A DNA stretch of 64,000 bases from the NCBI GenBank assembly GCA_963770935.1, contig CAVYRJ010000009.1:140728-204727 (forward strand), given 5' to 3'. Each line of letters opens with the position of its first letter. Within the stretch, counting starts at the first letter, position 1. A program made the position numbers and the translations under genes. Below the pieces are notes generated by a model. That model was not told the origin of the DNA and made no database searches. It worked only from the letters and a program-made list of their open reading frames with translations. Positions 1 to 64,000 of this stretch are shown here, one piece after another. This DNA comes from Candidatus Bathyarchaeota archaeon (lineage in GTDB: Archaea > Thermoproteota > Bathyarchaeia > Bathyarchaeales > Bathycorpusculaceae).

Positions 1-2
1 CT

Positions 3-3000
3 TCAAACGGCATGGATTCAGCCCTTCTCTTTAGTCCAGACGGCATGATACGCGTTTACCTTTTTGTTGAACGCGACTATATGTTAGACGTTATTTCGAT
101 GATTAGCGCAAGGGTGGATTGTACACGCTACAAAGGCGACCCCTTAGGAGTATCAAAGGTTATTGCCAATCTTCCCGACGACCGACAAGAATGTTTAGAT
201 GAAGAAAAGAATCTGCTAGAAGCCTTCTTCAAAGACCTCACGGAAGCTATTACAAAGGTAGCCAAGGAAGTGGGCAGCCCAGATGAAGCCCCAATCCACC
301 TTTACTTCTTTAGCAGAGGAGAAAGAGACGTACTAATGGAGGCAGTACGCCGCCAACCAACCTTGCTAAGTGCCATGGCGATTAGAGACCTTTTAGGACT
401 AAGACAAGCCATTGACCAGCCAATGTTTTCAATCCTCCAAGATGAAGTAATACATAGAAAAGCCCTAAAATTTCATAGTACAGGGCTTCTGCCAATCCTT
501 GAGCAATCGAGTTTTTTCGAAAATAAAGCTTGGTTGGCGAAGCGTAAGGATGGATCATCGGTTGATTTACGTTTAGTTTTCCGCGATGGATTGTTTAATT
601 ATTCACTTCCCTACAAAAGAAACCCAGATGGGTCAATCCTTTTTCTTGATGATAGATACGGACACAAAGATGGATATTATCCTGCGCGTGCTCGGTTCGG
701 CAACCAAATCCCTATAGAGTACTTGTGGGCCGCCAAAGGTCGCTTGGATAATTACCCGACGAAGGTTCTATTGGAGAAGCACAAATGGTGCGATTATGTT
801 CAAAAAACAAGACGGATTACCGATGAAGAACTCAACCTCATGGGACTAAAGCTCTGCATGGCTCTAGAACACGTGGAACGGTCACTAATTATTCGTAACA
901 GAAGGCTGGGCAAGAAACCGATTGCTGTCCCCACAATTGCAAATTTTTCATTAGGCGCTGCAACTTTAGAACGTGGATGCAGAGAATTTTTGGATTTAGA
1001 GTATTTTTCCAAGCGACAAGAGATGTACCAGCACTATTCTTTGCTCCCCTACCAGCGAGTAGCTTCAGGTAGATCACTGATTTTTGAGTGCACTGGTGTC
1101 GCTGAGTCCGAAAAAGATTTTGTAGTTCGCGGAAAACTCGTCTATGAAGGCATTGGTTTGCCTAAATCTGACTGCGTGGCTAATGCTTGTAGAGTTAAAG
1201 GAGCAGACGGGTCAAGTTCTGGCGATTGGATGGTTGTAACCGAGCTTAGGCGCAACGAGCAGGCTCAGTTTGAAGAAGCTCAGAAACGCTCCCCATCCGA
1301 AGTGGAAAAATCAGCCCGGGCAATCGTCGACAAAATAGATGTACGCAAATCAGAGATAGTAATCAATGTAGTTACTTGGCCAAGCGGCAAAGGAAGAAAA
1401 TATAGCGCCTGGCACAATCTTCCAACAACTGACCCTGAGAAAGCAAAAAACAAGTATATGCAACTCTTTGAGGTCGGGCGAATCTACATTTTGGATGAGT
1501 TAGCGGATGATATTATTTCTGATAGGGCGGCAAAGTGCCTTGACTATGCGGGCAACAATGTGCTCTACTGTTTGTTAGCGAACTTCTTAGCGGGCAAATC
1601 TGAGGCTTCTTCGCATAAGGCTTTGCCACGGGATGCGGCTGCTTCGTTCTTGCGTTGGGTTGAGGGCAGACGATTTTCTCCAAAGGCAGAGCAGCAACGG
1701 TTCATTGAGCGGGTTTTTGGGAAAGAGCAGATTGTTATGTTGCAGGGTCCACCGGGCACGGGGAAGACTGAGACTTTGCAATTGGCTGTTTTGGCGCATG
1801 TCGCCACCCACAGAGTCAATTCAAGATGTCGTGTGCTAATGGTTGCTCCAACACACAAGGCTATCCACGAGTTTGTCAGCAAGCTTGCTCGGTGCTGGCA
1901 AGAATACTGCAGAGAAGGCGGCAAGGATCTAAAAGACCTGAACATTTACCGTGTGCTAAGCAGTTCCACTTCATCCGCCAAACCCATCGACGGCGTCACT
2001 TACGTCAATTACAACGAAGACGAGGAAACTGTGCAGGAACTCAAAGATTATTTATTGAACCAAGCAACATTAACCCCTAACTCTTCAGGTTCTGATCCCT
2101 TGATTTTATGCCTCACACCTCCAGGCTTGTACGGTTTAATGAAGAAGATCGGAGACTCTGAGCCTCCATGGGGCGAAGGCTTCTTTGATTTGCTTGTGGT
2201 CGACGAGGCTAGCATGATGCGTTTGCCCGAGCTGATTCTTTCAGGCTCATTCTTAACTAAAAGCAGCCAGATCCTCGTAGCTGGAGACCATCGGCAGTTG
2301 CCCCCGATTCAGGCGCACAACTGGGAAAAAGAAGACCGCCGAACACTCGAAGAAATGGCATCCTTCCTATCCGCAATGGATTTCCTAAGATTGCTACGCC
2401 AAGAAGACCTAGGCATAGATCGGATTAGTTGCAAACACCCTGCAGAAATTCCTGCTGAACGATTGTGCGAAAGCCACAGATGCCACTCAGTCGTAGCAGA
2501 GTTTCTGCGAGAATGGGTATATGAGAAGGACAAGATTGATTTTCGCTCCGACCAAAAACAAACGATAGCAGCTTCTGAGCCTAAAACTGATGGGTTAGGG
2601 GTTGTTTTGAATCCGGAGAACGTTTTTGTCCTGATTGTCCACGATGAAGCGGAAAGTTTCCAATCCAACATCGTTGAAGCATCGATTGTGGAAGCCTTGG
2701 TACGTAACGTGAAATCTGAGGGTATAGGCGTAATTACGCCTCATAACGCCCAGAAAGGCTTGCTGAAAAATATGCTTTCTGAGGGCTGCGAAAACGCCAG
2801 AATCGACACTGTTGAACGATTTCAGGGCGGCGAAGCAGACTTCATCATCATCTCCTCCACCGTCAGCGACCCAGATTATGTCCGAAGCGAAAGCGACTTC
2901 CTACTTAACTTGAACCGAATTAACGTAGCCATTTCACGCATGAAGAAAAAACTGGTTATTATTGCGAGCAGGTCTATTTTTGAGTTCATGCCTCAGGACG

Positions 3001-3152
3001 CCAAAGACTATGACAAGGCTTTGCTCTGGCGAGGGATTTCGCAGACGGTTGGGTTTACGGCTGACTCGAAAGCACATTGGACGGGTACTCTATCAGAGTT
3101 TCTGGGGAAAGATGCTTTACCGGTAAAGATTGAAATCTACATTAAGTCATGA
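3..3152 (+). CDS. Superfamily 1 (DNA2/UPF1-like) helicase, probably 5'-truncated; likely the C-terminal part of a RecB-like nuclease-helicase fusion
   Basis: GPPGTGKT (Walker A), VVDEASM (Walker B), GDHRQLPP, TVERFQGGEAD, NRINVAISRMK. The frame is open to the window edge upstream of ATG 12. Confidence 0.85.
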   Translation, partial: SNGMDSALLFSPDGMIRVYLFVERDYMLDVISMISARVDCTRYKGDPLGVSKVIANLPDDRQECLDEEKNLLEAFFKDLTEAITKVAKEVGSPDEAPIHLYFFSRGERDVLMEAVRRQPTLLSAMAIRDLLGLRQAIDQPMFSILQDEVIHRKALKFHSTGLLPILEQSSFFENKAWLAKRKDGSSVDLRLVFRDGLFNYSLPYKRNPDGSILFLDDRYGHKDGYYPARARFGNQIPIEYLWAAKGRLDNYPTKVLLEKHKWCDYVQKTRRITDEELNLMGLKLCMALEHVERSLIIRNRRLGKKPIAVPTIANFSLGAATLERGCREFLDLEYFSKRQEMYQHYSLLPYQRVASGRSLIFECTGVAESEKDFVVRGKLVYEGIGLPKSDCVANACRVKGADGSSSGDWMVVTELRRNEQAQFEEAQKRSPSEVEKSARAIVDKIDVRKSEIVINVVTWPSGKGRKYSAWHNLPTTDPEKAKNKYMQLFEVGRIYILDELADDIISDRAAKCLDYAGNNVLYCLLANFLAGKSEASSHKALPRDAAASFLRWVEGRRFSPKAEQQRFIERVFGKEQIVMLQGPPGTGKTETLQLAVLAHVATHRVNSRCRVLMVAPTHKAIHEFVSKLARCWQEYCREGGKDLKDLNIYRVLSSSTSSAKPIDGVTYVNYNEDEETVQELKDYLLNQATLTPNSSGSDPLILCLTPPGLYGLMKKIGDSEPPWGEGFFDLLVVDEASMMRLPELILSGSFLTKSSQILVAGDHRQLPPIQAHNWEKEDRRTLEEMASFLSAMDFLRLLRQEDLGIDRISCKHPAEIPAERLCESHRCHSVVAEFLREWVYEKDKIDFRSDQKQTIAASEPKTDGLGVVLNPENVFVLIVHDEAESFQSNIVEASIVEALVRNVKSEGIGVITPHNAQKGLLKNMLSEGCENARIDTVERFQGGEADFIIISSTVSDPDYVRSESDFLLNLNRINVAISRMKKKLVIIASRSIFEFMPQDAKDYDKALLWRGISQTVGFTADSKAHWTGTLSEFLGKDALPVKIEIYIKS

Positions 3153-3313
3153 AGCTTTAAGAAATAGAAAAATGAAACTGCCCTTTTTTATTAAAAAAAA
3201 CAGCTTTTTTCCTTACAAGAAATCCAAAAAAGCTCCAAAACAACTGCACCATATTATTGTTGATTTTTTCCTCATTTTAGACAAACCAAAAAACCAAACA
3301 TACCCCAAAATAT

Positions 3314-4288
3314 CTAGGACTTTCGTTTTCTTTTGCGCTTGATTGAAGAGAGAACGATGGCGATTTGGTTTAGTTGATCATTGTTGAGTATGATTTCAGA
3401 AGTTTTAGATTTGATGTTTGTATTTTTTAGCATTTTAAAGAATTGTTCTCTTTGCAGCTGGTATGTTTTTTCTGTTTCAAAGGCTGCGTGGTAATCTCCT
3501 TCATCTGTTTCTACACGAGCTTTATCGATTATTCGGATCAATTCAATGCCTATTTCGCCGCGTTTGTTTAAGTCAGCTATGTATGCGTTGTCACCAAGTT
3601 TAAGTTGTAAAAAAGCATTGTAACCAACGTCTCCTATAACAGAAAGATTTGTGTGCCAATTTGTTTCCTTCTTTATCTTGCGCTCAAATTTTGGAGATAT
3701 CCACTTGGAAACCCCAATGTACCACGTATTTATGTAAGCATTTGTCCAATCTTTGATTTTAGTGTGAGGCTTAACTTTTTTAAGAGTACTGTTTTTTGTT
3801 GTCTTTTGCGATAAATTCCACATTTGCTTATACTTCTTCAAATCACCTATCGGTTTTGCTGAGTTCCATAAATTCTCATTAAAGAAGCCCTTTACTTCCT
3901 CTGCCTCTACCCTCTCAAGCAGCACTCCAACTTCAATATTACTTTCAAATGCTGCTTCCGTCAAATTGGCTGAAGTTATTAAAGCTGAATCGTCAAAAAT
4001 GTAGATGTTTGAATTAAAATTTTCATGAGATTTAATGTTGATACCCTTAAAGTGCTCCATAAGGTACTGTATTTCATTTGGATTAACTGCCCCTTCTTTG
4101 ACTGAAACATCATTTACAGGAAAGACAAATCGGATGTCGGCTGGAGGGGTCTTTAGGATTTCCTGTGAAAAAACTCTATGGGCACCTAAACCAAGAGAGG
4201 GGGAACATACCCATAAAATCTCTTTTGTGTCTAACGATTTCTGAAGAACAGTTTCATATAACTCTGCATTGGACAGGAATATAGTCAT
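3314..4288 (-). CDS. Phospholipase D-like nuclease-fold protein with a degenerate HKD motif and an unassigned C-terminal domain
   Basis: WVCSP...FNSNIYIFDDSALITSANLTEAAFESNIEVG matches the PLD LHAKxYxxD...SANLT...NxExG pattern, but His and Lys are replaced by Asn. Confidence 0.7.
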   Translation of the reverse strand: MTIFLSNAELYETVLQKSLDTKEILWVCSPSLGLGAHRVFSQEILKTPPADIRFVFPVNDVSVKEGAVNPNEIQYLMEHFKGINIKSHENFNSNIYIFDDSALITSANLTEAAFESNIEVGVLLERVEAEEVKGFFNENLWNSAKPIGDLKKYKQMWNLSQKTTKNSTLKKVKPHTKIKDWTNAYINTWYIGVSKWISPKFERKIKKETNWHTNLSVIGDVGYNAFLQLKLGDNAYIADLNKRGEIGIELIRIIDKARVETDEGDYHAAFETEKTYQLQREQFFKMLKNTNIKSKTSEIILNNDQLNQIAIVLSSIKRKRKRKS

Positions 4289-4466
4289 AGGTTGAAGTTG
4301 CTTTGTATGAATAAAAGTTTTCCCAAAGTATTACCTATGATACCCGTTTCGAGAAAGCCAAGCGACAATGTTTGCATACTCGATATGATAAAAAAAGTTT
4401 TCTAAAGACCAGAATTTCGGTCTATTTTATCTAAAAAGAAAAAAGTGGGGTTGTTTGAATTATGAT

Positions 4467-6233
4467 TTATTTTGCTCGTTTCTTTAATGCTATAGCTGCA
4501 ACTGCTATGACTATTATTGCTGATATTGCCGCTACTACAATGAATGCTACTTCCACAGGAAATGCAGTTGATTGTTGCGGGGCAGGGGATTGTGTGGGCG
4601 CTGGGGTTGCTGTTGGCGGAGTTGTTGGTGGAACCTCAGGTGTTGGGCTTGGGGTTTTTGTGGGTGAGGGTTTTGCTGTTGGCGTTGGAGTTGGTGGCGA
4701 GTTAACTGAGAGGCTTACAGTGTTTGATTGTGAAGTTATTCTTTCTGAGTCTTGGATTACGCAGTAGTAAGTGTAGGTGCCTGGTGTGGTCTTGGTTAGT
4801 GCCAACTGGGCATTGGTTTGTCCAGGAATAGCGTTTGATCCTTCATACCATTGGAAAGAGTAAGGCCATACTCCTCCAGACGCTGAAGCGGTGACTATTG
4901 CTGTTTGCCCAACTTTTACAGAAGGGTTATGCATTAAAGCAAAAGCCGCTGGAGGTTGATAGTGACTAAGCATCCAATCAAGAGCTGGCTGGCTGACGTC
5001 TCTTGCAGAGTAAGTCCCTTGGAAGACATCGCTGTGACCATAATTCGGTAACAATGTCCAACTAAAATCTGTTGTTGCCATTCCGTTTGTTATGTTTCCG
5101 TAAGCAGCGAGGTTTAATCCGCTTCTGAAACCAAGCACTGGCACATTGACCTCAGAAATGTGCGCTATATAATCATATGCTAACGGCGGAATTACGTTCC
5201 ATGCCAGCAGGGCATTATAATCTATGAATACTCTAACTGGATAGTATCTTTCCGCTTGGGTGGCTAAATTCATGTTTACTGTAATGTTACTGTAGCCTCC
5301 ATAGGTATTGAATGAATTAGCAATATTCCAGTTGTATTCGAACCATTCCGTGATGTTAGCCCAAGTATTGTTAGTGCGCGGGTTAATTGTTGTTATCAAT
5401 GTTCCATTGAGATACTGAGCGGGAGCACCAGGGTTTTGAGCGGCAAATTGAACCAAAAACACATATCCCGGATTCAGCGAAGAAGGAACATTGGATGTCT
5501 GTGGGGATTCCCATAGCCAAGTTCCAAGGGTCTTTATGCTGTTTACTGCGGCGGTCACATTATAGAAGGCTGTTAGATTCTGGCTTTTCGCTAAAATAGA
5601 TTTTGGTGGACCTGGATCTAAGAGAATCAATCCTCTAAGATCCTGCTGCCAGTATTTGGCTGCGTAGATTTGCTCCATAATTCCGCCCCAACTCTGGCCA
5701 GCCATGAATAATTTTTGTGCTCCAGAAACTTGTTTGGCTTTATCAACGGCTTCTTTGATGTCGCTTATGTATTGTTCCATGCCCCAGTCTGCAGTTGCTG
5801 AGAGTTGGCTCTTGTTTGTGTCAATGGGTATAAAGTGAGTTCTGTAATCAATAGTGTAGACATCATAGCCTCTGTTAGCCCAATATATGCATTGACTCAT
5901 GTTTTCCGTCTTTGTGAAACTATCAGTTGATGGATTTGACGTCAGTCGCTCACCGCTGCCGTACAATCCAGGAAGCATGAAAACAACTCCTTTTAGAGGA
6001 ACTCCAGTTTTCACAAGCCGGTGCAAGCCTATTTTGTCGTAGGGTCCATTAGGTTCCATGGACGCGTTTTTTTGCCAGACGTATTCTTTGAGGTCGACGT
6101 AAGCTTTTACTCCTCTGCCATCTTGGGTTAGTGTCCAGTTGTCGGTTGCAGCGTTAGAAAATTTAATGACTATAGGGATAGTTGTGATTAATAGTCCAAT
6201 GATTAGCGTTATTGTTAGGGTTTTATATTTCAT
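4467..6233 (-). CDS. Secreted, membrane-anchored alpha/beta hydrolase with Ig-like domain and Pro/Thr linker
   Basis: N-terminal signal peptide, PGLYG oxyanion region, GQSWGG nucleophile elbow, YGHSD His, GGVWPYSFQWY Ig-like domain, PT linker, C-terminal TM helix plus KKRAK. Confidence 0.8.
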   Translation of the reverse strand: MKYKTLTITLIIGLLITTIPIVIKFSNAATDNWTLTQDGRGVKAYVDLKEYVWQKNASMEPNGPYDKIGLHRLVKTGVPLKGVVFMLPGLYGSGERLTSNPSTDSFTKTENMSQCIYWANRGYDVYTIDYRTHFIPIDTNKSQLSATADWGMEQYISDIKEAVDKAKQVSGAQKLFMAGQSWGGIMEQIYAAKYWQQDLRGLILLDPGPPKSILAKSQNLTAFYNVTAAVNSIKTLGTWLWESPQTSNVPSSLNPGYVFLVQFAAQNPGAPAQYLNGTLITTINPRTNNTWANITEWFEYNWNIANSFNTYGGYSNITVNMNLATQAERYYPVRVFIDYNALLAWNVIPPLAYDYIAHISEVNVPVLGFRSGLNLAAYGNITNGMATTDFSWTLLPNYGHSDVFQGTYSARDVSQPALDWMLSHYQPPAAFALMHNPSVKVGQTAIVTASASGGVWPYSFQWYEGSNAIPGQTNAQLALTKTTPGTYTYYCVIQDSERITSQSNTVSLSVNSPPTPTPTAKPSPTKTPSPTPEVPPTTPPTATPAPTQSPAPQQSTAFPVEVAFIVVAAISAIIVIAVAAIALKKRAK

Positions 6234-6350
6234 TTTTTCTTATTCTCCTTTATTTCGGGTACTTCTTGTCATTGCGCCCCTCACTCGGCACTCAGATAGG
6301 AAAACTCCTTCAATTTCAATTCCGTAAGTTCTCCTAAGTCACTATTAGGT

Positions 6351-6407
6351 CCGGAAAAATATGTAGCAATTTTTGACGATTTTTCCGATTTTTCCTGATT
6401 TTTCAGG
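6351..6407. promoter_or_regulatory. Array of GATTTTTC boxes upstream of the hydrolase gene
   Basis: gatttttcc 6378-6386, gatttttcc 6387-6395, gatttttca 6397-6405, degenerate aatttttga 6368-6376 and an inverted ggaaaaat 6353-6360. Confidence 0.45.
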
Positions 6408-6474
6408 AAGATGCAAAGAAAGCCCAATTCACTTCATTTCGAAAACTAAAGAATTATACTTTACTTTATTTATC

Positions 6475-9400
6475 TCACAATTTAATCAATTTTTTTAAGG
6501 CTTCTACTTCATAAGCTGCTCTAATTTTGAAAATTTTGCCTCCACGACCTCTCTCACCAGTGAATGCTCTTACTTCAACAATGCCACAGCGTTCCAGTTC
6601 GGATATTACTTGTCCCCGATGACCTGAAAAACCGTAAACGCTGTGTTTCGAAACTTTTCCGTGGTTCACGATTTGGTTTAAGGTTCTCCACCCTGACCTC
6701 TCAGGTGGCAACCTCAGTAGCCTGTAATCTTCAATAAAAGAGTTTATTAGAAAATCGAAGACTTTCTGAGCGGCTTCAGACTTAAATTCAAATTTGGATT
6801 ATACCAGTCTCAGCTTCATTTTCCATGTTCGTTGGCAACGCTGATTTAACGGTGATTGTCACTGGATTAATTTCGAACGTTTTAGTCTGACTTAGCTCAT
6901 CTATGTATTCAACTCGTAGACAAAGATTGAAAATCCCAGATTTGGCAGCTTTCAAACTTAGCTTAATTGGTTCAACACTAAAGGCATCAAGATTTTTTTT
7001 CATTGTAATGAAACCGTTGTTGGGGCAACTGTAATCGGAGGTAACATTGATTACTTTGAACTCTGAAGGAACCCCTTCGAATCCAACTATTTGAGCAAGT
7101 TTCTTGGATACGTTGACGACATCGAGCCGCATGTCGAATTCTTTTCGCAAGCTCAACTTCTCTTGGAGTCAATAATGTAGCATTTATAGTAGTGTGATCA
7201 AAACATTTTTCGAGATGATTAAATATTTTTTGGGTTACTTTAAGCTGTGCTTTTGCTTCTTGTGCCCGGCTTTGTTTTTCGAGAACCCAAGCATAATTTA
7301 TTCTTATCAAAACTTCTTCCGCTGGGTTAATGCCTTTCTTGAGCCATCTGAGGCATGCTTCAAAATAATGATTCGCCTCCTCACAACGGTTCGTAGCTGC
7401 AAAGTAGACCGCCTTAGACAAACCATATCTCACGAATCCGGTTGAATTCAGAACCTCTTGTGGCAGTTGGGTAAGTTTCTCAAAATATTCTTCTGCATGC
7501 TTCAGATCTCCAATTTTACTATATAGCCTTACTATATTCGCATAGGTCATGCCTTGTATCCATTTTGAATCTGTCTGCTTAGAATATTCTAGAGCTTTCA
7601 GGCTTAGTGATAACGCCTCCAATATCTCGCCTGTTCTTTCAAGAACCCATGATGAAGAAACATTTGCCTCTGCCACCCTGTTAAAATCACCTATCTTTTC
7701 GCCGATTCTAATGGCTTCTCTGTGCATATTCAACGCCTCTATTTTGAGGAGACGATAGCCGAAGCTTTGTCCAGCTCGGTTACAAGCGTCCATCAACCCT
7801 CGAACATCTCCAAGGTCGCTGTATAAGGTAACTGCACGAAGGACTCTAGCCAATCCTTTATCAAATTTGGTTTTTGCCTTGAAACCGCCTAATCCCAACA
7901 AAGTTCGGGCAACATCCGGAAAAGAGCATGTTTCCTCAAAAACCTGTAATGCTGCTTCGAAATCTTCTTTTCCAGCCTTTTGGTTTCCTAGAAATAAAGC
8001 AGCCCTTGCCTTATTCATTAGAATACGCGCGTTTTCCAAACGGTCAATGGACGAAAGCGACTCAGCATTCTTTGTTAGTTCCAACAAATGGACAAATTCG
8101 CCTTGGAAAAAAGCCGCGTCCATAGCCCGCCTTAAAGCACGCAGTTTCATAATTCCTGTTTCAATGCTGCTGAGTTGCTCAAATGTTCTTGTTGCTTCTT
8201 TAAACATACTATTTGCAAAAAAGGCTTCACCTAGACCCTCAAGCGCCGTTGCTGTTTCGGATGCATTCTGAGAGAATTCAGAAATTATTTGCATCGCAAA
8301 AGTGAAGTGTTTGAGGGCTTCTTTATTGCTGAACTTTGCCAAGGCATCCTTGCCCGCGGCCAAAGCATACTTTACTGATTTGTTTTTGTCTCCTGCTTGA
8401 GCAAAATGATATGCAAGGTCGCTTACTGGAAGTTCCTTGCCAATCTGGTTGTAGCTCTCAATTTTGTTGCCAATCCTGAGATGATACTCCTTTTTCATAA
8501 GCGACGGAATTTTATCATAAAGCATTTCGCGAGACTTTGCATGATCAAACCTGTAATAATCGCCTTCGCAACTTACCAAGAGCGTTGAGTGGGCTATCGA
8601 ATCTAACGATTCCAGAACATCCAAGCTGTCCTGAGAAACCACTTCAGCCACAAGTTTTGGATCAAATTTTTCACCTATTACAGAAGCAGTTTCTAGAATT
8701 CTTCTTTGGATAGACTTTAACGATTCAAGTCTTCTCTCGATAACATCCTTAACTTTCGCAGGAATGCCCAATTTTTCAACTTTGAGCCTCCACTCACCTT
8801 TCTCTAGATCCAAGCTTCCTTGTTCATAGAGCATCCTTACTGATTCAACAACGAAAAGGGGGTTACCTCTGCTTTCGTTTGCTAGCTGCTCAACAAGGGT
8901 CAGACTAGCGTTTCCTCCAACCATGCTCTCGACTATTTGACCAACATCGGATTGACTAAGGTTAGAAAGTTTAATCTCTTCGTAGAGACCCTCGCGACCC
9001 ATTAATCGTACAGTTTCCAGAAGGGAACGAGGCTGCCCCTCAGAGTTCATAGTCAATTCTTCACTTCTGAAAGTTGCCACAATTAAGATTCTTTCAGAGT
9101 TGATGGCACGCGCAATGTAGTGAAGTAACGAAAGCGAAGCTGAATCTGCCCAGTGTATGTCATCTATGAAAAGAACTGTCGGCTTTATCGTAGAAATCAT
9201 CAATAACTCTTTAGTTATAGCCGCAAATGTCTGGTCCTTCCAAATTTGAGGACTTGGACTACCCTGTTTCTCTAGAGTTCCAGTCCAACATGTTTCTGTA
9301 AGCCAACTCTTCATTCTCAACAGTTGAGAGCCAAATGCTTGTGCTTCATTGTCTGATGAGAAGGATTCGAAAGCTTCCACAAACGGAAAGTAAGGAACAG

Positions 9401-9620
9401 CAGCGTTACTGAGACACCATCCAGTCAACACAGTTACTTCTTTTTTTCTTGCAATATTCAGGAACTCACTAGTGAGTCTTGTTTTTCCGCTGCCTGCTTC
9501 ACCTGAGATAAATAGTGTTGTCCCAGTGCCGTTTACAGCTGAGTCTAAACTTGACAATAGCTCCTCGAGTTCGCGTTGCCTGCCAACCATTTTTGGTTCA
9601 GCCAGTAAACCCAATTTCAA
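6475..9620 (-). CDS. STAND (AAA_16-type) ATPase - TPR - Ig-like - C-terminal winged-helix-like protein, ~1047 aa after correcting two +1 frameshifts
   Basis: VGRQRELEEL, GEAGSGKT, FIDDIHWAD, GNPLFV, FDHAKSRE and TPR repeats. ORFs 6987-9620, 6788-7156 and 6475-6711 join by single-base shifts near 7145 and 6795. Confidence 0.8.
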
Positions 9621-9779
9621 TGTACCCCATCTATCCTTCTACAACGAATTTCTATCCATTATAATTAGAGATCAGTATTTTAGATTTGGCAAATAAGATT
9701 CTTAACTTTTAAACAAGCTTCTATCGTCTTAACACGTTTTTTCGCAAACCATAAATGTAGAACACTCCTATTCAAAAAC

Positions 9780-11015
9780 ATGAATGATACAATGACTGAT
9801 TCTGAAAAGGGCTTTAAAAAGAGACTATTTCTTCCCGTATTGGCTCTTGCCGTTTTTTCCACAGTTGTAATAGATATTGTGTTGCCCCTACTACTAACTG
9901 ATATAGCCAAATCGTTCCAAGTAACTGTTGGAACTGCAAGCACAATTGCGTCATTTTCATCAATTATCGGCGTAATTATTGGATTATTTATGGCGCTCTT
10001 AAGCGTTCGATTCAAGCACAAATATTTGTTGCTTATAGGTGTTTTATGCATTTGTATATCTGCTTTAGGAAGCTTTTTGGCGCCATCCCTTTTTGCCATG
10101 CAGATCTTTAATTCTCTAAATGCGGTAGGCTCAGTAATGGTTGCTGCATTAGCTTACTCGATATTAGGAGATTTTTATCCGATCGAAAAAAAAGGGAAAG
10201 CTATAGGCTGGATGGTAGCAGCTGGGTTCTTAGGATTCATAGTGGGAGCCCCCATGGCAGGTATAATTGCACCCATTGGTGGCTGGCGTTCAGTCATGCT
10301 TTGGTTCATTCTACCCGTTTCACTTGTGTGTCTGTTTTTAGCACTTCTTGTTCTTCCATCAAAGCCAATTGAAAACCGACACGTCGTAAGAACACCTATC
10401 TTTGCAGGCTACAGACAAGCATTATCAAACAAATCTGCCGCTGCGTGCCTTGTAGGAGTCATGTTCATTGCCGGTACAGCAACAATAACTTTCTTTGTAA
10501 TCTCTTTTTGGAAAACTCAATTTGCTATGGACACGAGCACAGGAGCCGTTTTGACTATGATTAACGCTTCATCTGCGGCTCTTGGGGGCATATTTGCTGG
10601 TCGAATAGTAAATAGAACGGGGCCAAAAACTCTGGGAGTAACAACTGGCTTAGTGACTAGTACGCTTGTGGTGCTAACTGTTCTTATGCCCACCCTTTTG
10701 TCATCTTGGGTTGTGAGCGTTGTTCGGGTCTGGTTCTATGGCATGTTGGTAGCCTCGTTAGCTACCCTAACTCTTGAACAGATTCCAAAATTTCGTGGTA
10801 CTATGATGTCGCTAAGAGCCGCTTTTGGCGGCGCAGGAAGCTTTCTGGGAGTCACATTGGGGGGAATATCACTGAACATGTACAACTATCAAATACTGGG
10901 AATAGTTCTAGGAGTTTTGGGTATGGCCTCGATCACAGTTATTCTCCTCTTCGCAAAAGACCCATACAAAAATCCACCTCCACAATCTGAGTTAAAGCAA
11001 CCGCAAAACTTCTGA
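9780..11015 (+). CDS. Major facilitator superfamily transporter (DHA1-like)
   Basis: About 12 hydrophobic segments, GGWRSVM, GRIVNRTG motif-A-like loop. Confidence 0.85.
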   Translation: MNDTMTDSEKGFKKRLFLPVLALAVFSTVVIDIVLPLLLTDIAKSFQVTVGTASTIASFSSIIGVIIGLFMALLSVRFKHKYLLLIGVLCICISALGSFLAPSLFAMQIFNSLNAVGSVMVAALAYSILGDFYPIEKKGKAIGWMVAAGFLGFIVGAPMAGIIAPIGGWRSVMLWFILPVSLVCLFLALLVLPSKPIENRHVVRTPIFAGYRQALSNKSAAACLVGVMFIAGTATITFFVISFWKTQFAMDTSTGAVLTMINASSAALGGIFAGRIVNRTGPKTLGVTTGLVTSTLVVLTVLMPTLLSSWVVSVVRVWFYGMLVASLATLTLEQIPKFRGTMMSLRAAFGGAGSFLGVTLGGISLNMYNYQILGIVLGVLGMASITVILLFAKDPYKNPPPQSELKQPQNF

Positions 11016-11051
11016 ATGGATTTATGTCATCCTTACGAAAACTTTATTGCG

Positions 11052-11260
11052 ATGGAGCCAGAGAAAGCGAAAAAGAAGCTGTTAACTCTGCAGGGGATAG
11101 ATGAGTACTCTAGCTGAATTGGTGATCCCTAAGACGTGTTTTCCGCTTGATGTTTGAAGCGCCAAAATCTTCTAGTACTATTCAACGGCAAAGTGTCAGA
11201 AAACCCAAGAGATGCAATACCTGCCCTTAAAGGGGCTATGGAAAAAAGAGGGAGAAAAGA
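11052..11260 (+). pseudogene. Remnant of an HhH-GPD DNA glycosylase (AlkA/Ogg-like)
   Basis: MEPEKAKKKLLTLQGIDEYS / ELVIPKTCFPLDV* resembles the HhH LxxLxGIGxYSAE and FPxDxW motifs. It has stops and frameshifts and no N-terminus. Confidence 0.55.
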
Positions 11261-11306
11261 ATCTGCGTCCGACTTGATCAAAGTTTTTGATGGGGCAAGT
11301 TGGTTT

Positions 11307-12056
11307 CTATATTACTTGTCCACCATTTGGGCTGATGACTTGACCTACCATGAAGTTTGCGTCGTCAGAAGCTAAGTAGGCTACCAAAGAGGCTATCTCT
11401 CGTGGCTTGCCTAGCCTGCCGATTGGGATTTGGGTTAGCAGTTGTTTTAAAATTTCATCAGTGATTCCAGCTCCCGATAACATGGGTGTTTCGATGTATC
11501 CCGGAGCTATTGCATTGACGTTTATGCCTTGGGAGATAACTTCTCTTGCCACGGCATGTGTGTACCCCATTATTCCGCCTTTTGCAGCTGAATAATGCGC
11601 GGCGCCCAAGCAACCGGTTATACCGCAAATCGATGCAATGTTTATGATTTTGCCTGATTTGTTTTTAAGCATTATTTTGAGGGCTTCGCGGGTGCAATTC
11701 ATAGTGCCATATAGATGGACCCCGAGCATCTTATTCCAAACATCATCCTTCATGTCAACCGCCGAGGCGAAGTTGCCAATTCCAGCGTTGTTTACTAATA
11801 TGTCTAATGTGGAGAATTCTGTGATGGCTTTTTCAAACATGTTTTTTACAGCCATGCTGCTTGAAACATCACCGTCTAAAGCTATAGCTCTTCTACCGAG
11901 TGCTTGTACCTCTTTCACTACTTCTTGAGCTTCAGCGGGATTTACAACATAGTTTACAACGATATCTGCGCCTTCTTCGGCTAAATAGAGCGATACTGCT
12001 TTGCCTATTCCTGAGTTAGCGCCAGTGACCAAAGCAATTTTTCCTAACAATTTCAT
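11307..12056 (-). CDS. Short-chain dehydrogenase/reductase, FabG-like
   Basis: TGANSGIG, NNAG, YSAAK, NAIAPGYIET. Confidence 0.9.
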   Translation of the reverse strand: MKLLGKIALVTGANSGIGKAVSLYLAEEGADIVVNYVVNPAEAQEVVKEVQALGRRAIALDGDVSSSMAVKNMFEKAITEFSTLDILVNNAGIGNFASAVDMKDDVWNKMLGVHLYGTMNCTREALKIMLKNKSGKIINIASICGITGCLGAAHYSAAKGGIMGYTHAVAREVISQGINVNAIAPGYIETPMLSGAGITDEILKQLLTQIPIGRLGKPREIASLVAYLASDDANFMVGQVISPNGGQVI

Positions 12057-12363
12057 CTTCTCAAAACCTAATTAAATACAAACAAATCGTTATCGATAAA
12101 CACTTCGGATTCTTAGTTAATTACCAATTTTGCCAATTGTTGTTGTATCAAGCCATCCACATACCCTTAAAGCAGTAGCTACAATAATTTTATTGATGTT
12201 ATTAATTGAGTGAGCTGACTGTTGTAATTAGATTGGAGTTCTGGTGTTGACTGCTATGTTATATTCTGAATATTTCAGATGGAACTGTTTTTCTGCCATC
12301 AAATGCCCTGGATCACTTGCAGAATTATTCGAATTTAAGAAACAATCTATCGGAGGAGCTTAG

Positions 12364-12753
12364 ATGAACGAAGAAAAAAAACGAATTCTTGTAGTTGATG
12401 ATGACATTAATATTTTAAGAGTTTTTAAGCGAATTTTAGAAAAAGAAGGCTATATCGTTGAGACAGCTGATACGGGTAAGGATGCTCTTGAAAAAATCTT
12501 AAACGAAAAGTTCAGCGTATGCTTAATTGACGTAAGGCTCCCTGATATGGACGGAACAGAGCTTCTCTGTAAGATGGCAAATGACTCGAAAACCATCAAA
12601 ATTATTGTCACTGGTTTCTCCACTGAAGAAGTAGGGAAAAAAGCTGCCGATTATGGAGCAGACGACTTTTTGGTTAAGCCGGTTAAAGCTGAAGAACTCA
12701 TAGCTACAGTACGAGATAGGTTAGAAACTAAAGAAATAGAAAGTCAAATTTAG
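12364..12753 (+). CDS. Stand-alone response regulator receiver (REC) protein
   Basis: ILVVDDD, LIDVRLPDMDG, VTG, KP motifs; GGAG SD upstream. Confidence 0.9.
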   Translation: MNEEKKRILVVDDDINILRVFKRILEKEGYIVETADTGKDALEKILNEKFSVCLIDVRLPDMDGTELLCKMANDSKTIKIIVTGFSTEEVGKKAADYGADDFLVKPVKAEELIATVRDRLETKEIESQI

Positions 12754-13000
12754 TGCAAAGTATTTTTTCTTAAACTACAGTTTTTAATTTTCACTTATGG
12801 GTCTGCCTAAATATTCTAGCTTATCTCCATTGTGTCTCAACCACTATAAACAGGGTTTTCATAAAGCAACCAAATACATATGAAAACACAACCAAACAAG
12901 TAGCACCAAGACTGAGGGCTGTTTCCTCACAAAAAGAAAAATGAATATCTATTCATAAATTTTAAAAGCAGAGACATCAAATAAACAGTTCATTACAAAT

Positions 13001-13612
13001 ATGGGTGTAACAATGGGTTTTCTCAAAAAATTTACAAAAAAGCTTACTGCCCCTGAGGCATCTGTCCAATTAAGGTTTGCAAGTTACTCTGTTGCTTTAG
13101 GCGAAAACCTTCAAGGTGCACTCAACGTAGCGGCAAAAGAAGACTTTGAAGCCACAGAGGTCCGCTGCGAAATTGCCTGTGTCGAACAAGCTAAGGTTAT
13201 TCGGGAAGTCTATGATGCTGCACTGAAGAGGTCAATTCCCCGAGTTGTTGATGAATCGGTTGTTATTTACTGCGCAAAGCCGACGTTCTCGGGGCCTTCA
13301 CACTTTGCAAACGGCGAAAACCGCTCTATCCCAATCACCATAAACATCCCTGCTGGCGCAAGACCAACAACCGCAGGCGTAGATAGACGAGTTACATGGA
13401 CAATTAAAGGTGTCGTTGCAGTAGACGGCAGACCCGATAGAACAACAGAAACAAGCGAAATCCAGGTAATAACACCAACTATCCTAGCTCAGGCTACAGT
13501 GCAAAAAGAAGTAATCCGCACAGTCGTTATGATTCCATGCAGATACTGCCAAGGACTCATGGATCAGATGCTAACAGTCTGCCCCAACTGCGGCGCAAAA
13601 AGAACCGTATAA
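13001..13612 (+). CDS. Arrestin-N/SpoOM-like beta-sandwich protein with C-terminal zinc ribbon
   Basis: GENLQGALNV...IPAGARPT...VTWTIKGVVAVDGRPD arrestin-like pattern; C-terminal CRYC-x9-CPNC. Confidence 0.6.
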   Translation: MGVTMGFLKKFTKKLTAPEASVQLRFASYSVALGENLQGALNVAAKEDFEATEVRCEIACVEQAKVIREVYDAALKRSIPRVVDESVVIYCAKPTFSGPSHFANGENRSIPITINIPAGARPTTAGVDRRVTWTIKGVVAVDGRPDRTTETSEIQVITPTILAQATVQKEVIRTVVMIPCRYCQGLMDQMLTVCPNCGAKRTV

Positions 13613-13757
13613 GAAGAAAACTACGCCTTTACTTCTTTTTGAAGCACTATTGAAACAGAGTGTTAATTCCCAGATTAAAAAGCGTACCGGCAAAAATTAT
13701 AGAAACGACTGATTAAATTTGAAAACAAAAAAAGGAGAATTGTTGGTTGATGATTTT

Positions 13758-16287
13758 TTATTGTCGCTTCCTAAGAATAAGCAATCCTAGTATGGCGATA
13801 GCTATGATTATAGCTACTCCTGTGCCTAGGATGTACATTTCTGTCGGAGGCAAAGCTACTGTTGGCTGTGCTGTTGGCGTGGGTGCTGCGTCGTTTACGA
13901 CGAAGGCTGTTTCTGCGTGTGATGGCCAGTATGATTCTGAGCCTTGGAAGGTGGCGATTACTGTGTATTTGCCTACTATGTCAGGTATCCAGTTGAAGCT
14001 GTAGAAACCGTTTGCATCGCTAGTTGTTTTGCCTATGTTTCTGAAGTTACCGTTTGAGTCCCAAACATCAAGTGAGACTTCAACGCCAGTGGTGTCTGTA
14101 GGTAAAGGCTGCTGCATATACACGTATTCCATCCACTTTGTCATGCTCTCATCGGATACAGCTGGAACACCGTTGGGGAAACGAGCTGTTTGACGGTAAT
14201 TTTCTGTACCAGCTGATATGTCAGTTACACTGCCTTCTATCAATACGCCGTCGCCATCGACTGAGACTTTTGGAGAAGCTGAAACTGTCAGGGCGGTTGG
14301 ACCTTTACCGAAAGAGTATACTCTGCCGTCGTATGCGTTGTATGATGTGTATTGACCATCTGCAATTGCAAAGTCTACCCACCAGCCCTGTACAGTCCAT
14401 ACCGCTTTTCCAGTTGTTGCGTTAATTACGTGTAGTCGTTCGCCTCTGTACATTGGATCGTTGGGAGAATGTTCACCTGTCGCTGCAAATATTTTGCCGT
14501 CACCAACGCCCATTCCTTGGTAAATACCGAGGAAGAACGGGTACGAACCGTACGGAGTTACAAGTCCAGAGTCACCAGAACGGTACTGCCATAGTAAGTC
14601 TCCAGTTGCAAGGTCATATGCCATTATGTATCCGTCGTATGCACCAACGTACAATTTGCCGTATGCGCTATCCATGGGCCAGCCGGAAGTGTAAACTCCC
14701 CAGTCACTGATGTTGCGTGTTGGAGTGTAGTATTTGACTTGTCCATTGTTGTTTATGTCTAAAGCTAATACCTGCATTGTTTCTTTCTTGTAGTTGAGAT
14801 AGACTCCAGCTTCGCTGTCTAAGTGTGTTCCTCCGCCGCCTCGCCATATGCTTGGGTCTTCAATCAACTGGTGGTTTGTTTGCCACATAACTTTACCGTC
14901 ACTGCATCTTATGCCTGCAAGGTAAACTGTTGCTGGTGCGGTAGTTGTGTTCACTGACCTGGCAACAATCCAATTTCCATCACATTCGCCACCGTTAGTG
15001 CCAATATTATAATCAGCTGCCAAGAATTGACCTGCTGTGTTTTGCGGTCTAGGTACCGCTACATTGTAAACCATTCCAAGAGTTCCGTTGTAGGGAGTTG
15101 TCCTTGAGGGTGACCATGAGGTTTGGGTTCCTGTGGGTTTTACAGTTTCATAGAAGCTCCATTTTGTGAGATTACCTGAGGCAAAGGCGTATATGTTGAA
15201 GTCGTTAGTTGTGCCCACTGGGTTTACAACTGATATTACGGCACCTCCAGATGGTGCATTGGTGATGTTAAAGACGTTTTCTCCATTCCGTAGGATCCCA
15301 GAAGCTCATATTAGTGCCGCTGCGTGATACAAGGAAATCGATGGTTCCGTGTGCATTTTCCCAGTTATTTGCGAAGGAAAAAGCAAAGTTTAGCGTGTAA
15401 TCACTTCTTCTGAATAGTTCTTTACCAGTGGCTAAGTCATAGCAGACATATCCTAGTGTCGTTTGAGGTCCAACTCTTGTGTTGGTATAGAGTTTTCCAT
15501 TAAGCACTATTGGTTGGAATTTGCTTTGGTAGGATTCTCCTGTGTAGTAGTCACTTTCACCCATTTCGCCTCCAACTATACCTCCGTTTTCAAACACGTT
15601 TGCCCACAGTATGTGAGCAGTGTTTGGAGCCGTTCCGTATGGTTGGAAGTTAGTCCAGTATCTTCCTTGCGAGCTACTCATTCCCATCCTTAGCCAGTTG
15701 CTTGTAAGACCTGCCCAAGCTTGGTTCGAAGGGTCGATAGGGCGAGTCCAATATTCAGCTGGCAGCGGATTTTCAACCCAAGCTTGTATGGGTTCTTGCT
15801 GAACTTCAAAGGTTACAGTTCTACTCTGTGCGGGTTTGAAAGCTACGTTAGATTTGAAAAACTCAACGTTTGCATATGACTCACCAGGGTAGTAAGCTGA
15901 GATAGTGTAGGTGCCAATTTTAGTTGGTACATAGTTGAAGCTATTTCCGCCTAGAGAGTCAGTTTCGCGGAACGTTCTATTCTCAACGATACCATCAGGG
16001 TCTATGATAGTAACGACGAAGTTGTGGTAACGCGGGAATCGAAGTATTCCTGCACCTGCACTGAGGTTTTGCGAGATGAAGTTGGTCGGGAGCATGTTAG
16101 ACCAGGCGACAATCTGCATTGATTGGCCAACACCAATTTTGCCAGGAGCTGCTGCAATGAATAGCGAAAATTGCCTTTCAGTTACTTGAGAATTGGCTAG
16201 TGGTATGGGAATAATTATCATCGAAGTCATAAGAAGTATTGTCAAAGTAATCCATAGAGTTTTCTTAGATTTATTTTCTATATTCAT
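13758..16287 (-). CDS. Secreted PQQ-binding-like beta-propeller protein with Ig-like domains and C-terminal membrane anchor (one +1 frameshift near 15290)
   Basis: Signal peptide, repeats such as YDLATGKELF, YDLATGDLLWQY and INATTGKAVW, C-terminal PPTEMY-TM-RKRQ. ORFs 15268-16344 and 13758-15218 join by removing one base. Confidence 0.8.
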
Positions 16288-16572
16288 TTTTTTTCTTTCC
16301 TTTTGTTTATTTGACAAGCAATCTTCAGAGAGGTTGCTTGCCAACCAAAAAGAATTGTTTTAAAGCTATATATATGTAGTTAAAGCAATTTTCGCCAAAT
16401 TATTTTTTTGAGGAAAAATTAATGATTAATATGAGAGCATAAACTCATCGACAACGGAATTTCTGCTAAAACCACTAAATACCAAGTTATAGCACAAAAT
16501 ATAGAAAACACTGAGCAGTTAAATTTCGGGTTAGGGTCCTAAAGATTCCACAAAGTTGGCTATTGCTTAACG

Positions 16573-17984
16573 TTATATTTTGTCAAGATTGAATTCTTCG
16601 TGTATCGCCCGGACAACTGCTACTCCGTCTTTTTCTTTGACGACGAATGAGATGTTTAGTTCTGAGCTGCCTTGTGCAATCATGCGAATGTTTATGCCTT
16701 TTTTGGCGACAGTGCTGAATATTCTTGATGCCACACCCAGCGTGCCTTTCATGTTTGCGCCCATAACAGCGATTACTGCAACGTCGTCTTCAGCTGAGAC
16801 TTCGCTGACTATTCCGCCTCGCTCCAGCAAAGCGATTTCTAGGTTGCTAATAGCTCTGCCCAAGAAGACCGCGTTTGACAATCATTGAGATATTGGCTTC
16901 CGAGGCGGCTGTGGATATCATCATAACGTTGATGTTGTTTTTGCCTAAGACGTCGAAGACTTTGGCGTAGCTTCCTGGTGCCCCAACCATTCCTGCACCG
17001 TTAACGTTGAGCATGGCAACATCCTTTATCATGGCAACTGCTTTCACTGCTTCAGTTACTTTTGCGTTGGGTTCCTTTGTTATAAGTGTACCAAGGTTTT
17101 CTGGATGGAATATGCTACGGATTCTAACAGGGATGTTTTCTTTGATGACAGGCTCTAAAGCTCGTGGATGCATGGCTTTTGCGCCGAAAATCGCCATTTC
17201 AGCCGCTTCTTGATAGCTAAGTTGCGGCAGCATTCGGGCGGACGACCACTATCTTTGGGTCAGTGGTCATTATGCCGTCAACGTCTGTCCAAATCCACAC
17301 TTCGTCAACCTGCAGTGCCACGCCAAGGATGGTAGCAGTATAGTCGGAGCCACCGCGTCCAACAGTAGTAACTATGCCATCTTGGTTTGCCGCGATAAAT
17401 CCAGTTACAACTGGGATAACGCCTCTTTCCAGCAGTGGAGATAGCCTTTCACGGATCAGATGAGTGGTGAAGTTCATGAGCGGGTCGGCTTCGCCAAAGT
17501 TCGAGTCGGTGACTATGCCTGCTTCTTTGCCCGAGAAAAACTGCGTTTCAAATTTAAGGTCTTTTATGGCGCCCCAAACAATGGGCGCAGATAACCGTTC
17601 GCCGAAGGATACAACATAGTCTTTGGATTTAGGTGTGAGTTCGCCAACGTAGCATATGCCTGTTAAGACTTTTTCGAGCTCAGCTATGGTTTTCTCGATG
17701 ATTTGGGTGACTTCTTTTTGAATTTGTTTGCTTTTGATGGCTGTTGAAAGGGTTTCGGTGTGTTTCTTTAAAAGTTCGGCCGTGAAGGTTTGGATTCGTT
17801 TTTCATCGCTTTTTTTGGCTTGGCAAGCAACTTCAATGAGACTGTTTGTGACTCCTGCCAATGCTGAAACAACAACGGCTACCTTGTTATCTTTCTTGGC
17901 ATATTTGGTAACTAAATCGGCAACATAGCGTATGTTTTCGCCTGTGCCAACGCTGGTTCCGCCGAACTTCATGACGATTTTCAT
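16573..17984 (-). CDS. lysC: Aspartate kinase with two ACT domains (two +1 frameshifts, near 17240 and 16860)
   Basis: MKFGGTSV, VVSALAGVT, SFGERLS, GRGGSDYTA, WTDVDG, MHPRA, QGSSELNISF. Confidence 0.93.
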
Positions 17985-17986
17985 TT

Positions 17987-19030
17987 TTAGGACTCCGGGT
18001 TATTATTTAGCAGTCGGTTTGCTAACTTATGTCTTATGTCTAAGAGGTCTCTTAAAACTGCGCTGGCAGTCTCTACGCCACCTGCACCTCTGCCGACAAG
18101 GGTTTGTTCACCTGCAAATTCGGTAGAAAAGGTTACAGCGTTTAAAACTCCGCTGACGCACAACGGGTTGGTTTTCGGTATTTCCGTTGGCTTCACGGTT
18201 GTTCTGTCGCCATCTATTGCGCCGATAAGTTTGATTGTGTTGCCCCTCTTTGAAGCTTCATCAAGCGCTTGCAAAGAGACATCACGAATGCCTGTTCTAT
18301 CTACGTCTTTTAGGGTTATTTTTTTGTTCAATATCCAGTTCGCCAAAATGACCACTTTGCAGGCGGTATCAAACCCGTCAATATCCATAGATGGCTCTCT
18401 CTCGGCGTAACCGAGCTTCTGCGCATTTGACAGGGCTTCTTGGAAAGTCACTCGGTTTTGAGACATTTCAGTTAGTATATAGTTAGTTGTACCGTTTAGT
18501 ATGCCTTGTATGGCAAGGATTCTGTCTCCTGCAAGGCACCGTTTGGCGAACTCAAGCATAGGGGTTCCGCCGCCGACTGTGCCGCTGAACCTTAGGTAAA
18601 CGTTGTTGTACTCGGCGAGTTCGGTGAGTGCTGGCATGGCTAAGGCTAAGGGTCCTTTGTTTGTGGTGACCACGTGTTTGCCTGTTTTGAAGGCTTTAGT
18701 GATGTGTGAAAGGGCTGGTTCACCGTTTTTGATGTTAACAGGCGTGACTTCAACAACCACTTCTGCTTCAACAGACTCAATAACATCTAGCGCTGTCATT
18801 CTTGGGTGCCCAAAATCCGGGTCTGCGGATATTGGATAACCTCGTTGCTTAATGGCTTCTAGTTTTTCCGTGCTTAGACCTCTTGGATCTATTACTGCGC
18901 CGTCAATGTCGGCGATGGCAACGATTTTTGGGTTAAACCCGTAATCCTTAACCTTTTCGACATATCTTCGTGCAAGAATGGTAGTTACGCCCTTCCCGAC
19001 CACGCCATAGCCAACTAAGATTATCCTCAT
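17987..19030 (-). CDS. hom: Homoserine dehydrogenase
   Basis: GYGVVG, HVVTTNKGPL, VGGGTP, GILNGTTNYIL, GRGAGG. Confidence 0.95.
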   Translation of the reverse strand: MRIILVGYGVVGKGVTTILARRYVEKVKDYGFNPKIVAIADIDGAVIDPRGLSTEKLEAIKQRGYPISADPDFGHPRMTALDVIESVEAEVVVEVTPVNIKNGEPALSHITKAFKTGKHVVTTNKGPLALAMPALTELAEYNNVYLRFSGTVGGGTPMLEFAKRCLAGDRILAIQGILNGTTNYILTEMSQNRVTFQEALSNAQKLGYAEREPSMDIDGFDTACKVVILANWILNKKITLKDVDRTGIRDVSLQALDEASKRGNTIKLIGAIDGDRTTVKPTEIPKTNPLCVSGVLNAVTFSTEFAGEQTLVGRGAGGVETASAVLRDLLDIRHKLANRLLNNNPES

Positions 19031-19038
19031 GTTCTATT

Positions 19039-20313
19039 TCACCGTGCTAGGATTGCCGCTCTCTCTTTTAAGCCTAAAGCATTTTCGATGGCTGAAATGT
19101 CGGCGTCAACTTCGATGGGTTTCTCACTCATCTTAACCGCCGTATCAGGGTCTTTTAGTCCATGTCCCGTGGTAACGCAAACAACCCGCTCGTCCTTGCC
19201 TATCACGCCATTTTGGACGAGTTTCTTTAAGCCAGCGATGGATGAAGCACTTGCAGGCTCCACAAATATGCCTTCGATTCGGGCAAGGATTTTTTGCGCA
19301 TCCAAGATTTCCTCATCAGTCACCGTTTCTGCGGTTCCATATGATTCGTGGATGGCGTTGACGGCTTTCTTCCAACTCACAGGCGCGCCAATTCTGATGG
19401 CAGTGGCAACTGTTTCAGGATGCTCAACAGGAATAATTTTTTCGCTGTTGGTTTTGATTGCTTGGGCGATTGGTGCGGAGCCCGCGGCTTGTATCCCAGT
19501 CATTTTGGGCAGTTTTTTGATGTAGCCGAGTTTGTGGAATTCCGTTAAGCCTTTCCAGATGGCGCTTATGTTTCCCGCATTGCCCACAGGGACGATGATG
19601 CGGTCGGGTGCGTCATTGTTTAGTTGCTCACAAATTTCGTAACCCAGCGATTTTTGACCTTCAATTCTGAATGGGTTAATTGAGTTTAAAAGGTAAATGC
19701 TCTTGTGTTTTTCGGCAAGTTTTAGCACAAACTCTAAGGCTTCATCAAAATTTCCTTTAACTTGGAGCACTTTGGCACCGTGAATCATAGCTTGGGAGAG
19801 TTTTCCGTAAGCGATTTTGCCTGAGGGGATGAGTACGGTGCATTTTATTCCTGCTCTTGCAGCGTAAGCGGCTAGGCTTGCGGAGGTGTTGCCTGTTGAC
19901 GCACAGATAACGTGTCTTGCACCCAGCTCCATGGCTTTGGTTACACCGACTGTCATTCCTCTATCTTTGAAGCTGCCTGTGGGGTTTTCGCCTTCGTTTT
20001 TGACGTAGAGTTTTTTGAGACCCAACTCTGCGCCTAAACGTTCAGAGCGGTGCAGACCTGTGCCGCCTTCGTTAAGCGTGACTACTTTGGTGGATTCATG
20101 GATAGGCATGAAGTCGCGGTAACGCCAAACCGAGAGTGGCTTGTTCATCCAGCAGCTTTCTTTGAGCGTTTCAATTAACTCTTTGAAGTCATATTTTATC
20201 TCAAGGATGTCTCCGCATTTTTTGCAGAAGTAAACAATCTCATCTATGCCGTATGTTGTTTTGCAGTTTATGCATTCTTGATGTGTCATCTTTTTCCTTC
20301 TCCACTTTGGCAA
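19039..20313 (-). CDS. thrC: Threonine synthase (start may be ATG 20289)
   Basis: N-terminal CxxC...CxxC, NPTGSFKDRG PLP lysine, CASTGNTSAS, PVGNAGN, TGHGLKD. Confidence 0.95.
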   Translation of the reverse strand: MPKWRRKKMTHQECINCKTTYGIDEIVYFCKKCGDILEIKYDFKELIETLKESCWMNKPLSVWRYRDFMPIHESTKVVTLNEGGTGLHRSERLGAELGLKKLYVKNEGENPTGSFKDRGMTVGVTKAMELGARHVICASTGNTSASLAAYAARAGIKCTVLIPSGKIAYGKLSQAMIHGAKVLQVKGNFDEALEFVLKLAEKHKSIYLLNSINPFRIEGQKSLGYEICEQLNNDAPDRIIVPVGNAGNISAIWKGLTEFHKLGYIKKLPKMTGIQAAGSAPIAQAIKTNSEKIIPVEHPETVATAIRIGAPVSWKKAVNAIHESYGTAETVTDEEILDAQKILARIEGIFVEPASASSIAGLKKLVQNGVIGKDERVVCVTTGHGLKDPDTAVKMSEKPIEVDADISAIENALGLKERAAILAR

Positions 20314-20380
20314 AGCCCTTTCAGATTATCACGAAATACTGATTGTGGCATTATTAATTTTACTGCTGTGTTGCAGTCTG

Positions 20381-20959
20381 TTAGCCCACCAAGTTCGATA
20401 AAACCTCATACGTTTTGAGGCTGTCTTTTTTCTCAACCACCATAATAGTTTCTGTCCAGCATGAAATGAACTCGACAATGTTCACATTCTGCTCCGCAAG
20501 CAAGGTTGCTAAAAACGCGACAACTCCCGGCGTTGCCTCAAGTTCCTCGGGCGAATGCACAACAATCATGGTACAATTATCATGTTTAACTAGTGTGGTT
20601 AAGCGTTCAGGCAACTCGCTTCGGTCAAGCAAGTAGACGAATTTTCCCAGCAAATCTACCTTCATTCCCGATTGTGAGGGCAACTCTTTTGCGGTTATTA
20701 TGACGGATTTTCGGTCGTAAACAGCTATGTTGCTGCGCTTTAGCAGTTGAAGTACTTTTTCTTCTCTTTTCTGTTTGTGTTTTTGCAGTTCTTCTGAATA
20801 GCGGCGCAGGGCGGCTTTTATAGCGCTTGTGTCGTCGGTTTTTAGTTCTTTTTGGATTTGCCGCGAAAGCTCGCTTAGGTTGACTATGCCTTTTTCTAGG
20901 GCTTCCAGTAGGTAGGGTTTGTTTCGCAGGTGGCTTCTCACGTTTTGAGCGATAGTCAT
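20381..20959 (-). CDS. ACT-domain protein with N-terminal HTH-like region, first gene of the thr operon
   Basis: GIVNLSELSRQI helical N-terminus; TPGVVAFLATLLAEQNVNIVEFISCWTET ACT motif. Confidence 0.75.
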   Translation of the reverse strand: MTIAQNVRSHLRNKPYLLEALEKGIVNLSELSRQIQKELKTDDTSAIKAALRRYSEELQKHKQKREEKVLQLLKRSNIAVYDRKSVIITAKELPSQSGMKVDLLGKFVYLLDRSELPERLTTLVKHDNCTMIVVHSPEELEATPGVVAFLATLLAEQNVNIVEFISCWTETIMVVEKKDSLKTYEVLSNLVG

Positions 20960-20996
20960 AGTGGTCTCTCTGTGTATCAAATGGGACATTTAAAGC

Positions 20997-21010
20997 TTGT
21001 TAAGTAACAA
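20997..21010. promoter_or_regulatory. Palindrome TTGTTAagTAACAA in the divergent thr/arg promoter region
   Basis: 6-bp inverted repeat between TTTAAA-type boxes of two divergent amino-acid operons. Confidence 0.35.
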
Positions 21011-21086
21011 AAAAGTCACAAGGTTTAAAAATATAGCCCTCAAGGTAAGGGAAACAATTTAAAACAAAAAATGGGGGAGCAAACAC

Positions 21087-22305
21087 ATAACCGATAAATT
21101 TGTTTTAGCTTATTCAGGCGGATTAGACACATCCGTGTTAATCAAGTACCTCCAAGAAAAATGCAACGCACAAGTAATAACAGTAACCGTAGACGTTGGT
21201 CAACAAGAAGACATCAAAGCAGCTGAGGAAAAAGCCAAAAAACTCGGCGTCCTCAAACATTTCTCCATCGACGCCAAAGAAGAGTTTGCCAAAGACTACA
21301 TTTTCCCAGCCATCAAAGCCAACGCCCTCTACGAAGGCAAATACCCAATCAGCACAAGCCTCTCCCGACCCCTAATCGCCAAAAAGATGGTTGAAATCGC
21401 CGAAAAAGAAGGCGCAACAGGCTTAGTGCATGGCTGTACGGGCAGAGGCAACGACCAAGTACGCTTTGACATAACCCTTGGCGCATTGGCACCAGACATG
21501 AAAATTATCGCTCCCATCCGAGAGTGGGGCTTGACACGCGACGAAGAAATCGCCTACGCCAAAACCAAAGGCATCCCCGTCTCTGACTCAGCCAAAAAAT
21601 ATAGTATAGACGCCAGCGTCTGGGGCCGCGCCATTGAATGTGGTTTGCTCGAAGATGCTAGTCAAGCGCCTCCAGACGACGCTTATGAATGGACCGTTGC
21701 ACCTGAAAAAGCCCCAGACAAGGCAGAGATAGTTACTATTCAGTTTGAAGCCGGAGTCCCAGTTGCTGTAAACGGCAAAAAAATGGTGCCGCTCGCTCTC
21801 GTTGAAGAAGTCAACAAAATTGCAGGAAGAAATGGTGTCGGTCGTATTGACCACATCGAAGACCGCATAGTTGGCCTGAAATCACGCGAAGTCTACGAGT
21901 GCCCCGCGGCAACAGTAATTTTGGAAGCGCACAAAGACCTCGAAAAAATGGTCATGACACGCCACGAAGTCCTCTTCAAACAACAAGTCGACGCCCAATG
22001 GGTATTCCTAGCCTACGCTGGCCTCTGGGTTGATCCTCTAAAAGATGACTTAGACGCATTCATCAACAAGTCCCAAGAAAACGTCGCTGGCGAAGTCAAA
22101 CTCAAACTCTACAAAGGCAGCCTCAATAGTCATCGGACGCAGCTCGACCATGTCGCTCTACGACAAAAACTTAGCCAACTACAACATTAAAACTAGCTTC
22201 AACCAATCCTACAGCAAAGGTTTCATCGAACTCTGGGGACTCCAAACACGAATGTACAACTCTCTAAAGAAGGCAAACAAAAAACCGAAGGCAAAGAAAA
22301 ACTAA
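21087..22305 (+). CDS. argG: Argininosuccinate synthase (no canonical in-frame start; +1 frameshift near 22125)
   Basis: VLAYSGGLDTS lies upstream of the listed start, then HGCTGRGNDQVRF and KSREVYECP. The C-terminus GRSSTMSLYD...GFIELWGL ends at TAA 22305 in the +1 frame. Confidence 0.93.
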
Positions 22306-22356
22306 TTTTTCTTAACAAAAAACACACTGGCAGGAGGGCAAGGAAAAACGTCGAAA

Positions 22357-23859
22357 ATGTTGCATGGAGGAAGACTGGGCAGTGTACGCGAAGACGTTGC
22401 CAAATTCACCTCTTCACGAAAGGATGATGTTCGCTTAGCAGACGCTGTTTTGGCAATCAACAAGGCACATGTCGTTATGCTTATGGAGCAGAAAATCATT
22501 CAATGGCAAGACGGCGCAAAAATCCTCTCAGCTCTCCAAAAACAAAACAGCAAAAAACTCGATCCCAACGCCGAAGACGTCCACATGGCAGTTGAAGAAG
22601 CAGTTTTAGCTGAGACTGGTCCTGAAGTTGGCGGAAACCTGCACATCGCAAAGAGCAGAAACGACCAAGTTACAACAGCCATCCGCATAACGTTGCGAAA
22701 TGAACTGATCAGAATAATGCAGCTTACAATCGACATGCAGCAGAGTCTTCTGGAAACCGCCAGCAAACACACCAAAACAATCATTTTGGCGTACACTCAC
22801 ATGCAAGCAGCCCAACCGGTAACCTTTGCCCACTACCTACTCTCACACGTGGACGCTTTGGGCAGAGATTTGGAGCGTTTGCAAGCCGCTTACAAACACG
22901 TTAACCTGTGCCCTCTAGGTGCAGGTGCATTAGCGACAACAAGTTTCGCGATAGACCGCAAAAAAACTGTTCAACTTCTCGGATTCGACGATCTTTTAGA
23001 GAACTCCATAGACGCCGTGGGAAGCCGTGATTTTATCTTGGAAACCCAGTCAGCTCTTGCGCTGCTTGCCGTGAACCTTAGCCGGTTAGCTGAAGACCTC
23101 ATTATCTGGAGTTCAGCCGAGTTCGGTACCGTTGAGTTACCCGACGAATTCACATCCACCAGTAGCATAATGCCGCAGAAGAAAAACCCAGAGGTCCTTG
23201 AGATTATTCGGGCAAGAGCAAGCTATGCACTTGGCGATTTTGTAGCTTCAGCTGCTGCTATGAAAAGCCTGCCCACAACCTACAACCTTGACTTCCAAGA
23301 AATAACACCCAAGCTTTGGGCATCAACCGATAACCTTTCCAGTTCACTTAGCATATTTGCAAAGCTCATCCCTAACTTGAAAGTTTCAGGGAACGTTGAA
23401 GGCAAAGCAGCGGCAGGCTTCGTGGGTGCAACTGAGCTTGCTAACATGCTCGTGCGAAAATACGGTGTTGCTTTCCGAACCTCCCACAAGATAGTAGGTG
23501 CATTAGTAAAGGCACTGATTGATTCAAAGCAGACTTTACTCAATGCCACGCCCGAGTTGCTCCAGAATGTTGCCAAGGAAGCTGCTGGCGTCAAATTAAC
23601 GGTTAAGAAAGAAGATATTGTTGAATGCACAAATCCCCGCAAACTAATCGAAAGCTATAAAGTACAAGGCGGTCCTTCACCCGCAGAGGTCGACAGAGCA
23701 ATCAAATCTAAAAACAAAACCCTAACACAAACAAAAACAGACATCGAAAAACTCCAAGAAAACCTCGCAAACGCAGAAAAAACCCTCGACTCAATCGTGG
23801 AAACTTACTCTAAATCAGACTCTTCCAAAAACGGAAGACTTAAAAATCCAAAGTTATAG
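22357..23859 (+). CDS. argH: Argininosuccinate lyase
   Basis: LHIAKSRNDQV, YTHMQAAQP, TSSIMPQKKNPE. Confidence 0.95.
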   Translation: MLHGGRLGSVREDVAKFTSSRKDDVRLADAVLAINKAHVVMLMEQKIIQWQDGAKILSALQKQNSKKLDPNAEDVHMAVEEAVLAETGPEVGGNLHIAKSRNDQVTTAIRITLRNELIRIMQLTIDMQQSLLETASKHTKTIILAYTHMQAAQPVTFAHYLLSHVDALGRDLERLQAAYKHVNLCPLGAGALATTSFAIDRKKTVQLLGFDDLLENSIDAVGSRDFILETQSALALLAVNLSRLAEDLIIWSSAEFGTVELPDEFTSTSSIMPQKKNPEVLEIIRARASYALGDFVASAAAMKSLPTTYNLDFQEITPKLWASTDNLSSSLSIFAKLIPNLKVSGNVEGKAAAGFVGATELANMLVRKYGVAFRTSHKIVGALVKALIDSKQTLLNATPELLQNVAKEAAGVKLTVKKEDIVECTNPRKLIESYKVQGGPSPAEVDRAIKSKNKTLTQTKTDIEKLQENLANAEKTLDSIVETYSKSDSSKNGRLKNPKL

Positions 23860-23860
23860 G

Positions 23861-25015
23861 TTGAATAGGGCTTTGGTCCCACAAAATAGTACATCCAAAA
23901 ATAAAAAAGCAATACTGCTTCTTGAAGACGGAACGTCATTTATCGGCAAAGGCTTTGGTGCAACAGGAAAAATCTCTGGCGAAGTTGTTTTTTCAACCCA
24001 GATGGTTGGTTACCCCGAAGCACTCACTGACCCGTCGTATAAGGGGCAAGTTCTCACATTCACTTATCCCATGGTAGGAAACTATGGCGTGCCATCCAAC
24101 GAACTAAACCTCGGATTACCGCTATACTTCGAATCCGACCATATTCAACCTCAAGGTTTAATCATTCATGAACTCTGTCAGGACCCCTTCCACTGGGCAT
24201 CCACACGCACCCTGGACAAGTGGCTCGCAGACGAGGGCGTCCCGGGCATCTACAGTGTAGACACAAGACGCTTAACAAAAAAACTGCGAACTCACGGTGT
24301 CATGTTAGGCATCCTGCAAGTTTTCGAGGAAGGTATCGAACCAGACTTGGATGGATTACTGAAAAACGGCAGGAACATCGCTGACCCCAACCTGACCGAT
24401 TTGGTCAAAGAAGTTTCAGTTAAAAAACCTGTAACGTACAATGTGGACGGCAAAAAAACCGTTGTCCTAATTGATTGCGGAGTAAAATACAGTATTATCC
24501 GCAATCTACTCAAAAGAGGCATAAATGTCGTTCGCGTGCCCTATGACACCTCAGCCAGCGAAGTCTTAGATTACAACCCTGACGGCGTATTCTTGAGCAA
24601 CGGTCCGGGCGACCCTAAAAAATGCGTCAAAACAATTGAGGCAATCCGCGAGTTATCTGAGAAAGTTCCTCTTATGGGCATCTGCCTTGGCGCCCAAATC
24701 CTTTCGTTAGCATTGGGCGGCGACACTTACAAACTCAAGTTCGGTCACCGCGCCCAAAACCAACCGGCTCTTGACCTAAACAACAACCGCTGCTACATTA
24801 CTACACAGAATCACGGTTACGCCATAAACATGGATTCCCTAAAGACCACGCCGCTTGAACCTTGGTTCATTAACCCCAATGATAAAACAACCGAAGGCAT
24901 TCGCCACAAAAACAAACCCGTCTTCGCCGTACAGTGGCATCCAGAAGCTTCACCGGGACCATACGATACCGAGTTGTTGTTTGACAAATTCGCTAAAACC
25001 TTGGAGGCGCCTTAA
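23861..25015 (+). CDS. carA: Carbamoyl-phosphate synthase small subunit
   Basis: GEVVFST, TDPSY, LSNGPGDP, GICLG, QNHGY, QWHPEASPGP. Confidence 0.96.
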   Translation: MNRALVPQNSTSKNKKAILLLEDGTSFIGKGFGATGKISGEVVFSTQMVGYPEALTDPSYKGQVLTFTYPMVGNYGVPSNELNLGLPLYFESDHIQPQGLIIHELCQDPFHWASTRTLDKWLADEGVPGIYSVDTRRLTKKLRTHGVMLGILQVFEEGIEPDLDGLLKNGRNIADPNLTDLVKEVSVKKPVTYNVDGKKTVVLIDCGVKYSIIRNLLKRGINVVRVPYDTSASEVLDYNPDGVFLSNGPGDPKKCVKTIEAIRELSEKVPLMGICLGAQILSLALGGDTYKLKFGHRAQNQPALDLNNNRCYITTQNHGYAINMDSLKTTPLEPWFINPNDKTTEGIRHKNKPVFAVQWHPEASPGPYDTELLFDKFAKTLEAP

Positions 25016-25017
25016 GC

Positions 25018-28000
25018 CTGCCCAAGTTTGACTGGATAAAGAAAGTTCTAGTTCTCGGCAGCGGCGCCATTAAAATCGGTGAAGCAGCAGAATTCGACTA
25101 CAGCGGTAGTCAATGTCTCAAAGCCTTACGCGAAGAAGGCATAGAAACCGTCCTGATTAATCCAAATATCGCCACCATCCAAACTGATCCTCGTCTCTCA
25201 GGTAAAGTGTATCTTCTCCCAGTCACACCCGAGTTTGTAGAGAAAGTCATAGCGAAAGAACGCCCTGACGGCATCCTTTTGGGGTTTGGTGGACAAACCG
25301 CCCTTAACTGCGGCTTAGAACTTGAAAAAACAGGTATTCTGCAAAAGTACAATGTTAAAGTTTTAGGTACACCCGTCCAAGCTATAGAAGACACAGGCGA
25401 CCGCGAACGCTTCCGTCAAGCCATGCAGAAAGCAGGTGTTCCATATTTAAAAAGTCGAGCTGCCACCAGTGCAAAACAGGCAATGGAGATTGCCGACGAA
25501 ATAGGTTACCCAGTGATGGTTCGTGTAGCTTACACCTTGGGTGGTAAAGGCGCAGGCGTTGCTCACAACATCAAAGAACTCAAAGAAATTGTAACCATCG
25601 GTATCGCACAGAGCAGAATCAATCAGGTCCTCGTAGAAGAATACGTGGGGCACTGGAAAGAAGTCGAGTACGAAGTAATGCGAGACTACTCAGACAACTG
25701 CCTAACGGTCTGCAACATGGAAAACTTTGACCCCATGGGCATCCATACAGGCGACAGCATCGTTGTCGCACCTTCTCAGACCATGACTAACCGCGAATAC
25801 CACCAGATCCGCTCAATATCCATAAACGCCATACGCAGCCTCGGCATCGTAGGCGAATGCAACATTCAATGGGCGCTTCATCCCACTTCTGAGGAGTGCC
25901 GCGTTATCGAAGTTAACTCCCGTATGTCACGCAGCTCCGCCTTGGCCAGCAAAGTCACTGGTTACCCACTTGCCTACATAGCAACAAAACTCACGTTAGG
26001 CTACACCCTGCCAGAATTGATCAATAAAGTCACCGAAGTCACAACCGCATGCTTCGAACCAGCACTCGACTATATCACCGTTAAAATCCCGCGTTGGGAT
26101 TTGCAGAAATTCAAGAATGCCGACCGCCACGTTGGTCCACAGATGCGTTCTGTGGGAGAAGTTATGGCCATTGGTCGCTGCTTCGAAGAAGCCCTCCAGA
26201 AAGCCGTTCGAATGCTAGACATAGGCAAGATTGGACTAGTCTGCAACGCTGAAGATGCAGAACACGAATCTGAAGAACACCTCAGAGATGAGATGGCACA
26301 CCCAACAGACGAACGCCTCTACAAAGTTGCCAAAGCTCTCAAAATTGGCATCCCAATAATGGAGATTTACCGCTTAAGCGGTGTTGATCCCTTCTTCCTC
26401 TATAAGATCCAAAACATCGTTGATATGGAAGCGAAGCTTCGCTGCCTAAACCTCGCTGAGGAATCGGCTGCAGAAACTATACGTGAAGCTAAACGCATTG
26501 GTTTCTCTGATGAACAAATCGCCGAGTGCCAAAACACCGATGAATTCACGATTAGAGCCTTCAGAAAGGGCGCCAACATAATTCCCGCAGTTAAGCAAAT
26601 CGATACCTTAGCTGCAGAGTGGCCGGCAAAAACCAACTACCTCTACCTCACATACGGCGGAGACGAAGACGACATAGAACTCAGCAACAACCCAAGCAAA
26701 GTAATCGTATTAGGCGCAGGCGTGTTCCGTATTGGTTCCAGCGTTGAGTTCGACTGGTGCGGTGTTAATACTATTTGGGCGCTCAAAAAGAATGGCATAG
26801 AAGAAGCCATCATGGTTAACTATAACCCCGAAACCGTCTCCACCGACTACGACGTCTCTGACAAACTTTACTTCGAAGAATTAACCATTGAACGCATCCT
26901 TGACATCTACGAAAAGGAGAATCCTTTAGGCGTTATAACAAGCGTGGGCGGGCAAATCCCCAACAACCTGTCTATGACGCTTTCAAAATCAGGCGTAAAA
27001 ATCCTCGGCACCTCAGCAGAAGACGTAGATTTAGCTGAAGACCGCTCAAAATTCAGCGCGCTGCTTGACCAACTCGGAATTGGCCAGCCCAGCTGGAGCA
27101 AACTCACATCTATCGCAGACGCAAAACGCTTCGCCGAAAAAATCGGTTATCCCGTTATAGTGCGCCCAAGCTATGTGCTTTCGGGTTCAGCCATGCGTGT
27201 TGCCTACAACGAGACATCTCTAGAGAACTTCCTTAACTTGGCAGCGAAAGTTGGACGCGACCACCCCGTTGTCATCAGCAAATTCATTAATCGCGCCAAA
27301 GAAGTCGAAGTCGACGGCGTCTCCGACGGAGAAAACGTCTTCATCGGTGCCATAATGGAGCACGTGGAGAACGCGGGCGTTCACAGCGGCGACGCAACCA
27401 TGACCATTCCACCTCAAGCCTTGAAGCTTGAGGTGCAGAAAAAAATCGAAGAATGCACAATCAGCATCGTTAAAGCCCTTAAAATCCACGGACCATACAA
27501 CATTCAGTACTTAGTCAAAGACGATGTCGTCAACGTCATCGAATGCAACCTAAGAGCTTCCCGTTCTATGCCGTTTGTAAGCAAGACTCGGGGCATAAAC
27601 ATGATTGAACTTGCGACGTTAGCGATGCTGGGCAAAAAAATCGACGGCGTTAAACTCTCTCCAATGACTCTTGCTCCTCATGTCGGCGTTAAGGTTCCGC
27701 AGTTTAGCTTCATGCGTTTAAGTGGCGCCGACCCCGTGCTCGGAGTAGAAATGCTCAGCACTGGCGAAGTAGCGTGTTTGGGGGAAAACTTCTCTGACGC
27801 CTTCAGCAAAGCTTTGCAGTCGGCCGAATTTACAATTCCCCCAAAAGGCGGCAAGGTTTTCATCAGCGTGGGCGGCGACGAGGAACGCAAGAAGCGAGTT
27901 GTTCCAATTGCCCAGGCGCTCGCTGAGATGGGCTTTAAAATCTACGCGACCCAACACACAGCCGACGTACTCAACGCTAACGACGTATCCGCCACCGTAC

Positions 28001-28293
28001 TCTACAAGGTTAAAGACGCCCAAGTTAGCCCAAACATCATGGATTATCTGCAGGAGCGCAAAATCGATCTAGTCATCAACGTGCCAATGGCAAACCGACG
28101 ATCAAGCATCTCCGACATCATAACCGACGGTTACATCATACGACGTCAAGCAGTAGAATTCAACGTCCCAGTTATCACCAACCTGCAACTCGCAGCGGCA
28201 CTAGTGGAAGTGCTAAAAACCAAGGGCAAAAACGGCAACTCCATCCGCAGCCTAAACGAGTACATGGAAGACTTACCCTGGAAAATGTGGTAG
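25018..28293 (+). CDS. carB: Carbamoyl-phosphate synthase large subunit, apparent CTG start
   Basis: CTG-CCC-AAG gives (M)PKFDWIKKVLVLGSGAIKIGEAAEFDYSG, in frame with ORF 25207. Two ATP-grasp halves and an MGS domain; GGAGG at 25003-25007. Confidence 0.96.
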   Translation: MPKFDWIKKVLVLGSGAIKIGEAAEFDYSGSQCLKALREEGIETVLINPNIATIQTDPRLSGKVYLLPVTPEFVEKVIAKERPDGILLGFGGQTALNCGLELEKTGILQKYNVKVLGTPVQAIEDTGDRERFRQAMQKAGVPYLKSRAATSAKQAMEIADEIGYPVMVRVAYTLGGKGAGVAHNIKELKEIVTIGIAQSRINQVLVEEYVGHWKEVEYEVMRDYSDNCLTVCNMENFDPMGIHTGDSIVVAPSQTMTNREYHQIRSISINAIRSLGIVGECNIQWALHPTSEECRVIEVNSRMSRSSALASKVTGYPLAYIATKLTLGYTLPELINKVTEVTTACFEPALDYITVKIPRWDLQKFKNADRHVGPQMRSVGEVMAIGRCFEEALQKAVRMLDIGKIGLVCNAEDAEHESEEHLRDEMAHPTDERLYKVAKALKIGIPIMEIYRLSGVDPFFLYKIQNIVDMEAKLRCLNLAEESAAETIREAKRIGFSDEQIAECQNTDEFTIRAFRKGANIIPAVKQIDTLAAEWPAKTNYLYLTYGGDEDDIELSNNPSKVIVLGAGVFRIGSSVEFDWCGVNTIWALKKNGIEEAIMVNYNPETVSTDYDVSDKLYFEELTIERILDIYEKENPLGVITSVGGQIPNNLSMTLSKSGVKILGTSAEDVDLAEDRSKFSALLDQLGIGQPSWSKLTSIADAKRFAEKIGYPVIVRPSYVLSGSAMRVAYNETSLENFLNLAAKVGRDHPVVISKFINRAKEVEVDGVSDGENVFIGAIMEHVENAGVHSGDATMTIPPQALKLEVQKKIEECTISIVKALKIHGPYNIQYLVKDDVVNVIECNLRASRSMPFVSKTRGINMIELATLAMLGKKIDGVKLSPMTLAPHVGVKVPQFSFMRLSGADPVLGVEMLSTGEVACLGENFSDAFSKALQSAEFTIPPKGGKVFISVGGDEERKKRVVPIAQALAEMGFKIYATQHTADVLNANDVSATVLYKVKDAQVSPNIMDYLQERKIDLVINVPMANRRSSISDIITDGYIIRRQAVEFNVPVITNLQLAAALVEVLKTKGKNGNSIRSLNEYMEDLPWKMW

Positions 28294-28552
28294 CCTCTCG
28301 CTCTCTGTAGTGTCCTCCCCTTCTTTATGTTAAGCACTTATTTTCAACATGCTAATTACTAAAAACGTCAATACGGACTTACCATTTTTTAGGGCTTTTA
28401 CCTTCCTCTATCATTCCTGCAATAATCGGCATTAGACCCCAAAAATGCAGGTGAAGTCAGATGCCACTAAATCAGTCAGCTAAAACTCGTGTTTTTGCGC
28501 AAAAAATATATTCTTGCCTTGCCTTCTCGATTGAGCATCAAGGTAAGCTACT

Positions 28553-30055
28553 TTGTCTAACCAAGCTAAAACTCGGACAGTCGAAGAGATTAACCAGAAA
28601 ATCCGCAAAGGCGACGCTCAAGTTTTAACCGCTGAAGAAATGAAAAAGCTCGTTGAAAGCAGCGGCGTCGAAGTTGCCTTTAAAGAAGTTGATGTGGTTA
28701 CCACGGGTACTTTTGGTGCAATGTGTTCCTCTGGTGCGGTTGTGAACCTTGGGCATTCTGACCCGCCGATTAAGATTGAGAAGGCATGGATGAACAACGT
28801 GGAAGTTTGCCACCCAGGAGCGGCTGTGGACTTATTTATCGGTGCCACCAACATGTCGGAGAAATTGCCTTTTGAGTACGGCGGAGGACACATTATCCAA
28901 GATTTGGTAGCCGGAAACGAGGTCGAACTTAGAGCCACTGCTTACGGAACGGATTGTTACCCGCGGACCTCACTTAAAACAACCCTTACAAAGGACGATT
29001 TAAACCAGTTTTACCTCCTAAATTTCCGCAACTGCTACCAACGCTACAACTGCGCAGTTAACAGCAGTGACGAAATCATCTATACTTACATGAGCAAGCT
29101 TTTGCCCAGATTCCGAAATGCTACCTTTTCAGGCGCGGGCGAATTAAACCCACTCATGAACGATCCAGACTACGAAACAATGGGTATGGGCACCCGCATC
29201 TTTCTCGGCGGAGCGCAGGGCTACATCATCGGAGAGGGAACCCAGCACAGTCCAAAAAACCTCAATGGGACGCTGATGGTTAAAGGTAATGCCAAAAAGA
29301 TGTCGCCTGAATTTTTGCAGGGCGCCGCCTTCACAGGCTATGGAACCTCATTGTATGTTGGTTTAGGCGTTCCGATTCCGATATTGAACGAGGGGTTAGC
29401 TAAAAAAACAGCAATTCAGGACAAAGACATACTTACCGATATCGTCGACTACAGCGTCCCACGCCGCGACCGCCCCAAATTTGGCCAAGTAAGCTACAAA
29501 GAACTAAAATCAGGCTCCATAACCGTTAACGGCAAAAAAATCCGCGCCAGCTCGCTCTCAAGTTTAAAAATGGCAAAGAAAGTCTCTCAAACCCTAAAAT
29601 CATGGATTGATGAAGGCACATTCTTCTTAACCTCGCCTGTTGAGCGGTTGCCAACTAACACAGTCTTTAAGCCTATGAGACAAACCGAGGAAATTCCCTT
29701 CGTTGTCAGCGTTATGCATCCAGCTGTCACCTGCACTGAGGACGAGGAGATTCAAGCAATTGCAAAACGCATCGTCACCAGATCGGTCAACCACATAGTC
29801 GTGGTAGATGACGCTGGTAAACTTCTTGGAATTGTCACTTCATGGGACGTCACTCGGGCCATGGCTGAAGGCAAAACAGCCTTAGCCGACATAGAATCCC
29901 ACAACGTAGTCACCGCTAAACCCGACGAACCACTGGAAATTGCTTCCAAACGTATGGCACAAAACAACATCTCAGCTCTGCCGGTGATTGACATTGAAAG
30001 GAAAGTGATGGGCATTGTCACGGCTGAAGATGTGTCTAAATTGTTAGGACGGTAA
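28553..30055 (+). CDS. Homocysteine biosynthesis enzyme (L-aspartate semialdehyde sulfurtransferase, DUF39 plus CBS pair; MA1821/MJ0100-like)
   Basis: VDVVTTGTFGAMCSSG, YGTDCYPR, RNCYQRY, GELNPLMNDP and a C-terminal CBS pair. Confidence 0.88.
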   Translation: MSNQAKTRTVEEINQKIRKGDAQVLTAEEMKKLVESSGVEVAFKEVDVVTTGTFGAMCSSGAVVNLGHSDPPIKIEKAWMNNVEVCHPGAAVDLFIGATNMSEKLPFEYGGGHIIQDLVAGNEVELRATAYGTDCYPRTSLKTTLTKDDLNQFYLLNFRNCYQRYNCAVNSSDEIIYTYMSKLLPRFRNATFSGAGELNPLMNDPDYETMGMGTRIFLGGAQGYIIGEGTQHSPKNLNGTLMVKGNAKKMSPEFLQGAAFTGYGTSLYVGLGVPIPILNEGLAKKTAIQDKDILTDIVDYSVPRRDRPKFGQVSYKELKSGSITVNGKKIRASSLSSLKMAKKVSQTLKSWIDEGTFFLTSPVERLPTNTVFKPMRQTEEIPFVVSVMHPAVTCTEDEEIQAIAKRIVTRSVNHIVVVDDAGKLLGIVTSWDVTRAMAEGKTALADIESHNVVTAKPDEPLEIASKRMAQNNISALPVIDIERKVMGIVTAEDVSKLLGR

Positions 30056-30060
30056 ATAAC

Positions 30061-30495
30061 TTGGCAAGAATTCTCATAAGGTTTAATGAAGAACAAGTAT
30101 CAGAACCAATAGCCTCGCAAATAATAATCGAGTACAAAGTACCCATGGCAATTTTGTCAGCACATGTCAACTCGAAGGGCGGAGAAATCCTCGCTGAAGT
30201 CCCAGATGCAATGGCAGAAAAAGTCGTTAACGCGTTTCGACAAAGAGGCGTCTCAGTAAGTGTGCCAAAACTAATTGAGGTTGACTCGGACAAATGCTTC
30301 AGCTGCGGCAGCTGTATTGCACTTTGCCCTGTCGAAGCCATAAGCTTAGCCAAAGACTCCACAGTGCAATTTGACAAGGAAAAATGCGTTGGCAGCACAT
30401 GCAGTATTTGCGTTGACGCGTGCCCCGCTCGAGCCATTAAATCAATTAAACAAAATAGCCTTGAGAATCCAGTCAATAGGAAAAAGAAAAGTTGA
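30061..30495 (+). CDS. NIL-domain 2x[4Fe-4S] ferredoxin (MA1822-like partner subunit)
   Basis: N-terminal NIL-like domain; CFSCGSCIALCP and CVGSTCSICVDACP. Confidence 0.88.
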   Translation: MARILIRFNEEQVSEPIASQIIIEYKVPMAILSAHVNSKGGEILAEVPDAMAEKVVNAFRQRGVSVSVPKLIEVDSDKCFSCGSCIALCPVEAISLAKDSTVQFDKEKCVGSTCSICVDACPARAIKSIKQNSLENPVNRKKKS

Positions 30496-31202
30496 CAGGA
30501 CAACTATTCAAAGAATTCTTTATCCTAAAAGAAACCCAATGCACAATAATTTCCGATAGCCAAAAAGCGATTCAAACCGCCATAGAATCCATTAAACGCA
30601 ACCGCCAAGAACTGGAGCTTTATGTGAGGGCTAACCCAAAGTTTCTTTACACTCTAACGCCACTTGTTGCACCAGATAATCCACTTGTGGCAAGATTAAT
30701 GGCTTTAGCGGCGGAGAAGGCAAATGTTGGTCCCATGGCGGCGGTTGCAGGAGCCATAGCTGACGTAGCTGTTGAAGATATGATTCGTGGAGGCTGCGAA
30801 GTGGCGGTTGTGGAGGACGGAGGCGAAATCTTTGCGGTCTCAAATATTTCCATTGATGTCGCAGTTGCCGCGGGAGACGAACCCCTCTCAAAACGCTTCG
30901 GTTTCAGGCTTACCGAGTTCCCAATAGGCGTCGCCACCAGTTCAGGACGCTTTAGCCATGCGTTGAGTTTTGGGGATGCGGAGGCAGCCATTATTTTCTG
31001 CAGAAACGCCGCCTTAGCTGATGCGGCAGCGACAGCCGTCGGCAATGTCGTAAAAGGGGAAGATGCCCAATTAGGCATTCAAGCGGGACTAAGTAGGGGA
31101 ATTTCGATTGAAGGCGTCGAGGGAGTGCTAATAATCTATAAGGGGCAGGTTGGGACAGCAGGAAAAATCCCCCAAATAATTAATATTGAGCCAACAGAAT
31201 GA
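30492..31202 (+). CDS. UPF0280/ApbE-like protein (COG2122, MA1715-like sulfide assimilation protein)
   Basis: VGPMAAVAGAIA, VEDGGEI, ATSSGRFSHALSFGDAEA, ADAAATAVGN. Confidence 0.85.
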   Translation: MTGQLFKEFFILKETQCTIISDSQKAIQTAIESIKRNRQELELYVRANPKFLYTLTPLVAPDNPLVARLMALAAEKANVGPMAAVAGAIADVAVEDMIRGGCEVAVVEDGGEIFAVSNISIDVAVAAGDEPLSKRFGFRLTEFPIGVATSSGRFSHALSFGDAEAAIIFCRNAALADAAATAVGNVVKGEDAQLGIQAGLSRGISIEGVEGVLIIYKGQVGTAGKIPQIINIEPTE

Positions 31203-31322
31203 AAAATGAAATTTTTTGATCAAAAAGTGACATTTTATAGAATTTTGAGCGATTAGCCAGTCTACCGGGCAATAAATTAAAGTCTGCTGTAACACAAATG
31301 TTTAGGAGTAATAATTTGAGTT

Positions 31323-32591
31323 TTAACCTTGCATTTTGAACCTTAGAATTGCCGCGATACCGCCGAAAGCGTTCTTTAGCATCTGTCCCTCTTCAGTTTC
31401 TCCAGAAATGATTTCTACGTCAGTGTTTGACAGCTCTGCAAGTTCTGCCAAGTAGTCAACGATATCCTTTTTGTCCATTATAGTCATGGATGGAGCTTTG
31501 CAGGCTGTACATGGTTTGCCAATCAAGCCCTTCTCAAAATCACCTATTTCCTTGCCCTTAATGGTGTGTTGCTCTTCGAAGCCGCAAGCACCGCATTTAA
31601 CGGTGACGCGGACCAAATCCAAATCCTCCGACATTAACACTGTCCGCACTGCACCCGATTGCAGCAAACGCCGCACTTCAACTTCACCATACGTTATCAT
31701 ACCTGTATCGTGGCCGACTTCGTAGAGGAATTTCTGCATTATTTCTTTCTCTTCAATGTAACGGACTTTACGCATGATTTCAGGCGCTTTATCCACTATT
31801 TCCTTGACACCTTGCTCTTCCACGTAAGCTGTGTCAATCACGTCGAGAATTTTGTTCTTCAGTTGGTAGTTCAGGTAGTCGCCTTTTTCAAAATCGTATT
31901 TTGTGGGTCCCGGTCCTCCAAGAATAATGCCTTTTAAAGTATCGATTGGTAGAAAGGTATCGTTAGCATGTGAACCAACACGTGTGAAATATTCGTTAAG
32001 CTGCATGTCCCTTAAGCGTTCATATCGCCTAGCTGATTGCCCACCTGCTTTAGTTTTGCCAGCAACACCCGAATGCATCTGCCGGACAATCTGAATACGT
32101 TTGCCCTGCAGGGTGGCAATGGTAGCGTTATTGGCGTCAACTAGCAAAATTCCGTAGGTTTCTTTCTCACGCAGCATTTCTTGCAGATGCTCAGTGTGGA
32201 AACGTGAGTCGCAACGGTAAAGGAAAATCTTAATGGGTTCAGGAGGAACAATAACGTAGGCTTCCATACGTTCGGTGCCTGGCGCCGCACCCTCCTGCAG
32301 AAGGGCACCAGTAAAAATCACTATGCCCTTTTCGCCTGGGTCTTTGAAGAGCTTGAGTTTCTGTTGAGCTTTTGTGATGGCATCTAGAACGTTTTTGCGT
32401 GTGACGTTGGATTTAATGTTACTGGCGGTCCCATATTCATTGCGAAGAAGATTGAGGGCATCGCTGATTTGTTTGCCTGGTGGAACATAGACAGTGATAA
32501 GTTCAGTGTGGCTGCCCTCTTTGTTTGCTAGGGCATTGAGAGTCTTTCTTAGCCTGAATAGTTCAAGAGAGCTTTTTTTTGCGGTACTCAA
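31323..32591 (-). CDS. prf1: Peptide chain release factor aRF1
   Basis: ASNIKS, YRCDSRF, GGQSARRYERL, zinc-ribbon insert, FGGIAAILRF. Confidence 0.96.
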   Translation of the reverse strand: MSTAKKSSLELFRLRKTLNALANKEGSHTELITVYVPPGKQISDALNLLRNEYGTASNIKSNVTRKNVLDAITKAQQKLKLFKDPGEKGIVIFTGALLQEGAAPGTERMEAYVIVPPEPIKIFLYRCDSRFHTEHLQEMLREKETYGILLVDANNATIATLQGKRIQIVRQMHSGVAGKTKAGGQSARRYERLRDMQLNEYFTRVGSHANDTFLPIDTLKGIILGGPGPTKYDFEKGDYLNYQLKNKILDVIDTAYVEEQGVKEIVDKAPEIMRKVRYIEEKEIMQKFLYEVGHDTGMITYGEVEVRRLLQSGAVRTVLMSEDLDLVRVTVKCGACGFEEQHTIKGKEIGDFEKGLIGKPCTACKAPSMTIMDKKDIVDYLAELAELSNTDVEIISGETEEGQMLKNAFGGIAAILRFKMQG

Positions 32592-32670
32592 ATAACTTCA
32601 CTAATAGCTTTAACTTGATAACTAACGTTAAAAGGAATCAAATAAAAGTTCCGACACAAAAAACGGAAGT

Positions 32671-33684
32671 TTAGACTTTTGGCTTAGCGAGCGGTGTCTG
32701 CACTGGATCTAGAGCGGGTGCACCTATGGCGTCTCTAAGATAAGCCTTGTAAGGACCTAGTTTTCCTCCATAGTTGCCGGACGAAATCTTTACAACCCCT
32801 GGCACAGCGACTGCAGCTGTTACACCTACTTTCAAGGCGTTTTTGATAGCATCAAGTGTTAGACCGTTAATAACAATTTCATAAACACAAGTCACACCGT
32901 CTGGAACAACAGAATCTGGCACAAGCGTGCGCAAAGTTGGGCAGTACGGGTGGTTAGTTGATGCTTTAAGTTTGTATTTAAGTGAGCCCGCTTTGCTTCC
33001 AGCACGGCAAACTCCTCCTGGAAAAATCATGATTACGTCAGGAACATTCTTTCGAATTGCTTCGGCTGCTTCTTCGCTAGCTTTGAGACCAGCTTCTTGG
33101 GTAGCTGCAAAAATCATAAAGTTGCCGCCAGCAATTGCTTCCATAGCGCCAAAGCCGTCTTCAACGATAAAATTGCCCTCCATTACTGGGATTTTCCAGC
33201 ATTTTCTTCCTCCTACCATCGCTTTTTTCTGAAAGCCGTCGCCGAAGTATCGTAAACTGCTGCCAACGTTAAGGGTGCGTTTGCCGGTTAAACCGTTGAA
33301 AGCTGCTGTTGTTGGACAAGTTAAGGTGCATTGTCCTATGCGTTCCATGAGCTGATGCTTGAGTTCAAATCGATCTCGATTGTAAATTTGGATAAGAACA
33401 CCAGGCCGTTTGTCTGGTGTCTGGTCTGCTGGAACCGGGCGTTCGATGGCTGCTTCTGCAGAAGCGGCAATTACACTCGTGGCAAAACCCGTTGTTAGGC
33501 CAGCGGCGATTTGTGCCCATTTCTCATTTTGAGCGGTAATCAAAACTCTTCCCGCCCACAGAGCAAACATTTCGGCAAAAGTATCCTGAACCTTCACGAT
33601 GCCGCCTGATGGCGATTTTACTAGAAACATTTTTTCTTTATCATCGTAGCTTTGGATTTCAAGCTTGTTAGTGTTTGATGACAT
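32671..33684 (-). CDS. ftr: Formylmethanofuran:tetrahydromethanopterin formyltransferase
   Basis: DTFAEMF, GFATSVI, RIGQCTLTCPTTA, PVMEG, PGGVCRAGSK, ASTNHPYCPTLR, GNYGGKLG. Confidence 0.92.
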   Translation of the reverse strand: MSSNTNKLEIQSYDDKEKMFLVKSPSGGIVKVQDTFAEMFALWAGRVLITAQNEKWAQIAAGLTTGFATSVIAASAEAAIERPVPADQTPDKRPGVLIQIYNRDRFELKHQLMERIGQCTLTCPTTAAFNGLTGKRTLNVGSSLRYFGDGFQKKAMVGGRKCWKIPVMEGNFIVEDGFGAMEAIAGGNFMIFAATQEAGLKASEEAAEAIRKNVPDVIMIFPGGVCRAGSKAGSLKYKLKASTNHPYCPTLRTLVPDSVVPDGVTCVYEIVINGLTLDAIKNALKVGVTAAVAVPGVVKISSGNYGGKLGPYKAYLRDAIGAPALDPVQTPLAKPKV

Positions 33685-33890
33685 GAAGGAGACCTTGCCA
33701 GTTCTGTTGGGAATTGTATAATTTAAGAGTTTTCATAATTTTTTCAATTTCAACTTGCTACTTTCTGAATTATTCCATGACGATCAGGTGCGGCTGAAGA
33801 AAATGCTGCGCAAAAGGCTGATTGTTGTAGCTGCCAAACAATCACGTATGCTTAATTGCTACTCAAGGGAACAATATCTTGTGAATTAAT

Positions 33891-34116
33891 GTGGCAATCA
33901 GTGAGCGGATTGGAATTGTCCGGTTCTGTGAAACACCAAAAAATAAAGAAAGAATTATGAGCAGAACAGGTTTGAACTGATGTGCAAGCAGAATCCTATT
34001 TGACTATTCTTACAAAGCAAAACATGATAATGCAAAACAATGGGAAATATGTTGTCACAACGAAAGGGCAGGAGTACATCTTTTCCTCTGAAAGAATCAG
34101 AAAAATCAAAGCCTAA
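33891..34116 (+). CDS. Small winged-helix protein (HTH_45/ArnR1-like), one +1 frameshift near 33978
   Basis: Corrected translation: (M)AISERIGIVRFCETPKNKERIMSRTGLNDVQAESYLTILTKQNMIMQNNGKYVVTTKGQEY. Absent from the ORF track. Confidence 0.6.
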
Positions 34117-34255
34117 TATTTTTTTCTGATTTCAAAATCATTCTGTAATTATTCTACTGTTCGTAATTCTATTTTAGAGAGAAAGCTGTTTCTAACATCA
34201 CGTTTGGTATAGGCTTTATCAACTTGACGCGCATATAGAAGCTGAAGGTTAAGCA

Positions 34256-35080
34256 ATGAAAAACCCAGTTGACTGGCAGAAAATCTTCCTCGAATGCAAA
34301 AACAACATAAAAACAAACATCCAACCCTGCCTAAAAACTCTAAAACAACCTCAACCTAACCTGGGAATGGGTGCTGGCGGAGACGCCATGAAACCTGTGG
34401 ACTTGGCAGCTGAAACAGCCATAATCGACACTCTCCAGCATCACGGTGTTTCATTCACATTAATTAGCGAGGAGTCAGGCATAAAGAAATTCGGTAGCAC
34501 ACCCGAAGAATGCTATTTGACTGTTGACCCCATAGATGGAACCACTAATTTGACGCATGGCTTACCCTTCTACGCTTCCTCAATCGCCGTTTCCAAAAAA
34601 CCTGAACTCGCCGACGTCTACGCTGGAATGGTTGTGGACCTTTCTCACGATGTAATGTACACTGCGTTTAGAGGCAAAGGCGCATATCGGGACGGTGTAA
34701 AGATTGAATCTTCAAAAAATGCTTTTTTGGATGATGCCGTGGTTGGTTTAGACTTAAACACTTTCAAAACCAAAGCAGTGATTTCAAAAGTCACCGCTAT
34801 TATAGAGAATACAAAACACATTCGGCATTTTGGCGCTAACGCACTCGAGGTCTGCTACGTTGCTAATGGCTTAACGGAAGCGTTCATTGATTTGCGGGGA
34901 AAAATCCGCACCACAGACGTTGCCGCTGGATTCCTCATAGTGAAGGAAGCAGGCGGATTAGTAACATCCCCAGACAACCAACCAGTAAATGTAAAGTTGG
35001 ATCCCATGCAAAAGTTAAGTTTCATAGCTTCAGGTAACATGCAAATTCACCAAAAAATCGTAAGCTTGGTCAAACTCTAA
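34256..35080 (+). CDS. suhB: Inositol monophosphatase / FBPase (SuhB family)
   Basis: ISEESG, DPIDGTTN, RHFGANALE, DVAAGFLIVKEAGG. Confidence 0.9.
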   Translation: MKNPVDWQKIFLECKNNIKTNIQPCLKTLKQPQPNLGMGAGGDAMKPVDLAAETAIIDTLQHHGVSFTLISEESGIKKFGSTPEECYLTVDPIDGTTNLTHGLPFYASSIAVSKKPELADVYAGMVVDLSHDVMYTAFRGKGAYRDGVKIESSKNAFLDDAVVGLDLNTFKTKAVISKVTAIIENTKHIRHFGANALEVCYVANGLTEAFIDLRGKIRTTDVAAGFLIVKEAGGLVTSPDNQPVNVKLDPMQKLSFIASGNMQIHQKIVSLVKL

Positions 35081-35922
35081 TGCTAAAGTTGCTCTTACCA
35101 CACCCTGCAGCTCTAGTAAAAACTAATAAAACTAGAACTCTTCTTATCGCTGACCCACACTTAGGTTGGGAAATACAACTTCAGGAAAAAGGAATCCATG
35201 TACCAAGCCAAACCACGAAAATTCTAAAAAAGTTAACGGGAATTATTACCGAATACAAACCTGAGAGATTAGTTATTCTTGGCGATGTAAAGTACACGGT
35301 TGTTTCACATGAGTTTGGCGAGTGGCAGGACATTCCTGACTTCTTCAAAAAACTCGATGTTTGCATCGAAAACATTTCTATCGTTCGCGGTAACCACGAC
35401 GCCAACCTGGAACCGCTTCTACCTGAGAATGTCGAGTTTTTGCCTGCAACTGGAGTAACGGTAGGTGAAGTGGGAGTTTTTCACGGCCATAAATGGCCCT
35501 CGCCAGAGTTATTGGGGTGTAAAACGTTGGTTATGGGACATCTGCACCCTGTGGTGGTTTTCCGTGACCCAACGGGCTGCAAAATTACAAGGCAAGTTTG
35601 GATGAAAGCAAAATGTGAAACTGACCCTCTATCAAAAATACTTCTGCAAAAAAGCGGAGTAAAAATCGAAAGGTCGGTGGCTGACACCTTAAAGGAACAC
35701 TACAATCTCAAAGCAAGGGTAAAAGAGATTTTTATCATGCCCAGCTTCAACGATTTTTTGGGCGGCAGACCAGTAAATGAAACCCGACCCCGTAAAGAAA
35801 TCGGCAGCGAAGCGTTGATTGGACCGGTTTTGCGCTCCGAAGCGGTGGATGTAGATAATGCAGAGCTTTACCTTTTAGACGGTACATTTCTTGGAACATT
35901 AAATCAGCTTCGGAAATTGTGA
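35080..35922 (+). CDS. Calcineurin-like metallophosphoesterase
   Basis: ADPHLG, LGDVK, RGNHD, FHGH, GHLHP, MPSFN. Confidence 0.88.
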   Translation: MLKLLLPHPAALVKTNKTRTLLIADPHLGWEIQLQEKGIHVPSQTTKILKKLTGIITEYKPERLVILGDVKYTVVSHEFGEWQDIPDFFKKLDVCIENISIVRGNHDANLEPLLPENVEFLPATGVTVGEVGVFHGHKWPSPELLGCKTLVMGHLHPVVVFRDPTGCKITRQVWMKAKCETDPLSKILLQKSGVKIERSVADTLKEHYNLKARVKEIFIMPSFNDFLGGRPVNETRPRKEIGSEALIGPVLRSEAVDVDNAELYLLDGTFLGTLNQLRKL

Positions 35923-36002
35923 TTAGTTAGGGTTTTGCCACGCTAACTCTTATATTTGCCACATGTTATATGCATGATATTGTTTGAGGAGGATAAAACA
36001 AA

Positions 36003-36155
36003 TTGAAGCTTGTAACAGTTCTATTACCAGAAGCGTACCTAGAAGGGCTGGATGAATTAGTCCGAGCCAACATGTATCCGAGCCGAAGCAGCGTGATCAG
36101 GTCTTCGGTACGTGACTTGCTCAAAAAAGAGCTTTGGGAAAACAAACGCAGATAA
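36003..36155 (+). CDS. Ribbon-helix-helix regulator, CdrS/aCcr1-like (50 aa)
   Basis: TTG start after GAGGAGG; MKLVTVLLPEAYLEGLDELVRANMYPSRSSVIRSSVRDLLKKELWENKRR. Below the ORF-track cutoff. Confidence 0.8.
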   Translation: MKLVTVLLPEAYLEGLDELVRANMYPSRSSVIRSSVRDLLKKELWENKRR

Positions 36156-36162
36156 ACTGCAG

Positions 36163-36930
36163 CTAAATCCCCTTTATTGAATCATAAAGTGACCGGGCGG
36201 CGTATGCTGGGTTATCAGAGCTGATTATTTCTCTTCCAACAATTAGGAAGCTGGCACCTGCTTTAATCGCTGTTTCTGCAGCTCCTCCCTGTGCACCCAC
36301 GCCAGGAGAGTAAATTGCAACTTTTCACCTAGTATCTGCTTTACTCTCAGCAATCTTCGCAGGAACCGTGGCTCCAACCACTACTCCGTCAGCACCCCAT
36401 TTCAAAGCTTTCCTTGCAAAGGAGATGTATTGCGGTGTTTGTTGGCCTGTTTCTGGGTCAATTATTGTTTGTCCGTAGCCTTCGTTTGCTCCTTTATGGC
36501 TCATGTAAGTGAGCAGTATTACGCCTCTGTTAAGCCGCTTTGAAACGTCGAAGAGCGGTTTTAAGCCTTCATCCCAACCAACAAAAGGATTAGCTATTAT
36601 GGCATCAAAACCTGCGGCAAAATAGTACTCTGCAATTATTTGGTTGGTGTTGCCGATGTCGTTGACTTTGGCATCCATGATTGCAAGCATGCCATAACCG
36701 TGTATCTGCTCCACAAGCTGTTGCACACCATCAAAGGTGCCTAGGGGAAGAGTCAAATGATGATTTATCTTAACCGCGCAAACATAGGGATGAACAGCCT
36801 TAAGGATCTTTTGCGCCTTAGCCAAAATTTTATCTCGGTTCCCAGCGGCTTCGAATGGAAGATCCAATGCTAAAATAATGCGTGAATCCTTGCTTTTTGC
36901 TGCTTCATGCATTTTCGCTTTAAACGACAA
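36163..36930 (-). CDS. pyrF: Orotidine 5'-phosphate decarboxylase (apparent TGA at 36325-36327 from compensating +1/-1 errors)
   Basis: ILALD, VKIN, DAKVNDIGNT, VVGAT. After the TGA the same frame continues IYSPGVGAQGG...IVGREII to TAG 36163. Confidence 0.92.
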
Positions 36931-37148
36931 TTAGCTGGCCTCTGCATGTAATTGTTTAGCGCTTGACTATTTCATTTTTTCCATTAAAAAACGTATAATT
37001 TTCAATTGGATTGGAAACTTGAGCTGAGTTCTTTCAAAGTATTTACAACTTCAAGTGGAAAAAAGTAAAAACCATCAAGTGAAGAGAAATCGCCAAAATA
37101 TTCATTCACTAAAGTTACCTTATTCAATAAGAATGGAGTCGGGAACTT

Positions 37149-37856
37149 TTAGACGTCCCAAACTGATGAGCTGACAAGTTTCCAAGCGATTACTAAGTCC
37201 ATTGCTGGGTTGTTGAATCTTTGTACGTCGCTTAAAGTTTCGAGCATTCCTGTTTCTTTATCGAAAAAGACAGTTGTGATTTTTCTTTGAAGTGTACTGT
37301 AAGTTGGGTCGTTTACGTCGAAGAAGTCGTTTTGCAATGACCAAGAATTTCTTTGTCTGGTACTGTTAGCGTATGTTTCAGTGTCGGTGCTGTTAACGAT
37401 TAGTCCGTCATTTCCGCTTGGACGAACCTTGTCATTTAAGTTAAGGTTTGGAGCGTAAAGTGCCCAAAACCCTGTGTATTGGTTAGTTTGCAAGCCATTT
37501 GCAATGTTAATGGTTTGCTGGTAAGTCCTTTCTGTTCCATTAATGAATCGCCACACTGAATCCATCGATACCGTACTGCCGTTTACACCCGTTATTGTAA
37601 CTTTATAGTAGTCCGTATCGTTATACTGCGAGAATCCCGCAGGTTCCACTGCGTCTAAACCAATTAAATTTGATGTGCTATGTATACTGTAAGTGAAGGT
37701 GTCACCAACGTTGACGCCTGGTGTTACTTCTTCAACAGATGGATTCCCTGCCCCATAGTAAGAGTAAACTATTGCCCCAGTTGCCGCTATAAGAACAATT
37801 AAGAGAAAAACTGCAATGTAAATTTTCTTAGATGATCCTTTCCGTTTAATAGCCAT
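37149..37856 (-). CDS. Membrane-anchored exported hypothetical protein
   Basis: Basic N-terminus plus TM helix, PGVNVGDTFTY, FDKETGML; several N-x-S/T sequons. Confidence 0.7.
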   Translation of the reverse strand: MAIKRKGSSKKIYIAVFLLIVLIAATGAIVYSYYGAGNPSVEEVTPGVNVGDTFTYSIHSTSNLIGLDAVEPAGFSQYNDTDYYKVTITGVNGSTVSMDSVWRFINGTERTYQQTINIANGLQTNQYTGFWALYAPNLNLNDKVRPSGNDGLIVNSTDTETYANSTRQRNSWSLQNDFFDVNDPTYSTLQRKITTVFFDKETGMLETLSDVQRFNNPAMDLVIAWKLVSSSVWDV

Positions 37857-37975
37857 AGCTCTAACACTGCCATAGTCAAGTATTTAGTTGTTTTCCCAAA
37901 ACCCCTTAAAAATAAGGGGCATTTCCAAGAGATGATTAAGCTACCAAAATCCAAAGTCAACTATTTTGAGGGAAT

Positions 37976-38350
37976 TTACGAAAATTTTATTCTACTTTGA
38001 CTCTCAACCTTAGAATCGAGCGATTCTGAGGCAGATTTGGCTTTTTCTTCAGCTTGCTTTTTGTTCAAGCGAATCATGAGTTTGTGGTTTTTCTTGACAA
38101 GAACCACATCACTCTCTTGAACACAATCAACAACAACTTCTCCGTTATACTTCATGCGGCTAACATAGCCTAGTTCGCGCAGCTCCTTCATTAGAAGTTC
38201 ACGCGAGGCTCTCAACAACTCACTTGATGTATCGGGGCCTCGGTTAAAGCAAAAAGTAAGAACTTTCTTTTCTGAATCATAGTTTGCCTTCGTTCCTTTA
38301 CCGATCCTCTCTACTTGACCCCATTCTAATTTCTGGGCGGATTCTCTCAA
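37976..38350 (-). CDS. Hypothetical protein co-oriented downstream of aIF2-alpha
   Basis: 124-aa ORF starting 11 nt after the aIF2-alpha stop. Confidence 0.6.
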   Translation of the reverse strand: MRESAQKLEWGQVERIGKGTKANYDSEKKVLTFCFNRGPDTSSELLRASRELLMKELRELGYVSRMKYNGEVVVDCVQESDVVLVKKNHKLMIRLNKKQAEEKAKSASESLDSKVESQSRIKFS

Positions 38351-38361
38351 AAACTCACCGT

Positions 38362-39150
38362 CTATTTCTCTCTCTTAAAAGTCCCTTGTCCGCCTGCTTG
38401 AGAAATGTTGGTAACTACGTTTTCACTTACGTTATCGAGCACTTCTTCGGCACGTTTCCAATTGTCAGCTGAAACTTCAACACTGTATTTTGGGGCAGCG
38501 ATTACTGAGAATTCGATTTTGGCGTCTTTTGCTTCTTGGGCTTTCTTGGCTCGACTGAATGCTTCTTGGATACATCGGACACCGTTTGGCTTCATGCAAC
38601 GAACCTCAATGACACCTTTGACTTTTACTGTCTTAATTTTTATGCGTTCTTCTGCAACTTGGGCAATAACTTTGGCTAGGTCTTCGGGAATTGCGAGTTT
38701 AGTTAAGATTTCTGCGCCTTCTTTTACTACTTTTTCGAAGCCATCGTATAGACCGAATTTTTCTTCAAGTATAACTCCTGCTTTTTGGTAGACTTCATGG
38801 ATGGGTAAACCCGACTTCTCAGCTACGGCATGCAGAAGCGCATCTCCTTTGCGGTCTTTTTTCCATGATTTAATTTTTTCTATACGTTCACGTTTGGTAA
38901 CTCGTCTTAACGATAGGTCAATGTGTCCTTTTTCAACGTCTACGCGGAGAACTTTCAGGACCATTTTCTGGTTTTCGCGGACGAAGTCGCGGACGTTTCT
39001 TATTCGGGCACTGGATATTTCGGAGATATGAAGAAAACCTCGTCTACTGTATTCATCTAGGTTAGCGTATGCTCCGTAATCCATCACACTCTCTACCGTG
39101 GCAATAACAAGGTCGCCCGATTCAGGCCATTCAGGTTTATGTTCAGACAT
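38362..39150 (-). CDS. eif2a: Translation initiation factor 2 subunit alpha (aIF2-alpha)
   Basis: S1 domain WPESGDLV...GAYANLDEY...LHISEIS, KGHIDLSLRRV, AAPKY. Confidence 0.95.
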   Translation of the reverse strand: MSEHKPEWPESGDLVIATVESVMDYGAYANLDEYSRRGFLHISEISSARIRNVRDFVRENQKMVLKVLRVDVEKGHIDLSLRRVTKRERIEKIKSWKKDRKGDALLHAVAEKSGLPIHEVYQKAGVILEEKFGLYDGFEKVVKEGAEILTKLAIPEDLAKVIAQVAEERIKIKTVKVKGVIEVRCMKPNGVRCIQEAFSRAKKAQEAKDAKIEFSVIAAPKYSVEVSADNWKRAEEVLDNVSENVVTNISQAGGQGTFKREK

Positions 39151-39401
39151 TATTTACATCCTACTTAGCGGACAAATCGACTTTTTACAAGTAAAAAGTC
39201 TCATAATAAAACTTGTTACTTAAAAGATAAGGTTTTCTACTTGAAAAAATGTGTTTTGACTAAGATAGTGAAAAGTAGCTGTTTTAGATTTTTTTTAACC
39301 TTGACGACAGAAATTTTGAGAACGCTATTGGATTGTCATTCTTAAATATCTCTTGATTATAGTAGTAAATTAGGAAAGCTCTGACTTTTGGAGAGATTTA
39401 A

Positions 39402-41432
39402 ATGAAGAATCGAATCTGCCTTTTCTTAATAATTATCTTGTTAATCCCGGCGTTTTCAGGTATCGTAACTCAAGATGTTTTCGCGCAGACTCCAAACCTT
39501 CTGGATCCGCGAGTTATCCCTAAATGGGTAAACCAACTTGCCGGAGCTCCCCCAATCTATGTTCCAAACAACGTTACAGACGACTCTGGCAAACTAATAC
39601 GACAAGAATACGTCGTTAACGTGCGTGAATTTGAGCAACAAATATTGCCAATTATGGATTCCAGTGGAAAACCAACTGGATTCGGATCAACTAAAGTTTG
39701 GGGATTTGAGGGAACAGCCAAAGATGCGGTAACAGGAGAAACCTTGGGTTTAATCCAGAGCACTCCAGGATGCACTTTTGAAGCTATTCGCGGTGTTCCA
39801 GCTCAAGTGAAATGGGTAAATAACCTTATCGACGCTTCAGGAAACCCTTTATCACATATGTTTGCTGTTGACCCAACAATAGATTGGGCCAACCCTAACA
39901 ATATGGAGATGCCTAACTCAATTTCTGCCCCGCCATTTCCAAGCGGTTATCCTCAAGCCCAAAGTCCAGTTCCCATTGTGATGCATTTACATGGAGGGGA
40001 AGTTTCGCCGAGTTCGGATGGAAACCCTGAAGCATGGTGGACCCCAAATGGTTTACACGGAGATGCATATAGTACTGAGTTGCCAACTGATCCTAATGCA
40101 GCAGTGTTTAGTTACCCCAATGAGCAGCAAGCCGCCACACTTTGGTATCATGACCACGCTATGGGAATAACTCGTCTTAATGTTATGTCTGGACTTGCTG
40201 GTTTCTACTTGCTGAGAAACCCTAGCGATTCGGTTGAGGATTTGTTGCCTAGTGGCGAGTTTGAAATTCCTCTTGCGATTCAGGATAGGAATTTTCTCTC
40301 TGACGGCTCACTTTATTTCCCCACTGAAGGCAGCGCACCATCGGTTCATCCATATTGGAACTCCACGTTTTTTGGGAACACCATAATGGTGAATGGAAAG
40401 GTGTGGCCAAATATGGATGTTAAACAAGGTCAGTACCGTATTCGAATTTTGGATGGGTCAAACTCTCGCTTCTACCTATTGCATTTCTCAAACAACATGC
40501 GTTTTACACAAATAGGAAGTGATGGCGGGTACCTTAAAGCCCCAGCATCACTCACTGTCCTTAGGATTTCGCCGGGTGAACGAGTTGACCTGTTGGTAGA
40601 TTTCTCTAACGTGTTGCCTGGCGAAAAAATTATTCTCGAAAATTTGGATTCAACAGCGAATGATGCAAAGCAAACTTTGGGTCAAATTATGCAATTCACA
40701 GTCACTGACAATAAAGGGGTATCACCGCAGTCTTTGCCCTCAGAATTAAATCCGACGCTGACAGGTAACTTTCCAAATTTGCCTTCGCCTTCTAAAACTA
40801 GAACATTTACTTTAGTTGAGCAAGCCGTGCCTGAGACGTTATCGATGCTGCTTGATGGACAACGGTGGAGCGCGCCAGTTTCTGAGAATCCCGAATTAGG
40901 TTCAACTGAAGATTGGGTAATTGTCAATCCGACAATGAATTCACATCCAATTCATCTGCATCTTGTCCAGTTCCAACTTGTTGAGCGCCGTAGATTTGAT
41001 TCCAATGAATATTTTACTGATTGGACAGCCCTAAATGGCGACCTTCCTCTGAATCATAGCACCATTAATGTTGCTTCGTTAGATCAGTACCTGATTGGTG
41101 AGCCTATTAAACCCGCTTTTAGTGAACAGGGCTGGAAAGACACTATTCAAGCTGAAGCTGGCATGGTTACGGTGATTAGAATTAGATTTGCACCCCAAGA
41201 CGGTTCTGATTACAAGTTTGATCCAACAGTTGGTTCTGGGTACGTTTGGCACTGCCATATTCTTGATCATGAGGACAACGAAATGATGCGCCCATTGATG
41301 ATAGTTGCAGCTACTCCCCAAACGGGGTCGCTGTTGTTTGTCGCCGCCGGCGCTGTTGTCGCGGTGGTTGCATTGGTGTTTGGGTGGGTTGTTTTCAAAC
41401 GTGTTTGGAACCGTTCTATTAAAAAAGAATAA
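39402..41432 (+). CDS. Secreted, membrane-anchored multicopper oxidase (CotA/bilirubin oxidase-like)
   Basis: All four Cu motifs: HLHGG, WYHDH, HPIHLH, WHCHILDHEDNEM. Signal peptide and C-terminal TM helix. Confidence 0.92.
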   Translation: MKNRICLFLIIILLIPAFSGIVTQDVFAQTPNLLDPRVIPKWVNQLAGAPPIYVPNNVTDDSGKLIRQEYVVNVREFEQQILPIMDSSGKPTGFGSTKVWGFEGTAKDAVTGETLGLIQSTPGCTFEAIRGVPAQVKWVNNLIDASGNPLSHMFAVDPTIDWANPNNMEMPNSISAPPFPSGYPQAQSPVPIVMHLHGGEVSPSSDGNPEAWWTPNGLHGDAYSTELPTDPNAAVFSYPNEQQAATLWYHDHAMGITRLNVMSGLAGFYLLRNPSDSVEDLLPSGEFEIPLAIQDRNFLSDGSLYFPTEGSAPSVHPYWNSTFFGNTIMVNGKVWPNMDVKQGQYRIRILDGSNSRFYLLHFSNNMRFTQIGSDGGYLKAPASLTVLRISPGERVDLLVDFSNVLPGEKIILENLDSTANDAKQTLGQIMQFTVTDNKGVSPQSLPSELNPTLTGNFPNLPSPSKTRTFTLVEQAVPETLSMLLDGQRWSAPVSENPELGSTEDWVIVNPTMNSHPIHLHLVQFQLVERRRFDSNEYFTDWTALNGDLPLNHSTINVASLDQYLIGEPIKPAFSEQGWKDTIQAEAGMVTVIRIRFAPQDGSDYKFDPTVGSGYVWHCHILDHEDNEMMRPLMIVAATPQTGSLLFVAAGAVVAVVALVFGWVVFKRVWNRSIKKE

Positions 41433-41674
41433 TATGATGTCCGTTAAGGATGGGATTCAGTCACACCTTGCACATTAAACGCTTTCCGCTCGATCATAGC
41501 CCCAATTAATCTACAATAATGAATTTTGAAAACGGAAAATGCCGCGACTGCAAGTAATGTCAATACAAGTTATTTTTGGTTTTTGCCAGCGGCATTTATA
41601 TGTTGACGTGTATCTTTGAATAAACATAAAATGCGCTGTATTGTTGGGTTAGGTGAGGAGAGCTGTCAAATAAC

Positions 41675-42586
41675 TTGAAAAAAGAACCTTCATTGGCTTT
41701 TGGTGGACAAGCTCTAATTGAAGGAGTAATGATTCGTTCCAGAAAACACGTTGTTGCCTGCGTAAGAACCCCAAAAAAGGAAATAGTTACCGACATAAAA
41801 CAGATCAATCCCATTTCGGAAAAATACAGGATTCTCGGGTTCCCATTTTTCAGAGGCATTGTGAACATGGTTGAAAGCCTGCATATTGGCATCAAAAGCA
41901 TAATGTTTTCTGCGAATAATGCATTTGAAATTGAAGGCGAAGATGGCAAAGGACCAGAAAAGATAGAATTTGGGGTTTTGGAGATAGCAGTGCTTATTGC
42001 GGGCGTTTTGGGTATAACAGCTGTTTTTTTCCTAGCGCCCTTCCTTTTATCTACATGGCTGGGACTCGAGGTGGGCAGCCTCGTCTTCAATGTTGCTGAA
42101 GCAATCATACGCCTAGCGATGTTTGTAGGTTACTTATCAGCCATCTCGTTGTGGGGTCAATACAAGCGGGTACTTATGTACCATGGCGCAGAACACAAAG
42201 CCATCAATGCCCATGAAGCAGGAGTTCCGATGGACGTAGAGCACGTCAAGCATTATTCGCGGTTGCACCCAAGATGCGGAACTAGCTTCTTATTCATAGT
42301 GCTAATAATCAGTATCGTTTTATTCACCATAATGCCTACGATAATGCCCAAAATGGGTTTCGCTATAAACCTAGCTTACCGTATGCTGCTAATCCCGGTT
42401 ATCGCAGGAATCTCCTATGAACTGCTTAGGCTAAGCGGCAAATACAAAGATTCGCCAGTCACCAAAGTCTTCATCGCGCCTGGCTTGGCATTTCAACACT
42501 TAACCACCAAAGAGCCCACCGACGATATGCTAGAAGTCTCAATTAAAGCAGTTACAGAAGTCAACAGATTAATCTGCAACGCATAA
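41675..42586 (+). CDS. DUF1385 family membrane protein
   Basis: GGQALIEGVMIR, YHGAEHKAI, HPRCGTSF, LTTKEP. Confidence 0.88.
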   Translation: MKKEPSLAFGGQALIEGVMIRSRKHVVACVRTPKKEIVTDIKQINPISEKYRILGFPFFRGIVNMVESLHIGIKSIMFSANNAFEIEGEDGKGPEKIEFGVLEIAVLIAGVLGITAVFFLAPFLLSTWLGLEVGSLVFNVAEAIIRLAMFVGYLSAISLWGQYKRVLMYHGAEHKAINAHEAGVPMDVEHVKHYSRLHPRCGTSFLFIVLIISIVLFTIMPTIMPKMGFAINLAYRMLLIPVIAGISYELLRLSGKYKDSPVTKVFIAPGLAFQHLTTKEPTDDMLEVSIKAVTEVNRLICNA

Positions 42587-43034
42587 TAAAGGCAACGCGA
42601 AGGTGTGCTCAAGAGCAAATTCTCAAATCGAATTGCTTCCAACCCTTTAAAGATCTCTCGATAAATTTTTTTTATTCTAAGGATCAAAGTAAGAACAGGG
42701 AATCCAAAGGAGAAAAGCTTTCGCCCAAAGAGAAAATATATCTGATAAAACAGTCGCGTTTAAGATATTGACAAAGCTGTTTTTGGTAGATATATTTGTA
42801 TAATTTAAGTTTCTTTCTGGTTGTTGTAAGCGTTTTGTGTGCACAAGCTCGCTGGGCGGATATTTCTAAGCTTTCCTTTTGGTTTTGGGTTGTGGTTTGG
42901 GTTTTGTTTGGTTGTTGTTGAAATGATGGAGTCTTTTACATATTGGTTGTTGTTGATTGTAAAGAGGTTGTTGATTGCACTTTGACAGGTTGGGGAACTA
43001 AAAGTCATCAAAAGCCAGAAAGGGCAAGCTGTTA

Positions 43035-43623
43035 CTATTGCGCAAAGACGTAGCTTGTTTCCTTGATGACTTCATTTTGCGATGTGCCAACCCAGATTAT
43101 TCTGTAAGGAATACCAGTTGAAGGCGCTGAGTAGTCTGCAACAATACTGTAAATAGAGTTTGGAACTACTGGATAATTGATTGTAACATTCCAGCCATTG
43201 CTATAGTACATGTATGTTTCTGCTCCCACAATGTTTGCAGGCGTTACTCTTCCTCCCGTCCAAACTAAATCTTTCACGAACACTGCAGTCTCAGGATGGT
43301 TAGATTTTATGAAGTTCATTGCAGAGTCGCGTATTTTTTCTTGCGTTGTTATCTCGGTAGGAAATGGGTATGTTGGGCTAGCTGAAACTCAGGGGTGTTG
43401 GTTTAGTAATTGGTGTTGGTGTTATTGGAAATGAAGAGATTGGCGTAGGTGAAACTGTTGGCTCAGGCGGAGGCGTGGGCGTTGGGGAGCTGTTTTGGGA
43501 AAGAAGTCTTGTTGCGGCGTAGTAACTTATCGCAACGGCTGCCAAAGCGAACACAACTATCAGAAGGGCAACTATTATTTTGGTTATTCCATACCTTGAA
43601 GATAACAATCGCAATTTAACCAC
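43035..43623 (-). CDS. Membrane-anchored exported protein with Pro/Thr linker (+1 frameshift near 43385)
   Basis: TM helix IIVALLIVVFALAAVAI and a PT-rich linker; continues into ORF 43035-43319 by a one-base shift. Confidence 0.6.
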
Positions 43624-43735
43624 CCTTTCTTTTGCTCTATAATGTATAAAAAACTTGTCAAAAAATAAGTTAAAGGCATTTTTTAATTCAATTAAAGTTC
43701 TCGCCTTGAAGGTTTTTCTAAACTCAGTTGTCACG

Positions 43736-44402
43736 TTATTTTAGGAATCTTGATTTTATGATGATTTTTCGTGAATCCCAAAATTGTTGGCAGCTAATTA
43801 CCACCTTCCTTAGTGAAACACCATTCACCATTGCCAAATTGTCAATTTTGCCGACTGAAAATCTTGTTTTCGTTTGTTTCAACGGTTACTTTAGCCAAAA
43901 CCATTTTTTCGATTGAAGAAGATTCGGGCGGAACCCAATCAACCTCTATTTTTGACCCCTCGGTAATCATATTGAATTTTGTTTCTGCATCTCCGATTGC
44001 AGGGGTTGGGTCAGTCATGTTTTCATCGTATCTTATCCAAACGAAGAGTTCTCTTGCCTTGCCAACTTCTTTTGGAGTGAATTTCCGATTTAAATTGAAT
44101 CTGAACCCTTGGGGTAACACTATTTCTCGTCCATAACCATCCAATGCAAAGCCTTCGCTCAAACGAATGACACCCGCAGATTTGTCAGCTGTGACTTCAA
44201 GTCCGCATACCACTCCCATCCCAAAGAGCGTTCGGTTCATCAATCTCTGTTTGTTGATGAAATAGTTTTGCTCGACCTGAAAATCTGTCGGCGTCAAAAT
44301 TTTTCCAAAAAAATAGTTGTTTCGTTTAAAAATTGGGAAAGGCAATGCTTTGTTTTTTTCCCGTTTCAGCACTTTTTTGTGGAGTTTGTTTGCGGGCTTC
44401 AA
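43736..44402 (-). CDS. Protein resembling the N-terminal domain of contractile-injection-system / phage baseplate-tail-associated proteins
   Basis: RNNYFFGKILTPTDFQVEQNYFINKQRLMNRTLFGMGVVCGLEV...GFALDGYGREI. A probable +1 shift near 43860 extends it to TAA 43736. Confidence 0.55.
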
Positions 44403-44634
44403 ATATAGTCATCCCACATACCACATTAGTCGTATCTCGCATAATACATTTTTGTTTACTTAAAACTATAAAGCAAAGAAATCGTTCATCTTATATCTAC
44501 TTATTTGATCTAAACTCTAATCCGCACACAGTATTTCTGCATTTAAACTCAAGATTGGCAACATCTGAGTCAATGTTTTAGGTATTCTGAATTCATAAGG
44601 GACTAATAATCAACTCGTTAGTATGTAGTGGGGC

Positions 44635-46736
44635 ATGGCTAATACAAACCCTCAATCAGAACGGGATAGTCATAGATGTATCTGAATTGGCTGCTTTAAA
44701 CAAGAAGAGTGCCATTCGCATTTTACATGTAGATGATGACCCGCTTGTTCTGGAAACCTCAAAGCTAATTCTAATGGATATGGACAACTTTGAAATTGAC
44801 AACGCCTGCTGTGTGGATGAAGCCTTAAAAAAACTGTCAACAAGGACAATACGATGTTGTTGTTTCCGATTATGAGATGCCTCAAAAAGATGGATTACAA
44901 TTCCTAAAAGAGCTCCGAGAGCGAAACATTCAGATTCCATTCATTTTGTTTACAGGCAAAGGAAGAGAAGAAGTTGCAATTAAGGCGTTAAATCTTGGTG
45001 CAGATGGTTACCATAACAAACAAGGCTCACCCGAAACCATCTATGGCGAACTTGTCCACAGCATACGTTCATGTGTTGAGCACCAGAAAGCTAAACAAAA
45101 CTTGATCAAAACCGAAACAAAATACAGCTATCTATTCTCAAACATGCTGAACGGCTTTGCACACTGCAAAATGATCTACGACAAAGAAAACAAACCCGTA
45201 GATTTCGTTTACATTGAAGTTAATGACGCTTTTACAAAACTAACGGGGTTAAAAAAAGAAGCAGTTATTGGAAAAAAAGTTACTGAAGCAATTCCAGGAA
45301 TTGAAAAAACCAACCCGGAAGTATTTGAAATCTATGGAAGAGTTGCTTTAACTGGAAAAGAAGAACAATTTGAATTATTTTTCAGCCCAATTAAAATCTG
45401 GTTGTCCATTACTGCATATAGTCCAGAAAAAGGATACTTTATTACGTTATTTGATAACATCACTGAACGGAAAAATGCCGAAAAAAAACTAAGTGGAACT
45501 TTAGAGGTTCTTGAAAGGGTAGGTGAAGGATTAGATGTGGGTTTAGCTGTCATCGACAAGGATTATCGGGTGATTTGGGCTAATAAACATCTAATGGATT
45601 TGGGTGTTTCTCCGAAAAAAAATTGCTATCAGACTTTTATCACAGAACAAAAAGAAACAGAGGAGAGGTTAAAGCAGGCTGAAGAAAAACACAGGACTTT
45701 GCTTAATGCTGCTAATGTGATAGTTCAATCCGTTGATGCTGAAGGCAGATATGTCTTTGTTAATGAGGAATGGAAACAGGTGTTAGGCTACACTGACAAG
45801 GACATAGAAAGAATCACCATTATGAATGTAATTCGAAAGGATCATTTACAATATTGCATGAATGTTTTCAAACAAGTAATGAACGGAGTGTGTATTCGTA
45901 ACGTTGAGACTATTTTCGTTGCTAAGGATGGAAAGGAGATTGTTGTAAGTGGAAACGCCTGTCCTATATTCAAGGATGGAAAATTTGTTTCGACAGTTGC
46001 ATTCTTTGTAGATATTACTGAACGCAAAAAGAATGAGGAGAAACTAAGGGAAAGTGGTCGCAGAATTGAGATGATGAATGAAAAGCTCCGAGTAGTGGGA
46101 AGTTTAACTAGGCATGATGTCCGTAACAAGCTTTCGGCAGTTACGGGTTATGCGTATATTCTTAAGAAAAAACATAGTGATTTGGCAGACGTTGTGGATG
46201 GGCTTAGCAAGATGGAGCAAGCTGTGGCAGAAACTGTTAAGATTTTTGATTTTGCCAAAATGTATGAGCAAATTGGTGTAGAAGAGTTGACCTATGTTAA
46301 TGTAGAAGAGAAACTAAAGGAAGCAGTGGCTCTCTTTTCTGGACCTATTCCAACGATAAAAAATGAGTGCCAAGGGTTAACGGTTCTTGCAGACTCATTT
46401 CTGAGACAACTATTCTACAATTTCATAGATAATACAAGAAAATACGGCGAAAAAACTACAACAATAAGAGTGCACTATGAAAAAATGGAGGAGGACGGTC
46501 TAAAATTAGTTTATGAAGATGATGGTGTAGGCATCTCTTTTGAGAATAAACCGAGTTTATTCAAAGAAGGCTTCAGCACAGGTGGCAGCACAGGCTTTGG
46601 GCTATTTCTCACAAAAAGAATGATAGATGTTTATAGCTGGAGAATTGAGGAGAATGGTGAACCCGGCAAAGGAGCCAAATTCACCATAACCATTCCGAAA
46701 TTGAACAAGAATGGAGAAGAAAATTACCTAATATAG
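44635..46736 (+). CDS. Hybrid REC-PAS-PAS-histidine kinase (+1 frameshifts near 44668 and 44842)
   Basis: ILHVDDD / SDYEMP...FTGKG REC domain, PAS domains, RHDVRNKL H-box, NFIDN, DDGVGI, GTGFGL-like G boxes. Confidence 0.88.
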
Positions 46737-47020
46737 AGGTCAATTCAGAAATTAGAAATTATTGGTTCTATTCAAGTGGACAAGGTCACTTTTGAACAAA
46801 CTAACGGATTCTAAAGCAAAATTTTAAAAAACTTACATCTACATGCTTAATGAGCAAAACAGCGCAAAGAGAAATTACTAATAATCAGTAGGAATGCGAC
46901 AGGTGAATATCCGACAGGTTTTTTTGTTGGGTTCTGCAGGATCAAGAATTTGGATTAAAAACTCCCTCAGAAAATTGAGATTTCACATGCAATTCCACCT
47001 TTTTCCTATTCTTACCTATA

Positions 47021-47090
47021 GATGCGCATGAGATTTGAACCATGAGGATAGCAAAATTAGCAAAATATTGGTGCGGGGGATTCGAATCCT
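47021..47090 (-). other. Degenerate tRNA 3'-end remnants
   Basis: Reverse complement of 47069-47090 is AGGATTCGAATCCCCCGCACCA. tgagatttgaacc at 47029-47041 is identical to 56197-56209. No 5' half is visible. Confidence 0.5.
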
Positions 47091-47330
47091 AAAAGCAGTG
47101 GAGATATGACCCGCACAACTCTGAATTTTTCCAACCGACATTAATTATATTTTTTCAAAAAACAGGAAAGGAGGACTAACAAAAACATATGAAAGTGGAT
47201 TGTTTTCTATAAATTTTGTTTGTTTTCTCCTTTCTTTAGTGAAGAATAGACATTTCGTGTTTGAGAATAAGCCTTTTATTCAAATTGACGGATGAACGAG
47301 AATAATAACTGAACTGGGAGAAGCTATACT

Positions 47331-48530
47331 GTGAATATTATAGTTTCGCAGAAGGCAATAATGAAAGTGCTTGCAGTCATAATAATAGTCGCTATGGCTC
47401 TCGGAAGCGCTGGGGCAAGTCTCCTTGGGATAACCTTCCCATCTGAGCCTATTTTGCCGCCTTCAACCACTTCAAACACACCTATTCAAACACCAATGCC
47501 TTCTCCTAAACAAACAGCGCCCATATCTACTCCAACTCAAATCCCTGAACCCACATCAACTCCAATAGCAACCCTCACTCCCATCGCAACTCACTCACCA
47601 TTCCCAATTTCTTTCTCATTTAACCCAGCTCCAACAATCCCTTTTGAGCCCACTGTTTTTCCTTCTGAGACGCCAACTCCAACACCAACGTTAACTCCAA
47701 CACCGACACCAACTGTAACACCTGCACCTACCCCCTCTCCTACTGCTGCTCCAACACCAACACCCACCCCTGATCTAACACCAACACCTACCGCTACTCC
47801 TACGCCCACTCAAGCTCCCACACCAACACCCACTCCCAGTCCTACTACATCTAGAGGTGTGATTTCAATCACTTTCGATGATGGCACACGCAGCCAATAC
47901 ACTACCGCATTTCCGCTGATGCGAGACAGAAACATCGTTGGAACATTCTACATACCAACAGGAAACTTCCCCGCCGACAACCCATACAACAAAATAACTA
48001 CATCCGAATTGCTGCAGATGCAAAACGCCGGAAACGAAATAGGCAGCCACTCAGTCAGTCACCCCGACTTTACCAAACTAAATGAAACACAAATACGCCA
48101 AGAATACTCCGAAAGCAAAGCAACACTACAATCCTATGGGTTAACTGTAAACAACTTTGCTTACCCTTACGGCACAGGCGACCTTAACTATGCAAACAGC
48201 ATTGCAAGCCAATATTACCGTTCTACACGAATAGTATTTTATTCGCCTATGACAATTGCGAATGCGCCATTTCAGCTTTCAGCGGTTTATGGTCAAAGTC
48301 AAGGCGCACAGTATGCCAATTTGCTTCCAGCACTAAAAAGCATGGTTGACCACACAGTAAATAGCAATCAATGGACAGTTTTCTATTTTCACAACGTCGC
48401 TAGCTACAAAGACTCTGTAACTTATGGAGGAATTAGTGTAGAAGACTTTACCAGTTTCTTAAATTACGCAAAAACATCTGGAGCGCAAATACTAACAGTC
48501 AACCAAGCGTTGAATCTTGCTATGAAATAA
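47331..48530 (+). CDS. Secreted polysaccharide deacetylase (CE4/NodB) with long Pro/Thr linker
   Basis: Signal anchor, (PT)n linker, ITFDDG, EIGSHSVSHPDF, FAYPYG, FYFH. Confidence 0.88.
   Translation: MNIIVSQKAIMKVLAVIIIVAMALGSAGASLLGITFPSEPILPPSTTSNTPIQTPMPSPKQTAPISTPTQIPEPTSTPIATLTPIATHSPFPISFSFNPAPTIPFEPTVFPSETPTPTPTLTPTPTPTVTPAPTPSPTAAPTPTPTPDLTPTPTATPTPTQAPTPTPTPSPTTSRGVISITFDDGTRSQYTTAFPLMRDRNIVGTFYIPTGNFPADNPYNKITTSELLQMQNAGNEIGSHSVSHPDFTKLNETQIRQEYSESKATLQSYGLTVNNFAYPYGTGDLNYANSIASQYYRSTRIVFYSPMTIANAPFQLSAVYGQSQGAQYANLLPALKSMVDHTVNSNQWTVFYFHNVASYKDSVTYGGISVEDFTSFLNYAKTSGAQILTVNQALNLAMK
47660..47850 (+). repeat. Coding low-complexity Pro/Thr repeat
   Basis: Imperfect CCN-ACN hexamer repeats encoding TPTPTPT. 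Confidence 0.8.
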
Positions 48531-48684
48531 CAACATTGGCAAAACAACTACAAAGCGCAAAATTCCAGCAGAATCAGCGACATGCGCAATCACCGCGGTA
48601 AGGATTTGAAAGAACCCGACTCATGTGAGTTTGTTGAAGACCAGAAGAAACTTGGAGATTTATGTTAGATGAGGAGGTTTTTTG

Positions 48685-48865
48685 TTGAATCAAGCTGACG
48701 CGCACTTTGCAGACTGGTTAATGTGTCCTGTCTGCAAGAAAGAAACCCGCCACTACACCAAAGACATCCCACGATAACTCAGTTTCTAAGATGCGTCGGA
48801 TATGGTGTGAGGATTGTCGTGTAATTCAGATGCAGTTTAAACAAACAAACGGAAAATGGGAATAA
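48685..48865 (+). CDS. Zinc-ribbon microprotein (59 aa after removing one C near 48768)
   Basis: GAGGAGG SD at 48671; MNQADAHFADWLMCPVCKKETRHYTKDIHDNSVSKMRRIWCEDCRVIQMQFKQTNGKWE. Confidence 0.55.
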
Positions 48866-48903
48866 GTGCGCGCTCTTATATTCGTTAAAAGTAATTAGCA
48901 TTT

Positions 48904-49848
48904 ATGAAAATGAAAGCAATTATCTATGAAAAATATGGCTCCCCAGAGGTTCTTAAACTCAAGGAAATAGAAAAACCCGTTCCAAAGGACAATGAAGTAC
49001 TGGTGAAAATAAATGCCACAACCGTGACGGCAGGAGACATAAGAATGCGAGGCTTCAAAGTGCCAGCCCATTTCTGGCTCCCTGCACGGTTCGCTTTAGG
49101 TTTAACAGGGCCAAAGAAAAAGACACTTGGGATGGAGATATCTGGGGTAATTGAAGCAGTAGGCAACAGTGTGACAAAATTTAAGGCTGGGGATGAGGTT
49201 TTTGCAGAGACTGATTTTGGCGGCGGCTATGCCGAGTACATATGTCTGCCAGAGATGCCGGAGATTAAATCGCCAAAAACAGTAATTAGAATTGAAAAAA
49301 AACCAGTTAATCTGACCTTTGAGGAAGCCGCCGCTGTTCCTGTTGGGGGAATTACAGCGTTGATTTTTATGAGAAAGGCAAACATCCAGAAGGGACAAAA
49401 AATTCTAATCTTCGGTGCATCAGGAAGCGTTGGCACTTATGCAGTTCAGCTAGCTAAATACTATGGAGCCGAAGTCACTGGAGTATGCAGCAACAATAAT
49501 GTGGAATTAGTCAAATCTTTAGAGACAGATAACGTGATTGACTACACCCGGGAAGATTTCACCAAAAACTCTCAAACCTACGATGTCATTTTTGATGCCG
49601 TAGGCAAAATTTCTCGCTCATTCATCAAAGGGTCGCTTGAGAAAAAAGGTGTTTTTCTTTCTACCTGGCAGTCTTTTAAGGTTGAAGCTGATGATTTGGT
49701 GGTCCTTAAGGGGCTTGTCGAGTCAGGAAAGTTGAAACCGGTTGTAGATAGACGCTATCCGCTGGAACAAATTGTCGAGGCACATCGATATGTTGAAGCG
49801 GGACACAAGAAAGGAAATGTAGTCATAATTGTTCCACATAAGGCGTGA
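48904..49848 (+). CDS. Zinc-independent MDR-family NAD(P)-dependent oxidoreductase
   Basis: [37 protein letters not shown]; no catalytic Zn cysteines. Confidence 0.88.
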
Positions 49849-50230
49849 GGAGTTCATTGAATTATGGGAAGATGTGCAAATAATCCTTTCAGGATTGTGG
49901 GTAGCTCTGATGTTGACTTATCTCTTAGGAGATGTGCTGCGAATATTTGCTGGTGACTTTAAAGTAGGAGTAATAGAGGGCAAGAAAATGACTCAAAAAA
50001 TGCTGATGGGAATGGCGACATTAATGCTGATTTCAATTGTTATGCTTATCTTGTCCTTGACATTGCCGTATCCTGTGAATCGCTGGGCAAACATCATCGC
50101 AGCCATAGGGTTTTTTGGTTTTAATCTTTTTAGGCTACCTACTTACCCATCCGCTTATGACAAATTCTTGATAATTGTAGGCCTCGTGTTTAACGCACTG
50201 ACCATTTGGTATTCATGGCAGTGGGTCTAA
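49829..50230 (+). CDS. DUF6326-like small membrane protein (true start probably near 49863)
   Basis: [31 protein letters not shown]; four TM helices. Confidence 0.65.
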
Positions 50231-50330
50231 ACAGGGAGGCTAATTGTGCAGCGCGAGCTTGAAGCTAAGGATTAAAAAGGAAATGTTGTAATAACTGTGG
50301 AGCAAAATAATAGCTGATATGGTTTTGCCT

Positions 50331-50792
50331 ATGAAGTCTTTACTGATTGTATTTTCTTACCATCACAACAACACTCAAAAAGTAGCGGAAGCTATTGCGA
50401 AAGCGCTTGATGCAGAAATTAAAACAACTCAACAGACTAACCCAGAAGACCTACAAAAATATGACTTAGTAGGTTTTGGTGCAGGGATAGATAGCGGAAA
50501 ACACTACAAGGTTCTGCTTGATCTTGCTGACAAACTGCCACACGTTGACAACAAGAAAGCATTTATTTTTTCAACCGCTGGCGTAACAGGGAAGAAGAAA
50601 CTAGTCAAAGATCATTCAACTCTTAAGCAAAAACTGAACTTTAAGGGCTACACAATTGTTGATGAATTTCAATGCAAAGGTTTCAACACCAACCTCTTTC
50701 TCAAATATTTTGGTGGAATGAATAAGGGCAAACCTAACGCTGAAGACCTCAAACATGCAGAGGAGTTTGCCCAGAACCTGAAAATCAAGTGA
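50331..50792 (+). CDS. Flavodoxin-family protein
   Basis: SYHHNNTQKVAEAIA, YDLVGFGAGI, FIFSTAG, GKPNAEDLKHAEEFA. Confidence 0.85.
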   Translation: MKSLLIVFSYHHNNTQKVAEAIAKALDAEIKTTQQTNPEDLQKYDLVGFGAGIDSGKHYKVLLDLADKLPHVDNKKAFIFSTAGVTGKKKLVKDHSTLKQKLNFKGYTIVDEFQCKGFNTNLFLKYFGGMNKGKPNAEDLKHAEEFAQNLKIK

Positions 50793-51102
50793 AACTGACA
50801 TGTACGAACTCAGCGCGCGCTTAAGCTTTTTATGAGAAAAAGCTCCTGGACTTCTTAATAGTTTCCAGTAATCCTCAGTTAATACAAATGGCGCAACCCA
50901 CACTGGATACGAAGAGCAGGACACAGCATAAACTAAAATAACAGGTTTCGACAAGAAAAAAAACTAATCAACAGTAGCAGCCAAAACCGCTTTACATTCA
51001 GCTTCAAGTACAAACCTCAAACCGACAAACCACTACAACATGTTTTGGCGTAATTAAAATCTTATAGAATTTTTAAAGTGTCTGTTCTATTGCTTAGAAC
51101 AT

Positions 51103-51270
51103 CCTTACTTCATTGGGGATTTGCACGTTGTGGTTGACGCTGACTTAACCGTTAGGGATTCGGGCAAAATAGCATACGAAATAGAAGAACTGGTGAAAAA
51201 AGAATTTGATGAAGTAATAGAGATAAATGTACGCATAGACCCTGATGAACCCATATCAAACAACGGGTGA
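51103..51270 (+). pseudogene. C-terminal dimerisation-domain remnant of a cation diffusion facilitator
   Basis: PYFIGDLHVVVDADLTVRDSGKIAYEIEELVKKEFDEVIEINVRIDP; no start codon and no TM domain. Confidence 0.55.
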
Positions 51271-51279
51271 AGCCCAGGT

Positions 51280-51625
51280 TTTTCCATAAACGCATGCTCT
51301 GCATAGTGAAATGAACGTCTCTTAGCGTGCTTTCGAAGGTCTTCTTGATGTCTCCAAGGTAAATAGTTTGTTTTTGGATTCCTTTTTGAACCAAGCCAGC
51401 AGCAGTAAAACCAGCGCCTATAAGCTCACCTGTGGGGGAAGGGTCTGGAAACATGATTCAGGCTACTCCAATTTTAATAAGCTTTGATTTGTTGCCTACA
51501 CGCCAAAGCTTCTTTGTAGCTGCAACTTCCCGTTAGGTGCCTTTTATTCGACGGTATAGGTCTTTGTAGCTTTCAGTTAATTCTGTTAAAGCTTTGGTAA
51601 CTTGCATTGCTTCTTCTCGCTTCAT
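51280..51625 (-). pseudogene. Hypothetical protein pseudogene with two in-frame stops
   Basis: MKREEAMQVTKAL...IKGT*REVAATKKLW...IGVA*IMFPDPSPTGELIG reads in one frame from ATG 51625. Confidence 0.5.
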
Positions 51626-52141
51626 TAAGATTCATGCTTTTCTTGCAGATACTGTTTTGCAAGACAAAAGGTTTAGACAGCAAAGAAGCATTTTTTCTGC
51701 TTTTCTCTATTTTACAGGGAATGTTTTGTTATTTAAAAGTGAAATTTAGGTTCACTTTCTTAGATACTTACTCAAAGTAGTAAATTTTGCATTACAACCT
51801 TCGAGCATTGATACAACCCCACCTATTCTCCTACTAGAAAGTTTCCAATTTCATGGTGATAAAATTTGACAAGGCAAATAGTGCAAGACTTCGCCGTTCT
51901 GGAAGATAGTAAAATCATCCAAAACGACGATAAATTCCTCGTTGTTAAGGCCAGTGATAGCCTCCGAAATAGTGTATAAGTACAAAGATTTTTGGCGAAC
52001 AAGCCTATTGATTTTGTCCACGAAGTACTTTTTGAACCAACGCCAAAATCCTTAAAAGACAAACAATAATGTCGAGACAGAGCTGGGAACGCCCAAATCT
52101 TATATTGGGTTTAAAACAATATTCGTCTTAAGGGGGCCCAA

Positions 52142-52684
52142 ATGGCTACAGCGGCAAACAAAATTGTTTTCATCTATGAATTAATTGGAGTGGTTTTCAT
52201 AATTTTTCTTGGAAGCGCGCTCCATTTCACCTTTGCTTTATCAGGCAATCAACCAATCGTCGGTGCGTTCTCAGCTGTAAACGAGAGTGTGTGGGAACAT
52301 CTAAAGCTGGCTTTCTGGCCCGCCCTACTTCTTACAGTAATTGAATACACACTGCTTAGAAAAGCGGCAAACAACTTTTTCACTGCCAAAGCAATAGGCG
52401 CTTATCTCATGGTAACCATCATTCCACTCGTATTCTACTTTTATACTGCGTTGAGCGGAAAAAGCATTTTTGCAATAGACATTTCATCCTTCGTGGTTGC
52501 TGTGATAATAGGACAGCTGCTAAGCTACAAATTACTAACCTACAGACAACTAACAGGAAACCTTAACAAAATCTTTGTTGCCGCTATCATTTTGTTAGCC
52601 CTTGCTTTCATAGTTTTCACTTATTACCCACCCCAACTACAAATCTTTAAAGACTCACTCACTGGAAAATACGGAATACCATAG
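52142..52684 (+). CDS. DUF6512-like membrane protein
   Basis: GSALHF, FSAVNESVWEHLKL, FTYYPPQLQIFKD; five TM helices. Confidence 0.75.
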   Translation: MATAANKIVFIYELIGVVFIIFLGSALHFTFALSGNQPIVGAFSAVNESVWEHLKLAFWPALLLTVIEYTLLRKAANNFFTAKAIGAYLMVTIIPLVFYFYTALSGKSIFAIDISSFVVAVIIGQLLSYKLLTYRQLTGNLNKIFVAAIILLALAFIVFTYYPPQLQIFKDSLTGKYGIP

Positions 52685-52855
52685 TTCCAAAAAGGAAAAA
52701 AGAAATTCTTGAGAAGATCGAATTCACAGACATTTCTTTGAAAAAATTGGTCTACTAATATTTCTTATGTTTATCCAGCGCGCTTTGCGGAGAAATCGTC
52801 AAATGTTCTTTCCACAGGTCCCGCTTCCTCTGGCCGCAATAGTTTTTGCGGTAAG

Positions 52856-53314
52856 TTAAGGTGACTTGAGCCCTATCTTTTCAGTAACTTCATCAAGCTT
52901 TATTATCAAAATCGGTTTGTCTGCAGTAAAATCGCTCCAATCTGAACCCATGGAAAAGCCATGAGCCAAAAGAAAGTTTTCCGAAAGTTTCTGTTTCCCC
53001 ACTTCAGCCATCTTTTCAATTGCAATTTTCCTTTCTTCTCGATTCTCCACCAATCTAAGTTTTCCAGTAAGCACTACAAACCCATATTCGCTAAGATTTG
53101 GAGTATATCGTTCTATCTCAACGCAAACCGGGGTTTCTTGCTTGAAAAAACTCATCTTCTTCCCGTAATCTGTGAAATGAAAGTAAAGAATGCCCTTAAC
53201 ATAAGCGTACTGAAAAGGAGCGATATACGGCTGCAAGTCACCTTTGAAAGCTATACGACAAAGAAATTGCTCTCCAATTAATTGTTCAATCTCGTTTTCT
53301 TTCATTTTCGGCAT
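52856..53314 (-). CDS. Pyridoxamine 5'-phosphate oxidase-like (split-barrel flavin-binding) protein
   Basis: CRIAF...PYIAP...LYFH...GKKM...PVCVEI. Confidence 0.8.
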   Translation of the reverse strand: MPKMKENEIEQLIGEQFLCRIAFKGDLQPYIAPFQYAYVKGILYFHFTDYGKKMSFFKQETPVCVEIERYTPNLSEYGFVVLTGKLRLVENREERKIAIEKMAEVGKQKLSENFLLAHGFSMGSDWSDFTADKPILIIKLDEVTEKIGLKSP

Positions 53315-53462
53315 CTCTACTTTCGTCACTTCTAACACCAGCAATTACTAATCTCCCTTCTACTTTTTTAGCATAGTCATAACCCAACAAAACTAATCCC
53401 TAACGTCTATGAAAATAGCGAGCTTTAAAACAAGATAATCAATTAGATAATGTGGCTGACTA

Positions 53463-54395
53463 ATGAGAATCGGTTATCCTTGCATCAATAGAACCATTGG
53501 TTGTACCGCTAGCAGCACTTTTAGGTTAAAATCTTATACTGAAAGCCGTGTTAAGCAAACAGTAAAGAATAACTTGGAATGTTTGAGGCGAATTTTGCAG
53601 TTCAATCTTGAACATAAACTATTGTTTCTTAGAATTTCCTCAGACTTAGTTCCTTTTGCCTCTCATCCAATAAACAGGTTCAACTGGCAAACGCATTTCC
53701 AAGAAGAGTTTGAAGAAATCGGCAAGTTCATTATTAAAAATAGAATGCGAATCTCAATGCATCCAGACCAGTTTACTCTGATCAACTCTATCAAAGACGA
53801 AATTTTTGAAAGAAGCAAAAATGAACTCAAATATCATGTCGAAATACTTGACTTGATGAAACTTGATGCCTCGGCAAAGGTTCAAATCCATGTTGGCGGC
53901 GCTTACGGAGACAAAAAGAAAAGCATCGAGAGGTTCGTAACAAGATTCAATGAACTTGATGATTCCATAGTTCGGCGCCTAGTGATTGAGAATGATGACA
54001 CTTTGTACGATTTGAACGACTGCCTCAAAATAAATGCACAAATCCAAATTCCAATTCTATTCGATGTCTTTCATCATAAACTCAACAATTCAGAAAACCT
54101 GACAACTGCAGAATCTTTTCAGCTTACTGCAAAGACATGGAATGAAAAAAGAGATGGAGTTCCAATGGTTGACTATAGCTCTCAAGAACCCAATGGGTCG
54201 CCAAGGCAGCATTCCGAGACAATTGATATAGAAGATTTTGACTTATTATTGAAAGAAACTGAACCTTTCGATTTTGATATAATGCTGGAGATAAAAGATA
54301 AAGAAAAAAGCGCCATAAAAGCAATTGACTTGGCAACTAAAGCTGGGCGAGTACACAATCTTTTGAAAAACGACCTTAATCCCTCAGTTGTATAG
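53463..54395 (+). CDS. uvsE: UV damage endonuclease
   Basis: MRIGYPCIN, RISSDLVPFASHP, SMHPDQF, IHVGG, IENDD, FDVFHH, DIMLEIKDKE. Confidence 0.95.
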   Translation: MRIGYPCINRTIGCTASSTFRLKSYTESRVKQTVKNNLECLRRILQFNLEHKLLFLRISSDLVPFASHPINRFNWQTHFQEEFEEIGKFIIKNRMRISMHPDQFTLINSIKDEIFERSKNELKYHVEILDLMKLDASAKVQIHVGGAYGDKKKSIERFVTRFNELDDSIVRRLVIENDDTLYDLNDCLKINAQIQIPILFDVFHHKLNNSENLTTAESFQLTAKTWNEKRDGVPMVDYSSQEPNGSPRQHSETIDIEDFDLLLKETEPFDFDIMLEIKDKEKSAIKAIDLATKAGRVHNLLKNDLNPSVV

Positions 54396-54408
54396 TTCAC
54401 CTTGTTTT

Positions 54409-55393
54409 TTATTTCCAGTAGTTCTTTCCATCAACCTCTGAGAAAACAATCTCCAGTTCTGTAAGCTGCTCGGGATAAGGTTCGAGTACAGTTTGACTCG
54501 ATAAGTATTCTTGTTTGAACCTAACTATCCAAGCCTTCAAAACATTCAAGCACGCGCTCAAGGGCAACCTTCCTGCTCTGTAATTATCGACAGAATTAAG
54601 GAAGAAGGATTTCTCATCCTTTGAAAGTTGATGCGAGAAATAACCCATTATTTTTAACATGACATTTATGTTCGCGCCGGCACTTGGAGTACGCGCCAAA
54701 GCATAATGCAAGTGAGTCTCATAACTCATCATTGTTTCATCAAAAGGTTTGTGTTCTTGGTTTGCCACCAACTTTCCCAGGATTCTTAGCTCCGTCTGAT
54801 TGTAAGCCGTAAACAAGTACTTGTTATCAGATTGAAATTTGACCAGATCTCTGACTTTCCCAGATTTTTTTACTTCTCTAAAACTAGCTAAAGTAAATAA
54901 TTTCGTGAGAAAGTGTTCCCTTATCCGCGGATTAAGCAGACGACGCTCATCTTCAATTGCCGAATTAGGAAATTTCTGAAGAACTGCGCCTCCAAAGAAG
55001 CCAGGGGCTTTCTCTATCGATGAGACTCTTTCGATGCTTGGATACACTTTTACATTTTTGAAACCACTACTTGGAGAAGCACTCTTGAGTATGAAACCGT
55101 CAACTGCCTCCTAAAGAATTCAAGAAAGATTCCGAGAACTTTGTCATTTTGTCTGTGAAGTCGAAACCCGTGGCTGGTTGCAGGAGTTTTTTTTCTCCGT
55201 TCACTAATACAATTCTGACAGGATCGCGGGGTACACCAAGTCCTATTTCAACTTCTGGACAAACAGGAACAAAATTTACGTAGGGCTTAAGCTTTTTCAC
55301 GAATTCGCTAGCAATTATTTGCCCGTTCCACCTAACGGGTTCGAAAGTGATGCATTTGGAAACTACAACAACAGGTTTCGAGAATTCCCTCAT
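54409..55393 (-). CDS. DUF523 (TudS)-DUF1722 (YbgA) fusion, RudS-like (+1 frameshift near 55110)
   Basis: VSKC...VRWNG, VCPEVEIGLGVPR, GFILKSASPSSG, EDERRL..PRIREHF, NINV...GYF, YLSSQTVLEPYP. Confidence 0.85.
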
Positions 55394-55605
55394 TTAGCGC
55401 CCTCGTTATACTGAGTGGATAATTAAAAAAGGAGAGGTTGTCTGTTTCATAAGTCTTTTTATCGTTGGTATGAATAGGTTTAGTAGTCTTCAGTCCAGAT
55501 TTCAAAGTAGCTTCTTGGATGGCTACAGACTGGGCAAACAGCTTGGGAGATTGGAAAATCTAATATTTGCTTACCCTAATCATTTGAGTAAGGGGAGGAG
55601 TTGTT

Positions 55606-55959
55606 GTGCCTCATGTTGTTTTAAATGGGAAAGTTTCAGTCGAGAACATTTTCGAAGAATTAAAACCGTTGTTGATCAGAAACGAAAATAGCATTCTAAA
55701 AACAACGGATGTTTATCTTGAGCGGGAAAAAAATGTGATACTTATCGATTCATTAGCTATAGCTGCTGATAAGAAGATAGTTTTTCTTGCAATGATATCT
55801 GGAAAAGATGACGGAGTTGTGGTTAGGCTTTATCCCAAGATTGATGTTGAGAAAACAGAGGGAGTTAAGAAGGTACTAGTTGAATTAGCAAAGCAGCTGA
55901 TTGTGACGTTTCCTGAGCTTAGGATAGGGGAAACAAATCTTGGAAATTATCTGAAATAA
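55606..55959 (+). CDS. Conserved-looking hypothetical protein
   Basis: GGAGG SD, GTG start, 117-aa globular ORF. Confidence 0.7.
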   Translation: MPHVVLNGKVSVENIFEELKPLLIRNENSILKTTDVYLEREKNVILIDSLAIAADKKIVFLAMISGKDDGVVVRLYPKIDVEKTEGVKKVLVELAKQLIVTFPELRIGETNLGNYLK

Positions 55960-56149
55960 TTTGGTGCTCCACCTTAGCGCAGAGTATGATCGTAAAGCTT
56001 TTAACCGTTTAAATTGAAAGATCAAACACAATTTTCAACTCCCTTGTACTTGCCTCCAGAGCAGAAAAACGCGGCGTACCAGGGCACATTAACTATAGTT
56101 GGAGAATAGATGCCAAATGGGAACCTTCGAGCCAAGAAAAATTGAGGAT

Positions 56150-56210
56150 ATCGCCGGGATAACCCCCTTATATGATTTAACATAATGGTGAAGGGGTGAG
56201 ATTTGAACCC
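56150..56210. repeat. Left copy of a ~60-bp degenerate direct repeat ending in a tRNA 3'-end sequence
   Basis: atcgccgggataacccccttatatgatttaacataatggtgaaggggtgagatttgaaccc. Minus strand 56186-56210 reads GGGTTCAAATCTCACCCCTTCACCA. Matches 63931-63990. Confidence 0.7.
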
Positions 56211-56354
56211 TATAGCCCGTGAAGACGTCACTCACAAAATCCTCTTTTTTCTCTTGATTTGAATAAGGAAAAGCTCTTCATTTAAAGGAAGGAACTTGAT
56301 AAACTAATAAGACTGCTTTGCCTTAGAAATAGAGCAGCTACAAGGAGTATTTTT

Positions 56355-56651
56355 ATGCCTATAACAATCGGTGTGCTATTTAGACGAATTGTCAAAGATT
56401 TGCAGTCTCAAGACAACAATTTCGATAACTATCTGAATAATCCAAACAGCGATATCAACAATCAAAATTACGACATCAACAACCCAAATAGCGCAATTAA
56501 CAATCAATATAGTTGCATTAATGATGCGTCAAACAATGAAAAAAACAAGGAACTGAGAAGGAAAGTTCTAAGAGAACTCCTCCAGATGTATCTGTCTGAA
56601 TATCTGTCTGAAGAACGAGCAAAGAAACTTGTTGAAGAGCATATCCCATGA
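56355..56651 (+). CDS. Hypothetical protein with Asn-rich 7-aa repeats
   Basis: AGGAG SD; (L/I)NN(P/Q)xxx heptads. Confidence 0.55.
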   Translation: MPITIGVLFRRIVKDLQSQDNNFDNYLNNPNSDINNQNYDINNPNSAINNQYSCINDASNNEKNKELRRKVLRELLQMYLSEYLSEERAKKLVEEHIP

Positions 56652-56777
56652 AAGCCGTTCAATAACATAGATAATGAACATTTGCTAAACAGGGCGCTTC
56701 AGGAGATTTTCGAACTTTACTGAATTGGCCGGTATAACCTAACATATATTTTTATGCGCGTGCCAGATTAAATTATG

Positions 56778-57476
56778 TTAATTGAAGCTTTCGAATACAA
56801 TTCTCTTAAGAATAGATGCGCCATGCTTCATTTTCAATTTTTTCTCGCCCAATCGCTCTCGATACTCAATTGGGACTTCAATTGTCTCAAATCCTTGCTT
56901 GCCTACCTGATGATTCAATTCAACTTCTATGTCAAAACCTTTTGACTTAATAACCCATTTCCGGAGAATATCTGCACGGATAACCCGCAATCCGGTTAAT
57001 GGATCCTGCAAATCTATTCCATTTAGAAAACTATGAGCAAAAGCCAACAATTTATTTCCAAAGGTGAACCGACCTTTGAATGCATTTCCTTCTGTTTGTT
57101 TACTAAACCTGTTCCCGCAAACCATGCCTACCTGTGGGTTATTTTCGAGAATCTGAATCATTTCTGGCACATGTTCAGCTGGATAAGTAAAGTCCGCATC
57201 GGTGATAACCACATACTCAACATCCTCACCAATGCATTTCACAGCTTTAGCTAAAGCATCGCCTTTACCTTTGCCATCTTGAAAAATGATTTCTGCACCA
57301 TGGTCTTTGGCAACTTCAACCGTCCGATCATGGCTGTGTCCATCAATTACTAGAATACGTTTCGCATTGATGTTCTCTGAAAGCTCAGATATGGTCGCGC
57401 CTACTCCTTCTTCTTCGTTGAGTGCAGCAATAAATATGTTAATGGGTTGCGTGGGTTCATATCTTTGACCAAACAT
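56778..57476 (-). CDS. Glycosyltransferase family 2 (DPM1-like)
   Basis: AALNEE, IDGHSHDRT, GKGDAL, TDADFTYP, DPLTGLR, GFDIEVE. Confidence 0.9.
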   Translation of the reverse strand: MFGQRYEPTQPINIFIAALNEEEGVGATISELSENINAKRILVIDGHSHDRTVEVAKDHGAEIIFQDGKGKGDALAKAVKCIGEDVEYVVITDADFTYPAEHVPEMIQILENNPQVGMVCGNRFSKQTEGNAFKGRFTFGNKLLAFAHSFLNGIDLQDPLTGLRVIRADILRKWVIKSKGFDIEVELNHQVGKQGFETIEVPIEYRERLGEKKLKMKHGASILKRIVFESFN

Positions 57477-57521
57477 TTTTAATTCTCCAAATATATTTGG
57501 GGTAAAAAAAGAAAGCGGGGT

Positions 57522-57680
57522 TTATTTCCATAGTTTTTTGCCAGTGAATAGCCAAACTAGCAATAAGATTACTGCAATCACGAGCAGTATGTGTATTAGT
57601 GAGCCTACGCCAGGCAGAGCAAAGAATCCAACAGCCCAAAGTATTACAACAATTATAGCAATCGTTAACCACGTATTCAT
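57522..57680 (-). CDS. lmo0937/DUF5670-like 52-aa membrane microprotein, paralog 1
   Basis: MNTWLTIAIIVVILWAVGFFALPGVGSLIHILLVIAVILLLVWLFTGKKLWK. Absent from the ORF track. Confidence 0.85.
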   Translation of the reverse strand: MNTWLTIAIIVVILWAVGFFALPGVGSLIHILLVIAVILLLVWLFTGKKLWK

Positions 57681-57717
57681 AACAAACTCTCTAATATGTA
57701 AATTGACGTTAATGGAG

Positions 57718-57750
57718 TTAAACGTATGTGACTGTTAGTCCACACCCACA
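57718..57750 (-). promoter_or_regulatory. Dyad plus TATA-like promoter element, copy 1
   Basis: + strand ttaa acgta TGT gac TGT tagtcc ACA ccc ACA; 38 nt from ATG 57680. Confidence 0.85.
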
Positions 57751-57979
57751 TGATGACGGTTGAGCATTTTCTAATCGTTCTAAGTGCTGGACAAGAAACT
57801 GAGACGCGAAACTATTGGAGAACTTAGGTTCTCAGATTATTTTTCAGTTTTTTCCAATCGGATTAAAAGTCTATTCTTAGGTCAAAATTTAATGGTCTCT
57901 CATATCGATTGCTGTTGCTGTTGGTGTACACTTACAAATCTATTTGTCTCCAGAATTAGCCACTTAAATTGGGATAGAA

Positions 57980-58153
57980 ATGCCAGAACCAGTTTTTGAA
58001 TGGTATGTAGATAAAGTTTGAAAATACAGGTTTAGGTTGAAAACTGCTAATGGAGAAATGATTGCTGTTAATGAAGGCTATGCGTCAAAACAAGGATGCG
58101 TTGACGGAATCGAGTCAGTGAAGAAAAACGCTCCGATAGCAAAAGAAGATTAG
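57980..58153 (+). pseudogene. YegP/DUF1508-family small protein with in-frame TGA at 58019-58021
   Basis: MPEPVFEWYVDKV*KYRFRLKTANGEMIAVNEGYASKQGCVDGIESVKKNAP. Confidence 0.75.
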
Positions 58154-58229
58154 CGAATGAACTTCTCCTTTTTTTGTCGTAGCTCGTACCTTACTTTTAT
58201 CTATAAGACAAAAAAATGATAGTGAATTT

Positions 58230-58598
58230 CTATTTGGCAATTAATCCGCCTATTAAACCGCCTATCGTTGATGCTATTGCTCCAAAGATAGCTAGAATAA
58301 TCGCTACGACTCCAACTGCTAGCCCAGCTAAACCGCCGAAAAGACCACCCAGCAACCCGCCTGCGACACCTCCAACAACTGCGAGGCCAACAGCTGCAAG
58401 TATTGTAATAATGATACCGCCAAATATCCCAGCGAGGAAACCTGCTAATGCTCCATTCAACATGCCTCCGCGAGCAATGATGCCTGCTACAAATCCACCT
58501 ATGAACCCGCCTATCAAATGTCCAACGCCAGGAAACAGCCAACCAAGAAGCAACGTAATAACGAAACCAACCAGAGCTCCAAGCCACAAACTACCCAT
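58230..58598 (-). CDS. Gly-rich membrane protein (DUF5518-like)
   Basis: GGAGGTG SD; GxxxG-rich TM helices such as LIGGFIGGFVAGII and STIGGLIGG. Confidence 0.75.
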   Translation of the reverse strand: MGSLWLGALVGFVITLLLGWLFPGVGHLIGGFIGGFVAGIIARGGMLNGALAGFLAGIFGGIIITILAAVGLAVVGGVAGGLLGGLFGGLAGLAVGVVAIILAIFGAIASTIGGLIGGLIAK

Positions 58599-58652
58599 AA
58601 AATCACCTCCAATATACCAAGTACACAGTAATTTCTCAACTATTGATTTTCA

Positions 58653-58787
58653 CTATTTTTTCTTTAGACCTTTTTTTAGACCCTTACCGAAGTCATTTGT
58701 GGCTTTAGCGCCTTTCTTTATGTTTTTGCCTATTGCTTCTCCAGTTTTTTCAGCAGCATTTTCAATTTTTTCCTTTTTTGTAGACAT
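58653..58787 (-). CDS. 44-aa Lys-rich CsbD/LEA-like hydrophilic microprotein
   Basis: MSTKKEKIENAAEKTGEAIGKNIKKGAKATNDFGKGLKKGLKKK; amphipathic 11-mer periodicity. Confidence 0.7.
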   Translation of the reverse strand: MSTKKEKIENAAEKTGEAIGKNIKKGAKATNDFGKGLKKGLKKK

Positions 58788-58824
58788 TCCTTTCACTATC
58801 AGTTCTAAGTAGTCATTTGCAGAC

Positions 58825-58857
58825 TTAACTGTGTGTGACTGTGAACCCACACCAACA
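58825..58857 (-). promoter_or_regulatory. Dyad plus TATA-like promoter element, copy 2
   Basis: ttaa ctgtg TGT gac TGT gaaccc ACA cca ACA; 38 nt from ATG 58787. Confidence 0.85.
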
Positions 58858-58963
58858 CTTTGAAGGTTGTTCTGGTGTTAATTGCTTCAAATGTAGATAG
58901 AAATTGAGAACTTGAAATAGGGAAATGGTATTCAGGATATTCTTCAGCGCGCGCTTGTGCAGG

Positions 58964-59278
58964 TTAGCTTTTTTGCCTAATAACAGTGATTGTGCATCTT
59001 GTTGCTAAAGCTGCTATTGCGCCCAAAGCTGCCAACCAAGGAGCCAATATTGTTCCTACAATACCCGCCCACACCGGTATCTCTAAGAGGATCTTACCAT
59101 TCTCGTCCTTCACGATAATCCTTGATACGTCTCCCTCATGAATCAGTTCCTTGATTTTCGCTACAAGATCCTCTGAGCGGACTGTAAACTCTTCTTTTAT
59201 GCCTACTGGAGCCCCACATTTTGAACAGAATTTGGATCCTTCAGACAGGTCAGCTCCACAACTTTCACACTTAACCAT
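58964..59278 (-). CDS. Zinc-ribbon plus DUF4342 protein
   Basis: CESC...FCSKCG; LVAKIKELIHEGDVSRIIVKD...LLEIP...APWLAALGAIAAL. Confidence 0.85.
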   Translation of the reverse strand: MVKCESCGADLSEGSKFCSKCGAPVGIKEEFTVRSEDLVAKIKELIHEGDVSRIIVKDENGKILLEIPVWAGIVGTILAPWLAALGAIAALATRCTITVIRQKS

Positions 59279-59299
59279 TTTATTCTCCTCCCAAAGTAT

Positions 59300-59518
59300 C
59301 TATTTAGTTGATTTTTTTCTCTCTACAACAAAAGCGATTTTGACGACAGTTCTGTATTCAACAATTTTGTTGCTTTCTACTTTTGCAGTGCACCGCTTCA
59401 CGTAAACTGACTTAATGTTCTTTATTGTCTTAGCCGCTTCAGCCAACGCATTCTTCGCAGCATCTTCCCAATCCTTTGGTGAACTGCCTATTAACTCAAC
59501 AATTTTTACAACAGTCAT
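59300..59518 (-). CDS. Dodecin (flavin-binding)
   Basis: VVKIVELIGSSPKDWEDAAKNALAEAAKTIKNI...IVEYR..VKIAF. Confidence 0.9.
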   Translation of the reverse strand: MTVVKIVELIGSSPKDWEDAAKNALAEAAKTIKNIKSVYVKRCTAKVESNKIVEYRTVVKIAFVVERKKSTK

Positions 59519-59546
59519 ATCTTTCATATCTCCTTAAAGTATCGTT

Positions 59547-59709
59547 TTATTTCCACAGCTTTTTGCCAGTTAGACAGCCAAACTACAATTAAAATTACTG
59601 CAATTACGAGCAGTATGTGTATTAATGAGCCTACGCCTGGCAAAGCAAAGAAACCAACCAACCAAAGTACCACAAGAACAAGAACAATAGCCAATATAGT
59701 GTTCAACAA
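59547..59709 (-). CDS. lmo0937/DUF5670-like membrane microprotein, paralog 2 (+1 insertion near 59572)
   Basis: Shares GFFALPGVGSLIHILLVIAVIL with 57522-57680. Removing one base restores the TGKKLWK* ending. Confidence 0.82.
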
Positions 59710-59768
59710 TTACCCCTTCTTTTCAAGCTAATCAAACAATCTACTTTAATTATGGGTTAGCGGCGAAC

Positions 59769-59801
59769 TTAAGCGTGTGTAGCTGTTAGGTTACAGCAAC
59801 A
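59769..59801 (-). promoter_or_regulatory. Dyad plus TATA-like promoter element, copy 3
   Basis: ttaa gcgtg TGT agc TGT taggtt ACA gca ACA. Confidence 0.85.
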
Positions 59802-59840
59802 AGAAGGCGGTAATATGATTTGACTGCTCGCACTCTTAAG

Positions 59841-60345
59841 TTAGAAGTGTTTCATGATAAAATCCCTAATGGCTCTATGACTAGTCATGAGTTCAACTAT
59901 CTTTTTTGTAGCTTGCGTTATTTGTGTATCAAATAATCTTGTTACAGCCAGAGAAAATACAAACACGAAACGTGCCGATTATTATGCTTCCAATGACATT
60001 TATTGAACCAAGATACCATACGATAAGATATGTAACTGCAGCACTTATGAGCCCCATGAGAAAAGATCTTATTATAAAATAAAGTCGCTGCAACCAAGTA
60101 GAAAACAACAGAACCTTGATCACTGCTCTTTTCTCTAACTCATTTTCAGCTCCAGATTTAACGATTCCTATCTTTTGCAGTACTCCTTTTGCGTAATGGG
60201 CGTCTGACAAACGTAACATCATTTTAGCATAACGAGCGTCGGATAAATCGGTGGAACTTGCGGTTTCAAGCTCTAACAAAATCCTTTGCGCTATTTCATC
60301 TATTTCAGCATCTACTCTCTCTATTTTGGCATCTTTAGTTGCCAT
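59841..60345 (-). CDS. Hypothetical membrane protein (+1 frameshift near 59968)
   Basis: MATKDAKIERVDAEID... with two TM helices; the +1 frame continues VFVFSLAVTRLFD...FIMKHF to TAA 59841. Confidence 0.6.
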
Positions 60346-60361
60346 AGTACCCTCAACGATT

Positions 60362-60721
60362 TTATTCTCTGGTTTCGAGGCAGTTGGGAGCTGGGAAGAG
60401 CTTAATTGTTTCTTTACAATTAAGTAAAGCACTAAAAGAATCAGTGCACCAATAATGCCTGAAGATATGCCTGTGATGTACCAAGCTTTCCACGCGGGCA
60501 TGAAAGTCATAAGGTACTTTAATGAACCGATTAGGGTGAAGATGGCGGCAGATCCTAAAAATGAAATGGTCAGAGCTAATAAAATGCTGATAATTATGCT
60601 TGTTATCAGAAGTTTTTTGAGTACGTTTTTTTAGAGCAACCTCTGTTTCATGCACGTATTCTCTTAGAATGGCTTTTATCTCATTGAAAAATGCTTTGAT
60701 TATTTCTCTTAAGGAAGTCAA
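60362..60721 (-). CDS. YqjE/Phage_holin_3_6-like two-TM protein (+1 frameshift near 60622)
   Basis: Helical N-terminus ...ETEVALKKR, then in the shifted frame LKKLLITSIIISILLAL...MPAWKAWYITG...LIVKKQL. The 3' end, or a fusion to the next gene, is uncertain. Confidence 0.55.
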   Translation of the reverse strand: MTSLREIIKAFFNEIKAILREYVHETEVALKKRTQKTSDNKHNYQHFISSDHFIFRICRHLHPNRFIKVPYDFHARVESLVHHRHIFRHYWCTDSFSALLNCKETIKLFPAPNCLETRE

Positions 60722-60771
60722 CTAATCCTTACACCTACAACTCTCAGATGACAAGTTGTTTGTCAGTATAC

Positions 60772-60804
60772 TTAACGATGTGTGACTGTTTACTTACATC
60801 AACA
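60772..60804 (-). promoter_or_regulatory. Dyad plus TATA-like promoter element, copy 4
   Basis: ttaa cgatg TGT gac TGT ttactt ACA tca ACA. Confidence 0.85.
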
Positions 60805-60911
60805 AAACGCTTTATGAATATCATAAGCCTCAGATTAAAAAGAAAAAAGGATTTACGGAGCAAGGCACCCAGCGAAAAAGGCTGTTTAGTTCAATAAAAA
60901 GAATGTGCGAC

Positions 60912-61112
60912 TTACTTCTTCTTTTCTCTAATAGCGACCTTGGCTTTCAAGTCAATGATGTATTCCTTTTCGTTTTTTCCAACACCAAAGTTCCATTCTA
61001 ACACTTCAAAATCAATATCTTTGAAGTGGTTAACCCAAGATTTCTGGAATTCACTCCATTTCTCGCCCATTTTCTCTATCTGCTCTTTGACGTCTATATG
61101 TTGTTCTGACAT
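60912..61112 (-). CDS. Small hypothetical protein (66 aa)
   Basis: GGAGGTG SD; co-oriented downstream of the PRC-barrel gene. Confidence 0.7.
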   Translation of the reverse strand: MSEQHIDVKEQIEKMGEKWSEFQKSWVNHFKDIDFEVLEWNFGVGKNEKEYIIDLKAKVAIREKKK

Positions 61113-61155
61113 AATTTGTTACACCTCCCGAAACGCGCAAGAAAATAACGCAGGA

Positions 61156-61446
61156 TTATGTTTTAACTACTGGTCTTAGGTACATGTGAAGCTGATCTTT
61201 TGAAACTTTCAAGTGCAATCCATTGTCTGTCCAACGTGCAACCCCTTTCTCTAGGGATGAAACGGCCAGCATGTTTCGTACTCCACCTTTCTTTGCGCCA
61301 AGCACTGATTCAGCAATCTCCTTTCTCAATTCGATTTCAAGATGAGTTATTTTCCACTCTTCCGGATCTACTTCAATACCTTTTACTGTGCCGATTTTCT
61401 CGTCTAACGCAAAAACACTTCGATTTATAAACTCTCTAGTTCTCAT
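61156..61446 (-). CDS. PRC-barrel domain protein
   Basis: EFINRSVFALDEKIGTVKGIEVDPEEWKITHLEI; AGGAGG SD. Confidence 0.8.
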   Translation of the reverse strand: MRTREFINRSVFALDEKIGTVKGIEVDPEEWKITHLEIELRKEIAESVLGAKKGGVRNMLAVSSLEKGVARWTDNGLHLKVSKDQLHMYLRPVVKT

Positions 61447-61509
61447 ACTTATCTAACCTCCTTTCTATTCTCAGAATTTGAGCTACCTTAATAATGGTCA
61501 TTGGCTGAG

Positions 61510-61542
61510 TTAAACGTGTGTGACTGTGAACCTACACCGACA
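61510..61542 (-). promoter_or_regulatory. Dyad plus TATA-like promoter element, copy 5
   Basis: ttaa acgtg TGT gac TGT gaacct ACA ccg ACA. Confidence 0.85.
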
Positions 61543-61629
61543 TTCTAACGGTTGTGATTGCGCAGTCCTTTCCAATCTGTTGACAGAGACTGAGGCTCGA
61601 AAATAAAGGAGTAAACTGAGTTTCTCAGG

Positions 61630-62417
61630 TTAGTTTTCAGCTTTTTTCCAGTCGGATTCAAAACCTGTTCTTAATACGCCTATAAGGTTGCTGTTGTTTG
61701 TCCACAAAGAAGGGCTTTCGCCTAATCCGCTTTCTTTGGAGGTGGTAATCAATGCTTCTTTGTCATCAGACATTATGAAGTGATTCAATGGTTCACGATG
61801 AAATTTAATGTTAACCGACGCGCTTCCGATGAGTTTTTGCACTTTTTCTTTAAGCAAAATATCCGGGCTTTCTCCTTCAAAGATCAGTCGAATCTTAGCC
61901 CCTTTCTTTATTGCATGCTTATGTTCATCTGGAAAACTGAGCCAAAATCTGTGCGATTCTTGCCTTGTCTGCAATCAACGCGACTTCTTTTTTCGAGTTA
62001 CTAATCAGTTCTGAAGTCTTGGCCAAAATTGCTTTCTTTTCCGCTATCAGTATGTAGATGCTTTCTTCTCCAAGAGGCGGCTGCTTCCAATCTTTGAGGG
62101 ATAACTTCTGGACCCTACTCCTCATACCTGTCAACCGTTCCTCGGATCTATTTTTTTCTTCCGTCACTAGTGAAGTTAAGGAATCCGAAATACGAGTAGC
62201 CCGAATCTCAGTTGGTTTGCCCAAAAATCTTTCAATCAAGCCCATTTTTTCGAGTGACGGCAGAATTCTGTAGACGTCTTCCCTGCGCACTTTTGAAAAG
62301 TTCGCTACCTGTCCCACTGTAGTTTTTTCCAGTTTAAGTATCGCTAAGTAAACCTTTGCCTGGTTAAGACTCAAACCCAAACCAAGCAGTAAGATCTGTG
62401 TTTTCATCGTTTGCCAT
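61630..62417 (-). CDS. TrmB-family transcriptional regulator (+1 frameshifts near 62392 and 61934)
   Basis: LGLSLNQAKVYLAIL...VRREDVYRILPSLEKMGLIER..GKP winged helix; effector domain GAKIRLI...HFIMSDDKEALI...LWTNN...FESDWKKA. Confidence 0.85.
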
Positions 62418-62677
62418 TCTGAACTTCCATTAGTATTTCTTGTATCAATTTATATATAAAATTTTTTTACCACTTTCGCAGAATTAATAATTGTCATTGC
62501 TTTCTACAACTATACCCTCCTTGACGAAATCTATTTACCAAACAAAATGCGGAAGATAAGCGTCCATCTTTCGTCGGCAACGACTAAAAGCCACAACCAA
62601 GCATGAACATTTACCCGAATCTATATAATTTTTACACTGGAAAAAAAAATTGTAGACCCCAAGTTTTCCACAGGTCA

Positions 62678-63013
62678 TTACTTGTAATGGGTTAAAACTA
62701 CAATCAGCCCAATTATTGCGCCGAGTAAAACCAGCAATCCGCCGAGTCCACCGCCGATGAGTCCCACAATTATCAGCACTATAGCCCAGACAAGAGTAGT
62801 GACGCTTCTTGAACCGATGATCGCTATGACGCCGCAGATTAACATTACAATTCCACTGTACGCAAACGAGTAGACACTCCAATAGAAGAATGATGGTCCT
62901 CCGAATCCTATTGATAATAAACTTAGCAACCCAAAGATTACCAGCAGAATGCCACCAATAAGCGTTAAGATATAAGCTACTTGCCCTAGAGAAGTTCGAG
63001 CCATTAGATCCAT
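62678..63013 (-). CDS. Small Gly-rich membrane protein
   Basis: AGGAGGTG SD; 3-4 TM helices, LIGGGLGGLLVLLGAIIGL. Confidence 0.7.
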   Translation of the reverse strand: MDLMARTSLGQVAYILTLIGGILLVIFGLLSLLSIGFGGPSFFYWSVYSFAYSGIVMLICGVIAIIGSRSVTTLVWAIVLIIVGLIGGGLGGLLVLLGAIIGLIVVLTHYK

Positions 63014-63234
63014 TCACCTCCTACCTGGACCACTGGCTGAGTCCAGCCACATGAGTCAGTTGTTTTGTCTTTCTTCTTTTTTTGCAATACCACATTTTTG
63101 TCGTGTTCCAATATATAATAAACACATGAAATAATCTCAAATCTCCATCAATTTCTTATTACCGCAAATTTCGGTGTTTACTAACCTGCACTCAATGATT
63201 TCCAATAGTTTTCCTAAAGAAAAGAAATTTTTAT

Positions 63235-63576
63235 TTAGGACAATACGAAGCCGATGACAAAGCCAACGATTAGTCCTAAACCCAGCGGCAACATACCCAT
63301 TAGAAGTACCCCGTATTGAACTGCTATAGGACCATATGTGTCTGCAAGACCTTTCAAGGCGCCAAGACTTAAACCGAAAAACCCAAAGTAAGCAACCACA
63401 ACCAATATAATCGCAGCTATAATCGCAATCTTTAGCATTTTATGAACCAAATAACCCACAATCAATCCAATTACAAATGGAATAATCATTACTACAATTG
63501 GCGGTAAACCACCTATGCTTCCAGAAGTAATGAACCCAAATACATCTTCTAAGGCACCCAAAATTCCAAACTCCAA
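63235..63576 (-). CDS. FUN14-like small membrane protein
   Basis: PFVIGLIVGYLVHKMLKIAII...GLGLIVGFVIG. Confidence 0.65.
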   Translation of the reverse strand: MEFGILGALEDVFGFITSGSIGGLPPIVVMIIPFVIGLIVGYLVHKMLKIAIIAAIILVVVAYFGFFGLSLGALKGLADTYGPIAVQYGVLLMGMLPLGLGLIVGFVIGFVLS

Positions 63577-63604
63577 ACAAGTTACTTAACGGTTCAAATT
63601 ACTT

Positions 63605-63637
63605 ATAAGGTTGTGTTACTGTAGGTCCACAGTAACA
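63605..63637 (-). promoter_or_regulatory. Dyad plus TATA promoter element, copy 6 (perfect 9-bp arms)
   Basis: ataa ggttg TGTTACTGT aggtcc ACAGTAACA; CTTATAAG about 27 nt from TTG 63576. Confidence 0.85.
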
Positions 63638-63930
63638 CGTCATTTATGAGGATTGCTGTATGGTTTTGACGCAGCTTAAGCAAACAGATTGCAAATGGGA
63701 ATAGCCTGCACCTTGTTGAAGACCCTTAATTTGTCTTTTTGACCGCATGGTTGATGTTCAAAGAATTGAGCATGGAAATATAGAGACGATTGATTAACAT
63801 CTTGCGAAAAAGGAATGGCGTGGATTCCAAGAATTGCGAGTCTCTAATAAGTAGAACTCTGCATTGAAGGCCTTAAGTTCTTTAGAAAAGGGAGGCCTAA
63901 AACATGCAAAACCACCAAAAACAAGCATTC

Positions 63931-63990
63931 ATCGCCAGGATAAACCCCTGTATGTTTTAACATATTGGTGCTGGAGGTGGGATTCGGACT
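63931..63990. repeat. Right copy of the degenerate direct repeat with tRNA 3'-end-like sequence
   Basis: atcgccaggataaacccctgtatgttttaacatattggtgctggaggtgggattcggact. Minus strand reads GTCCGAATCCCACCTCCAGCACCA. Confidence 0.7.
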
Positions 63991-64000
63991 ACCTGTCAGG

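What the first reader, a model, noticed from the sequence alone, without database searches (positions are those of the whole stretch)
57718..63637. Six-copy 24-bp dyad locked to a weak TATA box: candidate new archaeal regulon or promoter class
Seen: six non-coding 33-mers align without gaps (57718-57750, 58825-58857, 59769-59801, 60772-60804, 61510-61542, 63605-63637) as + strand WTAA-N5-TGT-N3-TGT-N6-ACA-N3-ACA. All 12 dyad bases are invariant, while the 6-bp spacers differ (tagtcc, gaaccc, taggtt, ttactt, gaacct, aggtcc). Each lies upstream of the first gene of a minus-strand unit, about 27-64 nt from its start. On the coding strand the dyad is followed after exactly 5 nt by TTAA/TTAT, within TTTAAC, GTTAAG, CTTAAG or CTTATAAG. 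Copies 1, 2 and 5 also share GGTTG 7 nt beyond the dyad. Known: archaeal promoters are BRE-TATA, and activators such as Ptr2 or TrmB-like proteins bind just upstream. Inference: the proximal arm abuts or overlaps the BRE position of mostly non-canonical TATA boxes, so a dimeric or tetrameric activator, or an alternative TFB, may switch these genes on together like a bacterial alternative sigma factor. I know of no described archaeal motif of this form.
Basis: partly seen in the sequence, partly recalled or inferred. Interest (0 to 1): 0.92.

Follow-up and report, generated by a model that had tools for sequence, protein, structure and literature searches.

The report
Stress-gene promoter motif in Bathyarchaeia
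A conserved 24-base DNA signal sits at a fixed distance in front of the promoters of about thirty small stress-protein genes in a group of uncultured peat and soil archaea, marking what looks like a jointly switched stress-gene set whose regulator protein is still unknown.

Summary
It occurs 10 times in the 1.98 Mb genome. A position matrix finds 43 sites, against 1-7 in shuffles.

The dyad lies 5 nt upstream of a TTAA-type box and 35-82 nt before start codons. It is conserved in 16 of 19 genomes of the genus. It is found upstream of 54 of 78 PRC-barrel orthologue loci, mostly at 69-74 nt. It also occurs in two more distant Bathyarchaeia lineages.

Targets are families typical of bacterial general-stress regulons. 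They include DUF5670, DUF5518, CsbD, KGG, DUF1508, dodecin, PRC barrel, bacterial PH domain, DJ-1, SOD and ferritin.

My best reading is the binding site of a dimeric or tetrameric transcription factor, probably an activator, beside a weak BRE/TATA. An alternative TFB alone is unlikely. The factor is unresolved: a linked TrmB paralogue and an Sso10a-like HTH_45 protein are both imperfect candidates. No transcript start or binding data exist. I rate it a new member of a known kind, of moderate to high interest.

The parts
57727..57750 (-). Dyad copy 1. The TTAA box is at 57718-57721, 5 nt downstream on the coding (-) strand.
57522..57680 (-). DUF5670 small membrane protein (52 aa), first gene behind copy 1. 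The GT2 glycosyltransferase at 56778-57476 follows on the same strand.
   Evidence: Pfam PF18919 E 7e-11 and PF00535 E 2e-19. The start lies 46 nt after the dyad.
57913..57936 (+). It faces the + strand gene, and the box position reads ATTT.
   Evidence: Its matrix score is 16.0 bits.
57980..58153 (+). DUF1508 (YegP-like) gene with an in-frame TGA at 58019-58021.
   Evidence: Translation. Pfam PF07411 E 1.7e-19 on the part after the stop.
58834..58857 (-). Dyad copy 2. The TTAA box is at 58825-58828.
58230..58787 (-). Unit behind copy 2: a 44-aa lysine-rich CsbD-like protein (58653-58787, no Pfam hit) and DUF5518 (58230-58598).
   Evidence: (PF17647 E 2e-11). Relatives carry a true CsbD behind a dyad.
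59778..59801 (-). Dyad copy 3. The TTAA box is at 59769-59772.
58964..59709 (-). Unit behind copy 3: DUF5670 (59524-59709), dodecin (59300-59527) and Zn-ribbon plus DUF4342 (58964-59278).
   Evidence: PF18919, PF07311 E 1e-24, PF14242 E 9e-27
60781..60804 (-). Dyad copy 4. The TTAA box is at 60772-60775.
59929..60721 (-). Membrane-protein unit behind copy 4. Here it is read as two overlapping frames (60362-60721 and 59929-60510), so it is apparently frameshifted.
   Evidence: no Pfam hit. Intact 115-119-aa and about 167-aa homologues exist in relatives.
61519..61542 (-). Dyad copy 5. The TTAA box is at 61510-61513.
   Evidence: The orthologous site is conserved in 54 of 78 loci.
60912..61446 (-). 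Unit behind copy 5: PRC-barrel protein (61156-61446) and a 66-aa protein (60912-61112).
   Evidence: PF05239 E 1.7e-4. The start lies 72 nt after the dyad.
63614..63637 (-). Dyad copy 6, a near-perfect palindrome. The box reads TTAT on the coding strand (63605-63608).
63235..63576 (-). 113-aa membrane protein behind copy 6. The 111-aa membrane protein at 62678-63013 lies further downstream.
   Evidence: no Pfam hit. The homologue family occurs in 29 related loci.
61630..62407 (-). TrmB-family regulator gene, here split into two overlapping frames. It has its own canonical TATA and no dyad. It is candidate factor 1.
   Evidence: PF01978 E 2.6e-15. It is intact in relatives at 261-270 aa. It is present in 35 of 85 related loci.
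33823..34116 (+). Degenerate dyad (33823-33846, 3 core mismatches, 19.0 bits) followed by a small HTH_45 (Sso10a-like) winged-helix gene (33891-34116, frameshifted here). It is candidate factor 2.

Best explanation
The 24-bp dyad is the binding site of a sequence-specific, dimeric or dimer-of-dimers transcription factor.

In its oriented form it reads TGTyGs-TGT-N6-ACA-GTC-ACA. After 5 nt comes a short TTAA-type TATA box behind a BRE that lacks the usual A-run. The start codon follows 35-82 nt after the dyad.

I infer that the bound factor sits immediately upstream of, and touching, the place where TFB and TBP bind. I further infer that it helps them onto an intrinsically weak core promoter, switching on about 30 transcription units together.

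These units encode small proteins of families known from bacterial general-stress regulons. The set therefore acts as a general or oxidative stress regulon of a group of peat and soil Bathyarchaeia.

Shown: the motif, its fixed phasing with the box, its genome-wide distribution, its conservation upstream of orthologues in many genomes, and the gene families behind it.

Inferred: that the box is the TATA box, that the site activates rather than represses, that stress is the signal, and which protein binds.
For: Enrichment:
- 7 copies in the window, against 0 in 100 shuffles.
- 10 copies in the genome.
- 43 matrix hits of 12 bits or more, against 1, 7 and 2 in three shuffles.

Phasing:
- 6 of the genome's 10 exact dyads have TTAA exactly 5 nt away (G000 row).
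- 85 of 111 exact sites in 811 kb of related loci have TTAA, TTTA or TTAT at that place on at least one side.
- Among 85 oriented sites the distal arm differs systematically from the proximal arm: G at arm position 5 in 73 of 85, where a palindrome needs A. The element is therefore directional relative to the box.

Conservation:
- 16 of 19 genus genomes have 3-18 exact dyads. The reversed-pattern control gives 0-1.
- 54 of 78 usable PRC-barrel loci have the dyad with 2 mismatches or fewer within 200 nt upstream. Of these, 46 are exact, and 38 of the 46 lie 69-74 nt before the start. Spacers and flanks vary.
- The dyad plus TTAA occurs in 18 of 301 genomes of the class, with 0 control hits in all 301. 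This includes two other families, with 8 sites in G227 and 20 in G118.

Targets by Pfam:
- DUF5670 twice, DUF5518 twice, dodecin, DUF4342, PRC barrel and DUF1508.
- KGG stress repeat, two glyoxalase/VOC proteins, cupin, GYD, a receiver domain and a C2H2 finger.
- In other lineages: CsbD, bPH_3, ferritin-like, Fe/Mn SOD, photolyase, DJ-1/PfpI, flavodoxin, DUF1428 and Band_7.

Other points:
- Only the triplets are kept and the N3 bases of the two arms do not pair. That fits protein read-out, not a hairpin.
- tRNA promoters of the genome show canonical TTTAAA/TTTATA boxes with an A-rich BRE, unlike the CACACACG-yTTAA(C/G)T of dyad promoters (by eye).
- RNA contigs of close relatives lie on the PRC-barrel, DUF5670 and dodecin genes in an RNA library. 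This is weak evidence, because contigs cannot show level or starts.
Against: - No transcript start was mapped, so the identity of the TTAA box as the TATA box rests on position and composition alone.
- No expression data under stress and no protein-DNA data exist.
- The proximal ACA triplet would overlap the upstream edge of a 6-7 bp BRE. That geometry also suits a repressor that blocks TFB.
- No single candidate factor is found in all dyad-rich genomes.
- 24 of 78 PRC-barrel loci lack the dyad at 2 mismatches or fewer.
- Three genus genomes have no exact dyad: G006, G011 and G018.
- Related genomes are not independent samples.
- The position matrix was built from 15 sites that are among its own hits.
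Confidence: 0.6

Rival explanations
1. The dyad is the operator of a repressor. The bound factor covers the BRE edge and keeps TFB and TBP off, and stress releases it (derepression rather than activation).
For: The proximal arm ends only 5 nt from the box, so it overlaps the upstream end of a BRE of usual length. In G227 one perfect palindrome lies between a TATA-like run and the start of a TrmB-MEDS gene (L115 7998-8021; start at 8044). That position is typical of archaeal repression, but the same site can also be read as a leftward promoter.
Against: Most of the element lies upstream of the core promoter, not over the TATA box or the transcript start. The core boxes look weak: a short A/T run and no A-rich BRE. 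A repressed promoter would not need that. Orientation and 5-nt phasing are kept very strictly, which suggests a stereospecific contact with the basal machinery.
Confidence: 0.22
2. The element is a composite core promoter read by an alternative TFB (or TBP) paralogue. On this view it works as an archaeal analogue of a sigma-factor promoter class, with no separate activator.
For: The genome has 5 TFB genes, and relatives have 3-5. The dyad-free genus member G006 shows about 2. The proximal arm and linker (GTCACA-CACGy) occupy the BRE position and are the best conserved part outside the triplets.
Against: The distal arm lies up to 29 nt upstream of the box (25-29 nt). It is as invariant as the proximal one, and the whole has dyad symmetry. 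By recalled textbook knowledge TFB contacts only about 6-7 bp upstream of the TATA box. The TFB copy numbers are match counts in a handful of genomes, not a test.
Confidence: 0.08
3. The element is a repeat without regulatory meaning: a chance pattern, the remnant of a mobile element, or a recombination site.
For: Seven copies are clustered in 6 kb at a contig end.
Against: Zero matches in shuffles. Spacers and flanks differ between copies. Sites are scattered over 9 contigs, always in front of start codons. They are kept upstream of orthologues in dozens of genomes at one distance. No Rfam family matches 56500-64000.
Confidence: 0.02

Closest known systems
Archaeal upstream factor sites next to BRE/TATA. 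Examples, recalled and not tested here: Ptr2 sites in Methanocaldococcus jannaschii, the TFB-RF1 site in Pyrococcus furiosus, and the TGM motif of TrmBL1/Tgr in Thermococcales.
   Same: A palindromic site for an oligomeric winged-helix factor placed just upstream of the core promoter. Position relative to the TATA box decides the effect. A whole regulon shares the site.
   Different: The sequence is unrelated: four TGT/ACA triplets over 24 bp, against the recalled TGM consensus TATCAC-N5-GTGATA. The phasing to the box is a strict 5 nt. The two arms are systematically asymmetric. The targets are stress proteins, not sugar metabolism. The lineage is uncultured Bathyarchaeia, and the factor is unknown.
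Bacterial general stress regulons (sigma-B, sigma-S, EcfG). Their membership lists are recalled, not tested here.
   Same: The gene families behind the dyad are largely the same kinds of small proteins: CsbD, KGG repeat, DUF1508/YegP, DUF5670 (lmo0937-like), dodecin, PRC barrel, bacterial PH domain, DJ-1/PfpI, flavodoxin, SOD and ferritin-like.
   Different: Control cannot go through a sigma factor in an archaeon. Here a dyad beside a TATA box takes that role. Induction by stress is not shown.
Sso10a / HTH_45 proteins of Sulfolobales (PDB 1r7j and 4hw0; PMC4941522, passages read).
   Same: Candidate factor 2 is a homologue (profile E 4.6e-13 to 1r7j). Sso10a forms a dimer through an antiparallel coiled coil with a winged helix at each end, which could span a long dyad.
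   Different: The paper describes Sso10a proteins as architectural DNA benders and bridgers, with no sequence-specific role shown. Here the homologue carries the dyad in its own promoter in at least 11 genomes or loci. It was not found in three dyad-rich genomes.
TrmB family, nearest solved relative TrmBL2 (PDB 5bpd, 5bqt, 5box).
   Same: Candidate factor 1 has the TrmB HTH and the TrmB regulator domain. It is about the size of TrmBL2 (E 1.8e-8). It sits next to dyad promoters in 35 of 85 related loci.
   Different: It is only distantly related to TrmBL2. Close orthologues occur in only part of the dyad-bearing genomes. There is no dyad upstream of its own gene in the genus.

Membership tests
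Archaeal transcription-factor site upstream of BRE/TATA (activator-type UAS) | Lies at a fixed, short distance upstream of the core promoter box, in one orientation relative to the gene | tested here: met
   A 5-nt gap to TTAA/TTAT in 6 of 7 window copies. In related loci, 85 of 111 exact sites have such a box on at least one side. Starts lie 35-82 nt downstream. That the box is the TATA box is inferred.
Archaeal transcription-factor site upstream of BRE/TATA (activator-type UAS) | Conserved upstream of orthologous genes while the surrounding sequence drifts | tested here: met
   54 of 78 PRC-barrel loci have it at 2 mismatches or fewer. 38 of the 46 exact sites lie 69-74 nt from the start. 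42 DUF5670 genes lie behind sites.
Archaeal transcription-factor site upstream of BRE/TATA (activator-type UAS) | Bound by a specific factor that raises transcription | not testable with these tools
Only RNA contigs were available.
Archaeal transcription-factor site upstream of BRE/TATA (activator-type UAS) | Transcript start about 25 nt downstream of the box | tested here: inconclusive
   The RNA runs are kept as contigs, and no starts or ends were reported (table 6: none).
TrmB-family operator (TGM-like) | Matches the TGM consensus (recalled: TATCAC-N5-GTGATA) | tested here: not met
   The dyad consensus is TGTGACTGT-N6-ACAGTCACA. The consensus it is compared with is recalled, not taken from a call.
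TrmB-family operator (TGM-like) | The cognate TrmB gene co-occurs with the motif | tested here: inconclusive
   The gene is linked in 35 of 85 loci. Close orthologues occur in only 4 of 19 genus genomes. No match at E of 1e-15 or better in G118, which has 20 sites.
Alternative-TFB promoter class (extended BRE) | The conserved element is confined to the few bases next to the TATA box that TFB can reach | tested here: not met
   The invariant triplets extend to 29 nt upstream of the box and have dyad symmetry.
Alternative-TFB promoter class (extended BRE) | Several TFB paralogues are present | tested here: met
   10 cyclin-repeat matches, equal to 5 genes, in G000. There are 3-5 genes in G003, G016, G118 and G227.
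General stress regulon (functional analogue of sigma-B / sigma-S / EcfG regulons) | Members are the typical small stress-protein families | tested here: met
   Pfam hits. That these families belong to the bacterial regulons is recalled knowledge.
General stress regulon (functional analogue of sigma-B / sigma-S / EcfG regulons) | Joint induction by several stresses | not testable with these tools
   No condition-resolved expression data were available.
Repeat or mobile-element remnant | Copies share sequence beyond the motif and are not tied to gene starts | tested here: not met
   Spacers and flanks differ. Sites precede start codons.

The most novel reading that the evidence does not exclude
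These Bathyarchaeia run a true general stress response, the archaeal counterpart of the bacterial sigma-B, sigma-S and EcfG systems. It would be built from a single composite promoter type: a weak BRE/TATA that works only with the dyad 5 nt upstream. One dedicated factor would drive it, possibly an Sso10a-type protein turned from chromatin protein into a self-activating specific regulator, or a TrmB paralogue with a sensor domain. The regulon consists largely of bacterial-type stress proteins. It appears patchily in three Bathyarchaeia lineages, which suggests that it spread together with its control element.
Probability: 0.3. Interest if true: 0.75.

Novelty: new member of a known kind. Interest (0 to 1): 0.6.

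Why it matters
Bathyarchaeia are abundant and uncultured. As far as my four literature searches reach, no regulon of theirs has been described.

This element gives a defined, testable regulatory code: a 24-bp site, its phasing to the core promoter, and a list of about 30 target units per genome.

It allows three things:
- Stress-responsive genes can be predicted in metagenomes.
- Metatranscriptomes of peat and soil can be interpreted.
- The factor can be fished out with a DNA bait.

It also raises the question of how archaea without sigma factors co-ordinate bacterial-type general stress proteins.

Tried and rejected
Factor identification by co-occurrence did not give a clean answer.

- The clustered TrmB paralogue has hits of 70% identity or more only in G000, G002, G003 and G013 among 19 genus genomes. 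Weaker relatives occur in G016, G254 and G227, and none in G118. It was not found at E of 1e-30 or better in G119, G151, G156 and G174.
- The HTH_45 profile A1 gives strong hits (87 bits or more) in 15 of 19 genus genomes and none in 12 genomes of other families. It gave no hit at E of 1e-12 or better in G118 and G227. It gave only paralogue-level hits in G016 and G254. It is present in G151, which has no dyad+TTAA site, and in G011, which has no exact dyad.
- Downstream genes of 12 more sites in G118, G227, G224, G070 and G114 showed no recurring regulator.

RNA evidence was weak. One search found four runs, all kept as contigs. When laid, they show RNA contigs of relatives on several target genes, but no starts, ends or strand. 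Parts without cover say nothing.

- Rfam search of 56500-64000 at E of 0.1 or better: no match.
- Literature: four searches on Bathyarchaeia with factor motifs, on archaea with CsbD, dodecin and PRC barrel, on HTH_45/PF14947, and on Bathyarchaeota metatranscriptomes with PRC barrel returned nothing relevant. I saw only listings and abstracts.
- A fifth search found the Sso10a paper, of which I read passages. Supplements were not consulted.
- I considered a hairpin or cruciform and rejected it, because the N3 bases of the two arms do not pair.
- I considered a CRP/FNR-type half-site (TGTGA) and rejected it, because the spacing does not fit. The CRP consensus is recalled.
- Not used: structure prediction, complex prediction, the large protein searches and the protein atlas.

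Full report
**Observation.** The pattern TGT-N3-TGT-N6-ACA-N3-ACA has 7 exact matches in the window. All lie between 57727 and 63637. None occurs in 100 dinucleotide-preserving shuffles. The seventh (57913-57936) faces the + strand.

The window is the last 64 kb of contig C9 of a 1.98 Mb, 18-contig genome, so the cluster may continue beyond the contig end. The whole genome has 10 exact copies, against 0-1 in five local shuffles. It has 18 one-mismatch copies, against 1-9.

**Genome-wide picture.** I built a 46-nt position matrix from 15 oriented sites. It finds 43 hits of 12 bits or more, on 13 of the 18 contigs, against 1, 7 and 2 in three shuffles. The 15 seed sites are among the hits, and a few palindromic sites score on both strands. 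For nearly all hits an open reading frame starts 35-82 nt downstream.

The oriented consensus is TGT-yGs-TGT-N6-ACA-GTC-ACA-yA-N3-TTAA. The arm next to the box is a near-perfect TGTGACTGT in reverse complement. The far arm systematically has G where a palindrome would need A: 73 of 85 oriented sites from relatives. The element is thus a dyad with a built-in direction.

**Genes behind the sites.** In the window the following lie behind dyads:
- DUF5670 (twice).
- A 44-aa lysine-rich CsbD-like protein together with DUF5518.
- Dodecin and a Zn-ribbon/DUF4342 protein, in one unit with DUF5670.
- A membrane-protein pair.
- A PRC-barrel protein together with a 66-aa protein.
- A 113-aa membrane protein.
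- DUF1508, on the + strand.

Elsewhere in the genome the targets are a KGG 'stress-induced' repeat protein, two glyoxalase/VOC proteins, a cupin, a GYD protein and a receiver domain. They also include a C2H2 finger protein, a second DUF5518, an F420-type oxidoreductase and several proteins with no family.

From my own knowledge, most of these families are regular members of bacterial general-stress regulons. Pfam's own descriptions say so for KGG and CsbD.

**Conservation.** The organism is a Bathyarchaeia MAG of the peat and soil type, by the record titles of near-identical loci.

Of 19 genomes of the genus (the window's own included), 16 carry 3-18 exact dyads, while the reversed control pattern gives 0-1. 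G006, G011 and G018 carry none. Twelve genomes of other families of the order carry 0-2.

I fetched 80 loci encoding relatives of the PRC-barrel protein (68-98% identity). Of these, 78 had enough upstream sequence. Among the 78, 46 have an exact dyad within 200 nt upstream, 6 have one mismatch and 2 have two. The other 24 have three or more. Of the 46 exact sites, 38 end 69-74 nt before the start codon, one ends at 94 nt, and seven lie at 128-139 nt in the opposite orientation. Spacers and flanks differ between these loci, so this is a phylogenetic footprint.

Those 80 loci (811 kb) hold 111 exact dyads, and 85 have TTAA, TTTA or TTAT at the +6 to +9 place on at least one side. Behind the oriented sites in the related loci and the window's own genome together, the commonest genes are:
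- PRC barrel (49).
- DUF5670 (42).
- The CsbD-like protein (10), plus a Pfam-confirmed CsbD (4).
- The 66-aa protein (7).
- A small winged-helix protein (3).
- KGG (2).

Across 301 genomes of the class, the dyad plus N5 plus TTAA occurs in 18, and the control pattern in none. Those 18 are the window's own genome, 9 of 14 other members of its genus, 3 of 6 of a sister genus, 2 genomes of another family of the order (G227 with 8 sites) and 3 of a distant family (G118 with 20 sites).

In G227 the sites precede a ferritin-like protein, Fe/Mn superoxide dismutase, photolyase, a pyridine-nucleotide disulphide oxidoreductase and a GYD protein. In G118 they precede DUF1428, a bacterial PH domain protein and DUF5670. 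They also precede DJ-1/PfpI, an operon ending in a flavodoxin, and a Band_7 protein. The same control element in front of the same kind of genes in distant lineages is the strongest argument for a stress regulon.

**Mechanism.** tRNA genes of this genome are preceded by TTTAAA/TTTATA-type boxes, with an A-rich stretch where the BRE lies (read by eye). Dyad promoters instead have yTTAA followed by C or G, and the BRE place reads CACACACGy. The core promoter therefore looks weak.

The proximal arm ends 5 nt from the box, so the bound protein would touch or overlap the upstream edge of TFB's footprint. By recalled knowledge of archaeal systems such as Ptr2, TFB-RF1 and TrmBL1/Tgr, sites upstream of BRE/TATA activate. 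Sites over or behind the TATA box repress.

The strict phasing, the fixed orientation and the weak core favour an activator that recruits TFB and TBP. I put this at about 0.6. I put a repressor at about 0.2 and an alternative TFB alone at under 0.1. The genome does have 5 TFB genes and relatives have 3-5, so a specialised TFB working together with the factor is not excluded.

The N3 bases of the two arms do not pair, so a DNA or RNA hairpin is unlikely. No Rfam family matches.

**Which factor.** There are two candidates, and neither is clean.

(a) A TrmB-family gene lies in the cluster at 61630-62407. In this assembly it is split by a frameshift. It is intact at 261-270 aa in relatives, and its nearest solved relative is TrmBL2.
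- For it: it is the commonest regulator gene near the PRC-barrel promoter, present in 35 of 85 loci.
- For it: in G227 a TrmB-MEDS fusion sits among the dyads, with a perfect palindrome 22 nt before its start.
- Against it: close orthologues occur in only 4 of 19 genus genomes.
- Against it: its own promoter has no dyad (0 of 35 with 1 mismatch or fewer).
- Against it: G118 has no hit at E of 1e-15 or better.

(b) A small HTH_45 winged-helix protein, homologous to Sso10a (E 4.6e-13 to PDB 1r7j), comes in a short and a long form.
- For it: it carries the dyad in its own promoter in L046, L071 and L073. The same holds in 6 of 7 long-form loci and 1 of 6 short-form loci fetched, and in G174 and G236.
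- For it: in this window a degenerate site at 33823 precedes a frameshifted copy.
- For it: Sso10a dimerises through an antiparallel coiled coil with a winged helix at each end (PMC4941522, passages), which could suit a long dyad.
- For it: its specific subfamily is present in 15 of 19 genus genomes and in none of 12 from other families.
- Against it: it was not found in the dyad-rich G016, G118 and G227. It may therefore be a target rather than the master regulator.

I put the TrmB paralogue at about 0.35, the HTH_45 protein at about 0.3, and another protein at about 0.35.

**RNA.** One RNA library (X1) holds contigs 88-99% identical to the PRC-barrel, DUF5670 and dodecin genes, with high contig depth. 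These come from relatives. Several contigs join the PRC-barrel stop directly to a DUF5670 start, the gene order seen in L014. Contigs cannot give starts, strand or level, so this shows only that such genes occur in an RNA library.

**Comparison and novelty.** In kind, this is an archaeal upstream factor site defining a regulon, which is a known kind of thing. New here are the sequence, the four-triplet architecture with directional asymmetry, the strict 5-nt coupling to a weak box, the lineage, and the content of the regulon. Four literature searches found no description. The library lacks most subscription journals and I did not see supplements, so 'not in print' is limited to that.

**Caveats.** Related genomes are not independent. 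Gene calls are my own simple open-reading-frame calls. Several genes in this assembly are interrupted (see Noticed in passing), probably by homopolymer errors. The roles of the TATA box and the BRE are inferred from position.

Noticed in passing
window 57980-58153 (+), stop at 58019-58021: The DUF1508 (YegP-like) gene behind the seventh dyad has an in-frame TGA where intact relatives have a glycine codon (VGK against V*K). It could be a nonsense mutation, a sequencing error or a read-through.
   Followed up: partly
window 61925-61974; 60362-60721 with 59929-60510; 33891-34116: Three more genes are split by apparent frameshifts: the TrmB paralogue, a membrane-protein pair and the HTH_45 gene. 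An RNA contig of a relative lacks one T at 60623 and has an extra T after 60344, both at T runs. This suggests homopolymer errors of a long-read assembly rather than real pseudogenes.
   Followed up: partly
G000 C3:48113-48661, C4:143359-143910, C4:145324-145875, C1:194064-194615, C16:117437-117988: The genome has five TFB (TFIIB) genes, two of them close together on C4. Relatives have 3-5, and the dyad-free G006 has about 2.
   Followed up: no
whole genomes: The TrmB family is strongly expanded in this genus: up to 16 matches per genome and 9 in G000, against 0-2 in 12 genomes of other families of the order. The two dyad-free genus members G006 and G018 have none at E of 1e-10 or better.
   Followed up: no
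L115 8044-9459 (G227:C5): A 471-aa protein joins a TrmB HTH and regulator domain to a MEDS sensory domain (PF14417 E 6e-33). It sits in the middle of a dyad cluster that controls SOD, ferritin-like and photolyase genes.
   Followed up: partly
window 57680 joined to 61155-61168 in RNA contigs; L014 5778-6307: In relatives the PRC-barrel gene is followed directly by a DUF5670 gene, so the two lie on one RNA contig. In this window the two genes are 3.5 kb apart, each with its own dyad.
   Followed up: no
L025 (record titled Candidatus Sulfotelmatobacter): A contig filed under a bacterial MAG carries a 96%-identical PRC-barrel gene with an exact dyad upstream. It is probably an archaeal contig binned into the wrong genome.
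   Followed up: no
L140 162-434 (G118:C47): A 90-aa protein with no Pfam family lies behind an exact dyad+TTAA in the distant lineage G118. It is an unexplored candidate for a lineage-specific regulon member.
   Followed up: no
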